The position numbers and the translations under genes are program-made. This document shows, in pieces, positions 1 to 64,000 of a DNA stretch of 64,000 bases. A model generated the notes under the pieces. That model was not told the DNA's origin. It did no database searches and was given only the letters and a program-made list of their open reading frames with translations. Within the stretch, counting starts at the first letter, position 1, and each line of letters starts with the position of its first letter. The stretch is from Candidatus Thorarchaeota archaeon (GTDB lineage: Archaea > Asgardarchaeota > Thorarchaeia > Thorarchaeales > Thorarchaeaceae): NCBI GenBank assembly GCA_963726195.1, contig CAVSBO010000003.1:64001-128000 (forward strand), in the 5' to 3' direction.

Positions 1-59
1 TGACTTCCTGCTACCTGTCAGGCGAGGTTCGCGAGAGTGGGGATGTCTAGTTCGGATGT

Positions 60-1478
60 TCACAGACGTCCGAGGGGAGCCTTCTCTTTCGCGGTGCTGG
101 CGAAGTACCACTTCGTGAAAGATTCCAGCTTCCCTGTGACTCCCAGCCACCAGCATAGGTAAGCGGCGAGTATTAGGACGCTGGCGATTGGATTAGCAAT
201 ACCGCTTGCAGGAGCCATTGCCAGAAGCATGGAGATTGCACCGATTGCAATGAGCAGGGGTCTGCCTGCTGAGGGCTGCATCGCTTTGCTCATGCGCCGC
301 CAGAGATACAGATATACTATCAGTGGCAATACGAACTGGACGATTCCGGTCACCGCCAAGATAGGAACAGTATAGGGCATCGTGGTCATATCCTGTGGGT
401 AAGACATCGATACATAGATGACCTCGGGCATGATGATTAGGGCCGGTAGCAGAGCAAGCGCTCTCCAATCGAGTGCAAAGAACGCGCTCAGGTTGAAGAA
501 CATAAGCGAGAAGACTGAAAGGTATACGGCCGCGTAATACCAAGTAATGCTACTCGAGACTCCTATTGTCTGTGTGACGTCGAGCACGTAGGACGCAACG
601 CTCAAGAATAGGAACATGAACAATGCAAGTGTTGCACGACTTCTGGTTTTCTTCCATCTGGCATATGTGTAACCACTCGTGCTCCATCCCAGGACCGCTG
701 CTATAACAACCAAAGTGATTGAGGTCTCCTGGACCAGATCGGGCAATGGCTGGCCAATGAAATACGAAAGAAAGAAGGAGAGAAGGGCGTAGGATACCCC
801 ATACAAGGCGAGCTCGACAGAGATTCCAATATCCTTGTAGTAGAATGCAACAGCGGCAATAGCCGGTCCGAGCAACCGCAGGCCGATGACTGCGTCAGCA
901 AGATTCAGGGCTCCGAAGACAAATGGATGGATTGTCAGACGGTACAGAGGATAGGCCGTGACTAAATAGAAGAGCGCAAGGCTTGTTGGTCTCCTGGTTC
1001 TCGCAAACGTGTAAGCGAACAGGATGACTACTGGGAGGTACATGGCTGATGTTACGTCTCCGGTCGAATCTCTGATGTCGAGCGGGACTCCCGCGAACCG
1101 TAAGATCCAAAACACACTGACAATGGCCATTGCAGCGAGTGCTGGAACAATGAATTGTCCTCTTCCGAGGACAATCAAGGCTGCCGCCGTTATGAACAAT
1201 GGAGCAAGCAAGGCGAAAGCAGCGTAAGTGTAAGCCAATTGAAGCCGCAGTTCTAACGACCCGGACGTGAGCATCACAGCCGAGAGGAAATTGGTCAAAG
1301 ATGCTAGGCCCATGGCGAATGTCCCGGCCGCGTAGGCGTAAAGAGGCCTAGACATTCGCTTGTCCTCCTCTGGTAGTTCCTTTACTCGCCGGCGAGTATA
1401 TCTCACCATTGCAGAGCTGGCTACGAAAAGAGCCAGGCTCATCATAAGCTCGGATGCATCAGACAATTGTATCGCCAT
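60..1478 (-). CDS. Polytopic membrane protein (~15 TM, apparent 7TM+1+7TM), paralog of 2862..4341
   Basis: 472-aa ORF with ~15 hydrophobic segments and a GGAGG RBS upstream of the ATG. Strong similarity to 2862..4341 (RPLY, GLRL-GPAI, DIGISVEL, TSGYTYARWKK, WWLGVTG). Confidence 0.85.
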   Translation of the reverse strand: MAIQLSDASELMMSLALFVASSAMVRYTRRRVKELPEEDKRMSRPLYAYAAGTFAMGLASLTNFLSAVMLTSGSLELRLQLAYTYAAFALLAPLFITAAALIVLGRGQFIVPALAAMAIVSVFWILRFAGVPLDIRDSTGDVTSAMYLPVVILFAYTFARTRRPTSLALFYLVTAYPLYRLTIHPFVFGALNLADAVIGLRLLGPAIAAVAFYYKDIGISVELALYGVSYALLSFFLSYFIGQPLPDLVQETSITLVVIAAVLGWSTSGYTYARWKKTRSRATLALFMFLFLSVASYVLDVTQTIGVSSSITWYYAAVYLSVFSLMFFNLSAFFALDWRALALLPALIIMPEVIYVSMSYPQDMTTMPYTVPILAVTGIVQFVLPLIVYLYLWRRMSKAMQPSAGRPLLIAIGAISMLLAMAPASGIANPIASVLILAAYLCWWLGVTGKLESFTKWYFASTAKEKAPLGRL

Positions 1479-1490
1479 CGTAGTTACCTC

Positions 1491-1889
1491 CTAAAGCATC
1501 TTCGAAGCCCAACCATCGGCCTTGCTTCGAGCTGATTCCTTGCCCGTTGCTGCTTCACGGATGGCCTGCGTCAGCTCTTCATTGACTAAACCTGCAAAGT
1601 GCTTCTGGAAAGCTTCACACACCCTCCGATTTGCCGATTGGCTATCTGTGTCTGCTTTGTCGTGTATTGTGACCAGAAGATACTCGCCTTCTCGTGCGAC
1701 GAGTACTCTATCATTGCCGAGCAGAAGCTCCTTGATAGTATCACCGGACATCTTCTGAGAAAACATGTCTATTGCGGACACGAAGCCACCGAATAACGCG
1801 TCATCGGCATGGAAGTTGCCCAGAGCAATCGCAGCCAAGGGCTCGCCAGCTTCGTTGATCAAGTAGACCATCTTGATCAGAGACATCAC
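1491..1889 (-). CDS. Longin-like (Asgard) domain protein
   Basis: Pattern VYLINEAGEPL...DDALFGGFVSAIDMFSQKMSGDTIKELLLGNDRVLV...LLVTI is typical of Asgard longin/roadblock-like folds. Paralog of 4354..4752. Confidence 0.75.
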   Translation of the reverse strand: MMSLIKMVYLINEAGEPLAAIALGNFHADDALFGGFVSAIDMFSQKMSGDTIKELLLGNDRVLVAREGEYLLVTIHDKADTDSQSANRRVCEAFQKHFAGLVNEELTQAIREAATGKESARSKADGWASKML

Positions 1890-2161
1890 CCTCGAAACAT
1901 ACTTGCAGTCGTTTGAGCACCATCAGCTGCCGTTTTCTTCGTACACTCTTTCGCGGCATGCGTGTCCGATTGGGAGCTGCAGACCTTAGGCCCATTGTTC
2001 AGAGACTGAACCACGAGGTGAGCTGTCCTGAATTCAGCGGCAGCAACAGTGAAATTCCTGTAGCTTGTCAGGGGTGAGACCCTCTGTGCCTTCCTGTCTG
2101 TGCTAGAGACCCCGGTCGGCACAATGACGCCACGCAGCGGTTCGTTTCTCAAAAGGATCAC
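1886..2161 (-). CDS. Diverged, Cys-less paralog of the small Zn-ribbon protein 4755..5018 (possibly decaying)
   Basis: Occupies the same cassette position. Residual matches: PLRGVIV/PVTGVVV, AQRV/AKRV, HLVV/HAVI, KKTAADGAQ/KKSALDKAQ. Its stop overlaps the longin start (GTGA). Confidence 0.45.
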   Translation of the reverse strand: MILLRNEPLRGVIVPTGVSSTDRKAQRVSPLTSYRNFTVAAAEFRTAHLVVQSLNNGPKVCSSQSDTHAAKECTKKTAADGAQTTASMFRG

Positions 2162-2328
2162 TTTACTCCAATAGGCCCATTTGTGATTGTTGTTCTTCTT
2201 CTAACGTAGCAGTATCGGTGTGTAATCTTTCGAAGTGGTTCGGGCCAGCTGTTTATTAGCAAATCTTGTACGGTTCTTCTTGCTCTATCGGCAGAAACAA
2301 TGTATGTTGATGTCTGCTGGGATGCGTG

Positions 2329-2865
2329 CTATCCTTTCGCGACGTATTTCTTCATCAGGGTTCTAGCTGCTGTATCGAAAATCTCGTTAACGCCTTGACC
2401 CGTCTTTGCTGATACCTCGATGCAATCGGCACCAAACTTCGAAGCAAACGCGAGTCCTTCCTCAATGGATACACCGCCGTTAGAGGTGCGTTCGTCAGTC
2501 TTGTTGCCCACGATGAGGAGGTCGCAGTCAGGCGCGACTTCTCGCAGTCGATGTATCCATTCCTCTAGCCGTTCAAGAGTGTAAAGTCGATTGACGTCAT
2601 AAACAGTTATCCCGAACTTAGTCCCTTTGAAGTAGTCTTGCACTACGTCGTGAAACCTAGGTTGTCCTCCCAGGTCCCAGAGCATGATCGTCAACTGTGT
2701 GTCGCCGATTGTTACCTTCTTGGATGCAAAGTTGGCACCCACAGTCATGCGCATGTTGTCATCGAAACGATTCTCTGTGTAACGCAGGGTGATGCTGGTC
2801 TTGCCTACTCCTCCCTCCCCAATCAGAACGGTCTTGAAGACTGGGGCTTTGCTAGACATCTTCAT
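2329..2865 (-). CDS. Rab-like small GTPase
   Basis: G1 GEGGVGKT, G2 MTVGANF, G3 WDLGGQ, G4 NKTD, G5 SAK, plus RabF-like RFHDV, YFKG and VYDV. ATG at 2865 overlaps the upstream TGA (ATGA). No C-terminal prenylation Cys. Confidence 0.93.
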   Translation of the reverse strand: MKMSSKAPVFKTVLIGEGGVGKTSITLRYTENRFDDNMRMTVGANFASKKVTIGDTQLTIMLWDLGGQPRFHDVVQDYFKGTKFGITVYDVNRLYTLERLEEWIHRLREVAPDCDLLIVGNKTDERTSNGGVSIEEGLAFASKFGADCIEVSAKTGQGVNEIFDTAARTLMKKYVAKG

Positions 2866-4341
2866 GCGCCACCTGACGAGGATGTTCCTTCCGGTTGGGA
2901 GACCGAGGCCGCAATGGGCTTCGGCTTGACAGTAGTAAAGTGCCACCACTTTGTGAAGCGCTCACTTCTTCCAGTAACTCCTAACCACCAAGCTAGGAAT
3001 CCACCCAGAATCAGAATTCCGCTGATTGGGTTTGCCACATCCAGAACCGCTGCGCCCAAGATGAAAGAGCCGACAGCCAACGCAACAGTGAGTTCTAAGA
3101 TTCCCATTGCAAACAGGAGTGGTCTGCTTGCTGAAGGTGTCGATGCGTGTCTCATTCTTTGCCACAAGTACAAGTACAGGGCGACCGGCACAACTGCGGC
3201 AGAGAGACCTGTTATGCTGACCACTGGAGTGAAGAAGGGATTGGCAGTTGGGTTGACCGGGTATTGCACTGCCAAGAAAAGAAAGAGCGGCACCATCATC
3301 AAAACAGGCAACAACAAGAGCGTTCTCCATTCGAGACCAAGAAATGCAGCCATGTTGAAACACATTAGGCCGATGAATGTCAAGACAATAGTTGCATATG
3401 TGTAGTACACTGCGCTTGCGAGACCCACTCCACCGAGCGCCACCAGTATGAACGCGCAAGTAGTGACCATGAACGATAAGAACAATGCGAATGTTGCCCC
3501 AACCCTGCTCTTCTTCCAACGGGCATACGTATACCCGCTTGTGCCGAACCCGATTGTACAGCCAAGCGCAATCAATGTGAGTGACGTAATCAATGTGGCA
3601 TCGGTGACGGATGAAATCATGACATATGAAAACCAGAATGAGATGAACGCAAACGCCATTCCATAGATCACGAGCTCAACTGAGATTCCTATATCACGTA
3701 GTTGGAAAGCGGCGAAAGCGATTGCTGGACCGAACAGTCGCAAGCCGACAACCAACGAGATGAGGTCAATTGGGAAAGGCGGGAGAGCAGTGAGCGTGAT
3801 TGAATAAAGAGGATAGAATGTGACTAGGTAGAAAAGCCCGAGACTCGTGGCCTTTCTTGTCCGGACCAGTAGGTAACCGAATAGCAGAACCGCAGGTATG
3901 TACATAATCGAGGAGACGACTGCAATCGCACTACGAACATCGATTGGGTTTGCTATGGTTGGCGATATCCAGACATAGCTAACAACCACCAACGCAAACA
4001 CCACCGGAACGATGAATTGCTCCCTCCCGAGGACAATCAACGCGGCTATCGAAATAAACGCTGGCGCGAGTATGGCCAAAACTACGTAGGCATATACTGG
4101 CCAGAAGCGCGATACCCAAGGTCCGATAACAACTCCTGTGCCTGCCACGTAGTTAGTCAGAGATGTCATGCCCATCACGAAAGTGCCAGCTGCGTATGTG
4201 TAGAGGGGTCTGCCCAATCTCTTGTCCTCCTCGGGCAGCTCCTTGATTCGACGACGAGAGTATGCTACTATCGCAAAGCTCAGCTGCTATAAGGCCCACA
4301 AACATGAGAAGTTCCGATGCTTGGTTCAGCAGTATCGCCAG
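2862..4341 (-). CDS. Polytopic membrane protein (~15 TM), with a 1-nt frameshift near 4283
   Basis: ORF 2862..4217 plus upstream LAILLNQASELLMFVGLI / SFAIVAYSRRRIKELPEEDKR, which matches the paralog N-terminus MAIQLSDASELMM...YTRRRVKELPEEDKR. CTG start at 4341 lies behind GGAGG. Confidence 0.8.
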
Positions 4342-4353
4342 TGTTCTTGCCTC

Positions 4354-4752
4354 CTATAACATCTTTGAAGCCCAATCGTCTGCTTTGCTCCGAGCAGACC
4401 CTGTGCTAAGAACGGCTTCACGGATAGATTCTATCATTTGGTCAGTTACAACGCCGCCATAGTGCTTTCGAAAAGCCTCGCATGCTCTCCGGTTAACAAT
4501 CTGACTGTCGGTGTCGGTCTTGTCGTGGACCGTAACAAGAAGATGGGTCTCCTCACGAGCCACAACGACTCTGTTCTCGCCGAGAATGAGTTCCTTTATT
4601 GAGTCCCCAGCCATTTTGTGACTAAACATGTCGATAGCAGACATGAACCCACCAAACAGCGCATCATCCGCATGGAAGTTGCCAAGGGGGATTGAAACCA
4701 GCGTCTCGCCGGCCTCGTTAATAACGTAAACCATCTTGATCACTTCAATCAC
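4354..4752 (-). CDS. Longin-like (Asgard) domain protein
   Basis: MVYVINEAGETL...DDALFGGFMSAIDMFS...IKELILGENRVVV. Close paralog of 1491..1889. Likely GTG start at 4752. Confidence 0.75.
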   Translation of the reverse strand: MIEVIKMVYVINEAGETLVSIPLGNFHADDALFGGFMSAIDMFSHKMAGDSIKELILGENRVVVAREETHLLVTVHDKTDTDSQIVNRRACEAFRKHYGGVVTDQMIESIREAVLSTGSARSKADDWASKML

Positions 4753-4754
4753 CT

Positions 4755-5018
4755 TCAGAGCGAGTCCATCCATGACTGAGCTTTGTCGAGTGCACTCTTT
4801 TTCTGCTCGGCGTCTCCCGCAGCCTCAACATCACGAACCGCGAAAGTCTTGTCCACGAACAGGATCACTGCGTGTCCCTTCTTGCACTTGGCGGGAACGA
4901 TAACCGGTACTCTCTTGGCATTCAGAATCGAATCTTCATCTACTACTACGCCAGTGACCGGGCCCTTGCATACCGGGCATGGGACATCTGTCAGTGTCTT
5001 CTTTACCAAGGGAATCAC
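4755..5018 (-). CDS. Small Zn-binding protein (CxxC...CxxxH, Asgard-type 'FVDKxFxVR' domain)
   Basis: CPVC...CKKGHAVILFVDKTFAVRDVE. First gene of the cassette; its stop abuts the longin start. Confidence 0.75.
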   Translation of the reverse strand: MIPLVKKTLTDVPCPVCKGPVTGVVVDEDSILNAKRVPVIVPAKCKKGHAVILFVDKTFAVRDVEAAGDAEQKKSALDKAQSWMDSL

Positions 5019-5286
5019 TTCTTTGGATGCAATGTATGGAGCTTACTTCTTCTTCCGACTTGCCTTATCCGAAGGTGAAGCATTTTGGTTGAACTCAAGT
5101 CAGGGACATATTAACAAATCGTGTTTCAACCGTGTTTGTGAGGAAAGGAGGAAAGCTGCGGTGAACATCTCTGCTCCATGTGGACGAACTCTGATATTGA
5201 TGCCTGTTTGTTGCACTCAACGTCAGAACAGACAAAACAGCTATGTCCGCAGTACTTATAGCAGGAAGCTTTGCCGAAACGAGGTC

Positions 5287-5730
5287 ATGTCATCAGACTC
5301 AAACCGAGCCGCGTTTCAGACCAACTATGCGGTCATGGTTCTTACATCCATGGTTATCATGATGATTATCGTCTATGCTGCAATAACGTCGACGTTTGCG
5401 GATTTTCCTAGTGAACTCATTGTCTTGAGCGCAATCTCGGCGCTGGCAATTGCAGGTCTGTTTACCCTCTTTGCTTTTGGTAGCACAATAGCGATATCCA
5501 GCCAAATGCTTCGAAATCCCCGGACTCACGCGAAGATTCTCAAGCTCTTGAACGTCCTTTCGTTACTGTTCCTGCTCGCGATTGTCGTTATCTTGGTGAG
5601 TTTCGTGATAAACGATTACTTCGATATTCCGCCAATCGTGGGTACTCTCTTAGCCTTCATACTCATGCGAATTCACATTAGAGCTGGTTGGGGTTTGGTT
5701 CATCTAGCTACAAGACCCGCAAACTCATAG
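5287..5730 (+). CDS. 4-TM membrane protein, unknown function
   Basis: Hydrophobic 3' part of ORF 4783..5730, starting at ATG 5287 behind GAGGT. Confidence 0.6.
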   Translation: MSSDSNRAAFQTNYAVMVLTSMVIMMIIVYAAITSTFADFPSELIVLSAISALAIAGLFTLFAFGSTIAISSQMLRNPRTHAKILKLLNVLSLLFLLAIVVILVSFVINDYFDIPPIVGTLLAFILMRIHIRAGWGLVHLATRPANS

Positions 5731-5862
5731 TCACATCGTGAGTGTTTCGTATGCTGCGAGCATGTGGACCCGAGTATGCTGGGTTTCGTGGAGTCAGCAA
5801 TCATACTCTCCCGCGCTCAATTCAGCGAACCAAATCAGGAGCGCCTGAAACCTGATAAGACA

Positions 5863-6525
5863 ATGGGTCATGGGAATAACCCGGAGACTGTAACGAGAAA
5901 GAGAGCGGTGGTTTGTCCTTCTTGCGGCGCGCCCCAAGACAACGGGTCTCCAAGTTCTGGTGTTCAGTCATTCTGTCGTTACTGCGGAAGTCCTCTTGCC
6001 TTTATCGGCGACGTCAGGAAGAGGACTGGACCATGTCAGAATCACCCGGATGTCCCGTCAGCGGGCACCTGCAAAAAGTGCGGGGGCAGGTTCTGTGAGA
6101 ACTGTCTCTATGTGCTTCGAGAGATGCGGCATGAATATGTCTGTGAAGTGTGCTTGGATGAGACCAAACATCGTATACGGATTAATAGAATATTCGGGGC
6201 CCTGCTCACAATAGTCATCGCAGTTGCATGGATTCCTCTTTCCACAACGCAGTACGTGTACCCGTATCTCTTGTTTGTGGCCTTCTACATCCTCGAAGGG
6301 TTGGTCGGGATTTTTCGGCCAATTGAATTCCCTCTTCTTGCAACCAAAATGCATGAGTTTACTCCCAATCCGGGTTCCATCTACGTGAAGTGTCTCAACT
6401 GCGGTTCAGCCTACCACTATGGTCCAGACAAGGTCGAGCCTAATCGCACGGTTGTCTGTCAGAACTGCGGCCGGACGATCAACCTCGAGGGCGAACCCGA
6501 CACGGACGAGCAACGATTTGTTTGA
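5863..6525 (+). CDS. Multi-Zn-finger membrane protein, paralog 1 (Zn ribbon + B-box-like + 2 TM + Zn ribbon)
   Basis: CPSCG..CRYCG; CQNHP..CKKCG..FCENCL..CEVC; 2 TM; CLNCG..YHY..VCQNCG. Start approximate. Confidence 0.8.
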   Translation: MGHGNNPETVTRKRAVVCPSCGAPQDNGSPSSGVQSFCRYCGSPLAFIGDVRKRTGPCQNHPDVPSAGTCKKCGGRFCENCLYVLREMRHEYVCEVCLDETKHRIRINRIFGALLTIVIAVAWIPLSTTQYVYPYLLFVAFYILEGLVGIFRPIEFPLLATKMHEFTPNPGSIYVKCLNCGSAYHYGPDKVEPNRTVVCQNCGRTINLEGEPDTDEQRFV

Positions 6526-6635
6526 GTCTCCCAAAACCGACAAGATCATTATTGTGCGTTCGAACAAGAATAGTGGGTCGGAAGCAGCTCAAGCTTGATA
6601 AGACAAGTGGCCATGGCAATACACCAGGAAGAATT

Positions 6636-7268
6636 GTGGGTGAGGAGACTTCAGTTTGTCCCTCCTGTGGTATGCCCCAGCGACATGGACCAGGCATCAT
6701 CGGTACCCGGATGTATTGCAGGTACTGCGGTAGCGCTCTCACACAGCAGGGTACCTTCAAAGTAGCGGCGCAGCCATGCGAGAATCATCCGGAAGCTCCA
6801 TCAGTAGGCTCCTGCAAAGAATGCGGCGGCGGATTCTGCGAATACTGTCTTTACGTACTACCCCGGTCAGAACGCGGATATGTCTGTGAGAAATGTCTAG
6901 GAGAAGTCATTCATCGCATACGAACCAATAACGTGTTACGCGGCTTGGTGGTGACGGCGTTCTTGGTCTCGATTCCTCTTTCGTATGCACAGTCATTTGC
7001 ACAGTACCCCTTCGCATTCCTCATGATGCTGCTAGTAATGGCATTCCCTGGTATTGGCTCACTTTTCGAGCCGGTCGAGTTTTACTCTCTGGCCAGCAAA
7101 ATGCATGAATTTGCATCCAGCCCGGGATCTGTCATTGTCACGTGTGGTAACTGCGGTGCAGTCTACCACTATGCTCCAGACAAAATCGATTCCGACAACG
7201 AAGTCGTCTGTCAGAACTGCAATCGAATAATCAACATGCAAGGTGCGCCCGGCCAAGCTTCATATTGA
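6636..7268 (+). CDS. Multi-Zn-finger membrane protein, paralog 2
   Basis: Same Cys/His pattern as paralog 1, with shared KMHEF..PGS and VVCQNC. Start approximate (GTG 6636). Confidence 0.8.
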   Translation: MGEETSVCPSCGMPQRHGPGIIGTRMYCRYCGSALTQQGTFKVAAQPCENHPEAPSVGSCKECGGGFCEYCLYVLPRSERGYVCEKCLGEVIHRIRTNNVLRGLVVTAFLVSIPLSYAQSFAQYPFAFLMMLLVMAFPGIGSLFEPVEFYSLASKMHEFASSPGSVIVTCGNCGAVYHYAPDKIDSDNEVVCQNCNRIINMQGAPGQASY

Positions 7269-7389
7269 CACAACTTTCAGGACACACAGACTGAGGATCG
7301 GACAACGAATCCAGTTACAGGTGGACCTATTCTACTCATTCTCATAAACCTTATGAGCTGTGCTTGGGAATGATAACACGGGAGTCTGT

Positions 7390-7899
7390 GTGGAGAGAGA
7401 AGCTTTCGTGTGTCCGTTTTGTGGCGCGCCTCAGGAAGGTGGATTGCCATCAGGTGTGACGCAGACAAAATGCCTGTACTGCGGAAATACGATTGTCCTC
7501 CCACGTCGTCTCACAGGCTTGACACAACGATGCCCGAATCATCCCGATTCATTGACATCCGCTTTCTGCACGAGATGCGGCCGGGGATTCTGTAGTCGCT
7601 GCCTTTACGTACTGAAAGGAGAAGGCGGAGCCGTGCAATATCTATGTCCACAGTGCGCCGGCCTGGCAACCATCGAAGCTACACCGGGCATCTACCTAAC
7701 GATTTGCTGTTCAGCCTTGTTCTTTGTTGTCGGACTATCGGGTATTCGAAGCAGCGGAGATTCTTTTTCTATGGCCGTCATATGCTTGGGGTTTGGTATA
7801 TTCTGTTTGGTAGGAGGGATACTTCAGAGGCGTACAATCAACAACATGCCCACGCTTGCGGGCAAGATAAGGGAGCAGCGCGGCAGTCTTGATACTTGA
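7390..7899 (+). CDS. Multi-Zn-finger membrane protein, paralog 3 (lacks the C-terminal Zn ribbon)
   Basis: CPFCG..CLYCG; CPNHP..CTRCG..FCSRCL..CPQC; 2 TM; ends after PTLAGK. Confidence 0.8.
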   Translation: MEREAFVCPFCGAPQEGGLPSGVTQTKCLYCGNTIVLPRRLTGLTQRCPNHPDSLTSAFCTRCGRGFCSRCLYVLKGEGGAVQYLCPQCAGLATIEATPGIYLTICCSALFFVVGLSGIRSSGDSFSMAVICLGFGIFCLVGGILQRRTINNMPTLAGKIREQRGSLDT

Positions 7900-7980
7900 T
7901 ACCGATACTCCACGATGACCACAGGTGAAGCATGTCGCATCATGGTCCTCGTTTCAAAAGCCTGATATCCCTTCGCCACA

Positions 7981-8634
7981 GTGTCAGATTCGGGCATTGA
8001 AATGGAGAGAGAGGTGTTGGTCTGTCCATCGTGTGGCGGACGCCAGAAACAGATATTGTCGTCCAGCATATTTCAGACTCGATGCGAGTACTGCGGCAGC
8101 ACGATTCTTATTCCACGAGAGTTAACTGGGCTTGCCCGACGATGCCACAACCACCCTGACCGCATAGCAATGGGCATTTGCCATGATTGCGGACAGACCT
8201 TCTGCGAGGATTGTCTGGTCGTATGGGTCCAAAATGCTGAGAAGAAGTACATTTGCCCTGAATGCAGAGACCGAAGACGTCACACGCTTACTTTGGAATT
8301 CCGGTTTCTTATGGTCCCCGGACTGGTCGTTCTTTCGGTCGGACTTCTGCTTGAAATGCTTTCACCGGCTTCAGTGCTCGGAATAGTTCCTTTGACATTG
8401 GGCTTCCTCTGTCTCTACGTGGGGGGTATGGACAGGATAGACAACGGGGAGATTGGGACGATGAAACAGGAACTACAGGAACAGGGGGCAGCTGGCGAAG
8501 GCCTTCGGGAGGAGTGTCCTCACTGTCACGCACTTTACTTTTACAACCTGCATCTAATCAGGCCTGACTGGACCGTCGCTTGTCAGAATTGCGGGAGGGA
8601 CTTCAAGCTGCGTGGCACGCTTCCCGTTGGTTGA
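7981..8634 (+). CDS. Multi-Zn-finger membrane protein, paralog 4
   Basis: CPSCG..CEYCG; CHNHP..CHDCG..FCEDCL..CPEC; 2 TM; CPHC..IRPDWTVACQNC. Confidence 0.8.
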   Translation: MSDSGIEMEREVLVCPSCGGRQKQILSSSIFQTRCEYCGSTILIPRELTGLARRCHNHPDRIAMGICHDCGQTFCEDCLVVWVQNAEKKYICPECRDRRRHTLTLEFRFLMVPGLVVLSVGLLLEMLSPASVLGIVPLTLGFLCLYVGGMDRIDNGEIGTMKQELQEQGAAGEGLREECPHCHALYFYNLHLIRPDWTVACQNCGRDFKLRGTLPVG

Positions 8635-8771
8635 TGGCGGGCGACTGACCGAAAGAGTCCAATCGGCCACCGCATGACAGAGTTTATGAGACATGTTGCT
8701 CGGCCCGAGATAGCGCCGCCACACTGAGAGAGTTCGTGACAGCCAAAGAAGATCATATAGTCTGACGGAAA

Positions 8772-9770
8772 ATGGAGGAATCCCAAGTGAAAGCGGTCCA
8801 AGCAACTGACCTGACGAAGATGTATTCGGACTTCAAGGCGGTTGATTCAATCTCGTTCGACGTTGACGAGGGACAGATATTCGGGCTTCTTGGGCCAAAC
8901 GGTGCCGGGAAGACGACGACTATACGAATGGCGCTCACTCTCATCAGACCCACATCTGGAAGCATCAAGGTGTTTGGTATCGACTGCGTAAAATCAGCAG
9001 CATCTGTGCGACAAATCTCGGGTTACGTCCCCCAGGAGGTCTCCATAGACACGGACCTCTCAGGTTACGAGAATCTTCTGATGTATTCGAAGTTATATTA
9101 TACGCCGAAACAGGAGCGAGGCAAGAGAATCCAAGATGCTCTTGAGTACATGGAGCTCGCTGACCGCCAGCACGATTTGGCTAAGACTTATTCCGGGGGT
9201 ATGATGCGGCGCCTAGAGATAGCCCAAGCACTCATGAACAGACCCAAGATGCTCTTTCTCGACGAGCCAAGCATCGGCTTGGATCCATCAGCAAAGACTA
9301 CTGTCTGGGACCACGTAATGCACTTGAGAGATGAATACGGGACCACGATATTGGTGACCACTCATGACATGCATGAAGCCGAAGTGCTTTGCGACAAGAT
9401 TGCCATAATGAACACAGGAAAGATTGTAGTGGAGGGTTCGCCAAAGCAACTCAAGGATGATCTGGGCGGCGACATGATCTCAATCACAGCTCATGATGGA
9501 GATTGCTCATCGATTCTTCAAGAGCACGGGCAACTACTGGTATCAAAGCCCGATGAGGGAACATACGAGCTGGTGGTAGTTCAGGGTGAAAAGGCAATAC
9601 CCGCGATTTTGGAATCTCTTGAGATTCACAAGATACATGTGGAGTCCGTATCGCTCAAGAAGTCTACACTCGATGATGTGTTTCTGAAGTACGCGGGGGC
9701 TAGGATTCAGAACGGCGGCACATGGCGCGATGCGCGAGTCACGAGAACGGCACTCAGGAAGCGAAAATAA
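8772..9770 (+). CDS. ABC exporter ATP-binding subunit (DrrA-like)
   Basis: GPNGAGKT, YSGGM, LFLDEP, TTHDM. Confidence 0.92.
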   Translation: MEESQVKAVQATDLTKMYSDFKAVDSISFDVDEGQIFGLLGPNGAGKTTTIRMALTLIRPTSGSIKVFGIDCVKSAASVRQISGYVPQEVSIDTDLSGYENLLMYSKLYYTPKQERGKRIQDALEYMELADRQHDLAKTYSGGMMRRLEIAQALMNRPKMLFLDEPSIGLDPSAKTTVWDHVMHLRDEYGTTILVTTHDMHEAEVLCDKIAIMNTGKIVVEGSPKQLKDDLGGDMISITAHDGDCSSILQEHGQLLVSKPDEGTYELVVVQGEKAIPAILESLEIHKIHVESVSLKKSTLDDVFLKYAGARIQNGGTWRDARVTRTALRKRK

Positions 9771-10540
9771 TGATTGGATCAAAATTCTTGCTAACAGTGT
9801 CCACTCTGGCTGAGTTCGAGCTGCGAAAGCTCAGGCACGATTCTTCGGAGATATTCATACGCGGAGTTCAGCCAGCGCTTTGGCTCCTCGTTTTCGGGAC
9901 CACATTTGCCAGCATGAGAGCCATGGACGTTGCGCCCTTCACCTACCTTCAGTTCCTTGCTCCGGGAGTGTTGTCACAGTCCGTGATGTTTGTCGCAGTC
10001 TTCTATGGGATAATGCTCGTCTGGGAGAGGGACCTTGGGCTTCTAAACAAGCTCCTATCTACGCCAGCCCCTCGGTCAGCAATAGTCTTGGGCAAGGCTC
10101 TATCAGCCGGGGTCAGAGGCATATTCCAAGCCATCGTGATCTTCGTTCTGGCCCTTGTCATCAACGTTCAGCTGAGTCTGAATCCGCTAGACCTTATTGG
10201 AGTCACATTGGTCATAGTGATTGCCGGGATGTGCTTCTCATGCCTGTCTATGTGCTTGGCTCCAATATTCAAGAGCCGAGAAAGGATGATGGGCATAGGT
10301 CAAGCAATAACCATGCCTCTATTCTTCACTAGTAGTGCAATCTATCCACTCAGCGCGATGCCCGATTGGCTCAAGGTTATCTCAAGGTACAATCCTCTGA
10401 GCTATCTCACGGATGCGATGAGAGCTCTGTTGCTGCCGGGATACTATTCGAACATTCCCCTCGACTTGGGCGCGAGTCTTCTCGCTACCGCGATATTCGC
10501 CGCAATAGCAACTATTCTCTTCAGACGAATTCTCGAATAG
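9770..10540 (+). CDS. ABC-2 type exporter permease (DrrB-like)
   Basis: 6 TM, ERDLG..LLSTP..R, YNPLSY motif. Start overlaps the ATPase stop. Confidence 0.9.
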   Translation: MIGSKFLLTVSTLAEFELRKLRHDSSEIFIRGVQPALWLLVFGTTFASMRAMDVAPFTYLQFLAPGVLSQSVMFVAVFYGIMLVWERDLGLLNKLLSTPAPRSAIVLGKALSAGVRGIFQAIVIFVLALVINVQLSLNPLDLIGVTLVIVIAGMCFSCLSMCLAPIFKSRERMMGIGQAITMPLFFTSSAIYPLSAMPDWLKVISRYNPLSYLTDAMRALLLPGYYSNIPLDLGASLLATAIFAAIATILFRRILE

Positions 10541-10608
10541 AGGCCTGCTGTACGGGTGCCGTTATCAGGTCGCACAAATCTGATAAGCTCTCGTTCGTCT
10601 GAAAACAC

Positions 10609-11259
10609 TTGAGAGCGATGATGGAGAGAGGACCGTACGATTGTCCGTTTTGCGGTGCTCCTTACAAGGCTGAACTGGCATCAGGCATGGTCGAGACCGA
10701 GTGCAAGATATGTGGGGGTCGGTTCCTGATTCCTTCTAGCCTGAGCGGTTTGCACGGACAATGCGTGAACCACCCCGGGTCTGAACAATTCGGACTATGC
10801 AGCGAGTGCAGCCAAGGTTTCTGTGAACGATGTCTCCACGTAATAGACCAAGGAGAAAAGAATCTATATCTTTGTCCGACATGCACTGCGGAGTACATTC
10901 ATTCGTACTCCACCGGGTCTGCGTGCTTCATTGTGGCCGGAGTGCTCACCTTCCTAACTGGGTTCTTTCAGGTACTACCTGTGACTATTTGGACTCGTTC
11001 GGTTCCTGAGTGGTTAGTGGTCTATGGCATAGGGTTTTTCTTCATGGGGGTCTTCTTTCACTTCTTTCGTCCTGCGGTGCCCACTCTTGAAGAGAAACGG
11101 CGTAACGACAAGATGAATGCGCGCGTCAATTGGGCGGAATGTCCCTATTGCAAGGCGGGTTACTTCTATAGCCTTCATCAGATCAGGCCTGATTGGACAG
11201 TGAATTGTCAGAACTGCAATCTGCCAATCGACCTACGAAGTGCCTTTCACGACATGTGA
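10609..11259 (+). CDS. Multi-Zn-finger membrane protein, paralog 5
   Basis: CPFCG..CKICG; CVNHP..CSEC..FCERCL..CPTC; 2 TM; CPYC..IRPDWTVNCQNC (closest to paralog 4). Confidence 0.8.
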   Translation: MRAMMERGPYDCPFCGAPYKAELASGMVETECKICGGRFLIPSSLSGLHGQCVNHPGSEQFGLCSECSQGFCERCLHVIDQGEKNLYLCPTCTAEYIHSYSTGSACFIVAGVLTFLTGFFQVLPVTIWTRSVPEWLVVYGIGFFFMGVFFHFFRPAVPTLEEKRRNDKMNARVNWAECPYCKAGYFYSLHQIRPDWTVNCQNCNLPIDLRSAFHDM

Positions 11260-11300
11260 GTCATGGGGCTTCACAACGACGGAAGATTTCGCCCTGTTGT

Positions 11301-13173
11301 TCAGCGTGTGGAGTGAGCTTCCTGCTTGAGCGACTGGATATGTGCCTTCAGGACATCCTCTGAGTTATCAGCTCTCACGAAGATGGGTACACTGTCCAAC
11401 CCAGTGGCTACGTAACTCGACAACAGCCAAGAGCCGGGTGGAAACTCAAGTGTCTTGTCCAGAATGCTCAGATCTATCTGGAACGAACTGCTGACGACCG
11501 TGCGATCGTATGGTCTGGGCAATGTGCCCACGAAGAAAGTGTGAAGTTGCTGCATGATGTTAGTGTTCACGTAGGCTATCCTCTGAGTAGCAATAGCCCC
11601 GCCCAGTCCATACTTCCTGCCCTGTCGAAGCAGTGTTCTCAACGGAGCGACTACAGCGAGCAACGTCTCCTGTAGCACCTGAAGGGATGAACTCCTGAGC
11701 CTCGTCAAAGACAAAGAGCATCTGAGGCTTGATTTGGAAGCTTCTTTTCCTGTGCCTAAGAGCCGAGCCAGTCATGCTGACTACGAGTTCCCTTAATGTC
11801 TCCGGGTCTGCGATAGAGACGCAAATTACCCGTTCTTCCCCCCATAGCATTCTCAGAATGTCTTTCGCACTGACCCCGGACTTCTTAGCTTTCTTTGCCC
11901 GTCCCAGCGAGTCCTTGAGTTTGCCCCTCGTTTTTGCCCATGCATAGACGTTTGACTTTTCGCTTACAAAGAACGCTTGAACGGCAGCCTGAGCAGCACC
12001 ATCAAATATCTCCACGAACTGGCTATCTATCTCGTCACTGTCGTTCTTTTTCGATGTCTCCATCCACGCTTCTACAGCGGCCATGACTTCATCTATCGCC
12101 TGCACATATGTTGGCTTTCCGGACGAATCGGCTTTGAGCTCCCGCATTTCCTCGATGATGCTGCCGTATGTTGGCACTTGTGCAAGAGGTTGATTGAAGA
12201 ACGTAACTCGCCCGGCATCATAGACTGCTTTGAGAGCCTCGTTGGCTTTCGAATCGTCCTCGAAATCCCGCGGCTTCACGATAGTACGAGCGAAGTCGTC
12301 CGCAGTACTTGCCTCTTCTTCAAGTATGATGCGAGAAGGAATTTTGGGATCTGAGAAGACATCGCAAAGCAGGAACGGGTACTCGCAGCTGATGTCAAAT
12401 AGGACCAGCTTAGTGTCTGTCACATGGTATAGTATTCTCCTGAGCAAGTTTGCCATCAGATTGCTCTTTCCGCCTCCTGTAAAGGAAAAGACACCGAAGT
12501 GGTAGCGTACCAACTTAGTAAGATCCACATAGATTGGTACCTCCTTTCCGGACTCCATGAACATCCTGAGTAGCCCAATCCTAGGATCCTTTCGGGGGTC
12601 GGCTGAGCTTGTCTTCTTCTTATACCCAAGAGCCTCTTTCACCTTCCCATTGTAGATCAGGTCCACAGTCTCCATATTGATTACGTGGACCTTGCCACCG
12701 AGAAGTGGATACGAGAACCCTTTCTTGAAATCGACCTTGCCTGATGAGTCGACGACCATATCATAGTTAATCGGTATGGCGTCGAGGTGAATCATCATTG
12801 TGGCTTGGTCATCGGTATCCCAATCTGGAAGAGCCTGTTCAATGACTTCCATCTGAAGAGGATAGTAATGACTGTCACTAACGCCCCCCAATCCATAGTG
12901 CAACGGCCATATCTTTGAAATGACCATGACGGTGTATCTCTGAAGGTTCTTCTCGATTGACAACTTGGACTGACCGCGGAAGTTGTTGACTGCGAGCATC
13001 ATGCCCTCTTCCAGCTGAGCCATGAGTTCCTTGTTGTAACGAACTTTCACTCTGCAGTCATATCTGGCCGCGGAAGCCGCCCACTCCGATGTGTAATTCG
13101 CAGCGACAGGAATAACCCGTGCTAGAACACCATCAAAGGTTCCATCAAAGTCTGTGAATAGTTGTTCAGCCAT
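11301..13173 (-). CDS. herA: HerA/FtsK-family ATPase (frameshift ~11637)
   Basis: N-terminal beta-barrel region, Walker A FSFTGGGKSN, Walker B LFVFDEAQ, then RQGRKYG and ATQR in the shifted frame. ATG 13173 overlaps the nurA stop. Confidence 0.85.
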
Positions 13174-15084
13174 ATCTCCTTGTTTGCTCAACTTCTGACC
13201 TCCTTTCTCTGAAGGTGCTGAGATAGAACAGGAATTCTCTTAGTTGAGGCCTGTTTGTTAACCAACACCCCGTGCTTTCGACCATCGACGAAAACTGTGA
13301 GTAATGAAATTTCGCAATCTTGTCAGCTGATGTACAGCGGCCTTAGGTGGCCAAACAGCTCCGGGATGCTGTTGCTAGTCATCTTCGTGAATAAGCTCAT
13401 GATAAACGACTGTATAGCATTCTCTCTTGCCAGATAGAGAACAACATAAACGGGCTCGGGCTCGTCGGGCTTTTCCATGTAGTCGTGCATCAAAGTAAGA
13501 ATCTGGCCGTCATCTGTATCAAAGTCTGGGTAGACGAGGCGGTCATAGAGGAGCACGTTACTTCGAAGCTTGGGATCGGACTTGGCCTGTGATAGTTGAA
13601 AATACGCTTTGGCGAAAGTCTTGTTGAGGGATATCTGATTGCGTCGTGCTCCGGAAACCAGCCCCTTCACTCCGCCGAAGTGCGGAACAGCAGTTTTGAA
13701 AGCTGTATCGTACTCACATGTGGCCCATGGCACCTTGAGCTTTTCTCGTTCCTGCAGAGAAACCCACTGGAGTATCATCCTATCAGTGTCAGGGATGTTC
13801 TCGCTGTCGGCGAAATTGCCTCTGAAATGCCCTGTATGATTCAGGACCGGGAGCAACTGCCTCTTCAAGTCTCTTGCAGAGGTATCCTTGGCTACACCGA
13901 TTAGGAGAGACCTGTTTTTCCAGCACTTTTCCGAAATCAGCTGAAGACAACACAATGCGAGAAAAGCCAGGTCTGTCGTGGTCAACCACTTGAAGCCAAT
14001 TTTGAACCGGTCCTCAAACGTAACCGACGAATTCTCACTGAACATTCTTTCACATACGTCGTTCACGAGACGCTCTGTGCGTTTCTTCAGGTCCTTTGCT
14101 GCGGGTTTCAAGACGAAATGATCGCGTTCTCTCGTCAGTATTCCTTGGGCTAACCTCTTTCCTCCGATACCGGTCTCCAGCGCATGGTCCAGGCGAGCTC
14201 TGCTAGATTCAGTGGTGAGTCCCAAGCGTTCAATAAGCTGGTCTCGGGTAAGACCTGATCCCTTTTCGGACAGGAGCTCGGTGATTACTCTGGGCAACAA
14301 GTATTCTCCTCTCGCTGGGGGTGTTCCCAAGGCGGGATTGCCAAATATCTGACGAGAGTAGACCCAGTCGGTAGCCGTGTATGGTCTGCCGTCGACCTTC
14401 GCGCCGATGAGGCCGCATTGTGTTTCAAGATTGATTCTCGAATCTGAGGTCTCAAAGTAGAACGACGACAGTTCTGATGAGCATATCCGGTCAAGGAGAA
14501 GAATGTCAACAGGCGTCTCGGAAGCTGACGAGCTTGTAGCCCAGATAGAACTCCGCGAGGCTCATCATGTAGTCTGCAAAGGCAGAGTTGTCTATCACCC
14601 ACGAATCACTCGGAGTAATGGAATCGTCGATAGAACCGTCTTCATCCGTGACAAGCAGTGTACGGTCGATACTTAGGACGTCATTAATGTACATGGGCAG
14701 AACACTGGAAACCCCGAGCCCTGTTTCTAGACAGGAGTCATCACATTCAATCTTTACGGCTCCTGAGGGACTCACATGAGCAGCACCGTGGGCTGAATAT
14801 GCCCCAGCGAAGAACACTATGAGATCAAAGACAGGGTACTTGCATACAGTACCATCCACACCTGCAAACGTGAGGTCGCGTTTTCCGAAGAACTTGTCTA
14901 CGAATGAGACATCGACGGTATCTGGTGGGTATGATGTAAGTATCTTTGAGAGAAACGCATCGTAAGACCCCTGAAGCGAGCCGAACCTCTGCTGATAATC
15001 GCTTACCTGCGTTTGAGCTCCACCTAGCAACAGGTCACCTGTCTGTTTTATCCTGCGGCTAATGCGGGACCCTTTCTCTGTCAC
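13166..15084 (-). CDS. nurA: Large NurA-family nuclease (frameshifts ~14523 and ~13326)
   Basis: FAGVDGT, reconstructed DILLLDR, IGVAKDT, and C-terminal GHLRPLYIADKIAK. Joins ORFs 14506..15084, 13323..14330 and a terminal segment ending at TGA 13166. Confidence 0.75.
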
Positions 15085-15142
15085 GACCTCTCGCCGCCAC
15101 TCAAGGCGTGTTCATTTGTGAGTTTTCGGCTTAATAAGTAAC

Positions 15143-16462
15143 TCACTTCTCTCCGGCTTCAGACCCGCTTTCCGAGAGACTGGCGTTCTCCTTCACTGTC
15201 CGACCCATCCATTTCAATGCAATCAATGTGGCGACGATTGAGAGCAGTCCTAGGACACAGGCGATTCTCCAAAGAGAACGGATGCTTCCCGTGAAAGCCC
15301 AGATGAGGGCTCCCGCCGGGGCTGCGAATACTCCCGTTGAGCTCATCATGAACTGCCAAGTGCCCAGAGCTCTTCCTTTCATCTCTGGGCTTACTCCCCT
15401 CACAACGAGAGTTCTTTCAGCGCTGATCCACATGACGATGGGTACTGCCCAGAGCACATTGAACAAGACCATCATCAAGACGCCCGATCCGAAACTGAAT
15501 GCACCCACGATGAGTGAGTTCGCCGCCAGTGCGAACACCAAGCTCACCTTCGTATTTCGACCCGTGAGACCACTCGCAGAGTACGAGGCCACCGCTGTCG
15601 CCAGCGAGGAAACGCTCCAAGTATATCCGAAAGTCACTCGATCTATGCCCCATTCATCAACACATAGTGGTCCCAAATACGATACTGCCAGATACCACAC
15701 AGTGTAGAAGCCCAACATGCCTGTCGCGAACTTCCAGAAATGAGCTCCTAATCTCCGAGGAGAAGTAATGACCTTGGCTTTTGCTTTTGTTTGATTGTCA
15801 GAGCTGAGACTCTCCCGGACAGCGGCGAGCGTGGCGACGAGTGCAATCAAGGCAGCTACCGAGCCAAGGAAGAAGAGGTACTGCGGGCTATACCCTTCAT
15901 TGAATAATGTCGCACCGATGATAGGACAGAGGCCATCGACGAAATACGCTGGCATGACAACCATCATGAACTTGCGTGGAGCGTCAGGTTGGCCGGATGC
16001 AGCGATTTCGTCGGCGGGGGCGGCCCTGGATATGATGAGGATAAATGCCCATCCGAAATAAGTCAGGCCGAACGAGAACGTGATGAGCGGCCAGACTGGC
16101 ATCTGGGACAACAAAGTCAGTCCGAAGAAAATCGGTATCAATGAGAGTGCCATGGTCACTCTTCTGCCAAACGCGTCTGAGATGAACCCTGATGCTAGAT
16201 AGCCAATCAAGGTTGCAAAGGTTCCTGATGAGTATGTGAGTCCGATTTGCAGAGGGTCGAACTTCAGTACGTCCTTCAGGAAAATAGCAAATTGCCAGCT
16301 CCATAGGCTCATGGAGAACTGAGCGATGCCAACGACGATTGCCAAGCGCCAGAGTCTTCCGCTGAGACCAAGGAGCACTCGGCCTGAAGAGGCCACCTTG
16401 CCGTTTTCTGGCAAAGGCACAGGCGAAGTGATGCTTGGTGCGTCCTCTGGCACGGAATTCAT
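15143..16462 (-). CDS. MFS transporter
   Basis: 12 TM, motif A GFISDAFGRR, PEMKGRALG. Confidence 0.88.
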   Translation of the reverse strand: MNSVPEDAPSITSPVPLPENGKVASSGRVLLGLSGRLWRLAIVVGIAQFSMSLWSWQFAIFLKDVLKFDPLQIGLTYSSGTFATLIGYLASGFISDAFGRRVTMALSLIPIFFGLTLLSQMPVWPLITFSFGLTYFGWAFILIISRAAPADEIAASGQPDAPRKFMMVVMPAYFVDGLCPIIGATLFNEGYSPQYLFFLGSVAALIALVATLAAVRESLSSDNQTKAKAKVITSPRRLGAHFWKFATGMLGFYTVWYLAVSYLGPLCVDEWGIDRVTFGYTWSVSSLATAVASYSASGLTGRNTKVSLVFALAANSLIVGAFSFGSGVLMMVLFNVLWAVPIVMWISAERTLVVRGVSPEMKGRALGTWQFMMSSTGVFAAPAGALIWAFTGSIRSLWRIACVLGLLSIVATLIALKWMGRTVKENASLSESGSEAGEK

Positions 16463-16590
16463 CTCTCGGCCCGCCTTCGCCGAATACATCAGCTTAAGAC
16501 ATTGTTCATGACGCTCGTTCTGCCATAGAATGGTTAAAGTGTGGCATCTTGCCAGTCTTGGCCAGCAGCACATCCTAGGAGAATGATGTT

Positions 16591-18609
16591 GTGACGATAG
16601 CTCTGGAAGAAGATGACCTGAGACTCAACAGAGCAGTCACTTTTGAGTACTTGTACACGAACGGCCTTGGCGGTTACGCATCATCCACAGTTGTTGGTCT
16701 CAACACAAGGGGATACCATGGCTTGTTGGTTTCCTCTCTGAATCCACCTGTGGAGCGATGGCTCACGGTCGCCAGAGTGTACGAGGCAATCGGGACCTCT
16801 CAAGGTGAATGGAATCTCGGTACCGAGGAAAACGAGGAAGGCATGTCACTCCGCGGATACAGATTCATGAAGCGTTTTGAGCTGAATCCGTTGCCCCAGA
16901 TGTCTTTTGCCACTGATTCGGTCACGCTTGACAAGACTATCTTCATGGCGTACAGGAGAAACATCACCATCGTGAACTACGAAGTGAAGACAAATGAAGA
17001 GACCGTCTTCACTGTGACTCCGCTTCACACGAACAGATACCTCAACGAACGGCCGGCCCATCTGCCCTTCACTCCCGAGATTGAGCCGATGAACGAACAC
17101 ACCTATCTCGCCTTTGACGACAGGCGGAACAGCCCTTGGGTGTTCGCGTATTCTCCAGAGGCGGAGTTCATGCCTTCTAAGATTAAGACCACCCGCCCTC
17201 AGTTATATCGAGAGGACAAATCGGAGGGCATGCCACATGAGGAGGAACTCTTCGAGGCAGGAGTATTCCACACGATTCTGAGACCCGGCTCTCATTATCT
17301 TTCGTTCCTGTTTGCTGTGGGCAGCTCAAGGGCAGACCTCATAACTGGTCTCGGGCCGCTGGCGAATGCAACTAGAAAGGATTTCACCAGACTCAGATTC
17401 GATGAACTCAAGCGGCGAAAAGTGCTGAATGATAGGGCGTACTCGCTGTCCGGCAAACAACGCGACGAGGACATTGAGTGGCTCATCTTCAATGCAGACT
17501 CATTCATCGTTGATCGAGCGTCCACTAAGGCTAGGTCTGTCATCGCGGGGTATCACAACCTCGTGGATATCGGTCTCGATGCCATGGTCTCTCTGCCTGG
17601 CCTCACTGTCTGTGTTGGCCGATTTCAAGATGCAAGAGAGATACTGACAACATATGCAAGGCACTCCCGATATGGTCTCATACCGAACGACTTCCCTGAA
17701 AGAGGAATCCAGCCGAACTACTCCTCCGTTGATGCATCCTTATGGTTCATACTAGCTGTAAGGAGATACTTGGAGGCTACTAACGACCTTGAGTTCCTGA
17801 GCGGCATTATCTGGGACACCATGGAATCCGTGATTTCAGCTTACAGAATGGGAACGAAGTTCGACACACGTGAGGATACCGACGGACTGATTGCCGCCGG
17901 GATTGAAGGTGTTGAAGTCTCTTGGATGAATGAGCGCATAGAGAACTGGTGTGCAACGCCGCGTATGGGGAAGTGCGTCGAGACAAATGCCCTGTGGTAC
18001 AATGCACTATTGTCTATGGGTGACATGGCTGAGATGAAGGGACTGGACCCGTACGAGCACAGGGCTGTAGCCTCGTGGATCAAAGAGGCTTACCTGCAAA
18101 CGTTCTGGAACGAGGAGCTTGGATGCCTATACGACTTCGTTACCGATGAAGGGAGTGACTCCTCGATTAGACCGAACCAGATCTTCGCCATTTCATTGCG
18201 GTATCCTCTACTCGAGGGAGACAAGGCACAATCAATCCTCAAGGTGGTTACAGACGAACTCCTGACTCCGTACGGTCTCCGAACCCTCAGTCCAAAAGAT
18301 CCTCGATATGCTCCTGCTGTCACCGGAGGTCCTCGTAGTCGTGCAGGTGCAGTTCATCAAGGCGCAGTACACCCTTGGCTTATTGGGCCTTACATCTCTG
18401 CGTATATGGCCGTCAACGGACGAACACCGGCAACTCGCGCTCTAGCACAGAAAGAATTCTTTGCACCCGTACTTCACGCGGTACGGACTGGATGTCTCGG
18501 AACGGTTTCCGATATGTATGATGGCTCCAAGCCGTACCGTGACAGGGGCTGTATTTCGCGAGCAAGGAGCGTCGCAGAGCTACTCAGGGTATATTTTGAT
18601 GAGTTCTAA
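16591..18609 (+). CDS. Glycogen debranching enzyme (amylo-alpha-1,6-glucosidase) homologue with degenerate active-site motifs
   Basis: TNGLGGYASST..NTRGYHGLL N-domain, GLIPN, SVDASLWF, IRPNQIFA, LLTPYGLRTL, HQGAVHPWL. Confidence 0.88.
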   Translation: MTIALEEDDLRLNRAVTFEYLYTNGLGGYASSTVVGLNTRGYHGLLVSSLNPPVERWLTVARVYEAIGTSQGEWNLGTEENEEGMSLRGYRFMKRFELNPLPQMSFATDSVTLDKTIFMAYRRNITIVNYEVKTNEETVFTVTPLHTNRYLNERPAHLPFTPEIEPMNEHTYLAFDDRRNSPWVFAYSPEAEFMPSKIKTTRPQLYREDKSEGMPHEEELFEAGVFHTILRPGSHYLSFLFAVGSSRADLITGLGPLANATRKDFTRLRFDELKRRKVLNDRAYSLSGKQRDEDIEWLIFNADSFIVDRASTKARSVIAGYHNLVDIGLDAMVSLPGLTVCVGRFQDAREILTTYARHSRYGLIPNDFPERGIQPNYSSVDASLWFILAVRRYLEATNDLEFLSGIIWDTMESVISAYRMGTKFDTREDTDGLIAAGIEGVEVSWMNERIENWCATPRMGKCVETNALWYNALLSMGDMAEMKGLDPYEHRAVASWIKEAYLQTFWNEELGCLYDFVTDEGSDSSIRPNQIFAISLRYPLLEGDKAQSILKVVTDELLTPYGLRTLSPKDPRYAPAVTGGPRSRAGAVHQGAVHPWLIGPYISAYMAVNGRTPATRALAQKEFFAPVLHAVRTGCLGTVSDMYDGSKPYRDRGCISRARSVAELLRVYFDEF

Positions 18610-18641
18610 ACAGACCAGAAAAAGCCGAGGGACAACGTGAG

Positions 18642-19634
18642 TTGAGCAAGGCAACGGACATGATTCACAGGGTAAGGGTTCCGACACCATTCCCTGTGGG
18701 AGATGTCAATTGCTATTTGATTGACGGTGAGCCGCTCACTCTAATCGACGTCGGTCCAAAGACAGACGAAGCCTTGCAGACACTGACGAAGGGAGTCACT
18801 CAGACAGGCCACGAACTTGGCGACATAGGGCAAATCATTCTCACGCACGGTCACGTTGACCATACCGGGCTTGCAGCGCAAATCCTCAGAGAAAGGGGAG
18901 GACCTACCAACGATAGAACGCCTGTTCTAATCCATTCTGCAGATCTCATCCGTGTTACAGATTACGAAGGATTCACCAAACAACGAATGGACTCATACCT
19001 GAAGATTATGGCGTCTTCAGGCGTACCTTCCACTGAGAGGCCGGGAATTTCTCAGAAGCTACTGACCAAGTACTATACGGGATTGGGTGAGTCAGTGCCA
19101 CAGGCCCGAGGTCTTGAAGACGGCGATGTTGTTCGCACGGGAATTGGGGAGCTGAAGGTGCTATGGGTTCCCGGTCATTCACAGGGAAGCATTTGTCTGG
19201 TCTCGAAGAGGAATAGGCTGGTGTTCTCCGGAGACCATGTCCTGCTTGATATCAGTTCCAACCCGAGCTTGGATTTCGATGTGGCGACTGAGATAACAAT
19301 GATTACACACATGAGGTCTCTCGAACGAATGAGGCAATTGAAAGGGTATTCTGTTCTGCCCGGACATCGGGAACAGATAACTGACCTCGCCGGTCGTCTT
19401 GACGAGCTCGCGGTTGAGTATCGTCAAAAGCTCGACAAGGCGAAGAGTCTCCTTGACTCGGAGCCGAAGAGTGTCTACCAGATTTCAAGGGTTATCTATG
19501 GCGAATATGATGCTCAGAACATGGTGCTTGCCCTAGCGGAATGTCAGGACCTGTTGAGAATCTTGCAGCAGGATGGTCTTGCTGTCTTGGAAACCAACTC
19601 AGGCATTGTCTGTGCCAGAAAACCCGGCCGATAA
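18642..19634 (+). CDS. MBL-fold metallo-hydrolase with C-terminal wHTH-like region
   Basis: THGHVDH, PGHS, SGDH, PGH. Confidence 0.88.
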   Translation: MSKATDMIHRVRVPTPFPVGDVNCYLIDGEPLTLIDVGPKTDEALQTLTKGVTQTGHELGDIGQIILTHGHVDHTGLAAQILRERGGPTNDRTPVLIHSADLIRVTDYEGFTKQRMDSYLKIMASSGVPSTERPGISQKLLTKYYTGLGESVPQARGLEDGDVVRTGIGELKVLWVPGHSQGSICLVSKRNRLVFSGDHVLLDISSNPSLDFDVATEITMITHMRSLERMRQLKGYSVLPGHREQITDLAGRLDELAVEYRQKLDKAKSLLDSEPKSVYQISRVIYGEYDAQNMVLALAECQDLLRILQQDGLAVLETNSGIVCARKPGR

Positions 19635-19886
19635 CGGTTCAAGAGCAAAACGACACGATACAAGGTTATAAGGACTCAAATGGTAGCAACTCCTGCAGTT
19701 TTTCGGCTTTCTTTCATCAGGGGCTACAGTAACCGTGCCCATGATGTACACACCAAATGAGTCAATGCATCCTCTTGTTCCACTCAGAATACGTCATGTG
19801 GAAGGGTGGGTTGACAGCGAGAGTCAATCTCGTTCCGACTGCGATTGGGAGGAGGCTGCATTCAAGGCTCACGGTGAGGGAACAAT

Positions 19887-22800
19887 ATGAAACGAGCAAT
19901 GAGTTTGATTCTGATAGCTGTACTGGTGTCGACTTTCGGGGCGGCGACGAGCTTCGTAGGCGCCCAAGGAGGCACCAGTCCGGTTGTCCACGTTGGCTGG
20001 AATGTGACCAACACGACAGAAAACATTACACATCAGTATCAGGACTCGCTGTGGATTTTCGGCCCCCAGCCCAACGTCTGGATTACATACGCCAAGAACG
20101 GGACCAACATCGCCAACAACCAGTACCGGGTCAATGCCGGTGACCAGCTGTTAGTGAACATAACTATTCCATACAAGTTCCTTCCAACTGGATCGGTTCT
20201 AGACGTTGTCAATTTCTGGGGTCAGACTGGCCCTACTGCTCCCATGAAGGCAGTGTTTGGTCTCGAATACAATACGACTTCTGATACTTGGAACAGTGTG
20301 AGTCTGATCTACAAGCATGGCCCTGAGAAGCCTCCTGCGCCGGGGTTCATGGCCCTCAATGCGACTCGCTCCACCTTTGCCAGTAGCAGCCTCTCGCAGA
20401 CGTATGATGTCGTGTTCGCGGTAACATTCGATAACGAGATTGTCACTATTTTCTCAACTGGCTTGCAAGTCGTAGACACCAACGGCAAACCCGTAATTGC
20501 TTCTTGGCTGAACACCAGGCCAGGTGAGTACGGAAGCCCGCCGCTGGGCTTGGGAGTGGCTGTCGCACCTAACGAGTTCACTATACCGAAGTACTACTAC
20601 GCTGAAGCAATTGGCAACGACAACAACATCATTCACTACGTCGACTATGGAACCAACTTCACCCTAAGGCTACAATCTAACGTTCGATTCGGTAAAGTCA
20701 TGATACCTTTCTGCATTCTGTCGACCTCTAAAGAATACGCACTGAATTACGACTGGCCTATGAAAGTGGATTTGTACAACCGTCACAGTGCAAATCAAAC
20801 CATTCATGGGATGCCACTATTCCTTGTCTTCAGGCATAATGCCACCGGAACCTATGCGCTCCCCGGCTACCTGTACAACATCACTTGGACATGGATACCT
20901 GAAATCATACAGTGGTCTGTGGCCTTTGACATCAAGTTGAACAGCACTATTCGGATGTCCGCTTTCTACCACCAGCTGTATGCTGACAATAGCTCGAACG
21001 GCGCAGAGATCAAGTGGACCGGTTGTTTTGACAAGGCAGTGAACATGAGCGGCTACGCTCTTGATGTAGGAGGAACCATTTCACCCGTTCCCAGCTTCTG
21101 GAAGGTATTCGACTCTGGGAATGACCCTCTTGAACCCCGTCAAGAAATAACAACCAAGAACACAGTCAAGATTGCATTTCATTCAGCGTTCATTGAGGCG
21201 TTTGTCAAAGACCCGTTAGGCAAGATAGCAGACCGAGCAATGCCCAATGACGTTCTTAACGTGACGCTCGTTATCCATGCTCCAGATGGAAAGGTGAACG
21301 GCACGTACTACGTACCCGTGAATCAGACCATCAACAGCGGAACTCTCGATCTTGCTGGCATAGAGGTTCATAGATTGCTGCAGAACATTACACTCATGTT
21401 TTCCGGCGGTGGCATCTCGAGCAACCAAACTCACGTGATTACGTATACCGTGACGCATGAAATAACAATAGACCTCGTTCACGACATGATGACAAATGTG
21501 TCGCACATTGACTACCGGGTCGGCTATCGGAGCAACGGCACTCTCATTGCCCACGTGAGGTTCAACACAACCAGCATTACTGCGATGTTGGATCCATTGA
21601 ATTGGAATCTCACTGTCGGCAAGGATTTGTCCCGCCTGTGGTTCACCTTCAAATTCACGAACCAAGCTCCTTCAGTCATGTTCGACAAGGTTGTCATATT
21701 CGCGGGCATCTTCGAGCAATACTTCATGAATGTGTCTACCCACGGTGCAAATTCCTACATCCTCTGGCCCGCAGGGAGCCATAGCTCAATCGAGGTCTCT
21801 CAGGATAACGTGGTTTGGAGTCCTAGCCGCCTGCTTGTTGGCAATCCTATTGCTTTCGAGCAACAGAATTGGGCTGTGACAAAGGACAACGCAATAGACC
21901 TCGACGGTAACGTGTTCACCACAACAGACCAATACTTCGTCCGAAGAACTGGAACATGGAAAGACTGGGGCAACGTAACCAAAGATGGCATGGAAGTCGG
22001 ACTCGTTTTCGACCCGACACCAGGCAGTCCGGGTGACGAATTCATCTCAGTCACATGGATGGGAGTCGTCAAGATGATGATTAGTTTCCAGGCAAATGAG
22101 ACATTCACATGGACTCACGCCGACGGGACGCCCGTCAACTCGAGTGAGATGAATCAGATACAAGAGAAGATGTGGGCAGTGAAGGGGCTAGTCCCTGCTC
22201 CGGGCTATGAGTGGGTCGCTTGGATGAGCGTGAACCGTACAATCGACCTGAGTGGGATCCCAGCTCTGAAGTCTAGGTCCTGGTCCAATACTTGGTTTGC
22301 ATGGGGAACAACTCAAGCATTCCAAGTCTCGACATCAGCGGCTGCTAAGGAATGGGCTGCATTCAGAGCCCAATATGCAGGCCTACTGCTGTTCCGAGAC
22401 CTGCCTAACAACGGCTCTGTCGGAGCGCCTGACTTCCAAATCGTTAACGGCCAAGTAGTGACTGACGAAGTTACCCACTTCGTCCTGATCGACTCAGTCG
22501 GCTCAGTCAGTCTGACAAGGCCCTTGGGAGCTATGGTTGACCAAGGATTCGCCGATGTTGCACCAGCAACTCTCGTGAACTTCGGCATCACAATACGTCA
22601 AGTCAATGTCACAATCTACCCACTCAGGGTGGAGAACTCCGACGCAATCCGAGGTGCCTGGCAGATCAGGCAATCCTCCGAAGGCGCAGTTGGACTTAAC
22701 TCGACCAACTTCGACTACTGGATAACACCCGCCAAGGTCGACGTGATGTCTTTCAACGTGTCTTTCCACGTGGACCTGGTGAACTACAACCCGAGTGACC

Positions 22801-23442
22801 CACTGAAGTGGAACCACGCTGTGGTGTTCAAGATTTCCCAGGTGATTGGGAACTGGACACTACATGACTTCGACAAAACCGTCCTCCAAGGCCGCAGTCT
22901 TGCAGTCAACTACTTCGGTGTTCTTGGCACGGCGACAAGAACCCAGTATAGTGCTGGCCAGAAACCCGTGACCGACACAGGTGGAGCGAGTGTCAACGCT
23001 TCCTACTACGAATTCCGTGCTGCTAACAACCCATTCGCCAATGTGACGATGGGTGGTCTGCCTTACACATGGGGCGGCGACAACTACTCTACCAACTACA
23101 CGTCCGGTTCTTCAACCGCTCCAGTCGGTGCCTTCAGCGCAATGTACGAATCAGCATCGGGTGATACCGTCACCAACTGGCAAGTTCAAGCCTCAATGCT
23201 CTTCATGACAGCTGGCTACAGGAACTGGGGCGGCCACGAAATCAGATGTGATCCAGTGTTTGTTTCGTACACTACTGCGCACCCAGCAGGATCCACAACA
23301 ACAACCACGACAAGTACAACTGGCACTACAACTACATCTTCGGGCCCGCCAACCACTATCAACGAAATGGCCCTATACATCGCAGTCGCAGGCTGTCATT
23401 GCACTAGTCGTCATCGTCATAGTTGTCGTGAGAAGACGGTAG
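19887..23442 (+). CDS. Large secreted surface/S-layer-like glycoprotein with Thr-rich linker and C-terminal anchor (frameshift ~23392)
   Basis: Signal peptide, numerous N-x-S/T sequons, TTTTTTSTTGTTTTS linker. The TM anchor VIALVVIVIVVVRRR* lies in the +1 frame. Confidence 0.75.
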
Positions 23443-23489
23443 TCGACATGGGGGTGTAGCAACACCTCCACTCAGAACAAGAATCAAGA

Positions 23490-23540
23490 CTTGCCTTGAC
23501 GCAAGTGCTGCGTCAGGGCAAGGCCCCTCTCTTTCCTTTG
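23490..23540. terminator. 14-bp hairpin followed by a pyrimidine tract, between convergent genes
   Basis: cttgccttgacgca-agtgc-tgcgtcagggcaag, then cccctctctttccttt. Confidence 0.6.
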
Positions 23541-23553
23541 ACAACACCACGAA

Positions 23554-24222
23554 TCAGACGCCAAGTGCTTGAAGCACATCTTTAGGCAGTCTGTCCTTGA
23601 CAGTTGTCGGTTCTGTCAGATAACTATCATCAGCAGGCATCACTAGGCTCCAACCACGATTGGCATATTCATACGCGGTACAGGACGCGAAGCCCAAGTA
23701 CAACCAATCCTCGAGCTGAGGAGGTCCGCCTCTCACGAGGGAGAGAAAGAGAGCAGTGACTATTGGGTGGCTCACGACGGCGATAGACCCACCGATGCTC
23801 TTCTCTGCGATATTGTTCATGCAGTCACCGAATCTGCGCTTAGCAGTGTTGAAAGACTCGCCACCAGGAGGAGCATGAGCCGAATCATTCCACATTGCTG
23901 GAAGACGATCGGTCAGTTGTCTTGGCATCGACTTGCTCTTGCCCAAGGATGCTTCAGATAGGCAGTCCTTGCTTTCGGTCTTGATTTGAAACTCCTTCGC
24001 AAGGATTCCTGCTGTCGCAGCTGCTTCTTTGAGAGGAGATGTGTACACTATCTGGACACCAGAGACTACTCTGGACCTCGCGAGTTCAATGACTTGGTCG
24101 TGACCTCTCTGCGAAAGACTTTCAGGGCTTTCAGGAAGCGTTTCCCCGTGGACTATCAAGTAGACAAGCGTTCTGGCGCCATATGCCTTGGAGATATCGC
24201 GTTCCTGAATGAGATCAAACAT
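23554..24222 (-). CDS. Histidine phosphatase superfamily protein (RHG motif altered to VHG)
   Basis: LIVHGET, LSQRG, VYTSPL, PPGGES, VVSH. Confidence 0.8.
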   Translation of the reverse strand: MFDLIQERDISKAYGARTLVYLIVHGETLPESPESLSQRGHDQVIELARSRVVSGVQIVYTSPLKEAAATAGILAKEFQIKTESKDCLSEASLGKSKSMPRQLTDRLPAMWNDSAHAPPGGESFNTAKRRFGDCMNNIAEKSIGGSIAVVSHPIVTALFLSLVRGGPPQLEDWLYLGFASCTAYEYANRGWSLVMPADDSYLTEPTTVKDRLPKDVLQALGV

Positions 24223-24403
24223 CTCTTTACCCCGCAGGGTCCGTCTTCTGCAATAACGTGTTAATATCCATCACGGAAACAGCCGGATGCCTGAATACTG
24301 CCCATGTTTGGACAAATAGAAGGATAGCCGTGCGACACTCACTGAAGCTCACTAAGCCGACCCACGTCGTAATAGAAGTTGGGAGTTGTACAGAGCACTA
24401 GGC

Positions 24404-24739
24404 TCAGTACACTTCCCTTGGGCTCGATGTCAGTCTGTCGGGTAGTTTTCCACCCTCTCCCTCAACTTCGAGCTCAAACCCAGCTCCGACTCGGCCGCCG
24501 TTACGGATCAGAAATCCAGACTTGGTGATGCCACGCGCTTGGCGCTCGGCTGCCCTTCTGATAATCATGCTGATGTTGGAAGGAACACTCATCAAGAGTT
24601 TCTTCTTCGCATCATCGATTGTCAGGATGATTGATTCGTTGCTGGTGTTCTTAGTAGTTTCTCCGAACTGACTCGTGGTTTGATTGAACTCAAGATGAAC
24701 AGGCATGAGTGGTTTCAGCTCCGGTCGAATTCTGAACAT
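24404..24739 (-). CDS. Small conserved-looking protein, possible single gelsolin-like domain
   Basis: IILTIDDAKKKLLMSV..SMIIRRAAERQARGI..FELEVEGEG resembles the gelsolin-domain strand-strand-long-helix pattern. Recognised by eye only. Confidence 0.4.
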   Translation of the reverse strand: MFRIRPELKPLMPVHLEFNQTTSQFGETTKNTSNESIILTIDDAKKKLLMSVPSNISMIIRRAAERQARGITKSGFLIRNGGRVGAGFELEVEGEGGKLPDRLTSSPREVY

Positions 24740-24796
24740 TCAGGGGGCTGTCTACGTATTTATATGATATTGCGACGAGCCCTGTCATTATTGGGC

Positions 24797-25484
24797 CTAG
24801 GTTGGCAGTAAATGTGCTGTTCCACAGTGTGGACAGACAACGGCCGATTCTCCAAGTCCCGGAAGAGGCAGAGGAGCTCCACAATTGTGGCATTTCAGCT
24901 CTGTCAGTTCCCTTCTTTCTTCAGGTGTGGCGTTCAGGGTGAATGCGGAGGTAACGAAACCGAACGTCTTGCCAATCCTATTTGCGGCTTGGGCTATCGC
25001 ATTTCTCTGAGCAATGGTCAGAGACCCAAGTCCTATCGACATGAAGAGACTATCAATTGCCTTTCCGATTATCCCGACTGCTCGAGTGGCCTTCCAAGAG
25101 AGAACATCTGCTGTCTGCAACTCGATTAATTCGCTGTCATTGTGCCCCGGGATTTGGTACCCAAACTTCCATTCAACTCTTTGATGTCTGACAGATGACA
25201 GCACTTGATGACAACTGGGACAGACTCAGCTGCCACTCTGTCTTAGCGAACATTCCCTTCCTCGATCGCTTGTCGCCGATTTCATACCAACAACGCTTGT
25301 GCGCCGTTCTTCCACAACTGGGGCATGTGAACAAGTAGTATTTGTCCGGTCTGGCTCTCGCGGCAGACCCCGTATGCGTTTCCGCGTAAGCTAGGTCTTT
25401 TTGCGAGTTGTTCAGGAGATAGTTGCCGCATATGAAGCATGTCTTGCCGTCGAAGTCATTCAGTTTCTTAGGAGCGACTCTCAA
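24797..25484 (-). CDS. Zn-finger protein: N-terminal C4HC3 (PHD/RING-variant-like) finger plus C-terminal Zn ribbon (frameshift ~25227)
   Basis: CFIC..CPSCGRTAHKRC..[shift]VCPSC; C-terminal CHNCGA..CPHCG. Confidence 0.7.
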
Positions 25485-25539
25485 TCGACAAAACCTCCCG
25501 ACGAGGGAAACTGGCGGTCGCCTTAAGTTCTTTGGGTAT

Positions 25540-26013
25540 TCAACTGGCGGCAGGTCTTGCCTTTGGCCTCATGAGCGACAACAATAGCATGAGCAGTGCC
25601 AATGGAACAAGAATGTAATCGCTGATCGCTCCGGGTGGTATGTGTATGACAGTCAGAGGTTTCAGAAACCCGATGAGTATGCGTCCAGAGTACTCCAAAA
25701 GGACGAGCAAATACATGAAGGGGATTAAGCTTCTGTAACGGAAAGACACCACGAGATAAACGAAACCCATCAGAAGCTGTGACAATCCCCATAATGCAAA
25801 CAAGGAGATAATATTGGACCCACCTGCGACCGATACGTCAATGCCGGCTATGCTGCCTGCACCTCCATCAGGTGCTAATATGTGAATACAACTTCTTACT
25901 ATGGTAGTGATTGTGATTAGAATGAAGACTATGACCACAACTCTGTACCCTTCGTAGTTGTTGTCCACTTGTCTTGGAAAAATGCTATTGTGGTTACCTT
26001 TCTTCTCACTCAT
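25540..26013 (-). CDS. 4-TM membrane protein
   Basis: RSCIHILAPDGGAGSIAGI..FALWG..PPG. ATG 26013 lies behind GGTGG. Confidence 0.7.
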   Translation of the reverse strand: MSEKKGNHNSIFPRQVDNNYEGYRVVVIVFILITITTIVRSCIHILAPDGGAGSIAGIDVSVAGGSNIISLFALWGLSQLLMGFVYLVVSFRYRSLIPFMYLLVLLEYSGRILIGFLKPLTVIHIPPGAISDYILVPLALLMLLLSLMRPKARPAAS

Positions 26014-26272
26014 GCCAAACCCACCTTCGATTGTAGGTTTGATACGTGGTCTTGCTGTGATTCCAGTCGCTTCATATGAATTGCTACAGAGCCACGACAG
26101 ACAGCGCGAAAGGCAGAATAGGCGCCGGTCATCCTGCTGCTTCCGCTGGATGTGGCCCGGATTCGTTGGGGCTAGAAGCACGAGCCAGCATGTCGTTCAT
26201 TGCCGAATACTGCCTACGGAACTGATATTACGCACGACAGTGTCTCCGGGGTCTATTGGAGAGCAGCACCCA

Positions 26273-28942
26273 ATGGGTAATCTCATTCTAAGACTCAGCG
26301 AAACTGACACAGGCAATTCGCGACTTACGGGAAGCAAGGCCGCGAACCTGTCGCGAGTAATCAAGACTGGCTTCAAGGTTCCGGACGGTTTCGTTGTCAC
26401 AACGAATGGATATGACGAGATGCTCACGAAGCAATCACTAGGTCAGGCAATTTCGGAATCATTACGACAGATAGATTACGGAAGACCAGAGACCATCGAT
26501 GCCTGTTCCGAAAGGATCAAGGACTGCATCCGGAAGGCCAGTCTCTCCCCAGAACTAGCTGCTGAGGTCAAAACACATTATGGACAGATTGGTGGAGGAA
26601 ATGTCGCGGTGCGATCCTCAGCTAGTGCGGAGGACCTACCCGAAGCATCGTTCGCGGGCCAGTACGATACATACCTAAACATTCAGGGAGTGAACAGCGT
26701 TCTTGACCACATTAAGCAGTGCTATGCTTCTCTGTGGTCTTCGAGGGCAATCGCATACCGACACAAGAACAGCATACCTCACGAGAAGGTGAGAATAGCT
26801 GTCATTGTTCAATCAATGGTTCAACCGCGAAGCGCAGGTGTTCTCTTTACAAAGAATCCGACTCCATCTGCCGGATGCGACATGATGATCGAGTCGAGCT
26901 TCGGTCTCGGAGAGTCAGTGGTCTCAGGGGAAGTGAATCCGGACAGATTTCTGGTGTCCCAACAGACCGCTGGTGGAAAACGGGAGTACAGCGTAGTCGG
27001 CAAGGAGATTGGGGCGAAGGCCGTTTCAGCTGGTCCGCAAATGGCTATTCAGAAGACATCGCTGACAGACACTGAGGTCGTTCATTTGGCCGAGATAGGA
27101 TCATCTGTGGAGAGTCTCTTTCGCAGTCCTCAGGACATAGAATGGGCAATTGACAACTCAGGCGAAGTGTACGTACTGCAAACAAGACCCATAACTACGC
27201 GAAAGCCGGCAAAGAAAGAGTTGCCCCAGGACATTGTCTGGTCAAGAGGCTACTCGGATGACTACTGGAACGACAACGTCAGTTCTCTCTTCTACGACCT
27301 TCTAGGCGATCAACTGACATACATTGTGAATAATGAATTGAACCAGATCATGGGATACAAGAAGATGGATCCAAGACTCTTGAAACTCTTCAGAGCGCAC
27401 GTCTACTTCAATCTCGATATTCTTAGGAAAAAGGTAGTGTACGAGATTCCCCCATTCCTTCGGTCCGAGGACGTTCTGAACTACTTTCCCGAAGGTTCTG
27501 GCCCCTACGGCAAGCAGACAATGAAATCTCTTCCATTCAAGCTGAAGAATCGGATATTGGCTGAGATTCGGGTGACTCTGCTTGACGGGAACGGGAGTAT
27601 GACCAAGACAGCTACCGTCTACAAGAACTGGACAAAGGATCAATTCGACGTCTTCTGCAAGGAATTTGACCGACGCTTTGCCGAGCTCGAAAAGGAGGGT
27701 AGCCCAGAACGACTAATGGAGCTGGCGAAAGAGCTTGACAAGACCATGATGGCGCACTTCAGATTGGTCCGCTACGGGATTCCGGTGCACAACATCGGAA
27801 TGAATCTTGCCTCGAACTACTTGCTTCGCAGATTCCTCGGTAAGGACTTTGGCGGGAAAGCCTTCACTGCGCTAATATCTGGACTAGACCACAAGACAAC
27901 TGAGACAAACAGAAGGATTAGTGATCTTGCAGAACTCGCGGTGAATTCTCCATCTGTCAGGAAGGTCATAGTTGAAAGACCTTCTCCTCAGGTTCTACCT
28001 GCTCTCAGGTCAATGAGCGGAAGCGAAGCCCAAAGTTTTGTCAAGGAATTCGAGAGGTTCATCAATGACTTTGGCGACAGGGGATTCACACGAGAGCCGT
28101 ATTATCCTCGTTGGAACGAGACCCCTGAACGCGTTCTCGACGTTCTCAAATCATTAGTAACGCACGGAATTCGTGACATGACTGCCACCGAAGCTCGGAC
28201 ACTTCGGTTGAGAGGACGAGTCGAAAAGGAAGTTGAAAGGAGAATGCGTCGTCAGAGGAATGGCGCAATCAAGTGGTTGTTGTTCTCGACGATTCTGTCA
28301 TTCGCTAGAACATACATTGTGTTTCGTGAGGACCAAAGATTCAACCTCGACCGGTGGATAACCCGTAACCGCAGAGCGTATCTTGCGATTGGAAAGCGGC
28401 TTACCGCCCAGGGCGCACTGAAAGACCCGTCTCGCATATTCTTCTTGCACCGGAAAGAGATCAAACAACTGGTTTATGGCAAGCCCGACGAAGCGACTAA
28501 GCGTTCCTTTTCTCAGTTGGCCGAGCAAAGGTACAAAGACTTCGCGCAGAATGAAGATGCTGTGCCCCCGAAGTTCATTTGCGAGAGCCGCGAGTATGAT
28601 GATGCGGCTCCGGAGCCCAGTTCGATTCTGCAAGGGATAGCCGCAAGCCAAGGTCAAGCAACGGGGACCGTGCGAGTCCTGAACTCTATTCAAGACATTC
28701 CGCAAGTCAAATCAGATGAGATACTCGTTGTTCCGAGGACGGACCCCGGCTGGACGCCGGTATTCTCTTCTATACGAGCGCTGATTACGGAGACTGGTGG
28801 AATACTGTCTCACGGTGCGGTGGTCTCTCGAGAGTACGGCATTCCGGCTGTGACAAACGTGAGGGATGCCTGCAGGACCCTAAAGACCGGGCAAGTTGTC
28901 ACGGTGGATGGAAACCTAGGCCAAGTGTTGATTCGCGCGTAG
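26273..28942 (+). CDS. PEP-synthase-like phosphotransferase (ATP-grasp + substrate domain + His swivel; rifampin phosphotransferase/PigC-type architecture)
   Basis: GSKAANL, AVRSSASAEDL..SFAGQ, PQDIEWA..LQTRPIT, TDPGW, GGILSHGAVVSREYGIPAV. Confidence 0.88.
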   Translation: MGNLILRLSETDTGNSRLTGSKAANLSRVIKTGFKVPDGFVVTTNGYDEMLTKQSLGQAISESLRQIDYGRPETIDACSERIKDCIRKASLSPELAAEVKTHYGQIGGGNVAVRSSASAEDLPEASFAGQYDTYLNIQGVNSVLDHIKQCYASLWSSRAIAYRHKNSIPHEKVRIAVIVQSMVQPRSAGVLFTKNPTPSAGCDMMIESSFGLGESVVSGEVNPDRFLVSQQTAGGKREYSVVGKEIGAKAVSAGPQMAIQKTSLTDTEVVHLAEIGSSVESLFRSPQDIEWAIDNSGEVYVLQTRPITTRKPAKKELPQDIVWSRGYSDDYWNDNVSSLFYDLLGDQLTYIVNNELNQIMGYKKMDPRLLKLFRAHVYFNLDILRKKVVYEIPPFLRSEDVLNYFPEGSGPYGKQTMKSLPFKLKNRILAEIRVTLLDGNGSMTKTATVYKNWTKDQFDVFCKEFDRRFAELEKEGSPERLMELAKELDKTMMAHFRLVRYGIPVHNIGMNLASNYLLRRFLGKDFGGKAFTALISGLDHKTTETNRRISDLAELAVNSPSVRKVIVERPSPQVLPALRSMSGSEAQSFVKEFERFINDFGDRGFTREPYYPRWNETPERVLDVLKSLVTHGIRDMTATEARTLRLRGRVEKEVERRMRRQRNGAIKWLLFSTILSFARTYIVFREDQRFNLDRWITRNRRAYLAIGKRLTAQGALKDPSRIFFLHRKEIKQLVYGKPDEATKRSFSQLAEQRYKDFAQNEDAVPPKFICESREYDDAAPEPSSILQGIAASQGQATGTVRVLNSIQDIPQVKSDEILVVPRTDPGWTPVFSSIRALITETGGILSHGAVVSREYGIPAVTNVRDACRTLKTGQVVTVDGNLGQVLIRA

Positions 28943-28954
28943 GGGTAGTCCACT

Positions 28955-29923
28955 ATGGAGCCGGTCACAAATCCTCCCGCTTCGAAGCACCCTGAATGGA
29001 ATGAGAGCTACTACTTCGTCTTCTATGACAAGACCAATCACATAGGCGGAATGAGCCGTGTTGGATTCAAGCCAAACAAACCCGAGGGTATGACCTTCTT
29101 CTTTCTGTTTCTTCCGGATGGTTCAGCCGCAGGCTACCACGCAACGGACCTGTGTGAGCATTATCCGTCAGAGCTTAAGGTTGAGCAGATGTCTCACGTA
29201 AACGTAGGCGATGATACTTGGAGATACTACTTCGACGGATCGATGATTGTTGTCAAGAATCCGGAAAAGCTTCCGGAGGCAAGAGAGAGACCCGACCTCA
29301 TATCAGACTTGCTTGATGTCAAGATGGATGTAAGCTTTCATCCCATTCATGAGGAGTATGAGTACAGCGAGCATATGACTCCTGAGGCTCTTGAGCTCGG
29401 AAAGAAGTCAGGGGACAAGCACTGGGAACAAATCGCCAAGGTGAAGGGCTCAATAAGGCTCGGAGATACTGAACTGAAGCTCAAGAACGTGATCGGCCAG
29501 AGGGACCACACGCATGGAATCCGTGATTGGACCGGGGTGGGTAACTGGTTCTACTTCGTGATTTGGTTTAATGATAAGCTAGCGGTGAATCCAGCAGCGA
29601 TTGTCACCGATGATGGCCGTCTCGGCGCTGGAGGCTTCTTGTTCCAGAATGGAAAGAATATCCCCCTTCGCGACATACGGTTGGTAAAGCATTCTCTGAG
29701 AAAGGATGGTCTCCTACCGTCCAGCACTGAACTCGAACTGATTGATGCGAAGGGCAACAAACACAGACTCCTTGCGAAACCCGGAGCGATGATTCCCCTT
29801 CCCTTTGAAGATGAAAAAGGCACGAAGTCGATACTTGTTCAATCGTTCGGTCAGTTTCAGATGGATAACGTCAGGGACGGATACGGTTCCTACGAGACGC
29901 TGAGACGGATACGTGTGGGCTAG
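28955..29923 (+). CDS. Beta-barrel protein (AttH/tocopherol-cyclase-like), partner of the phosphotransferase
   Basis: WNESYYF, HWEQ, GQRDHTHGIRDW motifs. 12 bp downstream of the previous gene. Confidence 0.6.
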   Translation: MEPVTNPPASKHPEWNESYYFVFYDKTNHIGGMSRVGFKPNKPEGMTFFFLFLPDGSAAGYHATDLCEHYPSELKVEQMSHVNVGDDTWRYYFDGSMIVVKNPEKLPEARERPDLISDLLDVKMDVSFHPIHEEYEYSEHMTPEALELGKKSGDKHWEQIAKVKGSIRLGDTELKLKNVIGQRDHTHGIRDWTGVGNWFYFVIWFNDKLAVNPAAIVTDDGRLGAGGFLFQNGKNIPLRDIRLVKHSLRKDGLLPSSTELELIDAKGNKHRLLAKPGAMIPLPFEDEKGTKSILVQSFGQFQMDNVRDGYGSYETLRRIRVG

Positions 29924-30031
29924 AGAGGTTCTGACTTGCACCGATTCAACAAAAGTGTCCCGCATTGGCAACCCCTTGTTCCAAGCAAAGCTTTTTGAAC
30001 AGGCTGCGTATCGCACTTTGCTCAACGGCAA

Positions 30032-30712
30032 TTGTGGGTGCAACCAGTGTTTGAATGCTGTAACCTAAAGTTTTCAGAACTGAAGCATAAGTCTGTCTAC
30101 AGTTCTGACGGGAAGAAAGTTGGCAGGGTAATCGACTTCATATTCCGATTTGCGGATAACAAAATAGCGTTGAAGTCTGTGGTTCTTGGCGGCAGTCATC
30201 TTGAAGAATTCCTAGAAGACGCTCATGTGATTCCCGACAGGGACCCCGTATTTCAGCTCGATTGCATCGACAAGATAACTGACCGTATCTATCTGAAGAC
30301 GGCGTGCAGCTCCCTCCAGACGACGCTTGACACCGGAACCATAACCTCTGAAGACATGAAGCTCACGAAGCTCGCGAAGCTCCAAGTCATAGACTCAGAC
30401 AATGTCAAGATAGGCAATGTAATTGACGTCTGGTTCGATACGGCGAACAAGATCTGGCTTGTGCTGGGCGGAGGCTTTGTCGAGGAGACCCTCGAGAGGA
30501 TTGGAACACGTCCCAATATCGACTTTCTGGTTCCCGAGGATTTCATCGCAAGCATATCTCCGAAGCAGATTAAGCTGAAATGGACGAAGTTCCAGCTAAG
30601 TGCGACGAGTGAACGCGAGTACGAGAAGCTCAAAAGAGAAATCAGTTCGAGAGATGAAGTTGGTGACGCTAGAGGGCCTCAGCTGAGGCTCACCGGAGCT
30701 CCTCCGAGATGA
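30032..30712 (+). CDS. Tandem PRC-barrel protein
   Basis: Two repeats: SELKHKSVYSSDGKKVGRVIDF and TKLAKLQVIDSDNVKIGNVIDV. Confidence 0.8.
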   Translation: MWVQPVFECCNLKFSELKHKSVYSSDGKKVGRVIDFIFRFADNKIALKSVVLGGSHLEEFLEDAHVIPDRDPVFQLDCIDKITDRIYLKTACSSLQTTLDTGTITSEDMKLTKLAKLQVIDSDNVKIGNVIDVWFDTANKIWLVLGGGFVEETLERIGTRPNIDFLVPEDFIASISPKQIKLKWTKFQLSATSEREYEKLKREISSRDEVGDARGPQLRLTGAPPR

Positions 30713-30776
30713 TTTGTCTAGTCCTTAGTTCGACGATTGTTCACCTATGTCAAACCCGGCGTACCGAGGTCGATTA

Positions 30777-31982
30777 CTAGAAGTCTTCTGTTAGATGAGG
30801 CAGCTGCTTGGGAAACCAGCTACGCAAGAGCTGGATATGATCTTCAGAGCCTGATTTCAGCCAACCGTAGTCCACAAGATCATTCGGGTCAAGCGAACCG
30901 TAGCAAAGAGCCGTTAATCCCTCGATACTTAGTTCGGTTCTTGTTGAAGTGTTCCCTGCCTGCGTCGCCGTCAAAACGCGGCCATCACACTCAATCTGGA
31001 ACGTTTGACTGTTCCACGAGCATTGTGCGTCTCTTACTTTGACCGCGATTCGTCCTTTCTGGCTCGCTGGCAAACCGTGAAGGCACTTTTCGACATCTAT
31101 GATTCTTGCCATGGGTGTGTGCGTTGACCTGACCAGCACTGCCTTTTTCGTGAAGTTCTCAACCCAGAGATAGTAATCTTCGTCTCTTGGACTAAGTGGA
31201 ATCCGAACAACCACAAGCTGATCAGAGTGAAGGTAAATGTAGTTGAACAGGGCAGCCCGAGCATTTCGATTCAGCCAGTATGCTTCTATGATGCTCATTG
31301 TACCTGGCTTGTCTGGGGTCCAGATTTCTCCGTAGCCTTGGGCCTTGTACCACATGCCTGCCTCAGGCTCACCATTCGGACCGTATACAACTGCTATTTC
31401 GTCCTTGTTTAGTATCTCGAGCTCCTGCCAACGTCTGTCGTCTCTGCGAACTCCTCCGTGAATCAATTGCACGGCCTTTTCATGGACTCTCCTGTACTCT
31501 TTGACCCCGGGTGAAAAGGCCAACCTTTCGACGCGATAACCGCTCGGCAGGGTCCATCTGGAAAACATGGAAGGATCCGCTTCGAGTCTCCTGTTCGGCG
31601 GGAGAGTAACATAGCCGAATCTTGCATAGAACGAGTTCTTGAATGGCCACAGCGTGCTCGTCGCCATCCCATCCTTCTGCATCGATTCCATAACTTGGCC
31701 AAGCAGGGTTCTTATCTGCCCTCGACGTCGGGCCTCGGGTGCGCTAGCGACATCCCCGATGCAACCCATCAGTTTCCACGCCCCACGGATATTCTGTTCA
31801 AGATGGTAAACATGCAACGCCGCAGTTACTCGACCGTTCTCTTCTACAACATGAGACTGGTCATATCCGAATTCCACAATTTTCTGCGATAATGCCAATT
31901 TGGTTTCAGACTGGCCATATGCATATCGCGATAGCTCGACTATTGCACTGATGTCGTCCGCCGTTGCTCGTCTCACTTTCAA
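30777..31982 (-). CDS. Eis-like GNAT acetyltransferase with SCP2-like C-terminus
   Basis: VASAPEARRRG, LWPF..FYARFGY, MARIIDV, WN. Confidence 0.85.
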   Translation of the reverse strand: MKVRRATADDISAIVELSRYAYGQSETKLALSQKIVEFGYDQSHVVEENGRVTAALHVYHLEQNIRGAWKLMGCIGDVASAPEARRRGQIRTLLGQVMESMQKDGMATSTLWPFKNSFYARFGYVTLPPNRRLEADPSMFSRWTLPSGYRVERLAFSPGVKEYRRVHEKAVQLIHGGVRRDDRRWQELEILNKDEIAVVYGPNGEPEAGMWYKAQGYGEIWTPDKPGTMSIIEAYWLNRNARAALFNYIYLHSDQLVVVRIPLSPRDEDYYLWVENFTKKAVLVRSTHTPMARIIDVEKCLHGLPASQKGRIAVKVRDAQCSWNSQTFQIECDGRVLTATQAGNTSTRTELSIEGLTALCYGSLDPNDLVDYGWLKSGSEDHIQLLRSWFPKQLPHLTEDF

Positions 31983-32187
31983 GACCCATCGCCCCTTCCT
32001 TGCATATTGCTGTCCTGCTCTAAAGCATGACTGTCAAAACCGATTGTGGCATCACGTTCAACCGATTTTGCTCGACTGCCAATCAGGCTGAAACGGATAC
32101 TTGTGCCCTCTCCATTGCCAAACAAAAAGCCTATTCCAGAATAATGCTAATATATGCGTGACAATCCTGGACCATGGAGAAGGGTTG

Positions 32188-32547
32188 GTGGGAAATGGCA
32201 TTAGTAACAACTTTCAGTACGGAATCAGTTTGGAAAGTGGGGTGTCAGGTTATCTGCTGTACAATAACTGGCTTGGTTCCAATGGCATAAATGCACGGGA
32301 CGATGGCTTGGGGAACAGCTGGGATAACAGTGCAGGAGTTGGCAATTACTAGAGCGACTACTCGGGTCTTGGCGATTACACAGTTGCAGGCACTGGAGGG
32401 AGTGCGGACCACTATCCCAACGGCACGATCCTTACATCTCCCTCGGGTCTGTATCAGCTTAGTCTCACGCTGTGGCTTTTGTTGTCGGTGGCCGTCCTCG
32501 GCATACCTGTGTTTTTCATCATTCGGACAAAACGAATTCAATTGTGA
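32188..32547 (+). pseudogene. Truncated remnant of a NosD/CASH beta-helix surface protein
   Basis: NARDDGLGNSWD...GNY*SDYSG..GSADHYP plus TM. In-frame TAG at 32350 replaces the Trp seen in the neighbour's GNAWQDY. 5' part missing. Confidence 0.6.
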
Positions 32548-32791
32548 GAGAGCAGACTGTGGACACGGGTCGTCAGTCCTCGGACAAGCCCCCCACTCTT
32601 GAGGGCTTGTGGTCCTTAGTACGAGACCACATCGCTTCTTCGGTCTCCGCGGTCGGGTGGTTCCTACGTCTACTCTCACCGGAACGGATAAGAGAGTTGA
32701 TTGTAATCACAAATCATTGATTGTGTTTGGTCGCCGCCTTGAATGAGCTGACTCGCCTTTTTGACGGCGGCCCGGGGATGGCGGTCAGCGA

Positions 32792-34541
32792 TTGTGGAGG
32801 CGTCACGTCGTGGGTAGGTTTGTTGTTGGAATTGTCGTCTTGGCACTCCTGTTCAATAGTGCTGGTGCAGCATACGCCACAAGGAATGGCTGGCACACGA
32901 TTGTGCAGGTCTATCAGTCGCACGCGCGGATAGAGATACACGGCAATAGTGATTTCGCAGGTCAGGCGTCTGCTGGTGGTTGGCCCGGAACCGGATCTCA
33001 GTCTAACCCATACATCATCCAAGGGTACAGCATAACTTCCGATTGGTCCAGTTGTATCGAGATCTGGGGCACAACCGTCTACTTCAGAATCCTAAACTGC
33101 CTTCTGACCATAACAAGCGACTCAGGTACATGCATCAGCATGTACTCCTTGATGAACGGATTGATAGAGCATTGCACGCTCATTTCTTCAGGCGCCGGTA
33201 TCGACGTCTATTCATTGCAGAATTGCGTCGTCCGGAACAACGTAGTGCAGGGTTCCAGAGTGGCTGTGTATCTCTCCACATGTTCGTCATGCACTTTCGA
33301 GAACAACGTGTTCAAGGATGGTGGGATTGCACTTTGGCCTATGGATCCTAGTGAGCTGACAAAACAGCTTTGTGAACAACACTGTTATGGGAAGAGCCCT
33401 CCGGTACTGTCTGAATGTCACAGGTGCGACCATATACGCCGCGGACTGCGGTCAGATTATTCTTGCAGGATGTACTGACGTCGTTGTCAAGAACGGCGTC
33501 TTCCTCAGCCTCGAGATGGGCTGTTCCATACTCTTCTCCACGCACTGCACGCTAGAGCATTGTCTGCTCTACGACAGTGACTTCGGTGTCCACATCATGT
33601 ATTCAAATGACACCCGCCTCCTTGATAGCAGGATTACCAAGAGCAACTACATGGGTGTTCTGATCAACTGCTCTGCTGGCTGCCTAATCGACGGCAACCG
33701 GATAGACTCCACCACTGGCAGCGGCATTGAGGGCTCTGAGTCGTCGGACTTATGCGTGAGCAACAACGTCATCTACAACAACTCGGAAGGCATACGACTA
33801 TACGCGACACATGGAGGCATGATTGCTAACAATAGTCTTCTTTCGGAATGGGGATGCCCCATCGAGCTGGTAACAGCGGTAGTGGGGCTTAGGCTCTTCA
33901 ACAATTCGATGAGTTCGACCACCCATTCGAATGCAACTGACAATGGAATCGCGAATGCGTGGGATGATGGCACAAGCTTAGGGAACGCGTGGCAGGACTA
34001 CGCAGGGTCGGGTCTGTACAACGTTTCCGGCACGGCAGGCAGCGTCGACCACTTCCCTCGGCACCTCAACCAGACCGAGATTGCTATGAGTCCGTGGATA
34101 AGCAGTCCATCAGACGTTTTCTACTATGGCACCACCGGAAACAGAATCAGTTGGTATGTCCAAGTCGATGGCCTTGGATCCTTCAAGGTCTTCAGAAACA
34201 ATGAGAAGGATGCTGTCCTATCGGGTCAGCTTGGTGAACCGTATCTCGACGTGGTGACCGTAAATGTCGATGGTTTGGCACCAATGGATGTGGCCTATAC
34301 GTTCACGCTGGTTGCGACGGACTCTCACGGCAGGCCCGTGACCGACACGGTCTATGTGTTCTCTCTTGGATCCACGACCGGCATTACGACTTCAAACATC
34401 ACCACTAATTCCACCAACAGCGGATTCGGGTCTCTATCTCAGATAAGTGGCGTGATCACGGCTGCCTCTGTCGCTGTAATAGTCGTTGTATCGATCTTAA
34501 TCTTCCGTGCAAGACCTAACGTCCGGCAAACGGTGGGCTAG
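32792..34541 (+). CDS. NosD/CASH right-handed beta-helix surface protein with C-terminal TM (frameshift ~33362)
   Basis: Signal peptide, GWPGTGSQSNPYII, PbH1-type repeats, GNAWQDY..DHFP, Ig-like segment, Thr/Ser linker, TM. Confidence 0.8.
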
Positions 34542-34784
34542 GCGAACGTGATTCCTGGATGCTCTTTCATCGGGAACTCAACTATCATCATCTCAGACCA
34601 TAGACCGGTGTTGGCGAGAGGACTTCAGGCATGACTGACGCCCGATTCATTGTTCCACATCAGTGTTTCTCATGATTCGGACAAGACGATCTCAATAGGC
34701 AGAGAACGTATTGTAGATACCGAATTTCCTCTACTCGGGAAGTCGTCCGTAAGAGTGTGCCCATGGCCAATTGGTCAAGTAGAA

Positions 34785-36971
34785 TTACTTCCAAGCTGAG
34801 TCGTTCTTGGGCAGAGTCTCTTTCTGTGGCTCGGTTCTTTCGAACTTGGAGACGAGCTTGACGACGGATGGGAAGTCAATTCCCAATGCCTTGACCTTGT
34901 CTAAGGTGGGCACACCATTCCTGGTCCAGCCACGTCTCTTGTAAGCGGCGTCAGTGAGAAGCTTGTATTGTTCCTCTCTGTACTCTCTGAGTCTCTTTCG
35001 CTTGTCGCTGGTACCTATGCCTGCTGGGTCGGTTCCGACTTGCTCCTTGAGTTGCCTGTCGTATCTCTCCTGTCTGCTTTCGTACTCCCAATCCGTCACA
35101 GGGCCCATGCTTCGGTAGGGGGTATTAGAGTCATCCGCTCTTAGACCATGACCTTGACGGAGATTGAAGACTCTCTGCAGGTTGTACACACGCTCTGACT
35201 GAGTGATTAGGTCAGCACCAGTTACTTCCTTTCCAGTCATCGCCTTGAAGAACCTCGTATAGAATGCCACATGACCCGGAACCTTTGCCGGTTCTGAGGT
35301 CTGTTTGTTATCGGCCGGAACAACATCATTCCAAGGCAGCTTGCAGAGTCCGTTAAGGCCGAACCACGTTCTCCACATGGGGAAGTAGTGAAGTGCCTCA
35401 GCCTTCTTCTCGAAAGTCGGGAGATACTTATGGACTTGGTCCATGAATATGAGCCATGCCTCATCGTGCTGAGGCCCCTTGAGCGCGAGCCCGTATCCTC
35501 CCTGCTGAGCAAGGCTCTCCTTAGTGACATACTCGCTGTACTCGAGACCTTTGTGTTCCATGCCGATGTCTTGCATGAGTGACTTGTCGACCTTAAACTT
35601 GTCAGCAAAGTAGCTCTTCAGGTATCGGATGCCCTTGCCGAAATGCTGACCGCCAAAGCCCTCTCCACTTCCTATCTCGTGGAGCACTGACAAGACTTCG
35701 GCCACTGCTCCCCACTTGAGCTTGTGTCCACCCGTTGCTTTGTCGGTTATTTGACCGCCCTCGAACAGTTCCATGACGAAGCCCATGGTTGTGCCAAAGG
35801 AAATCGTGTCGATGCCGTAAGTATCGCAGTAGAAGTTGATCTCTGCGACGTCTCTTGCGTTGAAGATTGCAAGGTTGGAACCACAGCCAGCGATTGTCTC
35901 ATACTCTGGACCGTCAACTGTCACAGTTTTGCCCTTGAAGGGGCCCGTCGTTGGTACGAAACCCTCTATGCAGTGCGAGCAGTTGATAGCGCAGGAGATC
36001 CAGCACCCATCCCAACCCTTGCCTGTGTTGGTGTACATCTTCTCCCAAACATCGCCAGATAGACCCTTGGCTTCAGGGTCGCTGCCGGACCTGAAGTTAC
36101 GCGTTGGAAACAGATCGAACTCATTCATTATCGAAGGCAGGTGACCAGTGCCGATAACACGCATTCGGTTTTGCTTGGAGTCTAGTTCAATAATCTCTTG
36201 GCTGTGTTCCCTTCCGACAGCCTTCAGTGCTTCGGGGTCCGCAGGCCCATTCATGTCAGGAGTCATCTTGGCTTTCTTGACAACCAGAGCCTTGATCTTC
36301 TTGTCCCTGAACACGGTTCCCGCGCCTCCCCTGCCCGCCTGCTTGTAGTGAGGCTGTTTTCGCCATGTGTCATACCATGAGAAATCCAGGCAGCCCATCA
36401 GGGCGTGTTCTGCGCCAGGACCCGTGGTGACCACAGATATGTCCATGCCCGTCTTGGCTGTGTGACGTTCAGTGAGAAGCTTTGTCGTCATATGAGCGTA
36501 TTTGGGCAAGTCGGTTCCGTCAAGTATCTGGATCTTACCTTCATCGCCGTCAATGAACACATACACATCATTCTGACTCTTGCCTTGTATCTCCAAGGCA
36601 TCAAAGCCTGCAAACTTCAGGATGGGCCCGAAATACCCACCAACATTACTATCAATGATCAGGCCGGTCTGTGGTGATATGGTTGTGACAAGCGACTTAC
36701 CCGCCCCAGGATAGAGGGGCAAACCACCGAGAGGACCTGACGCGATGCAAATCTCATTCTCAGGGTCATTCCACTTGACAACCTTGTCCATCGGCAGGCT
36801 GTTCCACATGAGCCACAGGTCGAAGCCCTTGCCTCCTGTGAAGGTGTCCTTCATCTTTTGATCGACAGGCTTGACTGCAATGGCGTTCTTGCTGAGGTCG
36901 ATGTAAAGTGTCTGCCCTGCATATCCTTTGTTCACAGCCGGAATCTTGTAAGAGAACTCTTTCAGCACCAT
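34785..36971 (-). CDS. aor: Aldehyde:ferredoxin oxidoreductase family (tungstopterin)
   Basis: DSNVGG, AGRGG, CWISCAINC, GPEYETI, CDTYGIDTIS, GLCK. Confidence 0.9.
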   Translation of the reverse strand: MVLKEFSYKIPAVNKGYAGQTLYIDLSKNAIAVKPVDQKMKDTFTGGKGFDLWLMWNSLPMDKVVKWNDPENEICIASGPLGGLPLYPGAGKSLVTTISPQTGLIIDSNVGGYFGPILKFAGFDALEIQGKSQNDVYVFIDGDEGKIQILDGTDLPKYAHMTTKLLTERHTAKTGMDISVVTTGPGAEHALMGCLDFSWYDTWRKQPHYKQAGRGGAGTVFRDKKIKALVVKKAKMTPDMNGPADPEALKAVGREHSQEIIELDSKQNRMRVIGTGHLPSIMNEFDLFPTRNFRSGSDPEAKGLSGDVWEKMYTNTGKGWDGCWISCAINCSHCIEGFVPTTGPFKGKTVTVDGPEYETIAGCGSNLAIFNARDVAEINFYCDTYGIDTISFGTTMGFVMELFEGGQITDKATGGHKLKWGAVAEVLSVLHEIGSGEGFGGQHFGKGIRYLKSYFADKFKVDKSLMQDIGMEHKGLEYSEYVTKESLAQQGGYGLALKGPQHDEAWLIFMDQVHKYLPTFEKKAEALHYFPMWRTWFGLNGLCKLPWNDVVPADNKQTSEPAKVPGHVAFYTRFFKAMTGKEVTGADLITQSERVYNLQRVFNLRQGHGLRADDSNTPYRSMGPVTDWEYESRQERYDRQLKEQVGTDPAGIGTSDKRKRLREYREEQYKLLTDAAYKRRGWTRNGVPTLDKVKALGIDFPSVVKLVSKFERTEPQKETLPKNDSAWK

Positions 36972-37203
36972 AGTTGGTCACCGCTTCCGTTAGTCGACAA
37001 CAACGTGCGAGGGCGCGCTCTCAATGATTTGACACGGATTCGTCTCACATTTTAGTCTTCGCCTAGATGACTTGTCTCAGCGTGCACGACCTATGCCATC
37101 CGTGAGTGGCTAATTGCTTCTCTCATTTAGATATGATGGAGCTGAGAGCGGCTTTGATGGTGCGTTCGATGGTCCGCGACCAAGAGCTCACGCTAGGAGA
37201 TGC

Positions 37204-37443
37204 CTAGCCACCGTATCTCTTTCCCATCGCATAGGCGTCAGCACAGTCTTCCGACTCCATGGGAAAGAAAGCATTGTCAGCGACCTTTGAGCAGTATATC
37301 ATATGTGTGCTCGATGCCTCTTTGTAGCACTTTTTGCAGTCTTTGCGAGCGGAAAGGCTTGTCAAGGCTTCATAGAGAACGATCCCAACAATACACGTTG
37401 ATACCGATGCCACTACCCATGCGATAGCCGCAACCAAACCCAT
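37204..37443 (-). CDS. Small TM protein with CxxC...C...C (possible Zn-binding)
   Basis: N-terminal hydrophobic helix, CKKC, YC, DC. GGAGG RBS. Confidence 0.45.
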   Translation of the reverse strand: MGLVAAIAWVVASVSTCIVGIVLYEALTSLSARKDCKKCYKEASSTHMIYCSKVADNAFFPMESEDCADAYAMGKRYGG

Positions 37444-37729
37444 GGTTTGTCCTCCATCTTCAGCAGTCCTAATGAATACATATTGTATCTACGTATCTTT
37501 GCTCTTATGCGTTACCCTCTAATTGTGTCTTCGTGAAACGCAGTTCTGCAACGAAACGCTTGACAAAGGCATGTTGACAGACCTTGTCGTGTCTGTGCCT
37601 TGCCGCACCCGGCAAAGATATAATAATACCACAGGAGAACTGCCGGTCGGAATTCCGCTTCACAAATCCCTAAAACGGCTCAATTCGGATTGTTCTATGG
37701 ATTTGTCTGCTGCTAATGGGTGAAAGCGA

Positions 37730-38227
37730 ATGGAAGAGGTTCACACGCCAACATCAGCCTTTGCTCGAGAGATTGCAAGGCAACCTGGTGGAGAAGCCAT
37801 AAACAAGTGCATCCAGTGCGGCATATGCTCTGCTAGCTGTGCCGTCGCTAACGTATCAGACAAGTATCGCCCTCGTCAACTGATCCAGAAGATTCTGATT
37901 GGCGAGAGAAACGAGGTACTCAAGAGTGACCTTCCATGGCTCTGTATGACATGCAGGTTGTGTGAGGAGCGATGCCAAGAAGGCGTGAGCCCTGCTGAGA
38001 TATTCGAGGCCGTGCGACGCATCGCTGCTGAAGAGGGACACGTGCCCGATGTGTTCAATCGGACTGCTGACATGGTCCTTCGCGATGGGTGGATGCTGAA
38101 GGACTCTTTCACTGATTTCAATCAAGATGAGCGCAATGACTTGGGCCTAGATCCGGAATTAGGATGGGACAACGAGTTTACGAAGAAAGTGAAGGTTCGT
38201 TACTTCTCAGGAGGAAAAAAGAAGTGA
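37730..38227 (+). CDS. hdrC: Heterodisulfide reductase subunit C
   Basis: CIQCGICSASC; WLCMTCRLCEERC. Confidence 0.9.
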   Translation: MEEVHTPTSAFAREIARQPGGEAINKCIQCGICSASCAVANVSDKYRPRQLIQKILIGERNEVLKSDLPWLCMTCRLCEERCQEGVSPAEIFEAVRRIAAEEGHVPDVFNRTADMVLRDGWMLKDSFTDFNQDERNDLGLDPELGWDNEFTKKVKVRYFSGGKKK

Positions 38228-39105
38228 AGGAGTACATCCTGTATACGGGATGCACCACACCTGTCAGGCATCCAGGGTACGAAGCTGCCACGAGGGCCGT
38301 GCTTGAGAAGCTGGGTGTGCACCTTGTCACCGTGAAAGGGATGAACTGCTGCGGAGCGCAGTACATCGAGTCCCTAAACAGAATGGCCTTTGCCGCGATG
38401 GGCGGACGCATCCTCGCTCTCGCTGAACGCGAAGGCAAAGACATTCTGGCGATATGCGGTGCGTGTTCGGGTTCTTTGAAGCACAACAAGCACCTTCTTG
38501 ATACAGATAAGAAAGTCAGGGACGAAGTGAACTCGCTTCTGGCAAGTGAGGGGCTCAAGTACACGGGAAAGGTTGACGTCAAACATCTCTTGCAGGTCAT
38601 GAGAGACGATATTGGTTATGATAAAATCAAGGCCGCAACTGTGAGACCGTACACGGGCATTCGTCTTGCCGCTCACTATGGGTGTCACGTCACGAGACCC
38701 TACGACATAGTGAAGGTTGATGACCCCGAGAACCCGACCGTCATAGACAAAATCATCGAAGCGGTCGGCGCTACACCAGTTGACTACCCGGGCAAGACAA
38801 GATGCTGCGGCGGACCCTTGCTAGCAATGGACCAAGATCTGGCTGGCAAGATCGGTATGGAGAAGATAAGGAACGTTAGGTCCGTCGGAGCCCAAGGCAT
38901 CGTTACGGCATGTGTGTTCTGTGATATTCAGCTCACCCAAGTGCAATTCGGAGAAGACATTCAGCCTGAGGAACGCATTCCGGTTATCACACTTCCACAA
39001 TTCATGGGCCCGGCGCTTGGAATAGGTGACCAGGCACTAGGCCTCTACCTCACGAAGATAAGCCCTGATCATATTCTTGAAGCATTGCAGGAGGCAAAAA
39101 CGTGA
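38224..39105 (+). CDS. hdrB: Heterodisulfide reductase subunit B
   Basis: YTGC, CCG, CGAC, HYGCH, CCGG, CVFC (two CCG domains). Confidence 0.92.
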   Translation: MKEYILYTGCTTPVRHPGYEAATRAVLEKLGVHLVTVKGMNCCGAQYIESLNRMAFAAMGGRILALAEREGKDILAICGACSGSLKHNKHLLDTDKKVRDEVNSLLASEGLKYTGKVDVKHLLQVMRDDIGYDKIKAATVRPYTGIRLAAHYGCHVTRPYDIVKVDDPENPTVIDKIIEAVGATPVDYPGKTRCCGGPLLAMDQDLAGKIGMEKIRNVRSVGAQGIVTACVFCDIQLTQVQFGEDIQPEERIPVITLPQFMGPALGIGDQALGLYLTKISPDHILEALQEAKT

Positions 39106-40442
39106 GCAAGACCGCAGGAAAGAAATCATCTTCCTCAACGAAATCCAAGGGGTCTCAGAATGCTCTGGTAATAGGCGGCGGTGTCGCAGGAATGCAGGCA
39201 TCGCTAGACTTAGCAAATCAGGGATTCAAGGTCTACTTGGTAGAGAAGTCACCATCCATAGGCGGACGGATGGCAATGCTGGACAAGACATTTCCCACCT
39301 TGGATTGCTCGGCTTGCATTTTGACTCCCAGATTGAGCGAAGTCACTCATCATCCTAACATCAAGCTGCTGACCTATTCAGAAGTAGAGTCAATCAGCGG
39401 CACTGCTGGCAGTTTCAAGGTGAAAGTGCTAAGAAAGGCGCGGTTTGTTCGAGAGGACAAGTGTTCAGGTTGCGCTGCATGTTTTGCTGAGTGTCCAGTC
39501 GAAGCACCAAACGAATTCGATTGGGGAATAGGATTCAGGAAGGCGATTTACATTTCATTCCCACAGGCAACACCGAACATATCTACAGTGGACAAGGCAA
39601 CTTGTATCAAGTGCAACCGTTGTGTCAAGGTATGCGAACGAGAAGCAATAGACCTGAACATGACGGACGAATACGTTGATCTCGATGTCGGTGCGATTGT
39701 TGTTGCCACTGGCTATCGCCTATTTGATGTCGTTGCATACCCACGGCTGGGTTATGGCAAGTATGCCAATGTCATTCATGCAATGGAGTTCGAGCGACTA
39801 ATCAATGCTGCAGGCCCCACAGGCGGCCATCTGATTAGACTGAGTGACGGAAAGATACCCAAGAGCGTTGGATTTGTCCAGTGCGTCGGCGCCAGAGACG
39901 TGAACAAAGGTGTGCCGTTCTGTTCGAGGGTGTGCTGTATGTACGGCATCAAGAACGCAGTGATGACAAAGGAGCACTATCCTGATACTGATGTCACCGT
40001 ATACTATGCAGACATCAGAGCTTTCGGGAAGGGATTCGAAGAATTCTATGAGACTGCACAGAGTCGGTTTGGAGTCAAGTTCATGAAGGGAAGGGTCGGT
40101 GAGGTGGCCGAGAACCCAACGAGCGAGGATTTGGTAGTTCGGGTGGAGGATGTCTTACATCACAAAGTGATGCAGGTACAGCATGACCTTGTCGTTCTGT
40201 GTCCAGGGCTTCAGCCGCCGAAGGACTTGGAAAGTCTTGCCAACCAACTGGGAGTTGACCTCAGCGAGGAGGGTTACATTGAGGCTCAGAACGTATTTTC
40301 AGGCCCAGTGGATACGAAGATTCCAGGCGTCTACGTATGTGGTTGCGCTGACGGTCCTAAGGATATCCCCGATTCAGTAACAGCAGGAAGTGCTGCGGCC
40401 ATGAGAACTAGCATAGTACTCGCAAAAGGAGGCGCCGCGTAA
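39102..40442 (+). CDS. hdrA: Heterodisulfide reductase subunit A-like, FAD + central ferredoxin part
   Basis: GGGVAG, LDKTFPTLDCSACIL, 2x[4Fe-4S], CSRVCC, GPKDIP. Confidence 0.9.
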   Translation: MSKTAGKKSSSSTKSKGSQNALVIGGGVAGMQASLDLANQGFKVYLVEKSPSIGGRMAMLDKTFPTLDCSACILTPRLSEVTHHPNIKLLTYSEVESISGTAGSFKVKVLRKARFVREDKCSGCAACFAECPVEAPNEFDWGIGFRKAIYISFPQATPNISTVDKATCIKCNRCVKVCEREAIDLNMTDEYVDLDVGAIVVATGYRLFDVVAYPRLGYGKYANVIHAMEFERLINAAGPTGGHLIRLSDGKIPKSVGFVQCVGARDVNKGVPFCSRVCCMYGIKNAVMTKEHYPDTDVTVYYADIRAFGKGFEEFYETAQSRFGVKFMKGRVGEVAENPTSEDLVVRVEDVLHHKVMQVQHDLVVLCPGLQPPKDLESLANQLGVDLSEEGYIEAQNVFSGPVDTKIPGVYVCGCADGPKDIPDSVTAGSAAAMRTSIVLAKGGAA

Positions 40443-42190
40443 TGGCTACCAAGCAAACTCCTAGGATTGGAGTCTTTGTGTGTCACTGCGGGCACAACAT
40501 CGCTGGAGTCGTGGACGTGGCACGAGTGGCCAAGTCGGCGGAGACCTTGCCAAACGTGGTATTCGCAACTCACGAGATGTTCATGTGCTCAGATTCAGGC
40601 CAGAAGCTCATTAAGGACAAGATTGCTGAGCTCAACTTGAACCGAGTCGTTGTGGCCAGCTGCTCGCCGAGAATGCACGAGCCTACGTTCAGACGAGCCG
40701 TTGAGGAAGGAGGTTTGAACCGATATCTCTTCGAGCAGGTCAATCTCAGAGAGCACGTTTCATGGTGTCACATGCGCGAGCCCGAGGCGGCCACGAAAAA
40801 GGCGATAGATCTTGTTCGCATGTCTGTAACTCGTGCTGCCAAACTCGAGAGCTTGCCTATCAAGAGTGTGAAAGTCACTCCCAGAACTCTCGTTGTCGGT
40901 GGCGGGATTGCGGGCCTAACCGCCTCTCTCGATATAGCGGACAGAGGATTTGATGTCGTTCTCGTAGAAAAGCAGAAGGATCTGGGTGGGCACACAATCA
41001 AGTGGGATAGCCTATTCCCTACAGGAGAGAGTGGCACAGAAGTCATGAAACCCTTGATTCAGAAAGCAAAGACTCACAAGAGGATACAGGTGCTCACTGA
41101 CAGTGAGGTCACTAGCTTTGATGGATACATCGGAAACTTCGAAGCAACAATAAAGAACAAGTCGAATGGAACTAGCAAGAAGTTCGATGTCGGTGCCGTT
41201 ATCGTTACCACAGGGTTTGAACCTTTCAAACCTTCGGGCTACTTCTCATATGGTGATAGCCCTGACATCATGACACTGGCGGAATTCGAGGAACGGCCAA
41301 GGGATTCTCAGCTCTTGAAGCCGAGTGATGGTAGAACCGCCAAGAGGGTTGCATTCATCGGCTGCGTGGGATCCCGCGAACCCGGAAAGATCGGACATGA
41401 GCATTGTTCACGCTACTGCTGCACTGCCGTGTCAAAGGTGGCGGGAGACATCAGGGATAGGCTAGATGAAGTGCTGATTCTATACAAGGACATCCGCACT
41501 TATGGAAAGGGTCACGAGGAATTCTACAGACTAGCCCACGCTAAGAGTGTCATCTACTCAAGATACCCCACAGATGAGGAACCTTCCGTTAGTGTGAGAG
41601 ACGGTAAGATCGAGATTGACTGGAGAGACATCTTTGCAGACGAGCAGCTTCACTTCGAACCCGATCTCCTGATACTTGCTTCTGCCATGATGCCGCCTGA
41701 GGACATGGCGAACACTGCCAAGATGTTCAGTCTGACCCGAAGCGGTGATGGCTTCTTCAATCCTGAACACATTAAGCTGGCTCCTGTCACAACTCACACT
41801 GCAGGTATAATGATAGCAGGTGCTTCTCAGGCTGCCAAGAACGCTTCCGAATCGGTAATCGATGCAAGCGGAGCTGCAGCGAAGGCTGTTGGTCTGATGG
41901 CGAGAGGGCAGGTGGAGATTGAATCTACTGTTTCTCATGTGATTTCGGAACTGTGCTCCAGTTGTCGCACATGTGTCACGGCCTGTCCTTACGGAGCCAT
42001 TGCTATGGATGAGACCGAGAAACCTCCGGTAGCACTTGTGACAGAAGCAAAATGCCACGGTTGTGGAACCTGCGCTGCTGCGTGTCCGAGCAGTGCCATT
42101 ATCATGTATCATTCAACAGATGACCAGATTCTCACGATGGTCGAGGCGTACCTGTGTCCGCCCGTACCCGCTGAAGGAGGTGCCGCATGA
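40442..42190 (+). CDS. hdrA: Heterodisulfide reductase subunit A-like, N-terminal domain + FAD + C-terminal ferredoxin
   Basis: VCHCGHNI, CSPRMHE, GGGIAG, CSRYCC, CSSCRTCVTACP, CHGCGTCAAACP. Confidence 0.9.
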   Translation: MATKQTPRIGVFVCHCGHNIAGVVDVARVAKSAETLPNVVFATHEMFMCSDSGQKLIKDKIAELNLNRVVVASCSPRMHEPTFRRAVEEGGLNRYLFEQVNLREHVSWCHMREPEAATKKAIDLVRMSVTRAAKLESLPIKSVKVTPRTLVVGGGIAGLTASLDIADRGFDVVLVEKQKDLGGHTIKWDSLFPTGESGTEVMKPLIQKAKTHKRIQVLTDSEVTSFDGYIGNFEATIKNKSNGTSKKFDVGAVIVTTGFEPFKPSGYFSYGDSPDIMTLAEFEERPRDSQLLKPSDGRTAKRVAFIGCVGSREPGKIGHEHCSRYCCTAVSKVAGDIRDRLDEVLILYKDIRTYGKGHEEFYRLAHAKSVIYSRYPTDEEPSVSVRDGKIEIDWRDIFADEQLHFEPDLLILASAMMPPEDMANTAKMFSLTRSGDGFFNPEHIKLAPVTTHTAGIMIAGASQAAKNASESVIDASGAAAKAVGLMARGQVEIESTVSHVISELCSSCRTCVTACPYGAIAMDETEKPPVALVTEAKCHGCGTCAAACPSSAIIMYHSTDDQILTMVEAYLCPPVPAEGGAA

Positions 42191-42663
42191 TGGCTTCTGC
42201 GTCGGTACAGACAACTGACCAGACGACAGAACCACTGTCTGCCACTGGAGAAAAGCAATGGGAACCCAGGATTCTCGCGTACTGCTGTAACTGGTGCTCA
42301 TACGCCGGCGCTGATCTTGCTGGCACAAGCAGGATACAGTATCCTCCGAATGCAAGGATCCTCCGGGTGAATTGTACCGGACGCATCAGCCCTGAGTTCA
42401 TACTTGCCGCACTGGAAATGGGCGCAGACGGTGTCCTTGTATCGGGGTGTCACCCAGGTGATTGCCACTATACGAGCGGAAACCTAAAGCTTAGGGCCCG
42501 CTGGGCATTGCTTGAGAAGACAATCGAACAAGCCGGAGTAGATCCTCGACGTGTAAGACTGCAATGGGCGAGTGCGTCGGAAGCGCAGATATTCGCTGAT
42601 GGAGTGAGGACTCTCACAGAGCAGGTTCGTAAGCTTGGACCGATAGGGAGGGAATGGAAGTGA
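42187..42663 (+). CDS. mvhD: Methyl-viologen-reducing hydrogenase subunit D (all-Cys form)
   Basis: CCNWCSYAGAD, CTGR, GCHPGDCHY. Confidence 0.93.
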   Translation: MMASASVQTTDQTTEPLSATGEKQWEPRILAYCCNWCSYAGADLAGTSRIQYPPNARILRVNCTGRISPEFILAALEMGADGVLVSGCHPGDCHYTSGNLKLRARWALLEKTIEQAGVDPRRVRLQWASASEAQIFADGVRTLTEQVRKLGPIGREWK

Positions 42664-42893
42664 GAGAGTTCACGCAGTTCTTCGAACAGAACAGGGGTGC
42701 AGTCAGAAAGCAGAGGAAGTCCATAGAAGATGCACTCTCGTCTTCTCCCGCCACCGTAACAGAACTCGCTGCGAAGACTCAGCTGACTAAGAAGCTGATT
42801 GTATGGAACCTTATCGGGATGCTGAAGTGGGGCACTGTGGAAGTAAAAGGCGAGCATGATGATGAGCTCGTATATGCATTGAAGGAGGCCTGA
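42660..42893 (+). CDS. Small winged-helix protein embedded in the hdr-mvh operon
   Basis: PATVTELAAKTQL..IVWNL..MLKWG.V..VY. GTGA overlap with the mvhD stop. Confidence 0.7.
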   Translation: MREFTQFFEQNRGAVRKQRKSIEDALSSSPATVTELAAKTQLTKKLIVWNLIGMLKWGTVEVKGEHDDELVYALKEA

Positions 42894-42895
42894 GA

Positions 42896-43825
42896 ATGAC
42901 TGAGCCCGTTCCTGTAGCGATGGCACAGGGCAGTTCCTGCTGGGGCTGCTTTCAGAGTCTTATAGACATCCACCTCAAGCTTGCAGATGTTCTGCCACTG
43001 CTAAACATCAAGTATTGGCAAGCGGTGGTCGACTACAAGCTCAAGGATCTTGAAGGTTATCCTGACGGTTCAATCGCGGTTGGGTTCTACGAGGGAATGG
43101 CCAGAACGGAAGAGGACGTCCATCTTCTCAACACGATGCGAGCAAAGTGCAAGACGCTGATAGCGTTCGGCTCTTGCTCATGCTTCGGTGGTGTTCCGGG
43201 CATGGCCAACTTTTATGATATTGAGGAATGTTATGACGCCAAGTTCCGTCACAACAAAACTGTGAATGATGGGAAGGTTCCTTCAAAGAACGTTCCGCCA
43301 ATCGAGAATGTCGTCAGGCCTAACACGGACTACGTGAATTTCGAAGTGTTCCTGCCAGGCTGTCCTCCAACTTCAAAGTTGATCCTCACGGCGGTCAGTG
43401 CATTGCTGGAGGGTAAGCCCTTGGATTTGCCTCCACACACGGTCTGTCATTACTGCAAACGCGAGAAAAAGGAGACACCCATCTCAGAAATACTCAGACC
43501 GTACGTTGGCAAGGCCGATTCCAAGAGGTGCCTATTGGAACAGGGATACATTTGCATGGGTCCGTCGACGTGGGGACTATGTGAGGGACCGTGCGTGAAC
43601 AAGGGCGCAACATGCCGAGGCTGCTTTGGCCCATCGCCGCCTATAACCAAGGATCATGGTGCTGCGTCGATATCAATGCTCGGCACGTATGCACCGATTG
43701 AACCAGAGAGTCTTGTTGCACAGGTGAAAGACCCTCTCGGGACCTTCTACAGATTCGACTATCCCACAAGCCATCTAGGACGTATTCGTATCAAGCGCGA
43801 AGACGCAAAGAGGAGGCGCGAGTAG
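42896..43825 (+). CDS. mvhG: [NiFe] group 3c hydrogenase small subunit
   Basis: CWGC, GSCSCFGG, PGCPP, CLLEQG..CMGP, CRGCFG. Confidence 0.92.
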   Translation: MTEPVPVAMAQGSSCWGCFQSLIDIHLKLADVLPLLNIKYWQAVVDYKLKDLEGYPDGSIAVGFYEGMARTEEDVHLLNTMRAKCKTLIAFGSCSCFGGVPGMANFYDIEECYDAKFRHNKTVNDGKVPSKNVPPIENVVRPNTDYVNFEVFLPGCPPTSKLILTAVSALLEGKPLDLPPHTVCHYCKREKKETPISEILRPYVGKADSKRCLLEQGYICMGPSTWGLCEGPCVNKGATCRGCFGPSPPITKDHGAASISMLGTYAPIEPESLVAQVKDPLGTFYRFDYPTSHLGRIRIKREDAKRRRE

Positions 43826-43826
43826 A

Positions 43827-45144
43827 GTGCCAGAAGAAAAGACAATCCGGATCAATCCTGTTACTCGCCTCGAGGGTCATGGAGCTCTCACCATAAAGCT
43901 GGGTCCCGGCAACAAGGTGAAGGATGTTCAATTCAATATCGGGAGTACTCGCTTCTTTGAGCAGTTCATGGTTGGCAGGCCGATGGAGGAAGTACCAAGG
44001 ATTGCTCCAAGAATATGCGGCATCTGCCCCGAGCCACATCACCTAGCCTCAGTGAAGGCTGTCGAGGCCGCTTGGGATGTCAAGCCACCCCCTGCTGCAA
44101 CGAAACTGAGAACGGCTATTGCTCGAATCTAAGCAGCTATCTTCTCATGCGATTCATTTCTATGCGTTAGCAGCCCCTGACTTCGTCTTTGGCCCGTTCG
44201 CCAAGCCAGAAGTAAGAAACGTTGCTGCCGTTTTGAAGTACAAGCCGGATATCGCCGTGCAAGCTATCAAGATAATGGAGTTCGGTCAGGAACTCTGCAG
44301 GGACATAGGAGCAAAGGCCATCCATCCAGTGACTGCGATTCCTGGAGGAATGCTCAACACTCTGACAGAGGAAGAACGTGACAAGTGGCTTGCTGCCGTG
44401 CCCGCGATGCTGGACAATGTGCAGAAGACCGTTGCACTTGCAAAGACAGTCGTGAACGCTTACATCGACGTGATCAAGAAGGTAGCGGTAACTCCGACTT
44501 ACTACGTAGGGCTTTCGAACAGAGGAGTTCATGACATATACGACGGGACCGTTCATGTGATGGACCCCGCGGGAAAGATTGTTGCTGACTTTGAAGCAAA
44601 GGACTACACGAAGTACTTTGGTGAATATGTTCCTGAACACTCCTATGCGACCCACATCTACTACAAGCCCGCAGGCTATCCCCAAGGAATCTGGAGGGCG
44701 AACACACTCGCGAGATGCAACATCGCAGACAAGATGGCTACTCCACTTGCTGATGCAGCATTGAAGGAAATGCGAACCTTGCTTGGGAGACCTTCTCATC
44801 ACACTTTCGGCTATCACTATGCAAGGATAGTAGAGATGGTACAAGCCGCTGAATCAATCAAGAGGCTCCTAGAAGACCCAGACATCGTAAGTACAGACGT
44901 CAAGCTGTCAGATGTGCAGCCCAAGGCTGGTGATGGAGTAGGCGTTGTCGAAGCGCCTCGTGGTACCTGCTTGCATAACTACGAGTGCAACGATGAAGGC
45001 ATTGTTACCAAAGCAAACATTATAGTCGCGACGAACCACAACGTAGGCGGCATTGAGAAATCACTGATGGATGCTGCCAAGCTCATCTTTGAGCAGGACG
45101 GACTCAAGAAACTGAAACTCCCTGAACCACTTGTGAAAACCTAG
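43827..45144 (+). CDS. mvhA: [NiFeSe] group 3c hydrogenase large subunit lacking the C-terminal L2 motif (VhuA type; frameshift ~44110)
   Basis: TRLEGH, RICGIC (L1), EAPRG, IVAT. Ends without DPCxxC, which the next gene supplies. Confidence 0.9.
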
Positions 45145-45157
45145 AGAGGAAATCAAG

Positions 45158-45310
45158 ATGACAGACGAAATACCCGAAGGCGTGCTCAATCTCCTTGAGA
45201 TGGTAGTACGCTGCTATGACTGCTGACTCTCGTGCGCCGCTCATATCGTCATCGTGGACGAAGAGGGGCGCGAGATAGCCAGGAAGGAGATAGTGACCTG
45301 CGAAGAATGA
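45158..45310 (+). CDS. vhuU: Selenocysteine-containing hydrogenase small peptide subunit VhuU (UGA=Sec at 45224-45226)
   Basis: Translation MTDEIPEGVLNLLEMVVRCYDC-U-LSCAAHIVIVDEEGREIARKEIVTCEE*. The UGA falls at the Ni-ligand position of the L2 motif. GAGGA RBS; directly follows the L2-less large subunit. Confidence 0.92.
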
Positions 45311-45368
45311 AGGTGCGGTCGCAAAGAACTATACCGCGCTCGACAACCCTGCAAGGGTCGCCGGTCAC
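45293..45368 (+). promoter_or_regulatory. Eukaryote/Asgard-type SECIS element
   Basis: AUGAA (45307-11), 8-bp stem ggtgcggt/accgcgct, loop containing AAA, CGAC (45341-44). Lower helix possible via gtgacc/ggtcac. Confidence 0.75.
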
Positions 45369-45574
45369 TCTCCTTCGTTCTCTCTCATTTCTGTGTCATG
45401 ACGTGCCTTGACTTCAATGCTCTTGGTGGTATTTCCGGAGGATTTGAGCTATTGCCTCGATTAGATCACGCCCGGGTGCAATCAGCCAATCTGCATGCGG
45501 CACCCTTCTCTATTGGAGTGGATGCGAAAACGAGAAGGGGAGGATATATCTCGACCTACTCCAACCAAGAAAGC

Positions 45575-45757
45575 GTGACTAATCGCCAAGCCGAATCAAT
45601 ACCAAAGCAGGTGAGACGCCGACGCGACCGAGAGCAGATTGTGTCCGCTCTTCGTGCCAGACAGTTGTCCGGGGAGGAGACATTGTCCCTAGGACTCGAA
45701 CTATCCGACCTTGCGGTTCGAACGACCAGAAGGCAGCACGATGAACGAATTCGGTGA
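45575..45757 (+). CDS. Small basic protein, putative antitoxin partner
   Basis: ~60 aa (RARQLSGEETLSLGLELSD), overlapping the downstream nucleotidyltransferase start. Confidence 0.5.
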   Translation: MTNRQAESIPKQVRRRRDREQIVSALRARQLSGEETLSLGLELSDLAVRTTRRQHDERIR

Positions 45758-46310
45758 GGTTCTTCGGGTCGTCTGCAATTTCCTCAACGAGAATGAAGTC
45801 GACTATGTTGTGGTGGGCGGTATTGCTGTAATGTACTATGGTGTTCCCCGCACTACAACCGATATCGACCTGATTATCAGGATGAAGACTGCTGAAATGA
45901 GTCCGTTTGTTGTCTTTCTGAGCTCCCATGGATTCCATGCGAGATTAGAGGACTTGACTGCAGCGTTGAAAGAGGGCTCGCATTGCACTTTCTTCTACGG
46001 AAGAAGCCTCCTCAGACTGGACATTCAAGGGGTCGTCTCTGAGTTCGATAGAATGACCCTTGAAAGGGCAGTCAAGGTGAATCATCTAGGGACCGCTGTC
46101 AGGCTGGCAACGGCCGAAGATACTCTTGTCAACAAGGTGTATTTCCAAGCGGAGCAGGACCTGCGCGATGCCCTAGGAATTTATGTCCGCAATGAGGACA
46201 AGCTGGATTTCAGTTATATCGAGTCTACGTGCAGACTCCTCGGAATCGAAAACAGGTGGAAATCCTTTGTAAGAAAAGCCACCAGGAATATGAAAGAACA
46301 CACCGAGTAG
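45741..46310 (+). CDS. Nucleotidyltransferase (DUF6036/AbiEii-like, TA-associated)
   Basis: VVVGGIAV..YG.PRTTTDIDL, ATAED..K..QDLRD. Confidence 0.8.
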   Translation: MNEFGEVLRVVCNFLNENEVDYVVVGGIAVMYYGVPRTTTDIDLIIRMKTAEMSPFVVFLSSHGFHARLEDLTAALKEGSHCTFFYGRSLLRLDIQGVVSEFDRMTLERAVKVNHLGTAVRLATAEDTLVNKVYFQAEQDLRDALGIYVRNEDKLDFSYIESTCRLLGIENRWKSFVRKATRNMKEHTE

Positions 46311-46327
46311 GACTGGCCGAACCATGC

Positions 46328-46470
46328 TCGTGCACCTGTGATGTAACGATGAGAATGGGTGGCAGACGCCAAGAGCTAGCACGTGACGAGCGGCGAATGA
46401 ACGCGGAGTGGCAAAGAACTGTACCCCCTGGACAAACCCATCGAGGGTCACCGGTCATTTTCCTTCGGTT
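46328..46470 (+). repeat. Degenerate direct repeat of the vhuU 3' end/SECIS region (45229-45380)
   Basis: Colinear shared blocks gaatgaa, gcaaagaact, gacaa, agggtc.ccggtca, tccttcg at an offset of ~1090 bp. Confidence 0.75.
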
Positions 46471-46585
46471 CCTCACCTTCGGCATTGAGATGGATTAATC
46501 CGAAACGGAGGGCACAGGCACAAGCGTTCATAGGAAAGGTGATTCTTATTAGCCGTGGAGTCATTAATATGGACGACTGGCAGGA

Positions 46586-47780
46586 ATGGAGCAGCCTACA
46601 ACAACCACGGATACAAAAGTCTGGTTCAAGCTGATAGTGATTCTCCTTTTTCTATTAGCACTACCGGAATACATGCAGTTCGGCTATGGTGGTTTCACAT
46701 ACTCCTCGGTGCTGTTTAACATCGGTTCGTATGTCGGGATAATGCAGTTGCCTTCAACGGGTCCCGTTTCCGTTACACCTCGAGCTCATCATTCTGGCTC
46801 TAATACTCTCGCTGCCAGGCATCATCTTCTTTGTTAGGATTCACGGAGCAAACCGAATAGGGCCAATCAGACGGTTAATGATAACATGTATCGTGACAAC
46901 CTTCGTTCTTGGTGCATTTGTCCTGAGCTTGTGGCCAGCTTTCATTCCAATGAGCTTTGTCGAGTATTATGTGTTTGCTGAGGTTGCGAATGCCTACGCA
47001 GTGTATGCTCTTGTGGCTCTGGTTTTCGTTCCGTTCTTTCTCCGTGAGTCAAGTTTCCTTCTGCCTATCTCCACCGAGCTAGGAGTGACGAAAGTATCTA
47101 CAATTCAACCCGGCCGTACAGCGAGCGCGAGAGTCGCCTATAGCATTGGTCTTCTTGTAGCGATCGTGACTCTCATCACACCAACGTTGGTAGCTTCCGT
47201 TGGTAACCAGTACGTTCGGCAGACAGTCTTTAGTGGCGTGACCATCAGTCTCCAGTTTATGGTGTACACGAGCATCGGGGAGGCGGGATCGCCTCTTTAC
47301 TCTCAAACTTACTATATGGTGAGTACTCTATTTCCCTTCGGGGCGCTTCTTGTCCTGTCCCTTCTGCGCGTCGTGTTTGCTCGAAACCTCATGCGCTACT
47401 ACAGAGGCATCGGACGAGTCGGGAGATTGTTGGCCACAGGAGCGATTGGTGAAGCCATGCTCTTTTCTCCATACATCCTCGCCTCCGGGTACTACATGAC
47501 AGTGTTGCCGCTACCCCTCTTGCCTGTCCTAGGACTCGTGTTGGTAAGACTTCGCGGATCGCTTACCTCTATGCGTGCGCCCAGCTATCTGGAGAAACTT
47601 CGCGAATCGCTTATCTCTATGCATGCGGTCAGCTATCCGGACGTCTGGCCGCTGACGTTCGAAGAGGAAGGTGTGACACGGCAAAGTGAGCAGAATCTCA
47701 AACGTGCTTCTGTGAAAGTGCCTGTCACATACGTGGTTATTTCGCGAATGCGTGGCCACCTTAGGCATACCCAGGAATAG
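46586..47780 (+). CDS. Polytopic membrane protein, paralog A (frameshift ~46781)
   Basis: Joined ORFs. Shares SLPG..RIH, RESSFL, RV.FA..L.RYYRG.G, RGSLT with paralog B. Confidence 0.7.
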
Positions 47781-47843
47781 GACTGGACTGTGCTGTGCAC
47801 ATCTTAGCTCATGACTGCCCTTATTAGTTGACGACTGAATTCC

Positions 47844-48953
47844 ATGAAATGTGGTAAGCAGGTTACGAAAGGCATCGACGCGAGAGTGCTGCTCAAGCTC
47901 GCAATACTAATGCTCGTTTTGTACATCCTGCCATTGGAAGTCAGGGTCCTCGATGCTCCCATTGCATACTACTCGGTCCTCTTCTTTATGGGGTCTGGCG
48001 GCATGGGAGAAATCGGGACGACCTCAGGCGGCATCAGCTCTTGCTCCGCCTGCCATTATTCTCTTGGCAGTGGCTGAGTCTTTGCCGGGGGCTTTCTTCT
48101 TCCTGCGTATTCACGAATCTGGCCGCTCTGGACAAATCAGAGGGCTATTCATTGGTTCTGTGGTTGGAACGTTCTTTCTCGCTATGCTTCTGCCCCAGAA
48201 TTGGTTTGAGACTTTTCCATACCCATCGCCCTTGTCCTGGGAGTTCAGTGATGTTGCCGGTATCTACCCAACGATAGCTCTACTGGGTCTGATACTCATC
48301 CCGCTCCTTTTCCGTGAGTCATCTTTTCTTGCGCGAGAGAGGGCGGAGCACCAACAGGAGAAGGAATCCGCTATACTCTCAACTCGGGTCGCCAGCTTCT
48401 GGGTTTCGAATGGTATTGCGTTGGTGATTGCGCTTGTGACATTCTTCGTGCCCTCTGGGTTTGGGACACAATCTGGCCAAGGTTCTCCAGTTGGAGCTGG
48501 GAGAGCGTTGTCGCAACGGTTTATTCACAGGATTTTTGGTTTTCATCTTTCACGCAGTCGCAGACCAGATCCTTGTTCTATCCCCTTTTCCAGTTTGTGG
48601 TAATCCTTGTCGAGTCTTCTGTTCGGGTTCTCTTCGCCCAGAGGCTCATACGCTACTATCGTGGATTCGGACAGACTCGTAGAGTCCTAGCAATCGGAGT
48701 GATTGGCGAGGTCTTGGCGAATTCCCCCTACATCTACCAGGTTTATACCATCATTCTTCTGTACGGCCGCTATTGGGGCAGTCTCGTGCTGCCGGTGCCT
48801 TTGTTCTTCATTCTGGGACTGCTGTTCATGAAGTTTCGTGGCTCACTGACAACAAGAGAAGTGGTAAGTGATGCTGGCATGCGGTCCATGACGTTTGAGA
48901 AGGAACCAGCAGCAATCTCCAGTGGACAAAGCGTTGATGCTGCATCGCAATAG
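47844..48953 (+). CDS. Polytopic membrane protein, paralog B (frameshifts ~48037 and ~48485-48497)
   Basis: Three ORF pieces colinear with paralog A. Confidence 0.65.
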
Positions 48954-49295
48954 TATAGGCTGCTCGCGTGATTCTTTCGAGTCCGTGAGTATCTTCTGTG
49001 TTCTCACGACTGATTTTAGTGTTTGAGGCGTGTTGCTTGGTCGAGGTCTCGAATGTCCACTAGAGTGGTTGATTGGGTGACCTGTACACAGAGTAGAGAT
49101 CACTACCGGTGGACTCTTCACCCTGCATGTGCGAATTATGACTCACATGCTCAAGCAGACTTAAAAGGAAGGGTGGCAGAACAAGAAACAGCAGGGCTTA
49201 CCAAAGCATTTCGTCCTTGGAGTACCGAATATGGTACGTCCTTGTGAAGTACTTGTTTTGAAAGCACCTGTCTAGTTTCAGACGTGACTTAACCT

Positions 49296-49856
49296 ATGAG
49301 TAGTGAATCAGAGCCTATTGTGGCTACTGTTTCCGAACTGAAGCCCTCAATGAGGAACATCTCGATTGTCTTCAAGGTCCTAGAAATGACCGAACCCCGC
49401 GAAGTCACATCGCGGGATGATGGCCAGTCTCATAAGATCGTTGATGCAAAGGTCGGTGACAAGACCGGCACAGTCATCGTCCCTCTTTGGGATGACGCGA
49501 TAGAGCGCGTCAAGGTCGGTTCAACATACAAGCTTGACAACGGATACACTGGTCTATTCCAAAGCAACCTCAGACTGAATATCGGCCGGTATGGTGTAAT
49601 CAGTGAGGCTACCGAGGAAATAGCCGATGTTGACACCTCCAATGATGTATCTGCTGTTGAGCACGAGAGAGTGTATCGCAGAAGGCCTAGCAGCGGGTAT
49701 GGAAGGCCCCGCGAGGACTCCGACCGTGGTGGCTATGGAGGCGGCGGCGGATACGGTGGTGGCCGTGACCGTGCCACTGGGCGTGGCACTGGCCGTGGTG
49801 CTGGCCCTGGCGGGCGTGGTGACCGTGGTGACGGCGGCCGCAGAGGCTATGACTAG
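49296..49856 (+). CDS. ssb: Single-OB-fold ssDNA-binding protein with RG/RGG-rich tail
   Basis: KVLE..VGDKTG....LWD..NGYT..LRLNIGRYG (crenarchaeal SSB/hSSB1-like); Gly/Arg-rich C-terminus. Confidence 0.88.
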   Translation: MSSESEPIVATVSELKPSMRNISIVFKVLEMTEPREVTSRDDGQSHKIVDAKVGDKTGTVIVPLWDDAIERVKVGSTYKLDNGYTGLFQSNLRLNIGRYGVISEATEEIADVDTSNDVSAVEHERVYRRRPSSGYGRPREDSDRGGYGGGGGYGGGRDRATGRGTGRGAGPGGRGDRGDGGRRGYD

Positions 49857-49877
49857 CACAAGCCGATCAGTCTAGAT

Positions 49878-49924
49878 TGTTTTTTCTGCTGAAGAACAGT
49901 GCGAGAACTCCAACTTCTCGCACT
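49878..49924 (+). terminator. T-tract plus 10-bp hairpin after the first ssb
   Basis: tgttttttc, then agtgcgagaa-ctccaac-ttctcgcact. Confidence 0.5.
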
Positions 49925-50170
49925 CCATTGTTTCCTTTCGCACAGAAATCTTCGCGAGGCTTCAGAGAACCTGCAAACGTGCTCTGACTCCTATATGGTG
50001 TTACTTGGTTGATACACAATCAGCCAGATTTATATGGCACCAAGCGCGGTCGAGGCCTCAGCAGGTTTTGCCGAAGCACGACAACTCTATGAAAGGCAAA
50101 TCAATTCGACTCGTCTTCCATGGGGCGAATCCGTTAGTCGAAGCCTGTCTATTCGCTGATGTGGTATACA

Positions 50171-50704
50171 ATGAGCGACAACACGGTCCAACCTATACAA
50201 GCGACCGTTTCCGAACTTAAGCCCCGAATGAGAGGTTTAACGATCATATTCAAGGTCGTTTCCATAACCGAACCCCATGAAGTCACATCTCGTGATGATG
50301 GTGCCACTCATCGAGTTGCTGACGCGAAAGTTGGCGACAGCACCGCTACAGTCATCATACCTTTATGGGACGACGCGATTGAACGCTTCAAAGTTGGTTC
50401 AGTCTACAAGCTGGACAACGGTTACACGAAGCTGTTCATGAATAACATCCGTCTGAACGTCGGACGTGATGGGATTGTCAACCCCTCTGATGAAGAGATG
50501 CCAGAAGTCAACATGGAGCACGATGTGTCTTCCGTTGTCTATCCTCAGAGGCCCAGACGCCGGTACGGAGGACAACGAACTGAACGAGACCGCCACTATC
50601 GCGAGGATTCTCGCAAAGCGGAGGAAGGCGAAAGCCGCGAGGGTGCCAAGGGCCACCGCGGTGATGAGGACGAATCAGACGCAGGTGATGAGCAGAAGCA
50701 ATAA
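50171..50704 (+). CDS. ssb: Single-OB-fold ssDNA-binding protein, paralog with charged/acidic tail
   Basis: Shares TVSELKP, EVTSRDDG, PLWDDAIER, YKLDNGYT with the upstream paralog. Confidence 0.88.
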   Translation: MSDNTVQPIQATVSELKPRMRGLTIIFKVVSITEPHEVTSRDDGATHRVADAKVGDSTATVIIPLWDDAIERFKVGSVYKLDNGYTKLFMNNIRLNVGRDGIVNPSDEEMPEVNMEHDVSSVVYPQRPRRRYGGQRTERDRHYREDSRKAEEGESREGAKGHRGDEDESDAGDEQKQ

Positions 50705-51006
50705 ACCACAGCAACCATGAGCTGTGTACCTGTACTTGGGGCGAGGAAAAACTTTCGCCCCTTGCTTATCTTCGACCTACGCGAACCGAGAGTTCGCTAC
50801 ACTCGTTTTTCGCTGCCAATTCAAATGGCGGTTTCATTATCAATGCAAACATGAATCGTTGATTCGTCGTCTTGGCCTTCGTCATTCATTGATGCGTCTG
50901 CTTCGAGCAGCAGGGAAAATGCCAGAATTGACCTTTGGCGGTCATTTTGTGTCAATTCGCATTCTTCATAAGCGATTGGCCTACGCCCTTGGATTTGGTG
51001 AATACA

Positions 51007-51294
51007 ATGTCACGTGAAGTTGAGCTAGAAACTAGCTCAAGAATCCTGACTACAGCATCAAAGTACATGATTGTGAGCGTACTCGCTGTAGCAATCGGCT
51101 GCGTCGCAGGTGTGTATGCTATTCTCGCCTACCTCGCCTACGGAGTAGCAGCCCAGTACTTCGCTATTGTGGCAGGACTCTTCGTCGGTGTTGCCTTCAT
51201 CCTGATTGGAGTGTTCCTGGCATTCTGGGGCCTCTACTGGATGCGAAACGAAGGCAAACGTCTGAGGAGAATGTTCGGAGAAGGTGGTAAGTAA
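51007..51294 (+). CDS. Small 2-TM protein (paralog pair)
   Basis: ASKYMIVSV..G.FVG..WG.YW.R. Confidence 0.65.
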   Translation: MSREVELETSSRILTTASKYMIVSVLAVAIGCVAGVYAILAYLAYGVAAQYFAIVAGLFVGVAFILIGVFLAFWGLYWMRNEGKRLRRMFGEGGK

Positions 51295-51297
51295 GCC

Positions 51298-51621
51298 ATG
51301 AATAGCAAGTCTGACAAGGCGGCTGCCAAGGCAGAGAAAGAACACTATGTCCCGAGCAGCTGGGACGAAGTCAGCACCAACCTCTACCAGCGAATCGAGT
51401 GGTATGCCTCGAAGTTCATCACGGTCTCTGTTATGGGTGTCGTGATTGGTGTGATCGGTGTTGTCTACGGTCTCGTTAGCTTGGTCTTGGGCAGCGCAAT
51501 TAGCGCAATCAGTGTCTTTCTTGGATTCTTCGTCGGTTTTGGCGCTCTAGTCGCTTCGATAGTCCTCCTCCTCTGGGGGGTCTTCTGGCGTCGCAGAGTT
51601 GAGAACAAGAAGATACTCTAG
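51298..51621 (+). CDS. Small 2-TM protein (paralog pair)
   Basis: ASKFITVSV..GFFVG..WGVFWRR. Confidence 0.65.
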   Translation: MNSKSDKAAAKAEKEHYVPSSWDEVSTNLYQRIEWYASKFITVSVMGVVIGVIGVVYGLVSLVLGSAISAISVFLGFFVGFGALVASIVLLLWGVFWRRRVENKKIL

Positions 51622-51683
51622 GTCAACAATAGTAAGTAGTAACACAGCTCCAATACAATTTCCAGCTGTGCGTTCTATTGAAC

Positions 51684-51722
51684 GGACTCGGAACCCTTCG
51701 GTTCCCTGTCCCATGCTTTTTT
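51684..51722 (+). terminator. Hairpin plus T-tract
   Basis: ggac..ggaacc-cttc-ggttcc..gtcc, followed by tttttt. Confidence 0.5.
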
Positions 51723-51834
51723 CATCATGCATTCGATTAGACGAGTGACATTCAGAATTTGCCGTCTCGTGCCGACATGGTGGATGTTCTGATGTTCGGA
51801 CAGGTCCATTGCCCTTGGGATTAGACGAGAATCT

Positions 51835-52913
51835 CTAGATCCAGTGTCTTCGCCTGAATGTGGCAAGCATCGCGATCATCATCGCAAGGGCCAGTGAAAC
51901 GAGCAGGAGATAATAGAAGGGCCACTGCACTTCAGGCATCTGGGGCACGAGGTTCATGCCGTACCAAGACGAAATCACCAAGGGAGGTATCACCACTGTG
52001 GACAGAACAGTGAGGAATTTTATGACCTCATTCAGCCTGTTCGTGACGCTCGAAAGGTAAATGTCAAGCATGCTTGCAAGCCATTCTCTGTAGATTTCGA
52101 TGTGGTCGGTTATCTGGATGACGTGGTCGTAGAGGTCCCGCAAGTATGGTAGAGTCGTCCTGTCAAACAGCTGAGGAGCTCTCTCTCAAGGGTCAGCACA
52201 ACCTCTCTCACGGGCCACGTGAATCTTCGAAGTTCCACAACCTTACGCTTTATGCCGTATATCTCTCGGAGTGTTTCAGCCGACGGATTGGCAATTAGCT
52301 GCTCTTGAGTCTCTTCAATCTTCTCACCTATTTCGTCGAGCATAACGAAGTAGAAGTCAACGATTGCGTCGATCAGACTGTAGGCAAGATAGTCTGCCTT
52401 GCTCTTCCTGATTCGCCCAGATGGTTCTTTGATCAACCTTCTAATCGGGTCAAACACATCACCCTCGATTTCCTGGAAGGATAAGACGAACCTATTCCCG
52501 AAGACAATGCTGACCTGCTCTGAGATTATCTCTTCATTGTTCGTAAGGTGATGAAACATCCTGGCCACGATAAATCCATACTCTGCGAGGATCTCTGCTT
52601 TTGGCTGTTGACCCGTATTCAGGATGTCCTCGATAGTAAGTGGATGAAGACCGAAGCAACGGCCAATCTGGTCCACGATATCATGATTTCGGACTCCGTC
52701 GACATTAATCCAGCGAACGTTGATACCTTTGGGTGGAGGCAAACACACGTCCAGAGACGTCGCAGTCCACTCCTTGTACTCGCTCTCATTGTAGTCGAAG
52801 ACAGTTATGCGAGGAATCTTAGTTGCACTTACGGTTGTCTCTGGACCGGTCGGCATATCCAGAGGAGACCGGGCTGCCGAATCTTTGTTACCTAGGTCGA
52901 CGCTCACATGCAT
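51835..52913 (-). CDS. corA: Magnesium/cobalt transporter CorA (frameshift ~52175)
   Basis: HPLTIEDI, DYLAYSLIDAIVD, YGMN, MPE. Confidence 0.9.
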
Positions 52914-53093
52914 GCCTCGCCAACATAGACTACAACGGATACCCGAGAGATAATCAACCAATAAAAAGGAAATGCATACGGGTACGTGTTCAGATTCCTT
53001 TGATTTCCTTCGTCCTGTCGCAGTCGCTACTCACTCTGTGGCTATTGGACTGTCTTTTGGTTTCGTGTCAATCAGTGCATGCTTTCAAGAAGC

Positions 53094-53988
53094 TCAAGAA
53101 GGGGTGGGATTGACAACGAACTGCTTCTCCAGCAGTGTCAGTGCAAAGCGCTTCCTGCTTCCTTTTGGTATCAAAGGACTTGCCAACAGTGCTTTCCTCA
53201 GCTGAAGCGGATAGATGCCCATCGCTCCTTTGTACTTGTGCCTCTTCGCGTATGAGAGTTGGTGGCCAAGATGAGAACAGAAAAGCCTCATCGTTGTGTG
53301 CATATATCGTGAAGCTCCACTCTGTCCCCTTCATTTCCTTTCTGTCGAGTCCAACTGAGAATGATTCTAGAAGCCCCGAACGCGCCGTGCTCCAAAACTG
53401 ACACTTCTCTTCCAACGCACTTAGGGAAGATCTGCTGACCTCTACTGCCTTCCAATCGAAAATGAGCATATCATTCAAAACCAAGTCCTGACTTGACAAG
53501 AGCTGCTCGTAAAGTGATGTGCCGTCCATCTTTGTCAGCTTTCGTCCCAGCTTGCGGACTGGTTCGATTTTGTCTGTCAAGGCCCAGAAGACCCCCATGT
53601 CGAATACTCGGTGCATTCCCACTTCTTCGCCGAGCTTGAGGGACGCATCATTCGTTGTGTCAGTTGTATACCTGACTCGGCTGACGCCAGTTCCTTCACT
53701 GAATTCCACGATATGCTTCGTTAGCAATCTCGCGAGACCGTGCTTTCTATAATCCCTATGCACTCTGAGCCCTTCCATCCACCCAGTGCGGCCGTCATCG
53801 ATTATCCTTAGGTTGTTCAGCCCCACCAAGTGCCCGTCAATCTCGATGCCAAAGGTATAGCACTTAGGGTCCTTAAGCCATTCATCAAATGCAAAGGGCA
53901 GGTAATCGTATCCGCCCCATGTGAGACGAGCTATTCTCATCATGTCGTCACGATCTGACTCGGTGACTCTTCGAATTTGAGGCTCCAT
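53094..53988 (-). CDS. GNAT acetyltransferase (frameshift ~53275)
   Basis: WGGYDYLP, WMEGLRVHRDYRKHGLA, N..SL. C-terminus continues in ORF 53094..53303. Confidence 0.8.
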
Positions 53989-54073
53989 GGCTGCTACACC
54001 CACGCTCATAGCTAATCTAGCTTTCTGAAATGATAATGAGATAGCAAACTCGGCAAAAGCTTGGAGCCAAGGC

Positions 54074-55510
54074 CTAGTGCTCAAAAACCAAGGTTTTCAC
54101 CACAACCGGCACGACAACGCCTTCGATGATTGGCTCTCCGATGTCTAGAAAATCACCATCACGAAGTGTTATCTCATCAATCGAGAGTATGTTGTTCACA
54201 ACATGGGTCTCTCTTTTCATCACGTTGCCCACGCTGTTGCCAACATCTGTGTCGAAGCACATTAGGATTGGTCTCCCTGAGGATATGGTGTTCGGCAGAG
54301 CGCCTAACACACCCTTCGCGAACTGGGTCAGGTTCTCATATGAAGGTCGCACGGCATCATTGAAAGCCAGAATTACATCATCTACACCTTCCACGAGGTC
54401 GAATCTCTGAAACGCTTTCAGCACGGCCGTCCTGACACTACCAACAAGAGTTCGCCCCTTTGGTACATCGGGAACTATCGCCATCAGGTTCCTCAAGGGA
54501 TACTTGAGCCCGGCCGTGAGAAACGTCGTGGAACCGCTCACCTGCAGATTGAACATCCCAGCACCGATCACCGTCGCGCGGATTCTTTGCTCAGGTGCCT
54601 CAACCCGCATCGGGAGTCGCTTCACAGCCGACAAGATCGCCTTGGCTAGGCCGGTCCCCAAGTCATGGTAGTCCTCACTCGTGGTACCGTAGATGTATTC
54701 AGCGACTCCTCCGGAGAATGTGAGTTCGTCCACTTTTCCCGAAAATGGAAGAGGGGGAGTGAGCATCAGCATTCTAGTCAACTTCGACTGTTGATTTGGC
54801 TGAATTGCATCGCAAAGAGCATTCGCCATCGCCGAGCTAATCGATTCCTTGGCTTCTCGTGTCAGCTGATTGCCGAGGTCAAGTGAGTACCCAACCTCTC
54901 TGGCAATCGCCTTTCCGGAGTCTTCGAGCCGCACAATTCTGTCTTGAGAGTCAGTCGCGACGAGGCGGCCGCCTACATTTATCGCGGCTGTCGCAATTAC
55001 CTTGCCGTCCTGGCATACCGCGATTTTCGATGTGCCTCCTCCGATGTCAACGTTCATGACAGTATTGTGCAGAGAAGCGGACCTAGCAACAGCGCCTGAG
55101 CCATGTGCCGCGAGCATTGCTTCATAGTTCGGGCCTGCAGTTGCTGCCACGAACTTCCCTGTTTCTCCAGCAAGTGACCTCACTATGAATTCTGCATTTT
55201 CCTTTCTTGCAGTCTCACCTGTGATGATGACTGCGCCCGTGTCAACGTCTGACGGATTAATCCCCGCCGCTCTGTAGTCATCAAGAAGGAGCCTTCTGAG
55301 TGTCTCAAAGTCGATGCTCCGCATTCCCACCAATGGCGTAAGATGAACGGCTCCAGCATGGATGACCTTTCGGTCGGTGATCTCGAATTTCTCAGTACGG
55401 CTCACAGGATCCTTTTCCAGAACTAAGCGGCTGAACACAAGATGCGAAGTCGAAGTGCCGATGTCAACCCCGACACTTGTCAGTTCTCTCTTCTGGGTCT
55501 TCAAGAACAT
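54074..55510 (-). CDS. eutA: Ethanolamine ammonia-lyase reactivating factor EutA-like (ASKHA ATPase)
   Basis: SVGVDIGTSTS, GAVIITGE, ATAGP, DIGGGT, IRATVIGAG, VVPVVVKTL. Confidence 0.88.
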   Translation of the reverse strand: MFLKTQKRELTSVGVDIGTSTSHLVFSRLVLEKDPVSRTEKFEITDRKVIHAGAVHLTPLVGMRSIDFETLRRLLLDDYRAAGINPSDVDTGAVIITGETARKENAEFIVRSLAGETGKFVAATAGPNYEAMLAAHGSGAVARSASLHNTVMNVDIGGGTSKIAVCQDGKVIATAAINVGGRLVATDSQDRIVRLEDSGKAIAREVGYSLDLGNQLTREAKESISSAMANALCDAIQPNQQSKLTRMLMLTPPLPFSGKVDELTFSGGVAEYIYGTTSEDYHDLGTGLAKAILSAVKRLPMRVEAPEQRIRATVIGAGMFNLQVSGSTTFLTAGLKYPLRNLMAIVPDVPKGRTLVGSVRTAVLKAFQRFDLVEGVDDVILAFNDAVRPSYENLTQFAKGVLGALPNTISSGRPILMCFDTDVGNSVGNVMKRETHVVNNILSIDEITLRDGDFLDIGEPIIEGVVVPVVVKTLVFEH

Positions 55511-55863
55511 CTTTGGTCCGACCGTCTGCAAGACTTGAGCGCGTGTTGATGCTCCTTTAAGGTTGCGAAATCCTGCATTTGCCGCTTTGCGACGAATCTG
55601 GAAACGCTCAATGGAATCTCGCGAGCGAAGTCCGCGGGACTATCGTCCACTTCGAGTGGCAACACAAACCAATCCAAGTAGGGAGCTTCAGTATTCGCAG
55701 AGCTCACCCAGAGGCTTGAATTCTCTGTTCGGAATCCTGTACGTGAAACAGCTATGCAAGAAAACAAGAATCTTGAAAAGGCAGGGCGACTAAGCGGCAC
55801 GCTGAATTCTTGGAAGACTGCTGGGAACGCACGAGCCTTCAATGGAGGCTTGGTACTAAGAGA

Positions 55864-56490
55864 ATGAATGAATCCGTCATAGATGCTGACACCATTGCTA
55901 AACAGCGAGGGTGGGTGATAGAGCGATACCAAGCGGATCAAGAAGCTGTAAGAAATCGCATTTTCCAAGGAGTTCCCGATTTAAGGCCACCCGACGGTCT
56001 CTCTCCTAACTGGAGAGACGAACTCATCCTTTGGTGGATGTGTCCGCCTTTGCTAGTCGGGCAGAGATCAGACATCATTCTAACAAGCAGGAGACTGATT
56101 GTTGAACATGCGATTACAGATAAGAAGATGCTCCAGAAAGCGAAAGAACACAAAGTGTTATGGGTAGTATGGTACGGGGACATCTTGAGAGTCACACCTA
56201 GATGGACCGGCGACTTGGGATCGCACGTCGAGGGCGGCGGAGGATATACTTATGGCTGGGGTTGGGGAGGAACGGGGGGAGTCTGGGGTCAGCAACAACC
56301 AGTCTGGACTGTTCAACACTATGTTCGGTGCGTTGTGGATGTTGAGACTAGACAAGGGGTTGTTAACGTGCCGACTATTGGCACGCCTTTCACTTGCAGA
56401 AATCCAGGCGAGATAGAGAACATCAGGCAATTCGCCTGGATGCTGGACGACCTAGTGAATAGGGCATGGCAGAAAAGCGGCAGTAAGTAA
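55864..56490 (+). CDS. Hypothetical protein, possible PH-like fold with Gly/Trp-rich insert
   Basis: IILTSRRLIV..WYGDI..C-terminal helix; GGGGYTYGWGWGGTGG insert. Confidence 0.55.
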   Translation: MNESVIDADTIAKQRGWVIERYQADQEAVRNRIFQGVPDLRPPDGLSPNWRDELILWWMCPPLLVGQRSDIILTSRRLIVEHAITDKKMLQKAKEHKVLWVVWYGDILRVTPRWTGDLGSHVEGGGGYTYGWGWGGTGGVWGQQQPVWTVQHYVRCVVDVETRQGVVNVPTIGTPFTCRNPGEIENIRQFAWMLDDLVNRAWQKSGSK

Positions 56491-56621
56491 GCTTCGCCTC
56501 TCATTTGGAGATTCATCAACACAGCAAGTCATACGGGAAAGGCGGTTTTTGGTAAGAGACACAATGAGTGCGTTTATACGCAAGGCGCATGCCGCGCGTG
56601 CATCGCCGGTGGACTTCAGCC

Positions 56622-57572
56622 ATGCCCTCTGCCTCGACCAAAGACTATGTCTTTCTGATATTCACAATGTTCTTTTGGGGAGGATCATGGGTCTCTGGGA
56701 AGGTCATAGTAGGAACAGCACCATCTTTTACAATCGGGTTCTTCCGTTTCTTCCTTGCTAGCATCTTTCTTCTGCCTGCCGCCTTCCTGTTGAATTCTCA
56801 CAATTCAAGTCATATCACCCGACGCACCATCATGCAGTATGCCGCGATGGGATTCATTGGCATATTCGGATACGGTATGTTCTTCCTTACGGGCATGAAA
56901 TTCACCACTGCCGCCCAAGGATCCATTATAGCAGGAATAAACCCGGCTACAGTGAGCCTTTGGGCTCACGTCGTTCACAAGGAGCACCTTGACAAGAACT
57001 GGAAATACGCAGGTTTTGTTCTGAGCTTCATTGGCGTCCTTTTTGTGATTGGAGTCCAAGCACTAATCGACTTTCGACCAGACTACATTATCGGTAATCT
57101 GCTCGTTCTGTGTGCGATGATGACCTGGGGAGCCTACTCAACAATAGGAAAGTCCGCCATGAAAGTGAGCTCACCGCTTCAAACGACCGCGGGAAGCGTT
57201 GCATTCGGCACCATGTTTTTCGCAACTGGTGCGTTCTTCGAAGGGTTCTGGACTCTCCCGGCAATGACAGACATGGTCTTTTGGGAAAACATACTCTTCC
57301 TTGCAATCCCGGTAACGTTCATCTCTTACATATTCTATTTCAGTGCAATCAAGGACATCGGAGCAACGAGGTCCGCAGTGTTCATCAATCTGGTTCCAGT
57401 GTTCGGCGTTTCCCTGTCCCTTCTTCTACTTCAGGAGACTATCTACTGGACCTTTGCCATTGGTCTCATCCTTGTCGTCATTGGCATAGGGGTTATCAAT
57501 TTCCCGGCAAGGAAGAAGAACGGGTCTACGTCAAAACCAAGTCCTGTCATTCATACGACAACTCAGACCTGA
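56622..57572 (+). CDS. DMT/EamA family transporter
   Basis: FWG, RF, 10 TM, IGATR..FINLVPV. Confidence 0.9.
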   Translation: MPSASTKDYVFLIFTMFFWGGSWVSGKVIVGTAPSFTIGFFRFFLASIFLLPAAFLLNSHNSSHITRRTIMQYAAMGFIGIFGYGMFFLTGMKFTTAAQGSIIAGINPATVSLWAHVVHKEHLDKNWKYAGFVLSFIGVLFVIGVQALIDFRPDYIIGNLLVLCAMMTWGAYSTIGKSAMKVSSPLQTTAGSVAFGTMFFATGAFFEGFWTLPAMTDMVFWENILFLAIPVTFISYIFYFSAIKDIGATRSAVFINLVPVFGVSLSLLLLQETIYWTFAIGLILVVIGIGVINFPARKKNGSTSKPSPVIHTTTQT

Positions 57573-57599
57573 GCACGGCGTTCGGGGACTAGCTTTTGA

Positions 57600-58589
57600 G
57601 TGTCCGGTCTTGGTACTACGATTGTGGTTACCCTTCGGGACATAGTAGAAGCCTATGACAGAATCAAGGATGCAGTTACGAAGACGCCCGTGATGACGTC
57701 ACGAACTGTGGACCAAATGGCTCAGTGCAAGGTTTTCTTCAAGTGCGAGAACTTCCAGCGTGCTGGAGCCTTCAAGTTCAGGGGCGCGTTCAACGCCATA
57801 TCACAGCTCACCGACGAAGAAAAGAGACGCGGAGTGATAACTCACTCATCTGGCAATCACGCTCAAGCACTCGCCTTGGCTTCTTCGATTCTAGGCGTCA
57901 AAGCTGTAGTCGTAATGCCACGCAACTCATCGAAGGTGAAGATGGAAGCCACACGCGGATACGGGGCAGAAGTAGTCCTTTGTGAGCCGACGCTCGAGTC
58001 GCGCGCGGCTACCGCACAGAAGCTGATCTCGAAGCATGGCTACGTGATGATTCATCCCTACAATGACGAGAGAATAATCGCGGGTGCCGGAACTGCAGCC
58101 CTCGAACTAATACGAGAAGTCGGGCCTCTGAATTGCGTACTTGCCCCAGTCGGAGGTGGAGGTCTCCTAAGCGGAACGTCCATTACGACAAAGGGCCTTT
58201 GCCCGGGAGCGAAAGTCATTGGGGCTGAACCCAAGAATGCGGATGATGCGTCACGCTCGTTCAAGACGAAGACGCTCCAACCAAGCGTGAGCCCAAGAAC
58301 CATTGCCGATGGGCTGAGAACATCACTCGGGGACATCACTTTTCGGATAATCTTGGAGAACGTTGACGACATCGTCACGGTTTCTGAAAACGAGATTCTC
58401 GCAGCGATGAAGATTCTTTGGGAGCGCATGAAACTCGTTGTTGAACCGTCAGCTGCTGTACCTCTTGCGGCGCTCTTGACGATCAGAGAATCATTGGCGC
58501 GAGCCAATGTAGGAGTCATTCTCAGTGGCGGTAATTTGGAATTGGATGCTCTCTTCCGGGAGTACGAAGGGACCATAGCCAAGGAATGA
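57600..58589 (+). CDS. PLP-dependent serine racemase/threonine dehydratase family
   Basis: KCENFQ..AFKFRGA, SSGNHAQ, GGGGL, ILSGGN. Confidence 0.9.
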   Translation: MSGLGTTIVVTLRDIVEAYDRIKDAVTKTPVMTSRTVDQMAQCKVFFKCENFQRAGAFKFRGAFNAISQLTDEEKRRGVITHSSGNHAQALALASSILGVKAVVVMPRNSSKVKMEATRGYGAEVVLCEPTLESRAATAQKLISKHGYVMIHPYNDERIIAGAGTAALELIREVGPLNCVLAPVGGGGLLSGTSITTKGLCPGAKVIGAEPKNADDASRSFKTKTLQPSVSPRTIADGLRTSLGDITFRIILENVDDIVTVSENEILAAMKILWERMKLVVEPSAAVPLAALLTIRESLARANVGVILSGGNLELDALFREYEGTIAKE

Positions 58590-58680
58590 CTCATGCCCCG
58601 GACGAGAATAACGTGAAGTGTACGGCGACTGATTATCACGATGCATAAGACCATTAGGGAGCATAAAGGTGTCCTCAGGT

Positions 58681-59211
58681 ATGGCCGAAAGGGTTCTGGT
58701 GTGCTATGGCACTCGTTACGGGTCGACCGCAGAAGTGGCAGCAGAAATAGGCAAGACAATTCAGGAGCGGGGTGTAGCCGCAGATGTCGTTGATCTCAAA
58801 AAGGGCAAGGTTCAACCAGTCGGCTACGATCTTATTGCGATAGGAAGCGGAATTCAGGCCGGAAAGTGGACCAAAGAAGCACTGGGTTTCATTGCGCGGC
58901 ACAAGGATGCACTTGCAGAAACGAGAGTGGCACTTTTCGTGGTGTGCGCTAGTGCTGGTTCCCCCGACAAGTGCAGCTTTGCACAGACAGAGTACCTCGA
59001 CAAGATTGCGGCTTCCTTTCCTTTTCTTCATGTTGTCAGTACCGGGCTGTTTGGTGGTGTGTTCGATTTCAAGAAGTACAGCGCTCCGGTCCGAATGCTA
59101 GTAAAGAGCATAGTAAAGAAGCAGACACCGGACGGCAAGGTGCCAGAGAAAATCGACTTCAGAGACTGGGACAAGGTACGTGCATGGGCCAAGTCGATTG
59201 CGGATTCCTAG
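58681..59211 (+). CDS. Flavodoxin-domain protein (HemG-like)
   Basis: YGTRYGST, DFRDW. Confidence 0.85.
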   Translation: MAERVLVCYGTRYGSTAEVAAEIGKTIQERGVAADVVDLKKGKVQPVGYDLIAIGSGIQAGKWTKEALGFIARHKDALAETRVALFVVCASAGSPDKCSFAQTEYLDKIAASFPFLHVVSTGLFGGVFDFKKYSAPVRMLVKSIVKKQTPDGKVPEKIDFRDWDKVRAWAKSIADS

Positions 59212-59266
59212 CGCCAAACCTGCCTCAGCCGGAAAGTTCATCATCCAACCATCGTGGGCTTCGGGT

Positions 59267-60000
59267 ATGCCAAAGGCTGCAAAGAAGGTTTCCATCAAGA
59301 GCGAGCCAAGAGTAGTAGTCACAAAGAATGGGCCATATTTGGTTTCGGGCAGCATTCCGCTCGTCAAGGAAGTTCCAATCATAGGCAAAGATGGCCACCC
59401 CGATAAGTGGGAGGTCACATCCACCTACCCTCCGCAAGAAGCTATGCATTGTGCCGATGCGGGGAATCACGAAACATGCCCTTCTGTGATGGAACGCACG
59501 CGACTATAGGATTTGATGGTACCGAGACCGCAAGCAAGAAGAAGTACCTTGAGCGCGCGAGCATGATTACAGGTCCAACGATTGACCTCACGGATGAACA
59601 GGATCTGTGTGCCGGAGCAAGATTTTGTCACAAGTCTGGGGGTACTTGGTCAAATGTCAGAAAGTCCGACGACCCGAAGGCGAAAGAAGATGCGATAGAG
59701 TCTGCAAGCAATTGTCCTGCGGGCAGACTTGTAGCTTGGGACAAAGCGACCAGAGAACCGATTGAACCTGCATTCAAACCCACAATCAGCCTGACAGAGG
59801 ATACCCAAAGAGGAGTAAGCGGGCCTCTATGGTTGAAGGGATGCATACCCTTCGAATCTGCAGATGGCTTCAAGTACGAAACAAGAAATCGTGTGACACT
59901 GTGCAGATGCGGCAAGTCGAGGAACAAACCGTTCTGTGATGGAAGCCACGTTTCTGCGAGGTTCAGTGATGGAGACGAGTCTCTGAAGGCTAAGCCATAA
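59267..60000 (+). CDS. CDGSH iron-sulfur protein, two CDGSH domains plus ferredoxin-like domain (frameshift ~59440)
   Basis: NGPY; LCRCG..PFCDGTH; CAGARFC..CPAG; LCRCG..PFCDGSH. Confidence 0.88.
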
Positions 60001-60066
60001 AGGCTCTCCCAAGTTGCTGAACGTTCAGATTGTCGAGAGAACTTCACTGGGTCTGAGGGTGGCTTG

Positions 60067-60739
60067 CTATTCTGACAGATAGCCCTTCTCAACAGAGCTG
60101 TCTATCAATCCCTTGGCATAAGCCCACAGTTTCTTCGATGCCTTCTCGATGTGCTTGTTGCGTTCAAGGACCTGTGCTTTTCTGATTTGATGCTTCTTCC
60201 ACGCGTGGCCCTCAGTGTTGTAGTTGAGGAGCAAAGGTTCTAACCTATCCAATGCGGCCGCGTAGCGCGCCTCGGCTGTTTTCGTCTCAACGAACTCATC
60301 CCACAATGCGCGCAATTCCTTTGCTTGATTAGCTGGGAGAACCGGAAACACCTTGTCAGCAGCACCATTCTCTCTCTTTCAGCTGCCCCTTCACTCCTTC
60401 TTCGTCGTAGCAGAATGTATCTCCTGCAAATACCTCGACAAGGTCGTGGATAAGAACCATCTTCATGACCTTGAGAAGATCCACGTTTTTCTGGTCAAGG
60501 TACTCATAGAGAATCATGGACATCAGTGCTAGATGCCAAGAATGCTCTGCATCGTTTTCTTGACGACGGGTCTGTGTAAGCACTGTCTGCCTGAACACAT
60601 CCTTGAGTTGATCCGCGAGGACAAGGAAATCTATCTGGTGAGAGAGGCGGTCCGCTACAGTATCAGTCAATCTCTTCTGTGCCTCCGTTCCGGACAGGCG
60701 AGGCCTCCCGGAACCTACTTGAAGCTTCTGTTTGGACAA
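60067..60739 (-). CDS. HD-domain hydrolase (frameshift ~60379)
   Basis: ENDAEHSW, IHDLVE..GD, LWDEF..EA..DRL.P. Start uncertain. Confidence 0.85.
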
Positions 60740-60877
60740 TCGGCCTTCCTTAACACGACAGGAAGCTCTACGATTATCTTCGGAGCCCTCTCCACTTCAA
60801 ATCTGTTTCATTGAGAGTAGCCTCTGCGCCCTGAATATCGAAGGGTAGCTTGTGGGTTGCGATTAGAGGCGGACACC

Positions 60878-61975
60878 ATGGACCGATGGATCATGCATGT
60901 CGATATGGACGCATTCTTCGCATCGGTAGAGCAATTCAGAATTCATCCTGAGATACAGGGACGACCTGTTTGCGTTGGCCCTGACCCTAAGAGCGGACTG
61001 AGAGGCGTTGTCCGGTCAGCATCATACGAGGCGAGGGCTTATGGCGTCAAGTCAGGCATGCCGGTCTCAGCGGCTTCCAGACTATGCCCGGACGCAGTCT
61101 TCGTAGGCGGGGACTTCTCGAACTATGTGACTGCTTCTGAAGAAATGATACAGATCCTAAGGAGGTACGCTGACGGAGGCCGAGTTACGAAGGCAAGTAT
61201 AGACGAAGCGTATATTGAAGTCACAGAGAGGGTCGCACACTACTCAAGCCCCGTGGATCTTGCCAACGAGATACGCGCCACAATCAAGGCTGAAACCAAT
61301 CTCCCGTGTTCGGTTGGCATCGCACCAAACATGGCCGTAGCGAAAGTAGCTACAGGCCGCGGCAAGCCAAATGGAATTACGCTTGTCAACCAAGGCGCTG
61401 ACGCGGTAGCCAAGTTCCTAGCACCACTCAGCGTTCGGGTGATAAGCGGCGTCGGCGAAAAAACCGGAGAACGTCTTCAGGCATTTGGTATCGAAATTCT
61501 AAGCCAAGTGCAACAAATGTCGATTGCTGATTTGTGGCCGGTAATGGGCCGTGCTTCTCACTGGTTGCATCAAATGTCGTTCGGAATCGATGAGAGACCA
61601 TTGTTTGACACTGGACATCATGCAAGGGGGTCGATGAGTCATGATTCGACTTTCATGGAAGACGTGGATCCTGACAGCCTAGACTTTCTATGCGGCAGAC
61701 TCACAGATATGTGTACCAGAATCGCAGAGAGAGTCAGATCAAAGGGCTTGCTGTTTCGAGTCCTCACAGTCAAGATACGTTACAAGGACTTTACAACTGT
61801 TCAAGTAAGCAAGTCCCTGCCTGTCGGAACTGACAGCTGTCATGAACTATGTCGTGGAGTTCTTGACTTGTTCAATCGCAGACGCAGAACAGACATTCCT
61901 ATCCGGCTCCTAGGAGTCAAGGTCTCGGATCTGAGTGAAAGGCAAGCACAGACTGCGCTCACTCAATTCCTCTAA
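60878..61975 (+). CDS. dinB: Y-family DNA polymerase IV
   Basis: HVDMDAFFASVE, SYEAR..GV.SGM, SIDEAY; C-terminal PIP-like QTALTQFL. Confidence 0.93.
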   Translation: MDRWIMHVDMDAFFASVEQFRIHPEIQGRPVCVGPDPKSGLRGVVRSASYEARAYGVKSGMPVSAASRLCPDAVFVGGDFSNYVTASEEMIQILRRYADGGRVTKASIDEAYIEVTERVAHYSSPVDLANEIRATIKAETNLPCSVGIAPNMAVAKVATGRGKPNGITLVNQGADAVAKFLAPLSVRVISGVGEKTGERLQAFGIEILSQVQQMSIADLWPVMGRASHWLHQMSFGIDERPLFDTGHHARGSMSHDSTFMEDVDPDSLDFLCGRLTDMCTRIAERVRSKGLLFRVLTVKIRYKDFTTVQVSKSLPVGTDSCHELCRGVLDLFNRRRRTDIPIRLLGVKVSDLSERQAQTALTQFL

Positions 61976-62125
61976 TCAACTTGGTCAGAATGATGGCAGG
62001 ATTGAGTCAAGAGAGCACTCCGTAATCCGCGTTCCCCTCTGCAGGCCAATGTCCTTATCTAGCACCAAAGTATCAGACAACTGAGGGCAAGCCAGTCAGT
62101 TCGTGTTTACCTCGCGGGTGATCAC

Positions 62126-63049
62126 ATGGTGTATCGAAATGATGTGGTCGAGAGGATGACGGGCGACGAACTCGTAGGCCTTGCTCGTGCGCTGAAGATT
62201 CCGCTCACTAGTCGGTCAATTCCGAGAACGTCGCTCTTGGAGAAGATATACACACGCCTTGAGGCCGCAGAGAAAGATCAGAAGAAGCCCACTCTTCAAT
62301 CACCAGCTATCAGGATGTGGCACGTTGAGAAGCGTTTCGGCAAGACACCTGCAGTCCACAACTTGTATCTCTCTGTTAATCCCGGGGAGATTGTTGGGCT
62401 TGTCGGTCCCAATGGCGCAGGAAAGACCACCACACTTAGAATGTTAACCGGAATCATAGCTCCATCAATGGGCATAGTTACCGTTAATGGATTTGATATG
62501 AAGAAGAAGCCCTTGCAGGCCAAGCAGAGGATTGGCTACATACCAGAGCGTCCAACCTGCTACCAGAGTCTTAGAGTGAATGAGTATCTCACCTTTGTTG
62601 CACGGATTTACGGGGTTCCCAAGTCCACGATGCACATCAGAATGAAAGAATACGTGGATTTATTCCAGCTGGGACCATTTCTTAAGAACTTCATTGGAAC
62701 GCTTTCGAAGGGCAACTTGCAGAGGACGCTGCTGGCAGGTATCTTCGTGCGAGAACCTCCTTTCATATTGGCTCTTGATGAACCAATCTATGGCTTGGAT
62801 CCACGTGGTGCATGGATTTTCAAGAGGCTCCTGGTGAAGCTAAGAAATGAAGGCTCGTGTGCAGTCATATCAACGCACACTCTGGAGGTTGCCCAAGGAC
62901 TGTGTGACAGGTTTGTCATAATGAACGACGGAAATGTTGTGGGTGATGGGACTCTGCAGGGTCTTCTGGCTTCGCACAAAACTGCACACACACTTGAGGA
63001 GGTGTTCCTTGAATTGACGGGGGGAATCCCCAAGGGACAGGGTGTGTAG
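62126..63049 (+). CDS. ABC transporter ATPase with an N-terminal Rho-N/HeH-like extension
   Basis: GPNGAGKT, LSKGN, LDEP, STH; ~50-aa N-terminal helical extension. Confidence 0.88.
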   Translation: MVYRNDVVERMTGDELVGLARALKIPLTSRSIPRTSLLEKIYTRLEAAEKDQKKPTLQSPAIRMWHVEKRFGKTPAVHNLYLSVNPGEIVGLVGPNGAGKTTTLRMLTGIIAPSMGIVTVNGFDMKKKPLQAKQRIGYIPERPTCYQSLRVNEYLTFVARIYGVPKSTMHIRMKEYVDLFQLGPFLKNFIGTLSKGNLQRTLLAGIFVREPPFILALDEPIYGLDPRGAWIFKRLLVKLRNEGSCAVISTHTLEVAQGLCDRFVIMNDGNVVGDGTLQGLLASHKTAHTLEEVFLELTGGIPKGQGV

Positions 63050-63050
63050 G

Positions 63051-64000
63051 TTGGTCGGAACTTCGATTGTCATGAGGGTCGAGTTGCGTCAACTGTTGAA
63101 CCATTTACGTATGACAATAAAGACGCCATCGCTTTTGGCTTTCTATGCCATAATGATCTTCGGCGCCTATTTTGCCATGAGCATTTTCGCTGCGCTGTAT
63201 AGCTTTGCAACCTTGTTAGGTGGGCTATCGGATGTTCTAAGAGATGTCGTTGGCGGAGACATCTTGTTTTCAGCTGCAGGCTTGCTCACTCTGTCGTCAG
63301 TGCTATCAGGCTACATAGGTGGCGGACCGTCGTCGTCTCTGGAGACTTCTGATGAATATGTGATTATGCCTGCGCCGATCAGACCGCATCAGTTGCTCCT
63401 CACTCGATACACTAGGCGCCTGTTAAGAAGGCTTTCTATTTCGGGAGTAGCTCTCTTCACGCTCGTACCAGTATTTGTGAGCGCTCCCTCTCTTTTCATG
63501 CCAGTCCTGCAATTGGTACTCTCGACACTTCTTTTCATCGAGTTCAATCATTTCGTAGCGGAAGTCACCTCACAGCTGAAGACCAGGCTAGATGCAAGAG
63601 TGCACAGCAGACTTAGACATGTCACACTCTTTGTGCTAGCCGGCTTGGTATTTCTGCCTACGCTTTCACAGGTCGTTGGCGATCCCGGAATCATACTGCT
63701 CCTGCCGTCCAATGCATTCTCCATCGTAATTCTGGCGAATCTAGGTGTTCACTACTCTGTGGTCATGGAAGAAGTGGGAACTGTGTTCCTTCTCATTGGC
63801 TATTCAATCGGCCTGCTCACGTTAGCCAGCCTCTGCGACCAGAGCCTCTACGAGTCATTCGCAGCTGGGAGTTCTACAAAGGAGTCGGGAAACCGCTTTG
63901 GGAGGATGGCCCACGGCAGCGTGGATTTCTCAGACTACAGATTCAGCGATCCAATGGTGTCCATTATGGTCAAAGACTTCTGGAGCCGCATGCGAACACC
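63051..64000 (+). CDS. Putative ABC exporter permease (runs off the window end)
   Basis: Reading frame open from TTG 63051 (ATG 63072) to the end of the window. Multiple TM segments; E..MPAPI.P motif. Confidence 0.7.
   Translation, partial: MVGTSIVMRVELRQLLNHLRMTIKTPSLLAFYAIMIFGAYFAMSIFAALYSFATLLGGLSDVLRDVVGGDILFSAAGLLTLSSVLSGYIGGGPSSSLETSDEYVIMPAPIRPHQLLLTRYTRRLLRRLSISGVALFTLVPVFVSAPSLFMPVLQLVLSTLLFIEFNHFVAEVTSQLKTRLDARVHSRLRHVTLFVLAGLVFLPTLSQVVGDPGIILLLPSNAFSIVILANLGVHYSVVMEEVGTVFLLIGYSIGLLTLASLCDQSLYESFAAGSSTKESGNRFGRMAHGSVDFSDYRFSDPMVSIMVKDFWSRMRT

Follow-up and report, generated by a model that had tools for sequence, protein, structure and literature searches.

A tandem seven-helix membrane protein encoded with a Rab-like small GTPase in a conserved Asgard gene cassette

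Introduction

LYCHOS, which contains a GPCR-like 7TM domain, signals to a small-GTPase system that is regulated by longin/roadblock proteins (GATOR1-Rag), and the SWEET sugar transporters are built on a 3+1+3 plan, in which two homologous bundles with an odd number of helices are joined by an 'inversion linker' helix. The Streptomyces conservon CvnA-D is said to have been proposed, by Komatsu et al. in 2006, as a prokaryotic analogue of GPCR/G-protein signalling. Descriptions of Cvn9 and CvnA are available (PMC4316618). Bacterial 7TM receptor modules are single 7TM bundles fused to an enzymatic or DNA-binding output, and they signal to that cytoplasmic output. For the Asgard archaea, an operon has been described that combines a LAMTOR1-like roadblock protein, a Rab-like GTPase and a DENN-domain protein (Liu et al., preprint 10.1101/2020.10.19.343400), and both '7TM proteins' and a 'class C GPCR' cluster are known among the structural families shared by Asgard archaea and eukaryotes.

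Asgard archaea possess many small GTPases and many longin/roadblock proteins, and it is at issue which regulator is paired with which GTPase and how GTPases devoid of a lipid anchor gain access to the membrane. Genome layout rarely helps in pairing GTPases with regulators (Tran et al. 2024, PMC10933270, a study of Thor-Rab biochemistry). The window analyzed here, a stretch of 64,000 nt from a Candidatus Thorarchaeota genome, carries two copies of a gene for a membrane protein of 15 predicted transmembrane helices (henceforth 15TM), which forms the membrane component of a cassette conserved in Asgard archaea and made up of a Zn-ribbon protein, a longin/roadblock-like protein, 15TM itself and a Rab-like GTPase. 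The cassette is a testable candidate for tying a GTPase switch to the membrane in Asgard archaea, and it defines a fixed set of proteins to be expressed together: one Rab-like GTPase, one or two longin-like proteins, the Zn-ribbon protein and the membrane protein.

Like the conservon, the cassette is a four-gene operon in which a membrane protein and a Ras-superfamily GTPase are encoded together with an accessory protein and a roadblock-superfamily protein (putative in the cassette). This is an analogy of organization, with no homologous parts: CvnA is a histidine-kinase-type sensor and not a 7TM protein, whereas 15TM-A is devoid of a kinase domain; the conservon GTPase belongs to the MglA family and the cassette GTPase is of the Ras/Rab type; the accessory protein is a DUF742 protein in one case and a Zn-ribbon protein in the other; and conservons are actinobacterial, whereas the 15TM cassette is found in Asgard archaea. 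With the operon of Liu et al. the cassette shares the pairing, conserved in Asgard archaea, of a Rab-like GTPase with a regulator of the roadblock/longin superfamily, which in the cassette is a putative one; that operon, however, includes a DENN-domain protein, no membrane protein or Zn-ribbon protein is described for it, and the 15TM cassette is not mentioned. No earlier description of the cassette or of a tandem-7TM protein was found in the literature searched, outside of which most subscription journals fell.

A conserved gene cassette

The features of the locus are collected in Table 1. In order of transcription, the genes encode the Zn-ribbon protein, the 139-aa longin-like protein, 15TM-B, the GTPase, the 91-aa ORF, the 132-aa longin-like protein and 15TM-A, and the two longin-like proteins are paralogues. 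The 91-aa ORF, which did not match a Zn-ribbon query, may be a decayed copy of the Zn-ribbon gene or may not be a gene.

Table 1. Features of the 15TM locus, with positions given in the window.
Feature	Position	Strand	Remarks
Zn-ribbon protein, 87 aa	4755..5018	-	CPxC...C..H; C-terminal Trp tail; first cassette gene
Longin/roadblock-like protein B, 139 aa	4354..4773	-	C-terminal Trp tail; 12 nt upstream of 15TM-B
15TM-B gene	2862..4341	-	subfamily B; two 5'-end lesions, from alignment to orthologue and paralogue
CTG in place of the conserved start codon of copy B	4339..4341	-	ATG in orthologue and paralogue; GGAGG 8 nt upstream kept
One-base (G) insertion relative to orthologue and paralogue	near 4281	-	causes a frameshift within TM1 of copy B; alignment column 97
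Rab-like small GTPase	2329..2865	-	PF00071 Ras, E 1.7e-40; ATG overlaps the TGA of 15TM-B (ATGA)
91-aa ORF in the Zn-ribbon gene position	1886..2161	-	no Cys ligands, no Trp tail
Longin/roadblock-like protein A, 132 aa	1491..1889	-	C-terminal Trp tail; 12 nt upstream of 15TM-A
15TM-A gene (P0001)	60..1478	-	intact ATG-started ORF, 472 aa; subfamily A of the tandem-7TM family
N-terminal 7TM bundle of 15TM-A, residues 1-217 (TM1-7)	828..1478	-	predicted N-out
Linker helix TM8, residues 221-242	753..818	-	not covered by either 7TM structural alignment
C-terminal 7TM bundle, residues 245-457 (TM9-15)	108..746	-	
Cytoplasmic amphipathic helix after TM15, residues 450-461	96..131	-	from DSSP on the model and conservation

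The original prediction had pointed to a GTPase gene next to the membrane protein gene, and comparison across loci reveals this adjacency to be part of a conserved cassette and no local accident. Seventeen loci at 21-60 % identity, about 13 of which are distinct, were compared. In 16 of them the full set of four genes occurs in a single orientation, and this holds down to 21-31 % identity; the one exception begins at a contig end. The Zn-ribbon and longin-like genes directly precede the 15TM gene in all 16 loci in which the upstream flank is present, and the Rab-like GTPase gene lies either directly downstream of the 15TM gene or directly upstream of the trio. The junction between the longin-like and 15TM genes is a 12-nt gap or an overlap, and the downstream GTPase gene, where there is one, starts in an ATGA overlap. 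Such tight packing suggests co-translation.

A single-domain protein of Rab-like type, the cassette GTPase has its best PDB matches in Rab21, the crystallized Thorarchaeota Rab 7ezb and Rab5, and no CaaX-type Cys motif was found at the cassette GTPase C-termini listed. The 132- and 139-aa proteins had no Pfam match above threshold, and searches against PDB sequences, conducted both singly and with a profile, returned nothing for the longin-like protein. Its language-model features yielded an Atlas feature score of 0.93 to an Asgard 'Roadblock/LAMTOR2' cluster, 22 % of whose members carry Fuz_longin_1. Sub-threshold matches to Fuz_longin_1 were obtained for 3 of 13 longin-like members (best E 0.053) and to Robl_LC7 for one of the 13 (E 0.07). 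Read from the sequence, the probable order of secondary structure elements is strand-strand-helix-strand-strand-strand-helix, an order that is longin-like. The cluster resemblance, the Fuz_longin_1 matches and this order, all of them weak signals, hint at a longin or roadblock domain.

The two small cassette proteins share a C-terminal tail. Among the intact Zn-ribbon proteins, 13 of 14 end in ...K[A/T]xxW[M/F]xx[L/F], with Tyr in place of Trp in the remaining one. The C-terminus ...xxW[A/G/S]xx[M/V/I][L/F] is found in all 10 longin-like proteins whose genes immediately precede a 15TM gene. In alignment A5, the Trp and the Ala before it are invariant, and the shared tail spans distant cassettes.

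Architecture and topology

The full 15TM-A protein had no Pfam or NCBIfam match (Pfam at E 0.1). Its AF2 model, built on a 12-sequence alignment (pLDDT 81.2, pTM 0.76), contains 15 long transmembrane helices followed by a short C-terminal amphipathic helix. The same eight helices were recovered when the N-terminal 246 residues were modelled alone with a 37-sequence alignment (pLDDT 91.5, pTM 0.89), and the mean hydropathy over 37 family members displays exactly 15 major peaks, so that model and family hydropathy both agree with the count of 15 obtained from the sequence by the original prediction. The extra helix placed there between the two halves is likewise recovered, as structural alignments to 7TM proteins cover residues 1-217 and 245-457 and leave residues 221-242 outside both. 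The modelled layout is therefore 7TM + linker TM8 + 7TM, and the role of TM8 is to keep the second bundle in the same predicted N-out orientation as the first. At the cytoplasmic start of TM8, E222 is invariant and Y226 near-invariant in the 37 sequences, and T448, G449 and E452 are conserved in the region of the C-terminal amphipathic helix. Homology between TM8 and this amphipathic helix (E222 matching E452) was considered and rejected, given an hhalign score of 8.0, equal to the reversed control.

The distribution of basic residues across the 37 sequences predicts an N-out/C-in topology for the whole protein and for each bundle by the positive-inside rule, in agreement with the orientation previously proposed for both halves. 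The mean sum of Lys and Arg is 23.4 on the eight predicted inside segments (5.6, 1.5, 2.6, 1.0, 3.3, 1.2, 4.6 and 3.6 per segment) versus 2.7 on the eight predicted outside segments (0.1 to 0.6 per segment). The basic loops noticed earlier after TM1, TM5, TM9 and TM13 are real and kept family-wide.

Conservation follows the same polarity. Conservation scores range from 0.50 to 0.62 for inside segments and from 0.28 to 0.36 for outside segments, and each of the 15 helices is better conserved in its inner than in its outer half (overall 0.533 vs 0.400, Mann-Whitney p 6e-13). Of the 42 highly conserved positions, 19 fall in helix inner halves and one in an outer half. The conserved charges (R31, E38, K40, R163, D216, E222, R274, K276, R339, R395, R406, K450 and E452) are all cytoplasmic, the sole invariant positions of the 37-member alignment are E222, T283, P345 and P385, and no conserved mid-membrane polar or charged residue was found in the family alignment. 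On the protein surface, conservation marks the cytoplasmic face; the weakly conserved outer face fits varied ligands or none.

This pattern bears on two alternative readings of the protein. The first is that 15TM senses nothing and is a passive anchor, tethering a complex of the longin-like protein, the Zn-ribbon protein and the GTPase, as LAMTOR1 or the SR-beta anchor do, or marking a membrane domain. Its extracellular loops are short and are its least conserved part, it has no extracellular domain, and the location of all conserved charges on the cytoplasmic side also speaks for an anchor. Fifteen helices forming two complete GPCR-fold bundles far exceed anchoring needs, however, and conservation extends beyond the loops to the inner halves of all 15 helices, which suggests conformational coupling through the bundle; we therefore regard a purely passive role as unlikely. 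The second reading is a membrane enzyme of 7TM fold, such as a PAQR/alkaline-ceramidase hydrolase, or a rhodopsin-type light sensor. The lack of a retinal-binding Lys, noted in the original prediction for the seventh helices, holds throughout the family, since none of the 37 sequences has any Lys in TM7 or TM15. No alignment column has His in more than 30 % of the sequences, no metal-binding His motif was found, and the metal-site motifs of PAQR/alkaline ceramidase (CREST) proteins are not present. The absence of both the Lys and a conserved His column argues against a rhodopsin or a PAQR-type hydrolase, and structural matches to such proteins, although they occur, rank below GPCR-fold chains, making this reading highly improbable.

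Internal duplication of a seven-helix bundle

Relatedness of the two halves was assessed on alignment A2, which contains 37 full-length 15TM members down to 20 % identity to P0001. Comparison of the N-half with the C-half using hhalign resulted in a probability of 97.7 % (E 1.6e-12, score 83.7, 135 columns), as against scores of 20.5 and 16.6 for reversed-sequence controls. The alignment pairs residues 39-178 with residues 276-419, that is, TM2-6 with TM10-14, at an offset of eight helices. Moreover, the GPCR-fold chains 8jmt_A and 8oyx_B are matched by both halves, in alignments of about 200 residues at 3.7-4.5 Å. The 15TM protein is an internal duplication of a GPCR-fold seven-helix bundle in which TM1-7 and TM9-15 are homologous, as the proposal of a fused pair of 7TM bundles had anticipated; since the halves are homologous and both match the same solved chains, they should superpose on each other.

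It could be argued that the halves are alike merely in the way that all 7TM bundles are, with no duplication having taken place and with the link to the cassette due to hitch-hiking. Pairwise, the two halves are only about 15 % identical, and when the analysis was confined to the close family (12 sequences) the N/C profile score was 24, not above the reversed controls and hence uninformative. With 37 sequences, however, the score of 83.7 against controls of about 20, extending over 135 columns in exact helix register, speaks against chance resemblance of bundles, and retention of the cassette in about 13 distinct loci at 21-60 % identity, from at least three Asgard families, speaks against hitch-hiking. 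We give this explanation hardly any credence, and retain homology of the halves.

The internal echoes originally cited as a sign of repetition do not stand as evidence for the duplication. They pair TM5/6 with TM9/10 and TM1/2 with TM13/14, which is the wrong register with respect to the duplication, and the corresponding hhalign registers scored 14.9 and 23.2, at the level of the controls (16.6-20.5). A periodicity of four helices, which these echoes and the basic loops after TM1, TM5, TM9 and TM13 might have indicated, was rejected on the same scores. The echoes are best explained by the similar composition of basic cytoplasmic loops leading into a helix.

Comparison with known folds

Both halves of 15TM show the helix order and handedness of the GPCR/rhodopsin fold, and no match spanning both 7TM bundles was found in searches of the PDB and the Atlas. 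Among eukaryotic GPCRs the best match is the adhesion GPCR ADGRL3 (8jmt_A), and designed GPCR-like folds (8oyx, 8oyy) are matched as well. The protein resembles GPCRs in its predicted N-out/C-in orientation, in the stronger conservation of the cytoplasmic half and in the short amphipathic helix after the last transmembrane helix. It differs from them in lacking detectable sequence similarity, in having two bundles per chain and in that its cassette partner is a Rab-like small GTPase instead of a heterotrimeric G protein. Inspection by eye revealed none of the DRY, NPxxY and CWxP motifs in their usual positions; a D/E-W-R sequence at the cytoplasmic end of TM11 and an N-P at the outer start of TM15 were seen, neither of them in the canonical motif position. 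Pfam searches returned no match for the full protein at E 0.1 and none to a GPCR family for the N-halves at E 1.

In the ESM Atlas, the predicted structures closest to either half are prokaryotic 7TM sensor modules (TM by target 0.5-0.7). They include 7TM modules preceding HisKA, GGDEF and HTH_AraC domains, 7TMR-DISM_7TM and a 240-aa archaeal cluster with a TM of 0.71, and 15TM has a feature score of 0.84 to a cluster bearing HisKA_7TM. As PF07695 and PF16927 did not match full-length 15TM-A, and PF07695 matched one of the 37 N-halves at E 0.29, the resemblance to 7TMR-DISM_7TM and HisKA_7TM is structural only. The protein is akin to the bacterial receptor modules as a prokaryotic 7TM protein, but it consists of two modules, unfused, with its partners encoded by separate genes. 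In terms of fold, 15TM consists of two GPCR-type 7TM bundles, and its sequence places it in no described family. The two GPCR-fold bundles are covalently linked in a natural protein, with no output domain fused to them.

These comparisons also bear on the possibility that 15TM is a transporter, a 'transceptor' or a lipid scramblase whose activity is regulated or reported by the GTPase module, in the manner in which SLC38A9 or LYCHOS feed Rag GTPases. Some GPCR-fold proteins transport or scramble, and a linker helix between tandem repeats is a typical transporter feature, seen for example in SWEET. The construction principle is indeed that of SWEET, with both bundles in the same orientation; the SWEET repeat, however, is a 3-helix bundle of a transporter with no sequence or fold relation to 15TM. 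The top Foldseek matches for the whole model are LYCHOS/GPR155 (E 0.02), which, like 15TM, is a many-TM protein with a GPCR-like 7TM domain. This match is nevertheless poor overall (TM 0.27; rmsd 11-14 Å; VIA rmsd 11.2 Å over 301 residues) and comes from the GPCR-like domain of LYCHOS, the first 10 helices of which form a PIN-like transporter domain and not a second 7TM bundle, and which has a DEP domain. A LYCHOS-like overall architecture was consequently rejected for its poor global fit, and LYCHOS was retained as a functional analogy only. MATE transporters reached a TM of about 0.1, such that the Foldseek check produced no transporter fold. In addition, conservation shows no central peak but declines toward the outer leaflet, and it includes no polar or charged residue at mid-membrane depth. 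Transport or scrambling as the function of 15TM accordingly appears quite unlikely.

Proposed function

On balance, we lean towards 15TM serving the GTPase module as a membrane platform and possibly as a sensor, with the tails of the longin-like and Zn-ribbon proteins docking on its cytoplasmic side. The GTPase has no lipid-anchor motif and would hence need a protein anchor at the membrane. In this scheme, the longin-like and Zn-ribbon proteins would dock on the cytoplasmic face of 15TM by means of their ...K-A-x-x-W...[L/F] tails, perhaps with one tail per 7TM half, since two homologous bundles could provide two equivalent sites. In the form of a homodimer or an A/B heterodimer, the longin-like protein would then be a GEF or a GAP for the Rab-like GTPase. 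Longin/roadblock proteins act on GTPases elsewhere, as in Mon1-Ccz1, Ragulator and MglB. If the coupling is true, the cassette would be the first module linking a 7TM protein to a small GTPase in the closest prokaryotic relatives of eukaryotes.

We further infer that 15TM may be a receptor, in the sense of ligand sensing. A more specific version of this idea is a machine running from 7TM receptor to small GTPase, in which the Trp helices would enter the cytoplasmic cavities of both bundles, much as the C-terminal helix of G-alpha does with a GPCR, and the tandem receptor, by changing conformation, would gate a longin GEF of the Mon1/Fuzzy type acting on the Rab-like GTPase. We deem this full version distinctly doubtful. 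If the 7TM-receptor reading is true, the cassette would correspond in Asgard archaea to the receptor-controlled switching of GTPases on eukaryotic membranes, or even represent its forerunner.

Distribution of the family

A search of a collection of 5.8 billion proteins identified 15TM matches in 11 clusters, one of them labelled as a Thorarchaeota MAG. These clusters define two subfamilies, A (about 472 aa) and B (about 484 aa), and members of both occur together on two contigs. An exhaustive profile search (E up to 0.001) yielded 55 family representatives, none of which exceeds 502 aa, indicating that there are no fused forms among them. Of 301 sampled Asgard genomes, 63 have a 15TM match, including 38 of the 76 genomes from the window's own family, and full-length members are also present in two other Asgard families. 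The family, for which there is no Pfam model, was found only in Asgard genomes.

Two candidate half-size members with a single 7TM bundle were rejected, P0037 being a contig-end fragment and P0029 belonging to a locus that is frameshifted in three cassette genes. Separately, other Asgard families have ORFs of about 260 aa, each with a single 7TM bundle, that match the 15TM profile weakly; no GTPase cassette and no informative Pfam matches were found among the neighbors of these ORFs.

The second copy

The two-bundle architecture had also been claimed for the second gene, 15TM-B, and this extension stands in part. The gene is a paralogue of 15TM-A, 46 % identical to P0001 from TM2 onward, and the rest of its frame is open. 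Its 5' end, read against the orthologue in GCA_003345555.1 and against copy A, carries a CTG in place of the ATG and a +1 frameshift in TM1. The intact frame runs from a TTG at 4217 and encodes 451 aa; it is otherwise open and excludes TM1. No further 15TM copies were found in the source genome. As assembled, copy B has either been disabled recently, or combines a weak CTG start with an assembly error, or yields a 14-TM product initiated at the TTG. The related genome GCA_003345555.1 shows the reverse arrangement, with copy B intact and copy A present as a 65-aa remnant.

Cassette proteins with a shared C-terminal Trp tail

The Zn-ribbon and longin-like proteins of the cassette are unrelated in sequence but alike at their C-termini, where both carry a conserved tail of the form K-A-x-x-W ... 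L/F-COOH. Among the other loci compared with the window, this Trp tail is also present in L002, L004, L006, L012-L019 and L025, and it is kept among cassettes whose mutual identity is only 27-31%.

Copy number and integrity of cassette genes

Apart from the CTG at its start-codon position and the frameshift in TM1, the 15TM copy B ORF is intact in the window; the two lesions are due either to decay of recent date or to a fault in the assembly. The opposite pattern is seen at L001 (GCA_003345555.1, PRDJ01000036.1), where copy B is intact and copy A persists as a remnant. Since the two loci show reverse patterns, a single intact 15TM copy may suffice. The ORF found where the Zn-ribbon gene of the second cassette would be expected encodes neither Cys ligands nor a Trp tail, was not matched by a Zn-ribbon query, and may be non-coding or a decayed copy.

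Additional longin-like genes adjoin the cassette at L006, which also harbors a second Zn-ribbon gene, and at L004 and L018, where the downstream longin-like copies lack the Trp tail; at none of these three loci are they accompanied by a second 15TM gene. At L025, from another Asgard family, one Rab-like GTPase gene lies upstream of the cassette and another directly downstream.

The single-7TM ORFs at L020-L023, which come from other Asgard families, give weak matches to the C-half profile near its start (positions about 238-308). None of them has a GTPase cassette as a neighbour, and they may be related to the unduplicated ancestor.

Coordinates of cassette variants and related features
Feature	Locus	Position	Strand
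Trp tail coding sites	window	4755-4800; 4354-4390; 1491-1527	-
CTG replacing conserved ATG, 15TM copy B	window	4339-4341	-
One-base insertion, TM1 frameshift, 15TM copy B	window	4281	-
91-aa ORF, Zn-ribbon position	window	1886-2161	-
15TM-A remnant (65 aa only), after second longin-like gene	L001	10797-10991	
Additional longin-like genes (in L006 with second Zn-ribbon gene)	L006	243-3361	-
	L004	6477-6968	
	L018	963-1394	
Rab-like GTPase genes	L025	3932-4480; 7518-8066	
Single-7TM ORFs (249-268 aa)	L020	5753-6541	
	L021	6247-7053	
	L022	6154-6903	
	L023	2083-2868	
Complete cassette	L026	2589-5383	

At L026 (GCA_054383095.1), frameshifts break up three of the cassette genes (longin-like, 15TM and GTPase), probably owing to an indel-rich assembly. 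A 245-aa "half" 15TM protein in databases was rejected as a misleading product of this locus.

Head-to-head with the window cassette lie four tandem paralogues (5764-8634, + strand). Their products are anchored in the membrane and carry several Cys motifs of Zn-ribbon or B-box-like type; the next gene after the four encodes an ABC transporter ATPase (8772-9770).

Follow-up and report, generated by a model that had tools for sequence, protein, structure and literature searches.

A vhuU gene with a eukaryote-like SECIS element very probably completes a split [NiFeSe] hydrogenase in a Thorarchaeia genome

Results and Discussion

A small frame at the end of the hydrogenase operon

From our analysis of a 64-kb window of Candidatus Thorarchaeota DNA (the whole stretch that was analysed, 64,000 nucleotides; positions given without a contig refer to it), the small frame at 45158-45310 is very probably a real selenocysteine-containing vhuU gene, which supplies the last two Ni ligands of a Thorarchaeia group-3c [NiFeSe] hydrogenase. 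It is the last gene of a tightly packed operon on one strand, arranged as hdrCB-hdrA-hdrA-mvhD-mvhG-vhuA-vhuU, and the operon partners VhuA, VhuG, VhuD, and Hdr were all assigned beside it using Pfam and NCBIfam.

37730-38227, + strand: HdrC-like 4Fe-4S dicluster subunit, first gene of the operon (Pfam Fer4_8, Fer4_17)
38164-39105, + strand: HdrB-like subunit with two CCG domains (Pfam PF02754, E 7.9e-27)
39102-40442, + strand: HdrA-like flavoprotein 1, 446 aa, in-frame TGA absent (ORF; Pfam Pyr_redox_2/Fer4)
40442-42190, + strand: HdrA-like flavoprotein 2, 582 aa, in-frame TGA absent (ORF; Pfam)
42187-42663, + strand: MvhD/VhuD delta subunit, Cys form, no TGA (Pfam FlpD, E 2.7e-51; NCBIfam VhuD)
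42896-43825, + strand: hydrogenase small subunit, MvhG/VhuG type (Pfam Oxidored_q6)
43827-44111, + strand: N-terminal piece of VhuA, bearing the RICGIC Ni ligands (Pfam NiFeSe_Hases, positions 1-57)
44113-45144, + strand: remainder of VhuA in the +1 frame, without a C-terminal DPCxxCxxH (88% identical to same-genus relatives)
45146-45149, + strand: GAGG ribosome-binding site, 8 nt 5' of the vhuU ATG (read from the sequence)
45158-45310, + strand: vhuU, encoding the 50-residue precursor of a predicted selenopeptide (translation; NCBIfam VhuU NF041786; relatives)
45224-45226, + strand: UGA, very probably read as selenocysteine (aligned to the first Cys of the C-terminal Ni-ligand motif)

VhuA ends with ...LPEPLVKT followed by TAG at 45142-45144, and the DPCxxCxxH motif is absent; an earlier sequence-only reading of this DNA had noticed the missing C-terminal Ni ligands of the large subunit, and the ORF does stop at 45144 without them. 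After a vhuA-vhuU spacer of 13 nt (45145-45157), the vhuU frame with TGA translated as U reads MTDEIPEGVLNLLEMVVRCYDC-U-LSCAAH-IVIVDEEGREIARKEIVTCEE-stop, giving the layout Cys19-x-x-Cys22-Sec23-x-x-Cys26-x-x-His29 and then a tail of 21 residues. The 50-codon frame, the ribosome-binding site, the 13-base spacer, and the 21-aa tail described in the sequence-only reading were each checked in the sequence and stand as described. The same reading had stated that MvhD and both HdrA copies lack an in-frame UGA, and all three are indeed uninterrupted ORFs; MvhD aligns to positions 1-127 of the 132 positions of the NCBIfam VhuD model without a stop. Its proposal that VhuU is the only selenoprotein of the operon is consistent with our data, in which the operon showed neither a further in-frame TGA nor another SECIS of the VhuU type.

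The adjacent HdrA-like proteins (39102-42190) differ in their domains, the first consisting of an FAD domain with an inserted ferredoxin and the second of an N-terminal Cys-rich domain, an FAD domain, and a C-terminal ferredoxin. Jointly, the two may do the work of a single canonical HdrA. A 79-codon ORF (42654-42893), for which NCBIfam gave no match, fills the space from mvhD to mvhG.

Conservation of the UGA codon and of the frame beyond it

The UGA position of VhuU aligns with the Cys of DPCLSCATH in MvhA/FrhA and with the X (Sec) of PDB 9SFI chain M. We compared 23 related loci and found, in 20 of them, a small ORF with TGA at the same codon 3' of the orthologous large subunit, carrying the motif ...R-C-Y-D-C-*-L-S-C-[AG]-A-H; at least two of the three loci without the small ORF are at a contig end, with the downstream DNA cut off. 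This recurrence of the same ORF and TGA codon shows that the vhuU frame is not a product of chance. More distant large subunits are fused and read R-A-Y-D-P-C-L-A-C-A-T-H, the codon being TGT or TGC.

Among 301 genomes sampled from the phylum, 139 carried a match to VhuU, and exactly one TGA was present in all but two of the approximately 150 VhuU matches listed. Both TGA-free homologues have TGT (Cys) at the Sec codon, and no ATGA-type element follows their stop codon; judged from the aligned codons, these exceptions represent the classical Sec/Cys pair. The sequence-only reading had suggested looking for such a UGA/Cys alignment in orthologues, and it was found. One of the Cys forms (L094, G015:C63:34200-34600) reads ...DCCLSCSAF... 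with TGT at the Sec codon, its cleavage-site His is replaced by Phe, and no ATGA-type SECIS follows it.

The sequence on both sides of the UGA evolves as a protein-coding frame. Pairwise divergence at the three codon positions was 0.12/0.04/0.41 before the UGA and 0.15/0.11/0.36 after it (42 distinct genes), and the third-position-biased divergence after the UGA indicates that the downstream frame is under coding selection. The LSCxAH motif is essentially invariant among the relatives, and the distance from the UGA to the stop codon is 84 nt in nearly all orthologues.

The top family for the peptide was NCBIfam VhuU NF041786 (E 3.2e-16), with 58.9 bits falling under the curated cut-off of 70, for a query with C in place of U and an equivalog model built for methanogens; Pfam assigned no family to the vhuU peptide. 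The 21-residue tail resembles the FrhA extension. With the TGA conserved, VhuU as the top NCBIfam match, the 9SFI chains as the closest solved structures, and the Sec machinery present in the genome, the earlier assignment of this frame to a VhuU selenoprotein is borne out.

A eukaryote-like SECIS element overlapping the stop codon

Immediately around the vhuU stop codon, we identified a candidate SECIS element with the following parts.

45283-45376, + strand: SECIS (fold, covariation, covariance model)
45283-45301 (coding) with 45359-45376, + strand: lower helix (fold)
45307-45310, + strand: AUGA core, containing the vhuU stop codon UGA
45312-45319 with 45333-45340, + strand: upper stem, 8 bp (fold, covariation)
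45342-45343, + strand: GA
45346-45358, + strand: side hairpin

In the Methanococcales-type archaeal SECIS, a GC-rich 3' UTR hairpin carries a GAA_A internal loop. In contrast to this methanogen GAA_A type, the element found here is, from its conserved letters and predicted fold, of the Asgard eukaryote-like type I (AUGA/GA), for which an upper stem of 7-15 bp is expected. Its core begins at the stop codon, 83 nt past the Sec UGA, with the AUGA sitting in the internal loop, and the apical loop of 10-14 nt contains AAA, two A residues being invariant. The lower helix pairs the vhuU codons for RKEIVTC with the distal UTR, and the element may function as a three-way junction, with its lower helix drawn from the coding sequence.

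The fold has an MFE of -46.9 kcal/mol (z -3.6). Across 44 distinct orthologous sequences, ATGA is invariant (44/44) and, in the GAC, G is more than 90% conserved and A and C are invariant; in the upper stem, 93.8% of the cells are paired and seven of the eight pairs show double compensatory changes. The covariation score was 0.62; shuffles gave 0.36, sliding the partner column gave no more than 0.20, and none of 500 shuffles reached the observed score. In 18 family-level sequences, the full architecture had 86.9% of the cells paired and 13 pairs with double changes. A covariance model of the core gave 48.1 bits at vhuU, on par with the orthologues, and no score above 11 bits in the rest of the operon. 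Rfam at gathering thresholds gave no match in the 64-kb window. A loose search for the pattern ATGA..AAA..GA was no better than chance (51 matches against 42 expected) and was set aside; one of its matches pointed to a decayed copy at 46397. A SECIS-model match at C5:66934 (19.6 bits) was dismissed as a chance hit, as there is no open frame upstream.

46290-46470, + strand: decayed second copy of the vhuU 3' half and SECIS, a non-functional relic (identity, fold, model score)

This copy, separated from the live vhuU by approximately 1.1 kb of unrelated DNA, is about 78% identical and carries indels and in-frame stops. It lacks a stable fold (z +1.0), three of its eight stem pairs are broken, and its model score is 23.5 bits. 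The 5' end of the decayed copy forms the last codons of a 199-aa ORF (45711-46310) without a family match. That this ORF reads through a TGA into the decayed copy was considered and rejected, since it ends in TAG and more stops follow. A second intact vhuU lies on another contig (G000:C5:11982-12131, - strand, L096), with the TGA and its own AUGA-stop SECIS (41.3 bits), and adjoins a paralogous large subunit that is 59% identical.

Sec machinery and maturation protease

The set of Sec machinery genes, which the sequence-only reading had named as a check, was found in full in the genome: tRNA-Sec, SelB, SepSecS, PSTK, and SelD. Four of these (SelB, SepSecS, tRNA-Sec, and PSTK) form a cluster on contig C13. 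SelB scored 275.7 bits, over its cut-off, whereas PSTK, with 135.7 bits, was under its equivalog cut-off; tRNA-Sec scored 57.7 bits against a gathering score of 47 and has the anticodon TCA and an acceptor stem of 9 bp. ARAGORN found nothing in the 64-kb window, the tRNA-Sec being on another contig. SepSecS (363.8 bits) was matched in two adjacent frames; in this gene (G000:C13:131935-133207, L003), the frame junction lies near C13:132140-132160, between ...GEREGRTASPL and RLSAGFNHGVGRSG.... SelD on contig C7 (G000:C7:50061-50906, L005) scored 223 bits and has one in-frame TGA, which is indicative that the selenophosphate synthetase is itself a selenoprotein, and SelD has been reported as a selenoprotein in Asgard archaea. 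A gene of the HycI family of hydrogenase endopeptidases is also present (49.8 bits against a cut-off of 23).

The frame change in the large subunit

In the assembly, vhuA is covered by two open frames, 43827-44132 and 44119-45144. Alignment to nine relatives places one extra base near 44107-44113, separating VhuA pieces of 101 aa and 341 aa in different frames: the junction reads ...ATKLR against RLLLESKQLSSH..., and the nine relatives read ...AAIKLRRLLIEAKQLSSH... in a single frame. Both pieces are otherwise free of stops, and the open frame of the large subunit in same-genus relatives is 443-471 aa. The best solved match of VhuA was PDB 9SFI chain g (VhuA, 418 aa, E 1.5e-93), ahead of MvhA. 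The split hydrogenase of the sequence-only reading is therefore to be amended: the ligand motif does sit on a separate peptide, but the enzyme is in three pieces in this assembly and not in two, owing to the 1-nt frameshift in vhuA.

Other genes of the window show the same behavior. When set against the syntenic contig G002:C36 of a same-genus genome (the same-genus genomes are Candidatus Thorarchaeota isolates OWC5 and OWC3), at least six genes in approximately 55 kb change frame, including five besides vhuA.

Near 11640, 13327, 14525, 25230, and 53282: further frame changes in five genes, compared with intact ORFs on the syntenic contig

The assembly thus appears to be indel-prone, and because of this number of frame-changing genes, it is highly likely that the frame changes of vhuA and SepSecS are assembly indels and not pseudogenes. 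If they were real, the organism would have neither a working enzyme nor working Sec synthesis. Programmed +1 frameshifting in vhuA was also considered and was rejected, as the frame is continuous in the relatives and vhuA shares its frame change with at least five more genes of the window. Downstream of the operon, two overlapping ORFs in different frames (47953-48953) jointly resemble a 300-aa membrane protein encoded at 46878-47780 and are probably another frameshifted paralogue.

Weighing the alternative explanations

Conceivably, the hydrogenase could be a decaying pseudogene in this organism, in which a true 1-nt insertion broke vhuA, another broke SepSecS, and the vhuU copy fell into disuse. 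The site near 44109-44112 that nine relatives read in one frame, the SepSecS matches in two frames, and the decayed vhuU/SECIS relic 1.1 kb downstream would all suit such a history. Nevertheless, selective decay accounts less well than an indel-prone assembly for frame changes in at least six genes of ~55 kb; both vhuA pieces have remained free of other stops and 88% identical to the relatives, vhuU is intact together with its SECIS, their scores equal those of the orthologues, and contig C5 carries another intact vhuA-vhuU pair. We consider decay unlikely, and a live gene with a probable assembly indel in its neighbor is the reading that we retain.

Two further explanations dispute the decoding of the UGA. 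The TGA could be an ordinary stop, leaving a peptide of only 22 residues and a relic of an ancestral fused large subunit as the source of the downstream Ni-ligand similarity. TGA does serve as a stop in this genome, including at the end of vhuU itself, and the vhuU peptide has no match in Pfam. A relic is extremely improbable in view of a downstream frame conserved with third-position-biased divergence over 42 distinct genes, an essentially invariant LSCxAH, a covarying SECIS after the frame, homologues with a Cys codon, and a complete Sec machinery. It is also very improbable, if marginally less so, that a near-cognate tRNA reads the UGA as Cys or Trp instead of Sec. Some database entries do translate the Sec codon as W, which is an artefact of gene calling with code 4, and Cys works at the Sec position in homologues; against this, the genome encodes a dedicated tRNA-Sec, SelB, PSTK, SepSecS, and SelD, the SECIS follows only the TGA-containing copies and neither of the two TGT copies examined, and there is no sign of genome-wide TGA reassignment, since ORFs of the window end in TGA. 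Selenocysteine insertion at 45224-45226 is the decoding that we carry forward.

Proposed mechanism

By analogy with Methanococcus and with published work on Asgard archaea, Sec insertion, assembly with VhuA, tail cleavage, and Hdr-linked bifurcation can be envisaged as follows. VhuA stops short of the C-terminal metal-binding motif, which VhuU would supply in trans: Sec23 would replace the first Cys Ni ligand and Cys26 would be the second, and by homology the two would complete a Ni-Fe site of which RICGIC, in the N-terminal part of VhuA, forms the beginning. The UGA at 45224-45226 would be recoded as Sec by the eukaryote-like SECIS, predicted to recruit the archaeal SelB/EFSec with Sec-tRNA(Sec), both encoded in the genome as judged by homology, and termination would take place at the UGA inside the SECIS core. 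In Methanococcus voltae, the tail of VhuU is removed after the His. After metal insertion, the HycI-family endopeptidase probably removes the 21-residue tail here after His29, and the mature enzyme, again from homology, may perform H2-driven electron bifurcation with the Hdr-like module.

Comparison with known systems

The closest counterparts are the VhuU proteins of Methanococcales (M. voltae and M. maripaludis; NF041786; 9SFI chain M). As in the present operon, VhuU in these organisms is a separate small peptide directly after a truncated VhuA, Sec is at the first Cys of U-x-x-C-x-x-H, a C-terminal extension runs past the His, and VhuD, VhuG, and Hdr partners share the operon. Chain M of 9SFI, from the M. 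maripaludis Hdr-Vhu-Fwd structure, is a 27-residue VhuU reading ...RAYDP-X-YSCAAH. The motif differs, being R-C-Y-D-C-U here and R-A-Y-D-P-U in 9SFI, and so does the host, a non-methanogen here against the Methanococcales methanogens. A more distant relation is bacterial HysA (PDB 5JSU; weak match, E 1.5), in which Sec likewise replaces the terminal Cys Ni ligand in the C-terminal motif; unlike the protein found here, HysA is fused and periplasmic (group 1), and its bacterial SECIS lies inside the coding sequence.

Among Asgard archaea, VhuU was described as a selenoprotein of Lokiarchaeota, together with a lokiSECIS whose stem is preceded by AUGA and whose loop is A-rich (Mariotti et al., 2016; PMC4989117); in Loki VhuU.1, the UGA within this AUGA is also the stop codon (PMC4989117). 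The present gene is alike in having a VhuU of approximately 50 residues with one Sec, a SECIS directly after the coding sequence, and AUGA as the stop. In the Loki SECIS, the stem is 9 bp, the loop is 11 nt, and the stem is followed in VhuU by AA, compared with 8 bp, 10-14 nt, and GA here, and the extra side hairpin and long lower helix distinguish the present element from the Loki SECIS as described in PMC4989117. In a later survey, the FrhA/MvhA/VhuU selenoprotein occurred in 68.3% of the Asgard archaea that use Sec, and 77.4% of Thorarchaeia were Sec users; the type I eSECIS-like elements of Thorarchaeia have AUGA_GA, a loop starting with G-N-AAA, and lower-stem pairs of the form [U/C]GG_C[C/U][A/G] (Huang et al., 2024; PMC11227280). 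The Thorarchaeia frhA/VhuU elements of that work match ours in class of organism and gene family, and their G-N-AAA and lower-stem pairs are seen in the present alignments; there is no substantial difference, and the main text mentions neither a side hairpin nor Cys-Sec adjacency. The statement of the sequence-only reading that Sec systems including VhuU have been reported in Asgard archaea agrees with both papers, the second including Thorarchaeia. Since VhuU, the SECIS type, and the stop overlap were published in 2016 and 2024, the finding is correct but already known. The three-way junction with a coding lower helix is absent from the main texts of PMC4989117 and PMC11227280.

Significance and a C-x-x-C-U motif

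The value of the observation is in annotation and not in discovery, because the biology was published in 2016 for Lokiarchaeota and in 2024 across the Asgard archaea. It confirms that a peptide bearing half of the hydrogenase active site escapes gene callers. With vhuU left out, annotation would class the Thorarchaeia Vhu/Mvh-Hdr complex as dead, and hydrogen metabolism in these relatives of eukaryotes would therefore be under-called. The element at vhuU, which covaries over 44 sequences, also adds a well-supported example of a eukaryote-like SECIS.

Of all these features, only the C19-x-x-C22-U23 motif (Cys19-Tyr-Asp-Cys22-Sec23) could warrant experimental work. It was present in 37 of the 38 distinct Sec forms examined; in the Methanococcales VhuU and in the Cys-type large subunits that were matched, A-x-x-P-U/C stands in its place. 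A vicinal Cys-Sec pair occurs in thioredoxin reductase. From the motif, either the Cys-Sec or the CxxC pair could act as a reversible selenenylsulfide or disulfide, protecting the Ni site or gating it, and such a C-x-x-C-U redox switch would, if true, be a distinct variant of [NiFeSe] hydrogenase. A redox-switch variant and, separately, a three-way-junction SECIS are, taken together, a tentative and rather doubtful proposal. As with the junction, neither C-x-x-C-U nor Cys-Sec adjacency appears in the main texts of PMC4989117 and PMC11227280.
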